64,000 nt of DNA from Macrostomum lignano (GCA_002269645.1 NIVC01001341.1:62001-126000), one strand, 5' to 3'. Numbered from the stretch's first letter, positions 1 through 64,000 are shown. The notes: a model not told the origin generated them from the letters alone. Translations and numbers: made by a program.

Positions 1-1100
1 AACTGGTAAATGTGGCGCCAAAAACTGTAGAATCCAACTGGTAAATGTGGCGCCACAAACTGTAGAATCCAACTGATAAATATGGCGCCACAAACTGTAG
101 AATCCAACTGGTAAATATGACGCCACAAACTTTAGAATCCAACTGATAAATGTGGCGCCACAAACTGTAGAATCCAACTGATAAATGTGGCGCCACAAAC
201 TGTAGAATCCAAGTAGTAAATGTGGCGCCACACACTGTAGAATCCAACTGGTAAATGTGGCGCCACAAACTGTAGAATCCAACTGATAAATGTGGCGCCA
301 CAAACTGTAGAGTCCAACAGGTAAATATGGCGCCACAAACTGTAGAATCCAACTGGTAAATATGGCGCCACAAAGTGTAGAATCCAACTGGTAAATGTGG
401 CGCAACAAACTGTAGAATCCAAGTAGTAAATGTGGCGCCACACACTGTAGAATCCAACTGGTAAATGTGGCGCCAAAAACTGTAGAATCCAACTGGTAAA
501 TGTGGCGCCACAAACTGTAGAATCCAACTGATAAATATGGCGCCACAAACTGTAGAATCCAACTGATAAATATGGCGCCACAAACTTTAGAATCCAACTG
601 ATAAATGTGGCGACACAAACTGTAGAATCCAACTGGTAAATATGGCGCCACAACCTTTAGAATCCAACTGATAAATGTGGCGCCACAAACTTTAGAATCC
701 AACTGATAAATGTGGCGCCACAAACTGTAGAATCCAAGTAGTAAATGTGGCGCCACACACTGTAGAATCCAACTGGTAAATGTGGCGCCACAAACTGTAG
801 AATCCAACTGATAAATGTGGCGCCACAAACTGTAGAATCCAACTGATAAATGTGGCGCCACAAACTGTAGAATCCAACTGATAAATGTGGCGCCACAAAC
901 TGTAGAATCCCACTGGTAAATATGGCGCCACAAACTGTATAATCCAACTGGTAAATATGGCGCCACAAACTGTATAATCCAACTGGTAAATAAGGCGCCA
1001 CAAACTGTAGAATCCAACTAGTAAATGTTGCGCCACACACTGTAGAATCCAACTGATAAATGTGGCGCCAAAAATTGTAGAATTCAACTGGTAAATATGG
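1..1100. repeat. 35-bp tandem minisatellite (about 31 copies, runs off window start)
   Basis: Unit aactggtaaatgtggcgccacaaactgtagaatcc repeated with point variants; explains ORFs 132-1103. Confidence 0.97.
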
Positions 1101-1408
1101 CAAAACTAAACAAACTTACTCTCTAACTAAAGTGCAAATTTCGACAGCCAAATGCAGATCAAATTTTGCCATGCATGTAAGAAGGAATTCGAATCCTAGA
1201 TGCAGCAGATGTCAGTTTAGAGTTCGTTGGCGACGCTTGCTAAAAATTCCCAACCCATTTTCGCCATTTTGCAATAATGTCGCCTGATTCCAGTTTATTT
1301 TCGATTTTTCAGCTAGAAACTTGAGCTGGGTCAGCTGGGTTATCGTGACTGCCAGTCATTTCGTACTTATGTACTGACTTGCCTAGCAATGTATCGTTTG
1401 AGTCTGGC

Positions 1409-1992
<584 letters not shown>

Positions 1993-2743
1993 CAAGGTTC
2001 TGCAGAACATTCTACCTGCATTTGCAGCAGCTAATATATTTCACTCTCTAACCCGCATCCAACAGGCTGTGAGGCTGTCAAACGCTCTGCTCTGCAGAGG
2101 CAATCCAGTTTCATCTAGCTGTCTTGTTAGAAAAGCAACCAGCTGTAAGTAAAGAAACTGCTTGAGCACAATTAAGCTCTGGAGAATGAAGTGTGGGAGA
2201 GTTAGTGCTGCTGCTACAGAGCAGTTTATCTAGATACGGGAGTCATCTCGCCCATTAGTGCTGAAGTGAGCAATGCTTCATCACCTTTCTCCCCACCTCC
2301 CCCGCATAGACAGTTGAGCAAACAGTTGAGCAAAGCTCAACGTATTTTTGAAAACCCGTCACCACTTGGCATTATCTGGCCACACAATCTATTAAATAGC
2401 TCTGAGTCAGTCAGTCTTTATCGCCAGGTGGCGACTGCTACCCTCCCACTGTACTCAAGGAGGCCCGCTCAACGCTGTATCTGGAGTGAGCAACTCATTC
2501 AAAATCTCTGGCGGATCCAGGTGGGGGAGTGGTCAAGGGGGAGTCCCTGCCTCAAAGGTGTCCTTGCCTCAAACCCTGCCCCTGTGGCGCCTCAGGTGTT
2601 ATTCATTCATTCTCTTACTTCACCTTTCATCTTGGCTGTCAATTCACACTATAGTTATGAACAGTCAGTGTGCAAGTTTAAACTGGATATAAATATAGGC
2701 TTGAGAATAAGCCCCTGAGAAGGTACGGATCCAGCACTTCTGC

Positions 2744-3331
2744 ATGGCTCACCAACCAGGCACTGACCGAGTCACTACAAACGGGACCTACGGTAGTTTT
2801 TATACAAGCTCTACTCAATTAAACAAAAACCAGTTTTGGACTGACAGCAACATTCGGTTATTGCGTTCTTCATCATCTGAATCAGCTTCTCAACTACCAT
2901 CTCTGAGACTCATTGAAGACCATCTGTGGGATTTCGATGACTATTATCATAGTCCCGGCAGTGTTGCCGCGTCGTGCAGTCAAACGCGATTGAATAGCGA
3001 AGATTTGCCCTCGGCTCAGTGGCCGGAAAATGTTCACAGTTTCGGCTACGGCTACAGAAACTTGAATGAAGACGATTCGGTCCCGAGGCACTACACGGAT
3101 CTGACTACACCTGTTGACCTGGATATCGGCAGTTCCCAATCGACTCGAACGCTTCCAAATTTACCGTTTGTCTCGTCGGCTGGAATCGCTTCCAACGGTG
3201 GGACGTCGTCGAGACCTCTGCTTGCCGGCTCCGACTTGCTGTTGCGGCCTTTTGTGACTAAGCATAAGCCGTTGGGTACGAGTGGTGCAGTTTGTGCCGA
3301 GTGGCGCTGGCGGGCTGGCCGCTTCGAGTGA
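2744..3331 (+). CDS. Possible exon or ORF of an unknown gene (195 aa, non-repetitive)
   Basis: Open non-repetitive frame ending where a minisatellite begins. No recognised domain and no convincing splice partner. Confidence 0.25.
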   Translation: MAHQPGTDRVTTNGTYGSFYTSSTQLNKNQFWTDSNIRLLRSSSSESASQLPSLRLIEDHLWDFDDYYHSPGSVAASCSQTRLNSEDLPSAQWPENVHSFGYGYRNLNEDDSVPRHYTDLTTPVDLDIGSSQSTRTLPNLPFVSSAGIASNGGTSSRPLLAGSDLLLRPFVTKHKPLGTSGAVCAEWRWRAGRFE

Positions 3332-3332
3332 C

Positions 3333-4435
3333 CGGGTGACAGGGTGACAGGGTGACAGGGTGACAGGATGACAGTGTGACAGGTTGACAGGGTGACAGGA
3401 TGACAGGATGACAGGGTGACAGTGTGACAGGGTGACAGCATGACAGTTTGACAGTGTGACAGTGTGACAGGGTGATAGGGTCAGACAGGGTGACAGTATG
3501 ACAGTGTGACAGGGGGACAGTATGACAGTGTGACAGGGTGACAGTATGACAGAGTGACAAGGTGACAGCATGACAGGGTGACAGTGTGATAGTGTGACAT
3601 TGTGACAGGGTGATAGAGTGACAGTGTGATAGGGTCAGACAGGGTGATAGGGTCAGACAGTGTGATAGGGTGAGACAGTGTGATAGGGTCAGACAGGGTG
3701 ATAGGGTCAGACAGGGTGATAGGGTCAGACAGGGTGATAGGGTCAGACAGGGTGATAGGGTCAGACAGGGTGATAGGGTCAGACAAAGTGATAGGGTCAG
3801 ACAGGGTGATAGAGTGACAGGGTGACAGGGTGACAGAGGGCAGCTAGTATGACAGGGTGACAGGTTGACAGGGTGACAGGATGACAGGATGACAGGGTGA
3901 CAGTGTGACAGGGTGACAGCATGACAGTTTGACAGTGTGACAGTGTGACAGGGTGATAGGGTCAGACAGGGTGACAGTATGACAGTGTGACAGGGGGACA
4001 GTATGACAGTGTGACAGGGTGACAGTATGACAGAGTGACAAGGTGACAGCATGACAGGGTGACAGTGTGATAGTGTGACATTGTGACAGGGTGATAGAGT
4101 GACAGTGTGATAGGGTCAGACAGGGTGATAGGGTCAGACAGTGTGATAGGGTGAGACAGTGTGATAGGGTCAGACAGGGTGATAGGGTCAGACAGGGTGA
4201 TAGGGTCAGACAGGGTGATAGGGTCAGACAGGGTGATAGGGTCAGACAGGGTGATAGGGTCAGACAAAGTGATAGGGTCAGACAGGGTGATAGAGTGACA
4301 GGGTGACAGGGTGACAGAGGGCAGCTAGTATGACAGGGTGACAGGGTGACAGAGGGCAGCTAGTATGACAGGGTGACAGGGTGACAGAGGGCAGCTAGTA
4401 TGACAGGGTGAAAGGGTGACAGGGTGACAGGGTCA
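3333..4435. repeat. Complex gggtgaca/gtgtgaca (8-9 bp) and gggtgatagggtcagaca (18 bp) minisatellite with a 481-bp higher-order duplication
   Basis: Identical ORF translations at 3481-3786 and 3962-4267 (offset 481). Confidence 0.95.
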
Positions 4436-4601
4436 CCCTTAAACAATGCTTACACACCCTTGCTGAAGCTAAACATTTCATCTAGCAAAAACAAAAAGCT
4501 ATACATTTCATCGCAAAACAGAGTAGTCAGTACAAAAAATTCATTTATATATTTAGATCAAAAGCCCACCAATTATCGCACACAATAACCGTGAAAGCAT
4601 T

Positions 4602-4603
<2 letters not shown>

Positions 4604-4667
<64 letters not shown>
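4604..4667. repeat. (GA)n microsatellite
   Basis: Direct reading. Confidence 0.98.
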
Positions 4668-4671
<4 letters not shown>

Positions 4672-5032
4672 TTTACTAAAATTTGCATGACGGCTGCTTT
4701 TCATGATGAAAGCCAAAATGCTTGGTTTTACCAGCTGCCTGAATCGATCCATGCGTTGAGGCTGACAATCGATCCTACGTAAAAGAAGTGATAAATTCTG
4801 TACATTTTTTTCAAGTTTTCCTCTGCTGCATTTCCTGAGAGCAAGGTTGGTTTCTCGCTAGAATGAAACCTGCCATTTAAATGTACCAGCGTAGAATAAC
4901 ATCGCAGAGATTTCCTGTTTTTTTATTTTGAGCTGTCAATAAACTTGTGTTTTTTGCTATTTGGTTTCGGGTCTGTAATGATTGATGTTTAGATGCTTTT
5001 TTATTGCTGCTAAAATCAAAATGACAAAAATC

Positions 5033-5475
5033 CGGGTGGGTGCCCCTGTCTCTTAGTGGGCGCCCCTGTCTCTTAGTGGGCGCCCCTGTCTCTTAGTGGG
5101 CGCCCCTGTCTCTTAGTGGGCGCCCCTGTCTCTTAGTGGGCGCCCCTGTCTCTTAGTGGGCGCCCCTGTCTTTTAGTGGGCGCCCCTGTCTCTTAGTGGG
5201 CGCCCCTGTCTCTTAGTGAGCGCCCCTGTCTCTTAGTGAGCGCCCCTGTCTCTTAGTGAGCGCCCCTGTCTCTTAGTGAGCGCCCCTGTCTCTTAGTGGG
5301 CGCCCCTGTCTCTTGATGACGCCCCCTGCCTCTTAATTGGCGCCCCTGTCTCTTGGCTGGCGCCCCTGTCTCTTGGCTGGCGCCCCTGTCTCTTGGCTGG
5401 CGCCCCTGTCTCTTGGCTGGCGCCCCTGTCTCTTGGCTGGCGCCCCTGTCTCTTGATTGGCGCCCCTGTCTCTTG
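5033..5475. repeat. 20-bp minisatellite gcgcccctgtctcttagtgg
   Basis: About 22 copies; same family recurs at 46175-46372. Confidence 0.96.
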
Positions 5476-5960
5476 TCTCTTGGCAAAAGTGGAGCTTCTG
5501 TCATTCTTCGAGCTTATCTGCCTCTTGCTTTTTTGCACCCCCAGCGTGCGCCATCATCAATCATGTCAACCTATGATCAACAGTGTATTTCTTTTCTGAG
5601 GACAACCTGTCCTTCTGTCTTCACCACTCCTATTGAAGGACTGATGCATGTAGACTGGCAGCCCTGCGAGGATATTCCAATATCTTATTATCCAAATTAA
5701 CTAAAGTGAATATCATGAATTGAAACCCCACAGTCAATGGCGACTTTTCTAGACGCATTAAAAAGACCTCTAGCCAAAATCTATTGAATTTAAAGACAAT
5801 CAATTTTACATTGAAGCACCTGGAAAGCGCTGCAAGTGAGCTGAAACCTCTGCTGAGCTCTTTTTAAACAGCTGCTGTTGGTGACTGATGAAGTCCAAAT
5901 TTGTGCGTAACTGGCCTTGCCTTACAGAGCCCATTTCAGTCTTTCGTTCACTACCGGTCC

Positions 5961-7005
<1,045 letters not shown>

Positions 7006-8049
7006 GGTCTCTCCTGTAAAACTGAACTATTTTTAAAACAATCACTGGATTGAATTTTGTGAGCAGGTTGTTCGAGCCAGCGAAAGAAGAGAAAACAGAA
7101 TTCATAGTTTCGTGTTTCACCTCTTCTGCCTCCAGCTTACCCCCAGAAGCAGAAGCAGTACAGACAACAAAAGGTAGAATTTACCGAAGTACCTTTCCTT
7201 TCTTTTTAAACAAAGCTTCAACACACACACAGAGCATTCTTTTTACCTATTGAGTTCAGGTGCAGAGGAAAGCAACGGTTTGGAACAGAAGAAGACTCCA
7301 CCCACCTGTACAGCAGATTCAGTGCTCACAATGACGGGGGTGGAGAGTCAGCAGCACCAGCAGCAACAGAAGCTGGCTCTAGAGAAGGAAATTTGCAGAG
7401 AAAAATTCTAATCTATATAAATTGTCAACTCTAACATGATCTGATCTCTGGTAGAAATATGAAAACAGAAAAAGAATGGAATCCTTTTCTAATTATATAG
7501 TCAGGCTATGTACACTCGATCCGTGCCTTGGGGGCTGGACGTCACGGCTATGAATCGCCTGAAACCCATAATGGACGACATACAGGGTCCATGAAACAAG
7601 ACAAAGTATCTGGATTGGAAACCATGGCAAACCATTTTACCATTTTAGTGTCGTGCATTTGGGAAGTAAAAAAAAACTTGGGAAATTTGAAAAACGAAAC
7701 AAAATGAGGAAAAGTGAAAATATAGATTTCGACTAGCTGTTCCAGACTTCTAATTTTAGAGCTCCCCTGCTTTAGGTCTTACGGCAACTGTCCTCTCCAC
7801 ATTTCGGGAGAGGACATTGCTCCCCTGTATTGCCAGCCTCCATAGCGGCTTCTGGTTGGCCCGGGTTGGACACGAGTCAGGAAGGCCTCCAATGAAAATT
7901 GACCGACTGAGGGATACCTGAGCCTGTAAAATGCTCCCCTCCATAGCTTTATAGGAGAAAATGTTTTTCATTTTCTGGGGGATTTCTCTAGCTTCCTAGG
8001 AGTTAGCTTACTTAACTGGAAAATCGAGTTCAAGCCTCAGCAGTTGTAA

Positions 8050-27448
<19,399 letters not shown>

Positions 27449-27589
27449 AACATTTTTTGTTTTTACTGATCTGTTGTTATAAAAATCCTTTACGAAATTT
27501 GACTGGCTTTGCATGCATAGCCAGGTATTTTATGTGTGTGACTGGAGCAGCGGAGCAGCGCTTACGCTTGGGGGGTTGTCGTGGGATCC

Positions 27590-27700
27590 ACACCTATTAG
27601 GGTCAACCCCCAAGGCACAGAGGGTGCACATGACGATTAGAAAGTCGCGGCAGCTGTACACCCTGTGTGAGCGTGTGCATGATTGCACGCCTGCGTAGTT
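27590..27700 (+). mobile_element. Diverged SINE family A body fragment in probable nAChR 3' UTR
   Basis: caacccccaaggcacag...ctgtacaccctgtgtgagcgtgtg matches the family body. Confidence 0.6.
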
Positions 27701-28129
27701 ATTATTACACTATTATTATTATTATTATTATTATAATTATTGTGTGGTATTACAACACATTTTTATTCATGTTTACCACGTACAAGTACACAAGGTATTA
27801 TAAACTTAATCTTTCTCTTTTCTTCTACACGTAGATGTTACACTTCTGCAGTAGTAGCTACTGACTAAAATTCTTGAATTATTTCTCGCTTGAATCTTTT
27901 TTAGTCAGTTTCGTGTAAAAAAATCTATCCGTTGTTAATCTTCGCAACCATAAGTTGTGTACTACATTCTCTGCACGTTTACGAAATGTTACTTAAATTG
28001 ATTGATTGATTGACTTAAGTTAATTATAACAAAGACAATTGAATTGGGTGTAATACCCACAGTTTAAGCACATTCTTTGATAACAGTTTATCAATGTTTC
28101 AATAATAATCAGTTATATAGCTTTTAGCA

Positions 28130-28600
28130 TTCTTTACTTTGTCATTGATGTAGGCGCGTCCTGGGCCCCCACTAATTTTTGCGCACCCTCCCTTCTTTCC
28201 CTGCGATACCTGCGTCTCTGTGATTCCTGTGATGACTCATGCTTATCGCCCATCTCACTCCCCTGCGCACCCAGCCCTCCTTGGTGCAAGTCAGTGATGA
28301 GGCAGTCCGTTAGAGTTGCTGTGCGGGCCTGCATGGCCGCGACGCAATTGCTCGGTCGGCTGGTGCAGCATGGCCAGGGCCAGAGACGATCGCATCGGGG
28401 TTCATCACCAGGGTGCCGAGGTACCGGAAGTCCTCAAACAGCGCGATGCGGTCTCCATTGGGCAGTGTGAGAGTTGGGGCGGCATTCATGCCCACGGTAT
28501 CAGCGCCTCCGTCTTGCGAGCATTCACCAGCAGCCTAACACAGGCGTCGCAGAGCCATGTGAAAGCGCACTGGGCAGCAGCGTGTGTTCATGCGTGTGAC
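28130..28600 (-). pseudogene. Degraded non-LTR retrotransposon (LINE, RTE-like) reverse transcriptase fragment
   Basis: Minus-strand pieces in shifted frames: LLVNARKTEAL (cf. GLxxNxxKT), EDFRYLGTLV (FxYLG), LITDLHQGGLG. Confidence 0.7.
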
Positions 28601-30909
28601 AGTTTTATGGCCCCCTAGCTTATCTCCCCAAGCTTTCCCCTGCCTGTTACGTAATCCCCCATCATAAATCATTTTTCTCCACTGCGCCTCACCCGAATTT
28701 CTCGTCCAATCACAGCGTGGCTGACGGTTGACGTCGTCAGGTTTGCTTGGTAACGGAGGTCAAGAACAAGTCACGGCCTTCAATATCACGTTTCACGCTC
28801 ACATGATAGCATGACACGTGATCACAGGGCTATAAATAAAAGACTGTTTTAGGCCCTGAGCGGCACCCCGCTCAACTTTCTGTTTCCGCGTTGCCCTCCC
28901 CCTTTCCACGTTTCCGCGTTTAACCAATTCCGTGCTCTGAAAAAACATTAATATGGCGTTCTCTTTATCTATTATCCACCATTCGAATCCTGGGGCTTAA
29001 GAGGAAATTTTAGTCTGGAACCGCGCTCACCAGCTAAAAGAAGCCCATGTATGCAAAAGTCCTCTAGTTTCTAGCGCTGACTAGACTGTCCTAATTGTAT
29101 GTCTCGCATAGAGTCTCTTAATCGGCCATTTCTGGTACAGTTGGAGTCAAGAACCTTCGTCTTTTACAGACCGGAAGTCCCGTCTCGTTAGTGGGAGTAC
29201 TCCTGCACAGGTGACAGCATGCAGTGGCGACCGCGCTTCTAGCCGGGCGTGTACTTTCAAACAACTACATGTATGTAGCTCGGCTCGCTGTCTAGATAAT
29301 GGGATCTTGGACACAACGTCAGCTACCGCACAGAGGCGGAGGAAATCTATGGGACAGGACCCGGTGGCTGTACTTTTCAGGGCCAGAGACCAGGGGTTTG
29401 CACAGGTGTTTTCATGCAGTCCGGGTTACATGTACATGCATGGATACACGCGACTTTAGTCAAAAACATATACGTGACTGCATGATCATAAGCTTTTAGA
29501 ACTATTTTTAAACTGTTCCCAGTGAAAAAAATGATATGGATTCCATGTGGATTTTTCATATGAAATCCATATGTGCATTTGTCTCCGTCCATCCATGTGG
29601 AATCAAGATATGGATTCCACATGGAAGATCCATATGGAAGTAATTATGTATTTCACATAGAATCCACATTGTCATTGAATAAGCAGCCATTATACTGGTT
29701 GCCATAATAAATTGTTGCATCCTAAATCTCAAAATAATACCAGATCTCAAAATTTCATACGAACCCCAGATCTCAATACCATATAAAAGAAACTGAAACA
29801 CAGATAAAACACTAGCTATAGCCAAAAATATTTCTGCACAAAAATTCAAAATTCAAAATTCAATATTCAAAAACGATGTAAGGTGTATTTATGTACAGTA
29901 GTGAGTCACTGGCACACAAAGAATAAACACACTGATGTAAATATTGATATCTTTAGAGTTGCACTGCGCATATGATATAATATATAATTTGAAATTGACA
30001 TTGTCAATAGCATTAATTAACAATAATATAATGCATCAGAATTAGAACAGTCAGAAACATGCTGCTGCCAATTGCCAGAATGCTGCTTCTTCAGGTCAGG
30101 TGAGCAACCTTAGAAAAGAAAGGGGTTAAATTACAGAATTTTATAACAGATTGATGACAGATTTTGTAATAGATTTTGATAGATTTTGATGACAGAAAAA
30201 AATAAGTTTATAACTAAAACTTACCATTGCTTCACAAAAGGTAGCATTTGAGATATTAAATTCAAATTCCAAGTAGCTTTGCAAGCTTCTTCAAATGCAA
30301 GACCAAGGTGACATCCAAGTTTGAGGATGGGTCATGTAATGTTAGGCTGAAATGAAATAGAAAAATAATTGTTGCCAATTAAGATTGATAAATAATATTG
30401 ATATAATTCATAAAACTAATTTAATGATGAATACTTATAAAATAAAATAAAGTTTATTTTAAAATTAACTAGGCCTAAGTCCTAGGTTTATTTTTTAAGC
30501 GCAAAGTGTGCATATGCACCCTAAATTTTAAAATTGCACCTTGAAAATTGAAATTAAAAAGTTGATGATACAGTTTAGGTGTGATCTCATTACCTATTTT
30601 TCTGTTGAAGCCTTTTTTGCACTGCCTTTATATAAGAAAAAAGAGAAACTGCATTTTAAGCCTTAAAATCATAAAACCCTAAAAGTGAGCATAGGGTATG
30701 ATTTTGCACCTTGTCTCTAGCAAAAAAGAAAACCCTACCCAAGTCAATCAATAAAATAAAATTAATAAAATTAAAATAATAAGTACAAAAAATTAATTTA
30801 TGTTTCTATAAATTTAATTTTTTATTTTAAAATTGATTTTAGACTATAAAGTATTTAGGCAAAGCAATGCATGTTTTTTTTATATTTGCGGGCCTATTAT
30901 GATTAAAAG

Positions 30910-31574
30910 GGGGGCTGTAGCCAAGCGGTAGCACAGCTGCTCTGGTGTGCCAGCGACCTAGGCTCAATTCTAAGTGCAGTCACATTAATTTGGGGCTGAA
31001 TTGGAATCTTGGCTTGGCTCTCTGCTTGTGCAATTAATGGCCTTGAGACATACATGCGCAACCTCCAAATTTCGGTCGGCCATGCGACTTAGTTTTAACA
31101 AAAATGCGACGTAGTTTTTGGCCAAAAATGCGACTTACATGTAAAAAAACCCGAAAGCAAAATTAACGCAACGTTGGGTAAACGGCAGGAGTAACTATGA
31201 CTGTCTTATAAAGCCAAAATGCCTCGTCAGCAACTTAGTACTACTACTCTGTGTTTTTTCGGGTTGGCATTTTTGCGACTTCCTTGGTTGGCCGCCAAAT
31301 CGGTCGGCCGGATCGGCCGACTCGGCCGACTGTTGCGCATTTATGCCTTGAGAGCCAACCCCCAAGGCACAGTGAAGTATACATGCCTAACAGTAAATAA
31401 AGTTAGGGCCACTGTACACTCCTATGTAAATGTGCCTGCATACGTATCCGCACGCTTGTGTGCCTGCTCAAGGGAGTTAATGGAATGGGCAGCAATGCCT
31501 CTCGCCAGTTGTATGCCTATGTCGCTTAACGTGTGCCAGGGTGCACACAACCCCCTGCCTCTAATAAAAAAAAT
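30910..31574 (+). mobile_element. Full-length tRNA-derived SINE family A interrupted by a MITE
   Basis: Head GGGGCTGTAGCCAAGCGG (A box), GGCTCAATTC (B-box-like), family body, tail ctaataaaaaaaa. Confidence 0.85.
31049..31345. mobile_element. 297-bp MITE with 14-bp TIR and 8-bp TSD (hAT- or P-type)
   Basis: catacatgcgcaac ... gttgcgcatttatg (13/14 match); TSD ccttgaga at 31041-31048 and 31346-31353; removing it restores the SINE consensus. Confidence 0.88.
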
Positions 31575-32685
31575 AGTATGATTAAACATTAGGCCTAATC
31601 TTAAAAGCTATGCCCTATAGCTATTAAATTCTAGACTTGGCCTAAATCAGATCAAATTTACAATAATCATTATTTATTTATAATAGCAACCTTAGGGATC
31701 TGCTAGGCTAGCTATGCCAAAAACAGGTTGCAAGTGTAATTGCAAAGAATTATTTATAATGATTAATAATATTGTTTTTAAAAATGCAACAAGTCTAAAA
31801 GACGCTAACAGGCTTTTTTGAAGAAAATCATAAATGAATAGATTTTTAACAGATTAACTAGATTGACTAGTCACAATTCACAAAGTCAAGCTAGTCTTAA
31901 CCTTAATTAAAATAGAAGGACCTAAATTGATAGTTATAGGCCTAGGCCTAGCTTAAAATAGGCCTAATAAGCATACATAAATAGATAAGACTAATAGGTA
32001 GGACTAAGAGGAAATTATGAACTTCTAAAGGACTATTTAAGTTTAAAAAATGAGTAGCCAATCTATGGACATGGCCATGGGATTCCTAGAAATTGGATAA
32101 GCCTAAATAAATTTATCATGGATGGATTTTACCAAAAGTATTAGGCCTATCTATGATGAAATACTGATTTATCTAATTTCTAATCCCATGGAGGCCATGG
32201 CCTTATAAGTTATTGCCTATAGGCTACGTCTACTAAAATTTTTAAGGTGCTTAAATAGCCATAAACAAGGCAATTTATCTTTCAAGGCCTTGAACCAAGA
32301 CATTGACGAATATAAAATAAAATAAATTTAATTTTAAAAAGCACGAAACGTTTTTTATTGTTTACTTCTATTTTGTCTATTTTAACAAACAGTATCTTAT
32401 TTTCTGATTATAATTTAGCTTTAGGATATTAATTTTTACTTAAAAGCATATAAATATAATAATTAATTATAGTAATTTCATAAAAACGTCTTAATGTGGT
32501 GTATCACAGTTTTTTTATCGAAGTGGATTCCATGTTGAATCAATATACGCTTATTTCTTATGAATTCCTTGTAAAATCCACATCAACATTAGGACAGTAA
32601 AAATTAAAAAATAGTGCATAAAAAATACTTTGCATACCATTATGTCATCTTTAAGTCATTAATTTGCAAAAATTAAAGAAACATT

Positions 32686-33818
32686 TGTAGTGAGTCGCTA
32701 GTTTAGTTAGGCGCCGCACTAGTCAGCTGTTGCCCTCGCCTTCTCCCCAGGTTTCTGTCTGCCGCTGGGCAGTTGCCTGTCCCTCCCGCCTGTCCCTGGC
32801 CTGTCCTCTGCCCGTTTGTCTGTCTGTCTGTTTGTCCTCGTTTGCCCCTTTTGTCTCGCTTTCCCTTTTTGCAGTGCCCAGACAGCTTGGTCTGGCCTGC
32901 CTCTGTTTCGTTCTCTGTCAGGCATCTCCAAATTTGGAGTGCCTTCCTGTTTTCCGGTCCCACGGTCACGAGTGCCTTCACTTGTGGGCCTTTTCCCCTT
33001 GTCATGTGAGTCAGTCACATGACAAGGCCCTCTTCCTTCTTTAGTCCAAAGTGCAATGATTTCATCATTGTACGCTGGGCTCGTGTTTATGGGGAGATCA
33101 CGTGCGCCCGGACCCCCCCTTGCCTCCTCTGAGGCAGGGCCCGCTTGTTTGTTGCTAAAAATAGCAACAGAGTCACTTATGACTCTCAGCGGGGGCCTTT
33201 CGTGCTATGGTGCAATCGATCCTCCCTATAAATGCAGCCCCTCTCCTGGCTTGGCTCAGACAAGCCTTTCTTTCCTTCCGTTAACCGGCCCTTCCGTTTC
33301 AGCCTCTCGTTTCTGCGTTTTCAGCGTTCCTACCGTTCCTCGCGTTCCTAGCTTTCCAAGCTTTCCTAGCGTTCCTTCCGTTTCGTTTCTAGCGAACTCT
33401 AAGTTGTGTGCCAAGTTGACGCTTAAGTTGAACTCCAAGACTCCCGACTTTGCGCGTGACTGCCTCTGGCTCTGATTGTTCCTGCTATCAATTAGCAGGC
33501 CAGCTCGGATCGCCCGAAGCTAGCACTTTCGCTCTCACCCCGCACCAGCCCGGCAGGGACTGCTGACGGTGGGCACCTCTGCGCGAGAACTGCTAAATCT
33601 GCGCGAAGTGCGAGTCTCTTTCTCTCGTCTTAGTTATTTGCTTCTACGAGCTCAGCACCTCACCGAAGGCTGCGACTCTGCGAAGCTGGTGGCAGCACTA
33701 CCAACGCTACTAGATCAACCCGGAGACTTCCCAGAGGAGCTCAAGCAACTGTACTTCACCGGGGCAGCGTTCCTATTGAAGGCCTCTAGACAACCACAGG
33801 CAAGACACCTGTACTTCA
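32686..33818 (+). repeat. 5' LTR (1133 bp)
   Basis: Starts TGTAGTGAG, ends GTACTTCA; TATAAAT at 33227-33233. Confidence 0.97.
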
Positions 33819-33819
33819 T

Positions 33820-33841
33820 TGGTGGCAGCGGTGGGATTCGA
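33820..33841 (+). promoter_or_regulatory. Primer binding site complementary to tRNA-Leu 3' end
   Basis: TGGTGGCAGCGGTGGGATTCGA is the reverse complement of TCGAATCCCACCGCTGCCACCA, the 3' end of eukaryotic tRNA-Leu(AAG/TAG) as I recall it. Confidence 0.85.
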
Positions 33842-33950
33842 CGAGTCAACGACACGACTATCTGGTATTCGACAAGTCAAGATTCGACTACTACTACACC
33901 CAAGACAACCGCTCTTTCGAGTAAGAATTCGGCTATTCTACTAATTTGAA

Positions 33951-35120
33951 ATGTTTAACGAGAGAGAAGAGAGCCGGTGCAGCAGCCGGCTGGATCAGCA
34001 CATCAGCAGTTCGAGACCTGCAGCAGCATCGGCTGCCGCAGCAGCAGCGGTCAACGACCTTGGTCAGCAGATGCCGCGGCGAAGTGCGAGAAGCGAAGTG
34101 TCCGAAGACCCGCCAGACGAGCTTCTGCCAGGTTTGGACGACCTCGGCCAGAACATCAGGCCCCAGGATGTGAGAACGATGATGGCAGCTCTGCAGCAGC
34201 AGATGGAGCGGCCGGTAAGCAAATCTGTTAAGATTGTAAAGTACACGCCCAGCCAGGACATCCACGTCTGGCTCGCCGCGTTCGAGCAGCGCTGCGAGAT
34301 GGAGCGTATCGAAGACCCGATCGAGATGAAGCAGCACCTCGTTGCGAGTCTAGATCTGGCAACCGCTTACCCGGCTCTGCTCAGTATGCACCTCCCACGC
34401 TATGCTGGCTACGAGGAGGTCAGGCAGCGACTGATCGAGAGATTCGCCCGCCACGGTGGCGCGGATGAATATCGAGAGCTGCTGAGGCGCCGTCAGCAAG
34501 GCAAGAATGAGTCAGCAGAAGAGTACGCTGATGCCCTGCGCACCTTGGGAGAGCGAGCGTACCCTCGAATGCACCCTGAGGATCGAGAGCGGGAGCTGGC
34601 TGATCAGTTCCTAGCTGGCATCAGGACGACACCAGATCTGCGCGAGCGGCTCTATTGGGTCCGCCCGAACAATCTGCTGGCCGCTATTCGAGAACTCCAT
34701 CGTCTGGAAGGCGCCAAGGAACTGGCGCAGCGCTCTGCTCAACCCCCGGTTCGCATGCTGAACGGGGAGCGCGACGGTGACCCGACGCCCGACGCCACCG
34801 CTCAAGCTCTCCTAGCTCTGACTGATCTGCTAGAGAAACAGCAGCGACTGCTAGACAACCTGGTGCAGCGTGACCAGCAGCAGAAAACGAGTCCGCCGGC
34901 GAAAGCCATGATCTGCTATGGCTGTGGTCAGCCTGGTCATCGCAATGCACAGTGCCCGTTACGCCAGAACCAGGGAAACGGCGAGACGGAGAGCGCCCAC
35001 GGCAACGCCCTCCGCAGAGCCCAAGCCCCGGCTACTTGGCAGACTCCGAACGCTCACCAGAAGAAGAGGATGTCGGCTGCGCAGACGCCAATGCCCAGTC
35101 CGACAGTCGCTCATCAGTAA
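33951..35120 (+). CDS. gag: Gag (389 aa) with CCHC zinc knuckle
   Basis: CYGCGQPGHRNAQC = CX2CX4HX4C; retrotransposon capsid-like WLAAFEQ region. Confidence 0.93.
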   Translation: MFNEREESRCSSRLDQHISSSRPAAASAAAAAAVNDLGQQMPRRSARSEVSEDPPDELLPGLDDLGQNIRPQDVRTMMAALQQQMERPVSKSVKIVKYTPSQDIHVWLAAFEQRCEMERIEDPIEMKQHLVASLDLATAYPALLSMHLPRYAGYEEVRQRLIERFARHGGADEYRELLRRRQQGKNESAEEYADALRTLGERAYPRMHPEDRERELADQFLAGIRTTPDLRERLYWVRPNNLLAAIRELHRLEGAKELAQRSAQPPVRMLNGERDGDPTPDATAQALLALTDLLEKQQRLLDNLVQRDQQQKTSPPAKAMICYGCGQPGHRNAQCPLRQNQGNGETESAHGNALRRAQAPATWQTPNAHQKKRMSAAQTPMPSPTVAHQ

Positions 35121-35860
35121 GTGAGGCTGAGTGCGGAGGTTTCGTGGACACCTCCGATGATAAAAAAATCCATGCGCGTGAGGCTGATCCGTACGTCACC
35201 GGCCGATTGGCGGGCCGAGAAGTCCCTTTCCTACTAGACAGCGGCAGTCGGAAAAACTTTCTTGGAGCGTCGACCTGGGCCAATGTTAGACGTCGGATGC
35301 CTCGTTGTATCATATCGCATGCTATCCCGGATTGCGTGACCATGTACGACGGTACGCAGCTACCCCTTGCGTGTAAGGTGATCATCCCGGTGGAGTTCGG
35401 TGATGTCGTCGCGGACACCGAATTCCTGGTCACGGTCACCGATTGTGAAAATTTGCTTGGTATTAATTTCATGCGTGAACACTGCCAGAACTTGGACTTT
35501 GCTCAAGGAATGTTAAAGTTCAACAATGGCGCGTGCATTCCCGTTCGCTATTCGCGCCGTGAGCTTCAATCATGCCGGGTGTACACCTCCGAGAAGTGCA
35601 CTCTGCCGCCGAGAAGTTCAGCGCTGTTGGCCGTCCAGTTGGATGTCGGCCACCCCGAGAACCGAGGATCGCCATCAATCGTCGAGCTGGTGAAGTCGAG
35701 ACTGCACCCCAGCTGCAACACTCTGGAAGCAGCTCCAGCTCTGATGACGATGCCTGAAGGTCGAGGCTACATCGAGGTGTCAACACTGCTGACTGCGAGG
35801 TGTTCCTGCAGTCGGGCATCCGCGTTGGTGTTGCGACACCACTTAGAACTGCCGACCTGA
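34952..35860 (+). CDS. pol: Pol part 1: aspartic protease
   Basis: FLLDSGS catalytic motif and LLGINF. Confidence 0.9.
   Translation: MPVTPEPGKRRDGERPRQRPPQSPSPGYLADSERSPEEEDVGCADANAQSDSRSSVSEAECGGFVDTSDDKKIHAREADPYVTGRLAGREVPFLLDSGSRKNFLGASTWANVRRRMPRCIISHAIPDCVTMYDGTQLPLACKVIIPVEFGDVVADTEFLVTVTDCENLLGINFMREHCQNLDFAQGMLKFNNGACIPVRYSRRELQSCRVYTSEKCTLPPRSSALLAVQLDVGHPENRGSPSIVELVKSRLHPSCNTLEAAPALMTMPEGRGYIEVSTLLTARCSCSRASALVLRHHLELPT
34973..35014 (+). promoter_or_regulatory. Putative -1 programmed ribosomal frameshift signal (gag to pol)
   Basis: G GGA AAC heptamer in gag frame at 34973-34979, 7-nt spacer, 9-bp stem CGGAGAGCG/CGCCCTCCG with one mismatch; pol is in the -1 frame. Confidence 0.8.
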
Positions 35861-38622
35861 TGTACCTGGAAGAGACGCCGGAACCTGAAGTGCGACATTT
35901 GCCAAGGAGCCCTGAAGAGTCCAGCACAGCTTGGCTAGAGGAAGTCGAGATCAACAGCGAGCTGTCCGAAGATCAACGACAGAGAGTGCGAGATCTACTA
36001 GTTGAGTGTCAAGCAGCCTTCTCGAAGCACCTGCTAGACGCTGGCCTGACACACCTGGTGACCCACGAGATCATCCTGAAGGATCGGACACCAGTTGCGC
36101 TACCACCGCGCAGGATCCCGCCTCATCTGAAGGACAAGCTAGACGCCCTGCTAAACGAGATGCTGGCGAAGCACATCATTCGCCCGGCTTATTCTAGCTA
36201 CAACTCGCCAATGCTGATAGTGCCCAAGAAGGACGGCAACATCAGGCTGGTGCATGACTTCAGAGCTCTCAACGACAAGTGTGTGTACCACCCGTACCCG
36301 CTGCCGCACATTCAGGAGACCTTCGCGAAGCTGCGTGGTGCCCAGTGGTACTCTAGCTTGGATCTCGCTCAAGGATTCTGGCAGATCCCGCTGCGCGACT
36401 GCGATCAGCACCTGACGGCGTTCTCTGTGATTGACCGCGGACAATTCTGTTTCAATGTTCTACCGATGGGTCTCCACGATAGTCCAGGCAGCTTTCAGCG
36501 TTGCATCAATAAGCTCCTGGACGGCCTGACGCCAAAGACTGCGCTTGGCTACATGGATGACATCGTGGTGCACTCTGTGACCTTCGAGGAGCAGCTGGAC
36601 AACCTGCGGACTGTACTCCAGCGGATTATCGCAGCCAACCTCAAGGTCAAGCCGAAGAAGTGCCATTTGTTCCTCAAGGAGCTGCATTATCTAGGCCACG
36701 TCGTGACTCCCGACGGCCTGAAGACCTGTGAGGACAAGATTGCGCAGATCCGTGATTGGCCCGTGCCACAGTCCGTTACTCAACTGAGACAATTCCTAGG
36801 CCTCGCCAATTACTACCACAAGTTTGTCAACGGCTACGCTGGATTTGCTGCGCCGCTACATGCCCTGACTCGAAAGGACATCGGCAGCCTGCGGCAGCAT
36901 TGGACTGATGAGCACCAGGTAGCGTTCGACACGTTGAAGAAGAAGTTGTGTTCGACTGAAGTTCTCGCTCTGCCTGAGTTTAACTCAGATCCTAATGTGA
37001 AGTTTGTCCTAGACACGGATGCCTCAGACATTCGCATAGGCGCTTGTCTTGGACAACGGCAATCCGACGGCGTCGAGCGCCCAATTGCATTCTTTAGCCG
37101 GAAGCTTCGTGATCCTGAGAAGCGCTACACGGTCACGAAGAAAGAGCTGCTTGCAATCGTGGACGCGATGCGACATTTCCGTCATTATTTAATCGGCAAG
37201 AAGTTTGAAGTTCGTTCTGACCATCGGGCCTTGCTGTGGCTGCTGAACCAGACGCAGGTCACAGGCATCTTGGGCCGTTGGATTGAGCGATTAAGCGAGT
37301 TCCGCTTCCAGCTTCACCATCGCAAAGGCAAGGACCACGCCAACGCTGACGCCCTGTCAAGACGCCCGGAGACACCACCGGTTGACTTCGAACATGGCCG
37401 ACTGCTGGAGCACCCCGGTTCTGCAGCCCGACCCGGTGATGACACCAGCCTGGAGCCGGAATTGGACACCACACGTGAGGCCACTGCGAGAGCAGCCCGC
37501 ACGAAGAAGGTCCACACTCGCAACAAGGAGGCCGAAACTGCCCTGGCCGAAGACCTGGAGGCCACTGCGCCAGCAGTCCTTCAGCACGACGACCATCGCT
37601 GCAGTCAACGCCTGGAGACCGGTTTGGACACCAACCCGGAGGCCACTGACACCTCAGCCCTCCGCAGCGACGCCCACGCCGACTGCCGTTACTTGGAGAT
37701 TCGCCCGGACAAACCCTCGGAGGCCACTGCTGACGTAGACCTCCTTGATGATGTCCAAGACTGCGGGTCTCGGAATCTGGAGACGCCCATGGACCACGAC
37801 TCAGAGGCCACTGAACAAGCAGCCCTTCTGATGACAGCCCACAACGCGAATCCAGACCAGCAATGTAAGTTCAACTCCCCGGAGTTTTGCGCTGAGAGTT
37901 CTCGCCGTGTTGACAGAGGCCATACTCTCGCGACGGCTGCAAGGTCAACGCTCTGTCCCCCGAGCCGACAGACAGCTGCTCATCGCCTGTGCGGAAAGTC
38001 GAGTCCCCCTTTGCGACACCGCCCAGTGCTGGAGAAGACTCACCCAATGACGACGATGATCGAGCCGACGGCTACGGCTGCCTGCGACGAGGCGTGCTTC
38101 ACGTGTTGCGTCTCGCCCTACAGCCAAGAGTCGCCTGGGCTGTGCAGTGGAGGCAAGTGCACTGCTCCAGCTGCGGAAATTCCTGTCAAGAGAGCGACGA
38201 TGAGAACTTCGAAACGAGATCAGCGATCGTACGCCGACGTTGTGAGACAAAGTCCCTCGGAGCGACCTAATCCTGACGCCGACAAGACGGAGTCGCGTGA
38301 TCAACTGCGAGCCACAGAAGCGGAGACTGAGGAAATCCGGAACCCTCAGCCATGCCGCGCCGTGCTCACTGATTTTCTGAGGATGCCGATGACGCGGCAA
38401 CAGTTTGTCGACGCGCAGCGCGCCGACCGAGCAATCAGCTACGTGCTCAACTTGGTCGAGAACAAAGCCCTGAAGCCTGAGTTCGACGCCCGGTTGCGAC
38501 TGACGAAGGAGCAGCGGAATCTGCTCGGATATTATGATAATCTGCGAGAGGACAACGGCCTGCTGATGATCGATCTGACTGATGGCCAGCAGCCCCGAAG
38601 GTTGTCCTGCCCGAAGCTCTAG
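35800..38622 (+). CDS. pol: Pol part 2: reverse transcriptase, RNase H and long spacer
   Basis: YNSPM, LDLAQGFWQI, LPMGL, YMDD, YLGH, VLDTDASD, SDHRAL, ANADALSR. Confidence 0.96.
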   Translation: MFLQSGIRVGVATPLRTADLMYLEETPEPEVRHLPRSPEESSTAWLEEVEINSELSEDQRQRVRDLLVECQAAFSKHLLDAGLTHLVTHEIILKDRTPVALPPRRIPPHLKDKLDALLNEMLAKHIIRPAYSSYNSPMLIVPKKDGNIRLVHDFRALNDKCVYHPYPLPHIQETFAKLRGAQWYSSLDLAQGFWQIPLRDCDQHLTAFSVIDRGQFCFNVLPMGLHDSPGSFQRCINKLLDGLTPKTALGYMDDIVVHSVTFEEQLDNLRTVLQRIIAANLKVKPKKCHLFLKELHYLGHVVTPDGLKTCEDKIAQIRDWPVPQSVTQLRQFLGLANYYHKFVNGYAGFAAPLHALTRKDIGSLRQHWTDEHQVAFDTLKKKLCSTEVLALPEFNSDPNVKFVLDTDASDIRIGACLGQRQSDGVERPIAFFSRKLRDPEKRYTVTKKELLAIVDAMRHFRHYLIGKKFEVRSDHRALLWLLNQTQVTGILGRWIERLSEFRFQLHHRKGKDHANADALSRRPETPPVDFEHGRLLEHPGSAARPGDDTSLEPELDTTREATARAARTKKVHTRNKEAETALAEDLEATAPAVLQHDDHRCSQRLETGLDTNPEATDTSALRSDAHADCRYLEIRPDKPSEATADVDLLDDVQDCGSRNLETPMDHDSEATEQAALLMTAHNANPDQQCKFNSPEFCAESSRRVDRGHTLATAARSTLCPPSRQTAAHRLCGKSSPPLRHRPVLEKTHPMTTMIEPTATAACDEACFTCCVSPYSQESPGLCSGGKCTAPAAEIPVKRATMRTSKRDQRSYADVVRQSPSERPNPDADKTESRDQLRATEAETEEIRNPQPCRAVLTDFLRMPMTRQQFVDAQRADRAISYVLNLVENKALKPEFDARLRLTKEQRNLLGYYDNLREDNGLLMIDLTDGQQPRRLSCPKL

Positions 38623-38630
38623 ATGCCCAG

Positions 38631-39988
38631 GTGCTCCAGGAGCTCCACAGTTCGCCACTGTGTGGACACCTCGGCCAGACGAAGACGTTGAAGCGGCTAC
38701 GTGAACGATTCTGGAGGCCCGGATTAGCCCGTGTCACCGAGAACTTTATCAGTAAGTGCCGCGCCTGTCTTGAAAGTAAATCCCGAAGACGAGACCGAGT
38801 ACCTGTACAGAGCTTCCCTGTGTGCGAAGTTCTGGGAAGAGTACACTGCGACGTAGTAGGCCCAATTGCCCAGAAGAGCAAGAGCGGGAACCGCTACATC
38901 TTGACGCTATGCGACGCGACGTCGAAGTACCCGTTCGCCTATCCGATGAGGAACCAGAAAGCCAAGACGGTCATCAAGATCTGCAGGAGCGCTTGATCCC
39001 TGACTTTGGTGTACCATGCTGGATACACACTGATCAAGGAACCAATTTCACTGGCTCAGCTTTCAAGAAGTTCTGCGACCTGTTTGGCATCCGGCATACG
39101 ACGACAACACCGTACAACCCAGCTTCTAATGGGCAAGTCGAGAACCTCAACAAGCAGCTGAAGAGTGTCCTCACCTGCCTCCTCGAGCGCAACCATAACG
39201 ACTGGGACACCTTCCTCCCAGCCTGCTTGATGGCGCTCCGCTCTAGTGTACACCCGGTGACAGGTTTCACGCCTCACTACCTGGTGTTTGGTCGAGACTT
39301 TCGACTACCAATCGACAACGCGATCAAGAAGCTGCCGGAGTATGCCAATCTGCCTGACTATGTCAAGGACTTCCAGCGCCGTTTGGACGAAGCGACTGAG
39401 CTAGCCAAAGAACGCCTGCATCTGCATCAGCAACTGCGCGACGAGCACTATTCGAACCTGCCCGCTGCCAAGAAGCTCCAACCTGGTGACCTGGTTTTCC
39501 TCAACAACCCGGTGCTCGAACCGGATGAAGCGGCGAAGTTCCATCGACCTCGCAAAGCGCTGTACGAGGTAGTCGAACCCAAGGGCGAGGTCGTCTACAA
39601 GATTCGCCGTAGAGTGCCAAACCCGCGGGCCAGGCGCGACGAGCTAGTAGTCCATCGCCGGAATCTGCTACTCGTCCCTGATGCCGACTACCAGCTGACT
39701 TCGGATCCAGAAGTCGACCAGGCCAAGAAGCGCTGCAGGTTGACTGATGCCCCGGACGGTGCAGGACCCGCGACTCTGACACCGATTCCGGAGGACGATC
39801 CGGACGAGGACGATGATGATGATGACGCATGGCCGGCCTTCCGGTGGCGCTTCCGGCCGTTGGCGATCCCGGATGTGCAGCCAGGAGGTGGACCGGTCAC
39901 GACACCAGCGAACCAGCGCAGAAATGCACAAGCGTCCGCTCCACGTGAGCTCAAGCTCCTCGTCCGATGCGGAGCAAGGGCGGCCTAG
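38631..39988 (+). CDS. pol: Pol part 3: integrase (split by one frameshift near 38979)
   Basis: HHCC finger (LH..GH...CRAC) and D-D-E (CDVVGP, HTDQG, NGQVE). Confidence 0.93.
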
Positions 39989-41030
39989 CCGTAGCCGGCG
40001 CCGACCTGGTACCCCGGTCTCGCCAGAGACCATGGGGATCCCGCGGCGCCCGCTGGAGACAATTAACCGGAGACTCAGGGCTGAAGGCAACGGCTCGGCG
40101 AGGCCGACGCGCCAGGTTGATCGGCGCCCTCACCGTCGCACGCCGTCTCCCGAGCCCCAGAGGCGGAATGGGAGGCCACTCCGAACATCGGCACCCAGGC
40201 GAAGCCCTTCGCCCGTTCTGGAGAGCCATGCAGCTCAACACCCCGCTCGGGGTCAACGACACTCGCCCGAAGTCATCGACCTCACGCGCGACTCGCCATC
40301 GCCAGACGCGACTGCGCGGACACTCATGGTCGACCGGATCGCGGCCGCTTTGGCTTACGTGCAGCTGGAACAGCAGGTGATGCGGGGCTTGGCGGACATC
40401 CGCCTCCAAGTCCGCAATTCCCTTCCAGACATCGACGGGGCTCGGCCGGCGGCCCGTGAGCGAGTCGGGTCGGAGCACCACGGCAGGCCCGGCGGAACAG
40501 ATGAACGCGGAGGGGATCTCGACGACGCCAGGCATCCCGACGCGGCCCCGTCTCCGATGTCTTGGACCGATGACACTCAGGGAGCGGCCGCATGCTCCTC
40601 AGCTGTTTGGACCGACCTGGCCGCGTCGCTGCGCCGCACCCTGCCCAGGGCCCCGCCACCATCGCCCGAACGTCCGGCGGAAACGCTCGATACCGGCACT
40701 CAAACGGAGTCGCCAATACCGGAATACCGAGCTACCGTCATCGCTGCCGGCGCCAACCTGATAAGCGCTGTACTCGTCAGAGCGGCTCGGCAAGGCGGAG
40801 AAATCGTTGACCTCGGTGGCCCGATCTGGGCGGAGCTCCGTCAAACCACGGCCGAGGAGAGGAGCCGGTTATTCGCGGAGGCGGTCGGCCTGGCCGGCCC
40901 CGACCTGGAGCGGCCGAACCGGCCGTACGCTCTCCACCTGGCGGCCGTCCGCGTTGCCCGATTCATGGGCGGCGGGGAAGAAGACCTGCCGATGCTCTTG
41001 ATGACTCCGCGTCTGTGCTATTTTGACTGA
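39813..41030 (+). CDS. Extra ORF after integrase (up to 405 aa), non-Env, function unknown
   Basis: Long open frame between IN and the PPT; R/S/P-rich N-terminal half and helical-looking C-terminus; no signal peptide or TM segment. Confidence 0.7.
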   Translation: MMMMTHGRPSGGASGRWRSRMCSQEVDRSRHQRTSAEMHKRPLHVSSSSSSDAEQGRPSRSRRRPGTPVSPETMGIPRRPLETINRRLRAEGNGSARPTRQVDRRPHRRTPSPEPQRRNGRPLRTSAPRRSPSPVLESHAAQHPARGQRHSPEVIDLTRDSPSPDATARTLMVDRIAAALAYVQLEQQVMRGLADIRLQVRNSLPDIDGARPAARERVGSEHHGRPGGTDERGGDLDDARHPDAAPSPMSWTDDTQGAAACSSAVWTDLAASLRRTLPRAPPPSPERPAETLDTGTQTESPIPEYRATVIAAGANLISAVLVRAARQGGEIVDLGGPIWAELRQTTAEERSRLFAEAVGLAGPDLERPNRPYALHLAAVRVARFMGGGEEDLPMLLMTPRLCYFD

Positions 41031-41420
41031 TTGGCGGCCGTACGCTGATGTACGCCCTGTTGACAATGAAGTTGCCCCGTTTGCCGCGCTAGTTAAGCGC
41101 CCTTATGCAGGAATTTTAAGCCGGTTGGCTTGTGTATTCAGGTATCGCCCGCGCAATATTTAGGCGCCATTTCTAGGGTGGGCCGGCGCCCCCACACCAA
41201 ATTCGAGCACTAATTTTGCGGGCTGGAGCACGAGGAATAGTTAGGCGCAGGCTATTAGCGGGTTGGCGCCCCGCGGTATCAGGCCACTATCTTTACGACC
41301 TGGCCAGTCGCGCAATTTCACGAGCGCATTTGAAATTTTGTGTGTTTTCTTTTGTCAGTAAATTCACGTTTACTTTGTTTTAAATAAAGCGCGCGCCGCT
41401 TCACTCCGCCTCTTTATTTG

Positions 41421-41431
41421 AACGGGGAGAG
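41421..41431 (+). promoter_or_regulatory. Polypurine tract
   Basis: aacggggagag immediately before the 3' LTR. Confidence 0.85.
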
Positions 41432-42563
41432 TGTAGTGAGTCGCTAGTTTAGTTAGGCGCCGCACTAGTCAGCTGTTGCCCTCGCCTTCTCCCCAGGTTT
41501 CTGTCTGCCGCTGGGCAGTTGCCTGTCCCTCCCGCCTGTCCCTGGCCTGTCCTCTGCCCGTTTGTCTGTCTGTCTGTTTGTCCTCGTTTGCCCCTTTTGT
41601 CTCGCTTTCCCTTTTTGCAGTGCCCAGACAGCTTGGTCTGGCCTGCCTCTGTTTCGTTCTCTGTCAGGCATCTCCAAATTTGGAGTGCCTTCCTGTTTTC
41701 CGGTCCCACGGTCACGAGTGCCTTCACTTGTGGGCCTTTTCCCCTTGTCATGTGAGTCAGTCACATGACAAGGCCCTCTTCCTTCTTTAGTCCAAAGTGC
41801 AATGATTTCATCATTGTACGCTGGGCTCGTGTTTATGGGGAGATCACGTGCGCCCGGACCCCCCCCTTGCCTCCTCTGAGGCAGGGCCCGCTTGTTTGTT
41901 GCTAAAAATAGCAACAGAGTCACTTATGACTCTCAGCGGGGGCCTTTCGTGCTATGGTGCAATCGATCCTCCCTATAAATGCAGCCCCTCTCCTGGCTTG
42001 GCTCAGACAAGCCTTTCTTTCCTTCCGTTAACCGGCCCTTCCGTTTCAGCCTCTCGTTTCTGCGTTTTCAGCGTTCCTACCGTTCCTCGCGTTCCTAGCT
42101 TTCCAAGCTTTCCTAGCGTTCCTTCCGTTTCGTTTCTAGCGAACTCTAAGTTGTGTGCCAAGTTGACGCTTAAGTTGAACTCCAAGACTCCCGACTTTGC
42201 GCGTGACTGCCTCTGGCTCTGATTGTTCCTGCTATCAATTAGCAGGCCAGCTCGGATCGCCCGAAGCTAGCACTTTCGCTCTCACCCCGCACCAGCCCGG
42301 CAGGGACTGCTGACGGTGGGCACCTCTGCGCGAGAACTGCTAAATCTGCGCGAAGTGCGAGTCTCTTTCTCTCGTCTTAGTTATTTGCTTCTACGAGCTC
42401 AGCACCTCACCGAAGGCTGCGACTCTGCGAAGCTGGTGGCAGCACTACCAACGCTACTAGATCAACCCGGAGACTTCCCAGAGGAGCTCAAGCAACTGTA
42501 CTTCACCGGGGCAGCGTTCCTATTGAAGGCCTCTAGACAACCACAGGCAAGACCTGTACTTCA
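41432..42563 (+). repeat. 3' LTR (1132 bp)
   Basis: By eye differs from the 5' LTR only by +1 C in a C-run and a 2-bp ac deletion; followed by TSD CATT. Confidence 0.97.
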
Positions 42564-43407
42564 CATTTAAATTCCACATGGCCACGTGGAACCCACGTGG
42601 AATCCATGAATCATTTTTCACTGGGTTATCCCTTCTTATACATGTAAGACGTTTGTAACAGTGACTTTTTCTTGAAATTAAATGGTCATGCACATTGCAC
42701 TTGGAAATAAAACTTTTTATACATGTACTTCTGAAGTACACGTTTACATTTAGATCGCGCCCGTACTTATGTAATAAAAAAATGGTACGCAGTCATCTAA
42801 CTCTTGCATTTTTGCCAGATCATTGGCTGCAAGTATTCAGAATTTCAGAATTCATTTTCAGTCCAAAATGACTAAAAATGTCTATCTCTATATTGTATTC
42901 TTCATCGAAAGTACATGTAGGCCCACAAAAATATCGAGTTAATACCATTGCAATCGACTCCAATGCAGCACAAGTCGTCCTTGCACTCAGATCAATATTT
43001 GAACTGCATGTATGCATACACAATCTCGGTGAGCAAAATTCAAATTGCATTTAGTTGTAAAGCAGCAAAATTCTATATCAGTAATAGATAATTTCATCCA
43101 AAGGAAAAATATTTTGTGACTGTAAATTACGGCTTTTGTTTTTAAAAATACGGCTCGTATTAACAAATTTTGTTTTAAACTCTACAGGATCCGCGTACCT
43201 CGCTTTTTGACTGTTTTTTTATAATTACTCAACAATATACAGACTAAAAAAATTGACCACTATTTGCATTTTAAATTTTTCTAAAGGCGTCTCCGGTGAG
43301 ATTTAACATGAGTACATGACGTCTTCTTCCTCCCGGCCGAAGTTTTCAAGGTGCAATACTTTATTACCACGCTAACAGATTAACAGAAATTATTTATTTT
43401 TATTATC

Positions 43408-46400
43408 ATGTCTTCATACCCTGCTTTTCTATCACCGCCTCGTCTATGTCACCTAAAAAAGTGGACAACATTCGCCGGTTATGGATTCAACCTGCACGCT
43501 GAAAAAGGCAAAGCTGGCCAGTATATTGGGAAAGTTGATCCAGACTCTCCTGCTGAACATGGCGGTCTGAAAACAAAGGACTATCTGGTTGAAGTAAACA
43601 GTGTCAACGTTGGTAAGTACTAAAATTGGTCTAAATCATTAGAAAAATTATTTAGCAAATTTACTTGACTTATTTTTTTTCAAATGGGTATTACTATTAG
43701 TAATTAGTTGGATCATTTTCATATTTGTAAAGGCAATTGTTAGTGATATTTGTGGTAAATAGCTAGTTTTATTACTATGTACTGCAAATAGTTGAAGGAG
43801 TAAACTAAATTATTTCAAAGGGCTTTGCTTGGCTTGTTTCCTTTTTATTAAAACATAATTTAAATATTATTTACTTTTATGAGTTGCTTTGCATAAACTA
43901 CTTTAAAATGCATCTAGCTGTGTAGATGTTTTTTTAACTAAATTATTTTCTAAATAAGAACTATAATTATATTTTACTTAACTTAAAATTACTATGCGTT
44001 TCTGAATGCTATTAAGAGTTTTGTTATATTTTATATTGTATTTAAAGTGCTAAAATTTTAATTGTGAAAAATATATAACACTTTACAGATATTTATAAAT
44101 TATAAAATACTACAATAAAAACTGTTTTTCTACAGTTCCATCAAGAACTCATCACATGCATTCTAATTTCAGAGGATCTCTCCCACCAAAAGGTAGTGGA
44201 AATAGTCAAGGAAATGCCCAACTCAGTCACAATGCTAGTTGTGGACTATGAAGCCTACAAGCACTGCAGGGAGAATGGCGTCTCCATCAATTCTAGCATG
44301 CCTGAAGTAGTTTCTTTCACTACGCCAGACAGTCAGCCATCTGCCACTGCTGCTGGCGTTGACGAGAAACAAGAGAAACCAATTGAATCAGTGGTAAGAA
44401 GTTTTGTTATAATGTAATGCTCAAATTTTATTGTTTATAAACCATACATAAATGTGATTGGTGTATTCGTTACATAGCTTCAAATGTTAGACACAATCCT
44501 TATATAATATGACATGTTAGAAATCATTTAGCTACATATCGATATTTCATGGAAAGTATTAATTTGATAAGATAAGATTGCGGCCAAGCTATCAGCAGGC
44601 ACAAACAAAAGCCCCCAACAATACACACACTAAGCCTACAATGATACGGAAGGACCTGACCACCGAAAGCCCCGTTGAGCCATCGACTGAATTTACTGAT
44701 CGTGCTCAAGAAGATGAAGATGAGAATGTTATGCCAGTAGATCAGGAAGTCATCGCCAACCCGCTAGCTGTAGAGGTAATTCGCAACTGACGGTAAAATC
44801 AATATTTATTTGTTTCATTTATCCGCTTTTACAACCTGCCAATAGCTAATCCGATAATCCAGCACGCTCTTTGTGCTTTAACGCAACTAATCTTTGAAGC
44901 TTTTCTCTTATTCTGGTCAGAAAATCCATAATCTTGAATAGGGGTGCATTTTTTCAGAGCAGGTCGATGAGCCGCCTGTTTGACTTCGGAAGCACGCTCT
45001 TTGCGTCTTTGTGCTGGGCTGCTGGCTGAGCTCAAAATTTAATTTTATGCGCCTGACTTTGCTGCGATCGAAGCAAAATGTTAAATGATTTTTATTTTTA
45101 AGCTAACCAATTTCCTGTTCTATAAGTGAATGAAACTTGATCAGGCTTCTGATGGAAGATTATGGCCATAGACATATTAAAGTCCGTCTCAGTCTTCAAC
45201 AAATAGCCAGAGTTCTGTCAGCTACCATAGACACTCAGCGACATATCTTTAAGTCGTAGATATAAGATCGGCACAGCATATCAAAAGATAAGCTTTGGGT
45301 CGGCCTCCTATTGAAAGCAATAACAATTTTTGCGCTAAAAATGAAACCTTTCCATCTCCACTGCGTATTTTTTTAGAACAAAACCTGTCTCCTAAAATTT
45401 TCCAAGAGGTTTCCCGTCTTGGAAAACATGCACTAATTTAGAAAATTGGTTTTTAAAAAAACCACCGATCATACGGCAAGAAAGAATAAGTTAAAATTTC
45501 ATAATGGAGAACCAATATTTGCCAATGCTAGTTTAACAAAAGATCCCTAGATCAGATATCTTTATCCCCAACAATGCTTTGCTCATTTACTTAACTACAG
45601 TTACCTCCTTTTCCGCTGGCCGCTAAATTTAAGCACTATGGGTCGGGGCTAACACCTTCTTGTGAGCATATTCACCATGCATATGCATATACCTAAGGCA
45701 ACATTGAGCAGTTTAGGGTTTCTTCCTCAGCTAAAAAACTTGCCCCCCCCCCAAAAAAAAATCGAAGTTGGATAGAATGCAAGACAGACCCGAGACGCGA
45801 CTAAGGATTACTTGTAGCTGTGTGCTCTTTTTGCCAATTCTTGACCAAACTTGATATTTGATCTGCGAAACTAAACCCGTATAGCCTTGGGCCTCTCGAC
45901 TCTCTTGAGTACTTATTGAGTGCAATGGCAGTTTCATACTCAGTTGCCTAAGCTGCCGAGTTTTCCTACGGGTATATAATATTGGAAAAGTAAAAACGCC
46001 TACAATGATCTAACTATTGAAGCTAAAATGCTTTTTGGCGTCTCTTCAAGGGCCTTCAATGCTCAGGAGAATGACTCATCTGTCTGATTCCCGATGCATG
46101 AGTTGCAGCACAAAATATTATTTAGCGTGCTTTAATTGAAGGGGCTGCAACCCTCAGGGGCGCCAATATTTGCTGGACGCCCCCTGTCTTTTGGTTGGCG
46201 CCCCTGTCTCTTGGTGGGCGCCCCTGTCTCTTGGTGGGCGCCCCTGTCTCTTGGTGGGTGCCTCTGTCTCTTGGTGGGCGCCCCTGTCTCTTGGTGGGTG
46301 CCTCTGTCTCTTGGTGGGCGCCCCTGTCTCTTGGTGGGCGCCCCTGTCTCTTGGTGGGCGCCCCTGTCTCCTGGTGCTCATCCATAACATTATACTCAAG

Positions 46401-47662
46401 TTCTATCTAACAGGTTTTGTGTTATTATAACAGCAGCGCTTAGCAACAAAATTGCCAATTTAAAGCAACTAAATTAGCCTACAGCCTGCGCTTTTTATCG
46501 CAATCATGACAGGCTTGTTAATCAAACAGTCAAATCTACATTGGCCTATTTGTGCAGGTAGCATAAATTAGTTTATAAAATCCAATTTAGCAATATATAC
46601 GTACATGTGAGTGTCGAGGGCAGACTAGTTTGGCGGTTGTATTATATTGCATTCTGAACGTTTGCGCAGAACTAACTAGCATTCTACACTAGCCGTCCCT
46701 GCTCTAGTCTCAAGTCTTGCATAATTAACTAACCAACGCTCTCATTAATTATGCATCCTAAAGTTGCCGAGTTAGCTCTTGATTAGAAAAAACACATAGC
46801 AGAGGGAAAGAGAGAAGAGGTGAGTTAGAAATGCGAAAAAGTTTTAAGCCGCAGTAAACAAGCACAAAATGGCTAGATTTTTTTGGTTTATTTTTTTGCT
46901 TCTAACTTTTCAACCGGCTAAAATGTTAGCAAACTATTTTTTGGCGACAGTCATTTTTATTAAAAGTGCAATTTGTTATTTTTTCGAAAAGATACCTTTA
47001 TGAGTGGACACCCCAGTAAGAAGCGGACACCCCAATAATGAGTGGACACCCCAGTAAGAAGCGGACACCCTAATAATGAGTGGACACCCCAGTAAGAATC
47101 GGAAACCCCAATAATGAGTGGACACCCCAGTAATGAGTGGACACCCCAGTAAGAATCGGACACCCTAATAATGAGTGGACACCCCAGTAAGAAGTGGACA
47201 CCCCAATAATGAGTGGACACCCAAATAAGAAGCGGACACCCCAATAATGAGTGGACACCCCAGTAAGAAGCGGACACCCTAATAATGAGTGGACACCCCA
47301 GTAAGAATTGGAAACCCCAATAATAAGTGGACACCCCAGTAAGAAGCGGACACCCCAGTAAGAAGCGGACACCCTAATAATGAGTGGACACCCCAGTAAG
47401 AATTGGAAACCCCAATAATGAGTGGACACCCCAGTAAGAAGCGGACACCCCAATAATGAGTGGACACCCAAATAAAAAGCGGACACCCCAATAATGAGTG
47501 GACACCCAAATAAGAAGTGGACACCCCAATAATGAGTGGACACCCCAGTAAGAAGTGGACACCCCAATAATGAGTGGACACCCCAGTAAGAAGCGGAAAC
47601 CCCAATAATGAGTGGACACCCCAGTAAGAAGTGGTAATGAGTTGCTTCGCTCCGATCACCCC

Positions 47663-47716
<54 letters not shown>

Positions 47717-47963
47717 GCATCAGCAGCAGCAGCATCATCAAGCTGAAGCTTCGCCAGCAAAGCACCGAGAGGAACCGCAGTCGGCAGCGACTTCAAACGG
47801 TTCATCAGCATCAGCAGCAACATCTTCGCCACTACCGAAGGACCCCGTTGGCAACTTGAGTCTGGAAGAGATGAGAGCAAAGATTGGTAACAATCGGAGA
47901 ACTCAAGTGAAAATGAATCCGTCATCATTCTCAGAGAAGTACAGCGTTTTTCAGGCTCTGTGA
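43408..47963 (+). CDS. NHERF: NHERF/EBP50-like PDZ scaffold protein (one PDZ, polyQ, C-terminal ERM-binding-like tail)
   Basis: Exons 43408-43612, 44173-44393, about 44599-44775, about 47667-47963 with compatible phases. [37 protein letters not shown]...VNV|EDLSHQKVV; tail [11 protein letters not shown]...[11 protein letters not shown]. Confidence 0.88.
46175..46372. repeat. 20-bp minisatellite gcgcccctgtctcttggtgg
   Basis: Same family as 5033-5475. Confidence 0.95.
46995..47635. repeat. 38-bp (2 x 19) minisatellite gagtggacaccccagtaagaagcggacaccccaataat
   Basis: Direct reading; ends just upstream of the NHERF last-exon acceptor. Confidence 0.95.
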
Positions 47964-48059
47964 CTCACTGGTGGTAGGAGTTGTCGCCTTATTGACAGTG
48001 TGCGAACGGGACACTGAACGAGAAATTCTAATACTGCATATATTCATGAGTACTTCATC

Positions 48060-48790
48060 AAACGAGGCTCTGACATCCCTTTTAATGAGGCTCTGAAACC
48101 CCATTTAATGAGGCTCTGACACCTCATTAAATCAGGCTCTGACAACCATTTAATAAGGCTCTGACACCCCCATTTAATTAGGCTCTGACAACCATTTAAT
48201 TAGGCTCTGACACCCCATTTAATGAGGCTTTGACACCCCATTTAATGAGGCCCTGACACCTCATTAAATCAGGCTCTGACAACCATTTAATAAGGCTCTG
48301 ACACCCCCATTTAATTAGGCTCTGACAACCATTTAATTAGGCTCTGACACCCCATTTAATGAGGCTTTGACACCCCATTTAATGAGGCCCTGACACCTCA
48401 TTAAATCAGGCTCTGACAACCATTTAATGAGGCTCTGACAACCCCTTTTAAGGAGGCTCAGAGCCTTATTAAATGAGGCTCTGACACCCCATTTAATGAG
48501 GCCCTGACACCATATTAAATGAGGCTCTGACACCCCATTTAATAAGGCTCTGACACCTCATTAAATCAGGCTCTGACAACCATTAAATTAGGCTCTGACA
48601 CCATATTAAATGAGGCTCTGACACCCCATTTAATAAGGCTCTGACACCTCAATAAATCAGGCTCTGACAACCATTTAATAAGGCTCTGACAACCCTTTAT
48701 AAGGAGGCTCTGACACCATTTAATGAGGCTGTGACACCCCATTCAATAAGGCTCTGACAACCCTTTTAAGGAGGCTCTGACACCTCACTT
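48060..48790. repeat. 20-23-bp minisatellite aatgaggctctgacaccccattt
   Basis: Direct reading. Confidence 0.94.
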
Positions 48791-50146
48791 TGGCCGCCCT
48801 TGTACCTCATCTACGAGTCGGACATTCACTGACACTTATCTCAGTGCCTCCTGACATTGTAGTTGATGAACTGACTCATAGAGATACTGTTTGAGTTTAC
48901 CATAATTGCAGTGCCACTTTGCTAAAAAATTATAATTTCAAAGTTTGCCTTCTGGCACCAGTGTTTTGCAGTGTCATTAAGTTGTGTTTTTTAAATTGGA
49001 ACTGAAAACTAATTCTTAGCGCTAATCGTGTTTTAATCGATACCGTGCCTCACAAAGTATTTATTCAAATCTGCTTTATTATGATAATATTCGCCTTTTA
49101 TTAATTATGTAATTAGTCAAATTCATTTTTCATTCACCAGCAAATCGATATTCACAGTTGCAAAGCTTTATCACAATATTAACTTGAATCTCAATCTAAT
49201 TTACAGGAGTTTTTCTTTTTTAAACAAAATTCAGATTCTGTGTGTTAACTTTTACGTAACGAACTACTGCTGGTCTTATTTGGGCAGTAGTTTTCACTGA
49301 ATAAAATATTTATTTGCAATCCTTAACTGGTCAGCACTTTTCGCTTTTGTTCACAGTTAAAACTATGAACTAATTACAACATTTTTAGCTTCTAGCAGCT
49401 AAATTAGCGAAAAACACTGTTTTACTACTGAAAAAAGTGTGTAGCAAGTAGAACAGTTTGAGTTTTGTTTTCCTTTTTCGTGTGCGCCTGTATAACCGCT
49501 TATCATTTACTATTTAATCTCGTAATTATAAAAGAAGTGCAATGCGTGAAACTGCAAACCATCCGATTCAAATTTATTAAAATCCACATTTGATGCTGTG
49601 TCTTTTTGAGAATTATTTGTTTAGAATTGAGAATGGGTATACGGGATACATGTAATTATTTAACGCAAGCGACAACCAAGTAGTAAAATATAGTAGAAAA
49701 AATACTGTACTGTTTAATACTGTATTTATATCAACTTCACGATAGCAACATAAAAAAAAACAAATCTGAAGCAAAAATCCTAAACATTTTCTTAATGAAA
49801 TTTTGTCTATGGTAAGAGTGTGGGGGCTTCGCCCCCATACCCCCAGCAGGGGCTTCGCCCCCACACCCCATCACCAACTTAACCATAGACATACAAGTAT
49901 GGCTCCGGGATTTCGGCTCTCAGGATTTAAATAAATACAACCCTAAAAACCATGCATATCTTCTACTTATTAGAAGAGCAGTAGTACGTACCTTACACTC
50001 TTAACTACCATTCCTTATTCAAGTCAAGGACCACTAAAAGTTACCGTTGTATCTTTGCTGCAACGATAACTTCTATAGTAGTCCTTGCCTTTATTCTTAC
50101 TACGATTACGACTCGTATTTGATTGCATCCTCACAAAGAACCCGCG

Positions 50147-51927
50147 CTACCAATCAATGGTTGCATCAGCCCTCTCTTCGTCCTGATGAAAATCGAACGA
50201 TAAATCCTCGTCAGGATGAGCGGCAGTCCACTCCGCCGCGGCAAGTTCGAAATCAGCGTTTAACGACTCAGCGTCCGCCTCGTCTCTGTCTCTGTCGTCG
50301 TCAAGCTCAACGTCGTAGCCGATTGCGGCTCCGCTGTCCACTAGTGCGTCCAGGTTTTCCAGTTCGCGCTCCAAAATAACGCCGGCAAGCGCCAGTCGGT
50401 CCGGTGCCTGCTCGGGGTCGATTTTTTCCTCCTGCACCGTCGAACGTCCGCTGCTCAACGTCACGTCGTCCTCATCTAATTGCTGACGTTGGCGAGCTTC
50501 AGAGTCGAGTAGAATCACCGTGGCAACTTCGACGTCGCGAAGGGCCATGCTGCGCGACAGTTCGACTAGTTGCGGAGCTTCTTCCGGTTCTCGACGCGGA
50601 GGTCGCCTGTAAGCTGATTCCGCCACCACTGCCACCGCCGGCTCCTCTTGAACTGTCCGTGGGGACGAGGTGGAAGAAGTCGAGGTCCGACCGGCGGCAA
50701 CGTCGGACGCGGCGCCTCTTAGGTAGGCGACCAGCTCTCGGTCCTCGTCTTCCTCGGTATTCAACAGCATTCTTGTTGCCGCTGTTTCTGGTATTGAAGA
50801 TGGTTGTTGATCTGTAGGATATCGATTGGTCTATCTGTCTTATAGTGTCTGTCTGTCTGTCTGTCTGTGTGTTCATTTTATTTTATTTTATTATCTTTCT
50901 ATTCTGACAACAACATGAAAGTTAAATAGTTAAATAATTGACAAAAATTCCTACCTTCAAACTTGTCTTTGCGCGAATGGCTATTATTTTTATAACTCGG
51001 CTTCCTCGAAGGAGCCTGAACTGGGTGATTAGGCAGACTCTCCCAAACATTCCGGGCCTCCTCTATCCAACACGTCAGTTCCGCTGCCGCACTGGCCTCT
51101 GCACAGTCGTATTGAGTGCAACAATCTGTGACAGGTCTCAGCTCCGACGGCGGAGGCATATCCGACACCACGTCCTGCTCTTCCAGCTCGTAGAAGTCGA
51201 AAACTCGCTCTACTTTTCCCCTGGCAACAGACAGCGGAGGCTGGTCGGACAGAAACGAGGAAAATACTGCTATTGCTTTTTCTTCGTCTATCATCACTTC
51301 AACGTCATTTTCAGTGTCTGACTCAGAGGAGTCGTCCTCAAAATGGGAGTCTTCACTGGACCCTGGCACTGTCGTCAGTCTGACGTTAGGAGTCCAGATC
51401 CATTCGTCTTCCTCAATGGCAGCATTGGAGTGCAGGCCGCAGAGCCGATCAAACAACAGCTGCGGCTGCGGCTCTTCTGCAATCGTGCTGGCTGTCTGAG
51501 CCGGCTTCTGCTTTTTGCGTCGTTTGCGTCGATCGAGAATGGAGAAGTGGCTGTCCCGATCCTCTGGAGGTGGCGGAGCCGCCCACAGTTTTCGGGAGTG
51601 TCTCTGCTGCTGAATGGGTTCCTTCTGCTCAGGAGCTAGGCTGACAGCGCCGCTAGCCGAAGATGGACCTTCGGCTACGTCAACTGATTGTCGATTGCGG
51701 TGACGACGAAGAACAACATCCGCGGCGCTGGTTTGAACGACGGTTTTACCGTCGGACGGACTCACGGATGGGCCAGGGACCACGGGTCCGGTGTGAGCGA
51801 ACTCAACCACGAGCGGATAGTCGCTAGCCAAGCTGAGCAGTTCGCTCACTTCCTTGGGGTGAGCACTAGCGCCAGCCGCTTTGATGTTGACATAGATGCC
51901 GAGGATTCGATCGCCTGAAGTGTTCAT
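50147..51927 (-). CDS. Two-exon orphan gene, 545-aa acidic low-complexity protein with basic NLS-like stretch
   Basis: Exons 51927-50955 and 50811-50147 joined by a phase-1 intron (GAA G|gtagga...cctacag|AT); total 1638 nt, in frame; RRKRRKKQK; no recognised domain. Confidence 0.7.
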
Positions 51928-52249
51928 GGATTTTATGTACTGTAGCTTGTGCAGTCCCGAGTCTAAACTACCTTAGTATCTTCTATCGTTGACCTACCTT
52001 CGCTGACTCCGTCTCTGGAGCAGCGAGATCCGGCGCCAGGACTCGTGGCAACCAGTATTTCGCCTTCGCTATTTCGACAGACTTTGAAGCGTAAGTCATC
52101 CGGTGCGTTGACTTTTACTCCGATAGTGTGCTGGAATAAGCAGTTTAGTGTTATTTTCAGTCTTTAATAACTCAAGATGACGACCGAGAATACATGAAAA
52201 ACAATTTTTTCTTAGAGCTGTGGGCTTTCTGGCGAAACGTTTTTCTCCG

Positions 52250-52370
52250 TCAGGCACGTACTCATACACACGCTCACACAGGGTGTACAGCGGCCCTGAC
52301 TTTCTATCATCAGGCATGTACACTCTCTGTGCTTTACGTTCGTTTAGGTGCTCAAGGGCAAAGTACGTGC
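52250..52370 (-). mobile_element. Diverged SINE family A fragment
   Basis: gtgtacagcggccctgacttt...aggcatgtacact matches the family body. Confidence 0.6.
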
Positions 52371-52385
52371 CAACAGAGTTGAAAA

Positions 52386-52807
52386 TCAACTCACAGAGTC
52401 ATTTTGGCCTTTTTTACTATGATGCTTTTGCGTCGGCGCTCTTGCTGCTACCAGTGTCCCAGTGCCTTCCTCCGCGAATCGAATATTCTGACTTTGGCTC
52501 TCGAATTGGTTCTCGTAGTTATTGGCAATCGTGGTATGGTTACCTGCTGATTAAGGTGTGAATTATGGAAATCCTGCAGGTTAACTGCAAATACTGCATC
52601 AATCTATCCCTAGAATTAAAGTATCAAACATGGCTTACCCACTCTGCCGCCAGTGATACCGTGCCTTGGCCTCCATCGCTTGGCCAGAAGACAGATCACA
52701 ATGGCGGTAATGCAGGCGCATGCTAAGACAGTCAGTCCCACTGACATACCAACAGCTGCCGCAACTGACAGAGGCTGACCGGACTCTGTGGACATGTCCC
52801 CGACCAC
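52386..52807 (-). CDS. Last two exons of a putative single-pass membrane protein gene
   Basis: Exon 52807-52639 (cag|GTG...G|gtaag) encodes AVGMSVGLTVLACACITAIVICLL followed by AKRWR. Exon 52543-52386 (phase-1 match) encodes a tail with NNYEN. Upstream exons unresolved. Confidence 0.5.
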
Positions 52808-55501
52808 CTGTCGACTAGAACTGCCAACTAAACTTTTCGAAGCAAAGGCTGAGGGCGAAATGCGCCAGGATACTCTACTCTTACTGGCCCATTGTCGGGG
52901 TCATGCTGGGGTTATATGGACAAGTGCTCGTATCAACGCAATGCAAGAGAGAAAGAAAAACACAGTGAATGCATTTAGTCGAAATTCTGTCCCAACTCTC
53001 TGAACAGCTTCATTCAGACCTCATACGAACGTATTTGACAAGCGCAAATTGCCAAGAGATGCACAGCACAATAAGGCGTATGGCCTGACCACCTGCCCAA
53101 TGTGACTAAACAATTCTAGTAGCTCAGTTTGTCCGCCCAGTTTTGTCTCTCTCTCTCTCTCTCCCTCCCTCACTCTGCCTACTGTATAGCTCTTCAAATT
53201 CCACACACTTCTATCGACATTGGGTCTTGACTGTTGCGTTCTTGATAATTCAATTCTCTCTAGCTTCATTGGTAGGAATTCTTGGAATTTCTCGCTCTCA
53301 ACTCATTGTATTTACCGCAATATCTTTTTCATCTGTTTATGGTTTTCTAGATCTATTGATGAAAATGTGTAGCTAGTTTTTGTAAACTGCCGAAGGTTGA
53401 GCAAGAAGTCTGATGTACATTCTGAGGGAGTATACTCTAAAGGGCTTAACACTTCAAGTTATTCTCAGGGCCAAAATTTGGTTTCCATTTAAACCTTGTA
53501 AACCACAGAATACGAGTACACCAGTCGGCTCAATCGACCCCCTCTGCTTCATGACGTGCTACCCCTGGGACCCTGAGCTCACAAAGTTTACCATAGACAA
53601 CTAAAGGATTTTCAGTATCCAATCGGTGCGAACGGACGAGCAATCCATGGTTGCATATCCTGCAACTATTTGAATTTAGCACGCAAAAGCGATGATGGCT
53701 GAGATGCTAGCAGCATCTTATTTGCCCGGCAAAAAGCTGAACTTGAGCCGGAGAAAACTTCTGTAAGGAAATGAAGAACCGTATAAATCATAACTATGGT
53801 TATTCAACCAAGCAGAGCACAGGAAGTGCAGAGTCGTGTTGTGTTTTCACTGTATTTGTATGGGCTTTCTGGTTAATAATAGATTGTAGGGTAGCATTGC
53901 AGCATGTTTCGCCAGCAAGTTTTCCATGTTTCTTTTCCAGATGTGACGCTCAGACTAATCAATGTCAGAAAAACCGGATCATTCGAAATTCGAAGTGATG
54001 ATTAATGCTCCTGTGCCACACATTTTGGCGACAATGCAACATCGAATAATTGACTCAAAAATCAATGATCAGCGAAAAAAAGCCAATTTTTTATCCTATG
54101 CACCTTGATTCGGATATTAAGTACGCAGGTCATAAAACACGTTCACTGATTGTCATGCTCTCAAGCTGTTATAATTGAATTTCTGTTAACCGACATACTT
54201 AAACAGGGAGCATTAGAAATGAGAACGACTCAACTCTGAATATACACTTTCTAAGAAGAATAATACTCAGTTCGCTGCCCTGACCTGCTTGAGGGGAAGA
54301 GAGCGAACTTGGGATAGACACTATAGCAGCCATAGTGTAGGAGAGCCAGCTTGATGGGAACCGCTCAAAGCCAAGTCAGTCAGAAGTGGATTTCCCTCAG
54401 CTGTCCAAGGAGGAGCGATAGCGGAAGAGACGGCCATGCGATAGCTAGCTAGCTGCAGTAGTGTTAGTCTAGAGCTGAACTTTCAGGCGTGCAGGATGAA
54501 AGCGCTCTCGCCATGGATATGGCATTAACTCTTGTGTATATATATTACATGCTTAATGAGCCGCAATGTCAATCGCTAACTCCGCTTTCACGCCTTGTTA
54601 GATGCGAAGTGGTGTGGTGGGGGGGGGTGCAGAGTTATCTTCTCAAAATAATTTTCTTATATTCGCCTTTCTATAAGCTTAGTTGACACACTTAGCACGT
54701 CCGCAATGCCGAGATTCTCGCCAACACATCTGGATATGCAATTAGATTTTTGATTTTTATTTCGTGTGCGCGACATATGCTTTGAGTCTTTAGCAAGACA
54801 GTCTTTTTTAAGTGTCTTCCTCCTCGGTTACAAGTCAGAAGCATGCAGCCCTACAAGGTCACTTGCTAAATACAATTAACGCAAGGTCAATATTATATTT
54901 TAAAGTATTTTTTAAGTGAAAACCTTTTTAGTTTAAGGGCAAGATAAAGAATCTAACGCAATACTTGCTCGCCAGAGAGGAGAAAAGAAGATGGGGAATA
55001 CTAGTAGAGAAGAAAGGGGAAGAGAGAAGAGAGAGAGGGTAGATAAGGGGGAGGGGTGAGAGGGAGAGGGGGAATAGTCCTTAAACCCTAAGGCAATGGT
55101 GTGGTAACGCAGATATTTTAGCGAAATGCCGATATTTCGAATATTTGATATTATAAGAAAAGAGAGGGGAAAGGTGGGTAGAGAGGAGAGAGGAGAGAGG
55201 GGAGAGAGCTGGAAACGGAGGGTAAAGAGGAGAGAGCTAAGATGGGAGATGACAGAGGAGAGGATAAAAAAAGAGAAGAGAGCTGAGAAGAGACACAAAC
55301 CTTAAGCGGGCCGGTTTGCTATTGTGAAGTTCAAAGAACCCGAGGGTTGGATAGAGAGGCTTCGCGGGCCGCATGTGGTCGGAGACATTGTGGTAGCTCT
55401 TGGAGATTTATTTATAGGGTTTCCAATAGGGAAGCAAGCGTTAAAAAACAACAATTATTAGCCCTGTACAAGCTTCAATCTAAATCAGTTCGGATTAAAA
55501 C

Positions 55502-57094
55502 TTAAGCTTGAGTTTCAGCTGAAAACGAGCCAAATCCTTCGCGCTTGGGGGTGGTCATCAGCCTGCTCGCTCCGCTGCTGCCGGCGATCCCGCCGCTGGC
55601 AGCGCCGCCGATGACGCCGCCACCGGCACCGCCGCCGCCACTCCGTCGTTTCGAGCAGAAGCCGGGAACTGGTCTGGCCCGCCACAGTCGAACAATCAAC
55701 GCTTTGAAGGCTCGCCGGTAATCAGCGGAGAAAAACGCGTAGATGAAGGGGTTTAAAGCGCTGTTCAGGTAGCCGAGCCAGAAGCAGAAGTCGAAAACTC
55801 GGGGCGGCACGCAGCCCGGACAGGCTGCACCGGACAGGTAGACAGAGAAGAAAGGCGCCCAGCAACCAACAAAGGCTACGCAGATGATCGCCAGCATGCG
55901 GGCCGCTTTGAGCTCCCGACCGTAACGAGCCGAGAAAAGCGGAGCTCCCGTCTGCCCTTCGCCACCGCCGCTGCCACCTCCGCCGCCTCTGTGCACCCGG
56001 AGCTCTCCGTATTGCCTGCGAGCCTGCACAGTGACCGTTCCCATGCGTCCAGCTCGCAAGGTGCGATGCACCACGCTACAGATCTTAGCGTACAAATAAG
56101 TCACCACTAGAAATGGGATGAAGAACGAACCAAGCGCTGAGTAGACAATGTATCCTCGTTCACTCTGAGCAATGGTGCATGTTGGACCCAGGCGAAGACA
56201 TCCGGTTGGCTTATCACTGGTGACCCCGATGTACCATTGTCAGCGTCATTTTCTAGCTCGTGCTGATTAGACGCGGAACCAGCCAGTAGGGTGGGCAGGC
56301 TGATGGCGCTGGCCAGAATCCACACGCCGGCAACCATGCCTCGAGCTCGGCGTCTATTCATCAACTTTGGATACTTCAACGGATGGCACAAGCTGAGGTA
56401 GCGGTCAAGACTGATGATCACTAGGTTGAGAATGGAGGCTGTGCAGGTCCAGACATCGGTAGCTAGCCAGATCTGGCACCATCGGCTGCCGAACACCCAG
56501 TGCTTGAGCAGCAGCTGGTGCACAGTTGAGAACGGTAGCACTGCAGCGCCAAGTAGAAGGTCGCTTAAAGCCAGGCTCACTACAAAGGTGCTGGTCAGCG
56601 CGTTTTGCAGCTTAGCCGATGTACAAGCGGCCAGAACAACCAACGTATTGCCTAGCACAACAATCAGATTAATGGTTACTAGGCATATCGCTAGCAGGAT
56701 AAAGCTGCCAGACTGCAGATAGGACCAGGTGAGGCAGGTCACGGTTGACAGAAGGGTTGACGGCGTTGTCTGCAAATCGTATAGAAAGACACAAAATAAA
56801 GAAAATTTATAAGTACTTTCTTTTGGCATCAATATCCGATCCGAGGAAATCAATAAACTTTCTTAGGTACACTTGACAGACCGGACTTGGATGATGTATC
56901 GATTCGGGGGGAATTCTTTTTGAACTAGTGTTCCTTGAACCTGCCGGTAGATTGTGTAAAATCTAACGCGACTTAATTAACGTTCATACATTGATAAAGT
57001 TAAATCAATTCCTTTTTTAACTTACCAGCAGCCAGTGACCCAAATTGTCGATATCGCTGAAATTGGATGCTCCAATCACTTTTAGATTGTCCAT
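55502..57094 (-). CDS. Oamb-like: Biogenic amine GPCR, alpha-adrenergic-like octopamine receptor (OAMB-like); one frameshift in ECL2
   Basis: Exon 1 57094-57026 (MDNLKVIGASNFS...|gtaagt, phase 0), exon 2 56769-55502. Motifs: GNTLV, LALSDLLLG, TM3 WLATDVWTCTASILNL, DRY, TM5 YSALGSFFIP (in the downstream frame), LRVHRG, CWAPFF, FWLGYLNSALNPFIY. Confidence 0.88.
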
Positions 57095-57349
57095 TTTTTG
57101 TGCTTTTTATGTGAACTTATGTGTTGTTTTAATTGTCTCAGCGTTCATGCGGCACTCTCTTTCTCTCTGTCAACTTTGTTACCGGCTATTATTATAACAA
57201 TTCCCCGCCCCAAGGTATGGCTGCTGTAGGTCCTTAAAATGGCGTTACCCACCAATAGGAATCCAACTTGTTCTCTAGCGAAATCTTCAAGACACAATCA
57301 GCTTTGAGCTCGTGGACTTTTCACAGAAAAGTTGTAGGCCGAATTTTTC

Positions 57350-57690
57350 ATTTGATGAGGCGCCATGCTATCTGATGAGGTGTCAGCTTATTTGATGAGG
57401 TGCCAGGTTATTTGATGAGGCGCTATGTTATTTGATGAGGCGCCATGTTATCTGATGAGGCGCCATGTTATTTGATGAGGCGCCATGTTATCTGATGAGG
57501 CGCCATGTCATTTCATGAAGCGTCATGTCATCTGATGAGGAGCCAGGTTATCTGATGAGGCGCCATGTCATTTCATGAAGCGCCATGTCATCTGATGAGG
57601 AGCCAGGTTATTTGATAATTTGATGAGGCGCCAGCTTGCTTGATGAGGTGCTATTGACTTTGATGAGGCGCCATGCCATTTGAAGAGGCT
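57350..57690. repeat. 20-bp minisatellite tgatgaggcgccatgttatt
   Basis: Direct reading. Confidence 0.93.
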
Positions 57691-57959
57691 TTAGTTTGAG
57701 GGGCTTTAGTAACAGCGGTAATATTTTTTGATTGGTACATTTATACGAATAGCACAGATTAAGTCTCAACGGAGGTTTAATAATTACAGTCAAAATTCCT
57801 TAAAGCACGTGCAATACTACTTTTTAGAAGAGAGTAGAACAATCATTCCAGATAAATTGGCACAAAAACTGAGAAAAATATTCCGAAAAAAACTTGAACG
57901 CCTCTTTTCATGGTCAATTTATTCAAGCTATACTGAGTTTGCCCTTTCTATTTGGGTTG

Positions 57960-58880
<921 letters not shown>

Positions 58881-59354
58881 GATGCAACCACCCTCGTCAT
58901 CAGCCAGCAGCCGAAGCCAATGAGATCAAGTTCCTGTCACATGGCATGCCATTGGGTGCTCATAGCAGATAGCTGGCCAGAGGTTATTGCTAAAGCGCTC
59001 GCACAGATTTACTTCACACTACAAGTCAAATCTGCTACGTGTCGACCAGCCTCGCTTCTGCTCTGCATCGTGCTGCCAGTGCGTTCATTTTTAGCGACAG
59101 AATTATCTACAAGCAAATGAACAATATACAAAAATGAGGTGCTCCAACGGAACCCTGTTATTTATCACTGTGATTTGGAAATTTTTTTGTTTGATCGCTT
59201 GGCTTCGTAAGTTCCTTTTAATGATGCTTAGCGATTTTTCGATTAGTAACTTTGAGCTCGCATTTAGTTTGTCAGGAGCATAAAACAGTCTAGTTGTACT
59301 CCTCTCGAAGAGAGCCTCCACTTTTCATGTCTTTGCTGCTTTGCTGTGTACCTG

Positions 59355-59665
<311 letters not shown>

Positions 59666-59727
59666 TCAATGACAGATCTAAGACAGTCAAGACTTGCAGT
59701 TTTGTAACCTATTAATTACCTCCCCAG

Positions 59728-62550
59728 CTTCCTGCTGCCCGTCATCTCCAACCCGGCCCGAACCGGCAGAGCAGCGGCTGTTTCAGCTGCTACTAAAAGA
59801 CTACGATAAGAGAGTCCGGCCAGTGCTGGACTCCTCCCAGCCAGTGAACATCAGCCTCGGGATCAGTTTGAACATGATTAGCGATATTGTGAGTTACTCT
59901 ATACTGAACCAGCTGCCAGTGCGTATATATTGAGCAGTTCTTATTAGTAATCCATTTTAGCATTAGAGCTCTCACGCAATCGCGTAAAAAAATTAAGAAG
60001 AGGCAGTGGGACTTTGCTCAGGAAAGAAGAAGACTCCAGAGCGACAGAACATGCAGCTAAATTCCAATAAGACAATCTTCTTCTTCTGCCCTCAAGGCAC
60101 TTTTGATTTCTCGTTGAAGTTCCTCTTCCCCAAATTTTTTTTATTATTAGAAAGACATTTATTGAGCAGGACAGTCCTGGAGAGTCTATCTTCGGGGTAT
60201 AATTGCTCAGGAAATTGAAATTGCTCAAAGAAGAATTAGAAGGAAAAAAATTATCGATGAAAGCTCCCGTAATCGTGCTCGCATCAAAAGGATGGGAAAC
60301 CGAGCTGAGCAGATGCTGGAAAAAATTCTGAAGCCCCTGGTGCTAAAGCCCTTTGGTGCTAAAGCCCCTGGTGCTAAAGCCCCTGGTGCTAAAGCCCCTT
60401 GGTGCTAAAGCCCCTGGTGCTAAAGCCCCTGGTGCTAAAGCCCCTGGTGCTAAAGCCCCTGGTGCTAAAGCCCCTGGTGCTAAAGCCCCTGGTGCTACAG
60501 CCCCTGGTGCTAAAGCCCCTGGTGCTAAAGCCCCTGGTGCTAAAGCCCCTGGTGCTAAAGCCCCTGGTGCTAAAGCCCCTGGTGCTAAAGCCCCTGGTGC
60601 TAAAGCCCCTGGTGCTAAAGCCCCTGGTGCTAAAGCCCCTGGTGCTAAAGCCCCTGGTGCTAAAGCCCCTGGTGCTAAAGCCCCTGGTGCTAAAGCCCCT
60701 GGTGCTAAAGCCCCTGGTGCTACAGCCCCTGGTGCTAAAGCCCCTGGTGCTAAAGCCCTGGTGCTAAAGCCCCTGGTGCTAAAGCCCCTGGTGCTAAAGC
60801 CCCTGGTGCTAAAGCCCCTGGTGCTAAAGCCCCTGGTGCTAAAGCCCCTGGTGCTAAAGCCCTGGTGCTAAAGCCCCTGGTGCTAAAGTCCCTGGTGCTA
60901 AAGCCCCTGGTGCTACAGCCCCTGGTGCTAAAGCCCCTGGTGCTAAAGCCCCTGGTGCTACAGCCCCTGGTGCTAAAGCCCCTGGTGCTAAAGCCCCTGG
61001 TGCTAAAGCCCCTGGTGCTAAAGCCCCTGGTGCTAAAGCCCCTGGTGCTAAAGCCCCTGGTGCTAAAGCTAAAGCCCCTGGTGCTAAAGCCCCTGGTGCT
61101 AAAGCCCCTGGTGCTAAAGCCCCTGGTGCTAAAGCGCTTGCAAGCAAATATCAAGGACAACTGAAGTAATCTATTTAAGTAGTCGTTGGCAAATATTTGT
61201 TAAATAACAATCAATCAAAAACAGCTGGTTGATTTTCCTAAATCCTATATACTAAAAATGATCTTATCTATTTTTTTCACAAATTTAATAAACAGTTTAA
61301 CATTTAGATAACTGCAAGTGCAATAATATACTTGCCTATTTTTCAGGACGAACGAAACCAAGTGTTGGCCACGAACGTCTGGCTTGACCAGGTAACTGCT
61401 GTGTATTAAAGTTGAAATGTAAATTGGTAATACTATACTGAGATACTGACTTTTTAAGAGATTAAAAGATTATTGATGTGTATTGCCGATATGATTTAAG
61501 ATCAGTAAATATAGCTAGAAATTCTTAATAAGCCTTACTAAACTTGATTTGTAGCCCATCTTTCGTCTAAGGTCATATTTTGGTCATGCCATTTTTCATC
61601 CAATAGCAATCATGGCAACAGATCGGTTTAGAGTTCGTTGAGACCCATTTATCAAATATTTTTCTTGTGGCCAATATCGTTGGAGAAGAAAATTTACTAG
61701 GCAATCAATCTTCCACGTGTATTTTGTTCATTTTTATTATAATGTCAAACAAGAGGAGTACAAGGTTATTGTGTGCACGCAAACCGAGTGTCTGCTCAAA
61801 AATAAGTGAATGTGGCGTTAAAATAAGTGAATATGGCGCTAAAATAAGTGAATGCGGCGCTAAAATAAGTGAATGTGGCGTTAAAATAAGTGAATGTGGC
61901 GTTAAAATGAGTGACTGTTGTGCTAAAATAAGTGAATGCGGCGCTAAAAAAATTGTGAATTGTGGCGCTAAAATAAATGAATGTGGCGCTAAAATAAGTG
62001 AATGTGGCGTTAAAATAAGTGAATGTGGCGTTAAAATAAGTGAATGTGGCGTTAAAATAAGTGAATGTGGCGTTAAAATAAGTGAGTGTGGCGCTAAAAT
62101 GAGTGACTGTTGTGCTAAAATAAGTGAATGTGGCGCTAAAAAGGTAAATGTGGCGCTAAAATAAGTGAATAAGGCTCCAAAATGATGGAATGCGGCGTAA
62201 TATGATCTCCTGTCACTCTGAATATGACCTACTGTCACTCCCATAAATTTCCTGTCACCTCAATATGATCTCCGGTCACTCTCAATATGACTTGTCACTT
62301 TCAATATGATACCTGGCACTCTAAATATGATCCCCGGTCACTCTTAGCAAGCACCACTGTTTGCCTTTAAAAATGAGCTGTATATTGCAGTTTGTTTATT
62401 TCCTAAAACAAAATTAAAACTCCCCAAAAAACCACTGCAGTCCTGGATTGACCCTCGGCTATCCTGGCAACCGGGACACTTCTCCAACTTTTCTAAACTT
62501 CGAATACCCTGCGACCTGCTCTGGTTACCGGACATTGTGCTCTACAATAG
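59728..62550 (+). CDS. Second nicotinic acetylcholine receptor subunit, 5' exons only (continues beyond window)
   Basis: Exons 59728-59888 ([20 protein letters not shown]...SLNMISDI|gtgagt), 61347-61391 ([15 protein letters not shown], 45 nt), 62441-62550 (SWIDPRLSW...[16 protein letters not shown], 110 nt). Signal-peptide exon uncertain; alpha versus non-alpha cannot be judged. Confidence 0.9.
60330..61135. repeat. 15-bp minisatellite ggtgctaaagcccct
   Basis: About 54 copies; GAKAP/LKPLV ORFs are artefacts. Confidence 0.98.
61790..62170. repeat. 20-bp minisatellite taaaataagtgaatgtggcg
   Basis: Direct reading. Confidence 0.94.
62205..62345. repeat. Degenerate about 21-bp repeat atatgatctcctgtcactct
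   Basis: About 6 diverged copies. Confidence 0.75.
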
Positions 62551-63302
62551 GTAAGAACTATTACGGCTGGTATATACGGTATGTAATGCGCGTGAAATAG
62601 CAGAAACCCGAGCGCCTGACCAGACGACCTTGATTGGCCAACCGGAAGTGGCGTCATCGGGTTTCAGCAGGTTCTCTATGTCGAACTCTGCAGACTGATA
62701 ATTTGATTTCGACTCTACAGAAAATATTCAGGGTCACGTGCTGCTGTGCAGATCAGTTGAACCTTCGGACCATAGCTCGACAGATTGTCACGAATAGAAT
62801 GCCGCACGGAGGGAGGATGTTGTTGACAGATTTCCTTTAAAAAAATTTGCTTCGTCAACGGATTGGACAGAACTGCCTCAGCGCTGGCAAGGATGAATGC
62901 CACAAAATCTGCAGATGAATGATTACAATATTCGACAATCGCAGTGACACAGTTTTGCGCAAATCTGATTCCCACTAATCTCCTACAGGATTTGGTTATT
63001 CCGAGAGAACAGTTCTCCCCTCGACTCCAAGTCGAATTCTCCAATTCTTTCTCCAAAAGTCCAATTCTCCCAAAAATAAAATTATATATAGCTCGTATAC
63101 TATTCAATATCTATAACTATACGTATTAATTTAACTTGCAGAAAGTTTATTTATCTATATCAGACGGGGAAAGGATTCAGTTCGTACTAAGTCAAGAATA
63201 TAGGTCGTCTAGCAATATATGTAGCTGTTTTGCAGCTGAGTTGTGCTCTAAAAAATCCACATATACTAAATCTCTAAGATCTTACTTCTTCTAATTGTAT
63301 AT

Positions 63303-63580
63303 CTTTATTAGAGGCAGGGGGCTGCGCGCACTTTAAGCGACATTGTCACACAACCGGCAAGAGGCATTACTGCCCCATTCCGCCGACTCCCCTGAGCAGG
63401 CACACAAGCGCGCGGATACGTACGCAGTCATACGCACAGGCACACACACACACAGGAGTGTACAGCGGCCCTAACTTTATTTATCGTTAGACATGTACAC
63501 TTCACTGTGCCTTGGGGGGTTGGGCCTCAAGGCCGTTAATTGCACGAGCAGAGCCAAGCCGAGACTCCAATGAAGCACTG
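63303..63580 (-). mobile_element. SINE family A, 5'-truncated copy
   Basis: Body nearly identical to the 12290 copy; tRNA head absent. Confidence 0.85.
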
Positions 63581-64000
63581 CTTCTGTCCTCACTAATTGG
63601 CTAAATTAAATCCAGAACAATAGACTGGAGAGCCATAGTGGACCAAACTGATGCTTACTTTGTACTATTATAGCTTTATGACGCGAGGGCCAATATCTGT
63701 GCCTGTTTACAACCAAAAACCATTACCACCCGCTATATAATTGAGCGGTACAGAGAGAAGGCACAATAAGTAGGTTGATGCAAGGAGCTGTCTATGGTCA
63801 AAACTCTACTAACCCTATTTCTGAAGATTATTTACATAGAAAGCAAAGAATAGCTAGTCTATGGTAATATTAAAAGTGGCCGGGCTCCGCCCCCACAAAC
63901 CAAACAAATGTCTATGGCAAAAATAGAAAAATAAAATTCAATTAGAGATTCGATTCAATACCCGCAAGTCTAACTAGGCTGAAAAATAGCAATGTTAACT

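What the first reader, a model, noticed from the sequence alone, without database searches (positions are those of the whole stretch)
39813..41030. Gypsy accessory ORF (or integrase extension) with SUMO-interacting-like and dynein LC8-binding-like motifs
Seen: in the position where errantiviruses carry env there is a 405-aa ORF with no signal peptide or TM segment. It contains RRTPSP/RRSPSP, PEVIDLT (40266-40286) and DTGTQTE (40689-40709). Known: VIDLT is the PIAS-type SIM consensus, xxTQT is the LC8/DYNLL1 ligand used by many viruses, and SUMO pathways act in piRNA-guided TE silencing. Inference: a host-interaction factor for nuclear transport, integration targeting or anti-silencing. It overlaps the IN end by 175 nt in the +1 frame and the first ATGs are only the alternate reading of an Asp (GAT) run. 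It may therefore start later, be spliced, or be fused to IN.
Basis: partly seen in the sequence, partly recalled or inferred. Interest (0 to 1): 0.7.

Follow-up and report, generated by a model that had tools for sequence, protein, structure and literature searches.

The report
Swappable spliced tail of retrotransposon integrase
In a flatworm jumping-gene family this 'extra gene' is the exchangeable tail of the integrase polyprotein, cut loose in this one copy by the exact loss of an intron; the tail keeps predicted SUMO- and LC8-binding motifs and is likely also made alone as a helper protein.

Summary
The ORF and motifs are real, but the 405-aa ORF with its +1 overlap is peculiar to this copy. 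Sister copies hold about 314 more bases at window 39916|39917, and 20 of 48 read one frame from the integrase end to this ORF's stop. The missing piece is a conserved GC-AG intron; three independent genomic events joined its donor exactly to an AG. The unit that matters starts at ATG 39924, 7 nt after the acceptor. It is a 350-470-aa cassette, 20-61% identical between subfamilies whose integrase cores are 95-100% identical, with the break in likeness at that ATG. It keeps an (I/V)DLT SUMO-binding motif (9 of 10 types), an LC8-type site, and a ~100-aa helical domain with no known relative outside Macrostomum lignano. Four public gene models start at the acceptor although their frames run on upstream, so the tail is likely also expressed alone, possibly by spliced-leader trans-splicing (not seen directly). 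Best guess: a Rev/CERV-like nuclear accessory factor; function untested.

The parts
32686..33818 (+). 5' LTR (TG...CA), 4-bp target-site duplication outside the element
   Evidence: 99.7% identical to the 3' LTR, 3 gap columns, no mismatch; flanks
33820..33837 (+). primer-binding-site-like stretch (starts TGG); tRNA identity not tested
   Evidence: sequence
33945..35120 (+). gag frame with zinc knuckle
   Evidence: zf-CCHC E=0.0014, below curated cut-off
34874..39988 (+). pol (protease, RT, RNase H, integrase), split in this copy into four ORFs: 34874-35860, 35758-38622, 38583-38996, 38780-39988
39916..39917 (+). exon junction: exact loss of a GC-AG intron (about 311-314 nt in other copies)
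39924..41030 (+). the tail cassette proper, 368 aa from the ATG 7 nt after the acceptor; C-terminal end of Pol in intron-holding copies
39924..40265 (+). Arg-rich, Ser/Thr-Pro-rich low-complexity region (18-22% Arg in the first 150 aa of all 10 types)
   Evidence: low-confidence model
40266..40286 (+). (I/V)DLT-type SUMO-interacting motif, predicted
   Evidence: 9 of 10 tail types; motif class in PMC4907222 passages
40428..40429 (+). second splice acceptor; used with the same donor in copy L014
40599..40667 (+). short Trp/Leu helix followed by PPx[ST]P
   Evidence: PPx[ST]P in 10 of 10 types; helix 57-70 of model; alignment
40689..40709 (+). LC8-type motif (Asp at -4, TQT anchor, Glu at +2), predicted
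40719..41027 (+). conserved all-helical C-terminal domain of about 100 aa, no known family
   Evidence: pLDDT mostly above 90
41420..41431 (+). polypurine tract
   Evidence: sequence
41432..42563 (+). 3' LTR

Best explanation
The ORF is the exchangeable C-terminal tail of this Ty3/Gypsy family's Pol polyprotein, set off by a conserved GC-AG intron that this copy has lost, and it is likely also made alone from an RNA starting at the intron's acceptor, as a predicted nuclear adaptor that would bind SUMO and LC8 and help unspliced element RNA survive and leave the nucleus. SHOWN: tail in frame with integrase in many copies; exact donor-to-AG joins in three independent genomic events; conserved acceptor and ATG; tails exchanged against a near-constant core, with the break at the ATG; purifying selection; conserved motifs and helical domain. 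INFERRED, about 0.9: the joins come from spliced RNA that was reverse-transcribed. INFERRED, about 0.7: a stand-alone tail mRNA exists. INFERRED, about 0.5: it is made by spliced-leader trans-splicing at the acceptor, the weak GC donor leaving the acceptor largely unpaired. INFERRED, about 0.6: SUMO and LC8 binding are real. INFERRED, about 0.35: the job is Rev/CERV-like (Arg-rich part on element RNA, LC8 dimerising it, SIM holding it at SUMO-rich sites of transcription). Removing the intron also ends integrase 9-68 codons past the junction, so splicing would choose between tailed and tail-less integrase.
For: Fusion: 20 of 48 intron-holding loci read one frame from donor to C-terminal domain and 33 of 48 through the acceptor; three long loci carry protease-to-tail in one frame of 2139-2215 aa. 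Intron: 68 of 74 loci have the donor (67 GC, 1 GT); 60 of 63 acceptors fit [T/C]TNCAG; 60 of 63 have ATG 7 nt later; length 310-318 nt in 61 of 63. 108 genomic sites match the unspliced donor pattern. Of 11 sites where the donor-side 16-mer is followed by another base, 4 belong to the family and all 4 are exact donor-to-AG joins: the window, a pair in a distant subfamily at the same acceptor, and one copy at a second acceptor. Stand-alone RNA: 4 of 4 public proteins of this family start within -2 to +1 codons of the ATG although 360-1228 codons are open upstream; P0004 starts at the first full codon after the acceptor. PMC5730564 (passages) says such models were cut at mapped spliced-leader sites. 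PMC8629364 (passages) gives [T/C]TNCAG as the top trans-splice acceptor motif. Acceptor motif plus ATG at that spacing occurs once in a 9.9-kb copy. Exchange: types A/B have core dS 0.03 and tail dS 1.6, dN 0.5; likeness drops at the ATG in 6 of 6 close pairs. Motifs: SIM-like 9 of 10 (0.04 expected by shuffling), TQT 6 of 10 (0.6 expected; the other four have CQT, CQA or IQT at the matching place), PPx[ST]P 10 of 10. The LC8-type site lies after the PPx[ST]P motif in types A-C and before it in D-I, which points to selection on the motif. Analogy: CERV of Cer1 (PMC10309623 sections 9 and 15; PMC3315495 passages).
Against: No spliced-leader-to-tail sequence was seen directly. The gene-model starts have a confound: the multi-copy core ends about 12 nt after the acceptor, so read mapping alone could start models near there, and P0003 starts one codon after the ATG. 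The leader ends in ATG, which would be out of frame with the tail and open a 9-68-codon upstream frame, so leaky scanning is needed. The donor and acceptor lie in Pol codons, so their conservation may partly be protein constraint. Motif patterns were written after seeing the sequences and the tails are related, so shuffle figures overstate significance. Type G and one further open 397-aa tail lack the (I/V)DLT motif; in 20 added loci, many decayed, the patterns found a SIM in 9 and an LC8-like site in 12. Many TQT peptides do not bind LC8 (PMC6607443 passages). Four copies keep the donor but have no acceptor or tail. 28 of 48 loci do not read through. Nothing here separates RNA export from anti-silencing or targeting.
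Confidence: 0.5

Rival explanations
1. The tail works only in cis as an integrase extension: LC8/dynein carries the pre-integration complex towards the nucleus, and the SIM and helical domain tether it to SUMO-marked chromatin, with different tails giving different targets. Splicing merely makes a tail-less integrase or dampens Pol.
For: In-frame fusion kept in all 9 types analysed. Cer1 capsids need dynein for normal accumulation (PMC3315495 passages). Integrase C-terminal targeting modules are known (chromodomains; recalled).
Against: Conserved ATG 7 nt after the acceptor with a purine at -3; four gene models start there; exchange breakpoints sit at the ATG, not at the end of the integrase fold; five near-identical copies share a 1-nt shift inside the intron that uncouples tail from integrase.
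Confidence: 0.22
2. The free tail is an anti-silencing factor: its SIM intercepts the SUMO step of piRNA-guided chromatin silencing at element loci, and its diversity reflects an arms race.
For: SIM kept in 9 of 10 types; piRNA silencing of transposons operates in M. lignano (PMC4604429 passages); a SUMO link to piRNA silencing is known in Drosophila (Ninova 2020, seen only as a reference title).
Against: Average dN/dS is about 0.2-0.6 in most pairs, with no sign of overall positive selection; types E and G share a 99% identical downstream LTR region with tails 31% identical, so tails do not track the promoter; two open tails lack the SIM pattern.
Confidence: 0.18
3. The stand-alone RNA comes from an internal promoter just upstream of the ATG, or from multi-exon cis-splicing out of the leader, not from trans-splicing; the reader's 405-aa form could be a minor cis-spliced isoform.
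For: Cis use of this donor and acceptor is recorded in genomic copies; the +1 frame from the Asp run to the donor is open with ATGs in 7 of 9 types; A/T-rich sequence precedes the acceptor.
Against: No genomic copy with a leader-to-acceptor join turned up among the loci compared; 2 of 9 types have no such ATG; P0004 starts exactly at the acceptor.
Confidence: 0.25
4. The tail is non-functional filler, the deletions are ordinary microhomology deletions and the motifs are chance.
For: The junction has a 3-nt overlap; much of the tail is low-complexity and GC-rich; tail-less copies exist.
Against: Three events share one left end at a donor consensus and end at two different AGs; dN is well below dS; a confidently folded domain and several motifs survive at 20-60% identity.
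Confidence: 0.03

Closest known systems
CERV of C. elegans Cer1 (PMC10309623: abstract, sections 9 and 15; PMC3315495: passages)
   Same: Ty3/Gypsy element; novel protein from a spliced, partly SL1-trans-spliced mRNA whose splice sites the genomic RNA must skip; very divergent between relatives; proline-directed phosphosite; no outside homolog
   Different: CERV shares exons with gag, has H/M/G domains and a Cys loop; the tail here lies after integrase, is also fused to Pol, carries SIM- and LC8-type motifs and is swapped as a cassette; no nematode protein matched
Errantivirus env ORF3 on a spliced subgenomic RNA (layout recalled)
   Same: Position between pol and 3' LTR; acceptor just before the ATG
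   Different: No signal peptide, no conserved membrane segment, no Env family hit; in frame with Pol
[quoted passage not shown]
   Same: Conserved extra coding capacity of unknown origin, some nuclear, proposed to act like retroviral accessory proteins
   Different: Mostly separate or antisense ORFs; no Pol fusion plus intron switch, SIM/LC8 motifs or cassette exchange in the passages seen
Integrase C-terminal targeting modules (chromovirus chromodomain, Ty5 targeting motif; recalled)
   Same: Extension after the integrase C-terminal domain carrying host-binding modules
   Different: No chromodomain hit; all-helical domain; own ATG and acceptor; many interchangeable versions
PIAS-type (I/V)DLT SIM (PMC4907222 passages) and LC8 TQT motif (PMC6607443 passages)
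   Same: Window motifs fit both descriptions (VIDLT; H-bonding residue at -4, TQT, acidic +2, no proline before the anchor)
   Different: Motif only; variants CQT/CQA were not found in the LC8 paper's main text for CQT (0 occurrences; CQA not searched)

Membership tests
Ty3/Gypsy LTR retrotransposon | Paired TG...CA LTRs, target-site duplication, PBS-like and polypurine tracts | tested here: met
Ty3/Gypsy LTR retrotransposon | gag, then protease-RT-RNase H-integrase order | tested here: met
   Pfam hits in that order
Named clade (Mag, CsRN1, Gmr1/Osvaldo, Mdg3/Micropia) | RT phylogeny with clade references | not tested
   No labelled references at hand; nearest RTs are M. lignano Pol proteins at 58% and 54%; supplement motif search found nothing
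Errantivirus Env | Signal peptide and conserved transmembrane anchor | tested here: not met
   hydropathy of 9 types; one borderline window falls in the predicted globular domain
Errantivirus Env | Env family or fusion-protein fold match | tested here: inconclusive
   no Pfam hit; no fold match, which cannot exclude
Errantivirus Env | Separate ORF3 after the pol stop | tested here: not met
   in frame with integrase in 20 of 48 loci
Chromovirus integrase | Chromodomain at the integrase C-terminus | tested here: not met
   no Chromo hit in 16 tail ends or window ORFs; model has helices only
CERV / Rev-like export factor | Sequence homology to CERV | tested here: not met
   profile of the C-terminal domain finds 3 proteins in 1.84 billion, all named M. 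lignano; only that domain and the last 200 aa were searched
CERV / Rev-like export factor | Encoded by a spliced subgenomic mRNA | tested here: inconclusive
   splice sites and intron-less genomic copies shown; gene models start at the acceptor; the mRNA itself not seen
CERV / Rev-like export factor | Nuclear, binds genomic RNA, needed for its export | not testable with these tools
   only Arg-rich composition
Spliced-leader trans-spliced gene | [T/C]TNCAG acceptor at the mRNA 5' end | tested here: met
   60 of 63 acceptors; motif from PMC8629364; it also fits cis acceptors
Spliced-leader trans-spliced gene | Leader sequence joined to the exon in RNA | tested here: inconclusive
   contig tables were cut and showed no leader-like loose end among the rows printed
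(I/V)DLT SIM | Motif in a disordered region, conserved | tested here: met
(I/V)DLT SIM | Binds SUMO | not tested
   needs an assay
LC8 ligand | TQT-type anchor with favourable flanks in a coil | tested here: met
   host LC8 genes present
LC8 ligand | Binds LC8 | not tested
   needs an assay

The most novel reading that the evidence does not exclude
The element uses the host's spliced-leader trans-splicing to cut a trans-acting SUMO/LC8-binding accessory protein out of the end of its own pol gene. The same subgenomic RNA, co-packaged and copied until its 5' end forces a template switch, would be what swaps tails between subfamilies, explaining why exchange points pile up at the acceptor. That would make one sequence an integrase tail, a free regulator and a self-shuffling cassette.
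Probability: 0.25. Interest if true: 0.8.

Novelty: new variant of a known kind. Interest (0 to 1): 0.62.

Why it matters
Accessory proteins of env-less LTR retrotransposons are rare and mostly untested; CERV is the main worked example I found. Here a large, recently active family (108 donor sites in the assembly) carries at least nine interchangeable versions of one such module on an almost constant core. That is a natural experiment showing which short motifs must be kept, and it comes with a new helical domain. The host is tractable (RNAi and transgenesis, PMC5730564), and tail-specific probes separate the subfamilies, so the links between retrotransposons, SUMO, LC8 and trans-splicing become directly testable. 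It also shows that intron-less genomic copies can create false 'ORF3' calls.

Tried and rejected
No RNA holder listed: no run was on record as RNA, so contig results are not used as evidence on expression. Eight run-layings (7 different runs; contigs only; tables cut) printed no 311/314-nt joint and no leader-like loose end. An 826-nt GC-AG skip was bridged in X2 and X7, but genomic copy L014 has the same join, so it is not independent. One X4 contig stops at the last base of the acceptor, which none of 13 near-identical genomic copies explains, while the X7 stop matches a subfamily branch exactly; one study only, so not counted. Fold searches gave no clear match: Foldseek PDB best E 1.7, viral best E 0.13, VIA best Z 6.0 at rmsd 4.7 over 109 residues. 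PDB sequence search, Pfam, ESM Atlas and a search of 95-350-aa proteins found nothing usable. The single-sequence model of the whole tail was poor (pLDDT 43). The generic SIM pattern is uninformative (8.6 of 10 expected by chance). Seven of 11 pattern hits were unrelated DNA and were dropped. The big deletion in L045/L047 and the 763-nt deletion in L011 do not end at AG and were rejected as splices. No host gene origin for the domain: the distant hits checked were element copies or remnants (two, L128 and L138, showed no pol match in the stretch fetched). Gene ids of P0002-P0004 were not found in paper texts or in readable supplements; supplements of PMC8629364 and PMC5946080 could not be read and may hold leader flags.

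Full report
Observation. The window holds a young Ty3/Gypsy element, 32686-42563, with LTRs 99.7% alike, a 4-bp target duplication, gag, and a pol split into four ORFs in this copy. It has no signal peptide and no conserved membrane segment.

The overlap is private to this copy. A DNA search of the own genome gave 75 matches, and the close copies all broke at window 39914-39916. Fifteen of 18 other loci examined hold 312-314 more bases there. In such copies the integrase frame can run straight into the 'ORF3': 20 of 48 loci read one frame from that point to the C-terminal domain and 33 of 48 past the acceptor. Three long loci carry protease to tail in one frame. In near-identical copies the breaks are mostly 1-nt indels, often in homopolymer runs, so some may be assembly errors. 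Loci may include duplicated or allelic copies, so counts are not independent events.

The missing piece is an intron. Of 74 loci, 68 have the donor (67 GC, 1 GT). Of 63 acceptors found, 60 fit [T/C]TNCAG and 60 are followed 7 nt later by ATG; 61 of 63 introns are 310-318 nt (probes allowed 4 mismatches). The unspliced donor pattern occurs 108 times. Eleven sites have the donor-side 16-mer followed by another base; 7 are unrelated DNA, and all 4 family copies are exact donor-to-AG joins: the window, L045/L047 (one event in a distant subfamily, same acceptor), and L014 (second acceptor, window 40429). I infer reverse transcription of spliced RNA.

The tail is a cassette. In 9 types with an unbroken natural frame, integrase cores are 95-100% identical, variable tail regions 20-61% and C-terminal domains 22-81%. 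Types A and B have core dS 0.03 but tail dS 1.6 and dN 0.5; E and I have domain dS 2.1 and dN 0.11 (simple pairwise counts, many saturated). Likeness falls at the ATG in 6 of 6 close pairs. The three main groups are the same in core and tail trees, so exchange or core homogenisation is mostly within groups. Types E and G share a 99% identical downstream region, so a second boundary lies before the 3' LTR. Average dN/dS gives no sign of positive selection.

What is kept. All 10 tails (9 types plus P0005) begin with an Arg- and Ser/Pro-rich region. Nine have an (I/V)DLT-type motif (0.04 expected by shuffling), 6 have TQT (0.6 expected) and the other 4 CQT, CQA or IQT, and 10 have PPx[ST]P. The patterns were chosen after viewing the sequences. 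In 20 added loci, many decayed, they found a SIM in 9 and an LC8-like site in 12; one of these loci encodes P0005, and one open 397-aa tail has no SIM match. The LC8-type site changes position relative to PPx[ST]P between groups. VIDLT is the PIAS1 SIM (PMC4907222, passages). The window's LC8 motif has the favoured flanks, but many TQT peptides do not bind (PMC6607443, passages). The last ~100 aa fold confidently as helices and match no family or structure. A profile search of 1.84 billion proteins found 3; with one cluster member they are four hypothetical proteins named Macrostomum lignano by their source, each encoded letter for letter in G000 loci, so the host is that species or a very close relative.

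Separate expression. All 4 public proteins start at the acceptor region although 360-1228 codons are open upstream: two at the ATG, one at the first full codon after the acceptor, one just after the ATG. PMC5730564 (passages) describes cutting transcription units at mapped leader sites, and PMC8629364 (passages) gives the matching acceptor motif and notes that an acceptor without an upstream donor is trans-spliced. This is indirect. Read mapping at the edge of the multi-copy core could also start models here, I could not see leader flags for these genes, and the leader's own ATG would be out of frame. An internal promoter or cis-splicing remains open.

Mechanism. I commit to dual use: Pol tail plus free nuclear adaptor acting like CERV or Rev. 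A protein made from processed RNA of an element whose genomic RNA must skip the same splice sites, Arg-rich and full of Ser/Thr-Pro sites, fits that logic (PMC10309623, abstract and sections 9 and 15; PMC3315495, passages). It is not a CERV homolog. Integrase tethering (0.22) and SUMO-linked anti-silencing (0.18; PMC4604429 passages) are live rivals that sequence cannot separate. Four tail-less copies and five copies sharing a shift inside the intron fit supply in trans, but also dispensability.

Novelty. Ten literature searches (listings seen) showed no description of this tail, intron or domain. PMC12801592 (first part of the text, passages, 5 supplements searched) has no occurrence of 'splic' or 'ORF' in its main text; its earlier classification paper was not seen. 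PMC7264820 and PMC13269885 were seen as passages; PMC5816591 and PMC5946080 were only queried for supplements. Extra ORFs, spliced accessory proteins and a trans-spliced retrotransposon mRNA (Cer1) are known, so this is a new variant of a known kind. The combination of Pol fusion, GC-AG switch, own ATG and cassette exchange with conserved host-binding motifs is what I did not find. Interest 0.62.

Noticed in passing
L003, L005, L006, L010, L013, inside the intron: Five near-identical copies share one 1-nt indel that uncouples tail from integrase; a contig of run X4 shows an indel at the same place, so it may be a real sub-lineage or a homopolymer error.
   Followed up: partly
L046, L048, L049, L050: Copies that keep integrase and donor but have unrelated, stop-rich sequence in place of acceptor and tail.
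   Followed up: partly
window 39720-39830 and the intron-coded segment of L002: The integrase extension before the cassette keeps a basic KK-R cluster, an acidic run and, within the intron, an R-x-x-R-x-R-[RK]-x-P-E-R-L motif across types; possible nuclear-import and chromatin contacts.
   Followed up: no
window about 37400-38500: A long low-complexity spacer of roughly 350 aa between RNase H and integrase in Pol, without Pfam hit.
   Followed up: no
window 32997-33027 and 41743-41773: A 31-nt near-palindrome in each LTR containing an AP-1-like word (label recalled).
   Followed up: no
L011: A 763-nt deletion in integrase begins at a GT donor-like site but does not end at AG.
   Followed up: partly
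L045, L047: Besides the intron, these copies lack everything from the end of the 5' LTR to mid-integrase; short non-autonomous copies with LTR pairs 96-97% alike.
   Followed up: partly
L135, L136, L084: Remnant tails next to an inserted RT/RNase H element on the other strand; an LTR-like piece nested inside pol in L084.
   Followed up: no
own genome, e.g. L115-L126: 110 matches to the dynein light chain family, 8 of them near-canonical single-exon LC8 genes.
   Followed up: no
window 44106-44417, 46141-46416, 46867-47700: A host exon-like frame resembling a PDZ domain end (recalled), and 20-nt and 19-nt tandem arrays.
   Followed up: no
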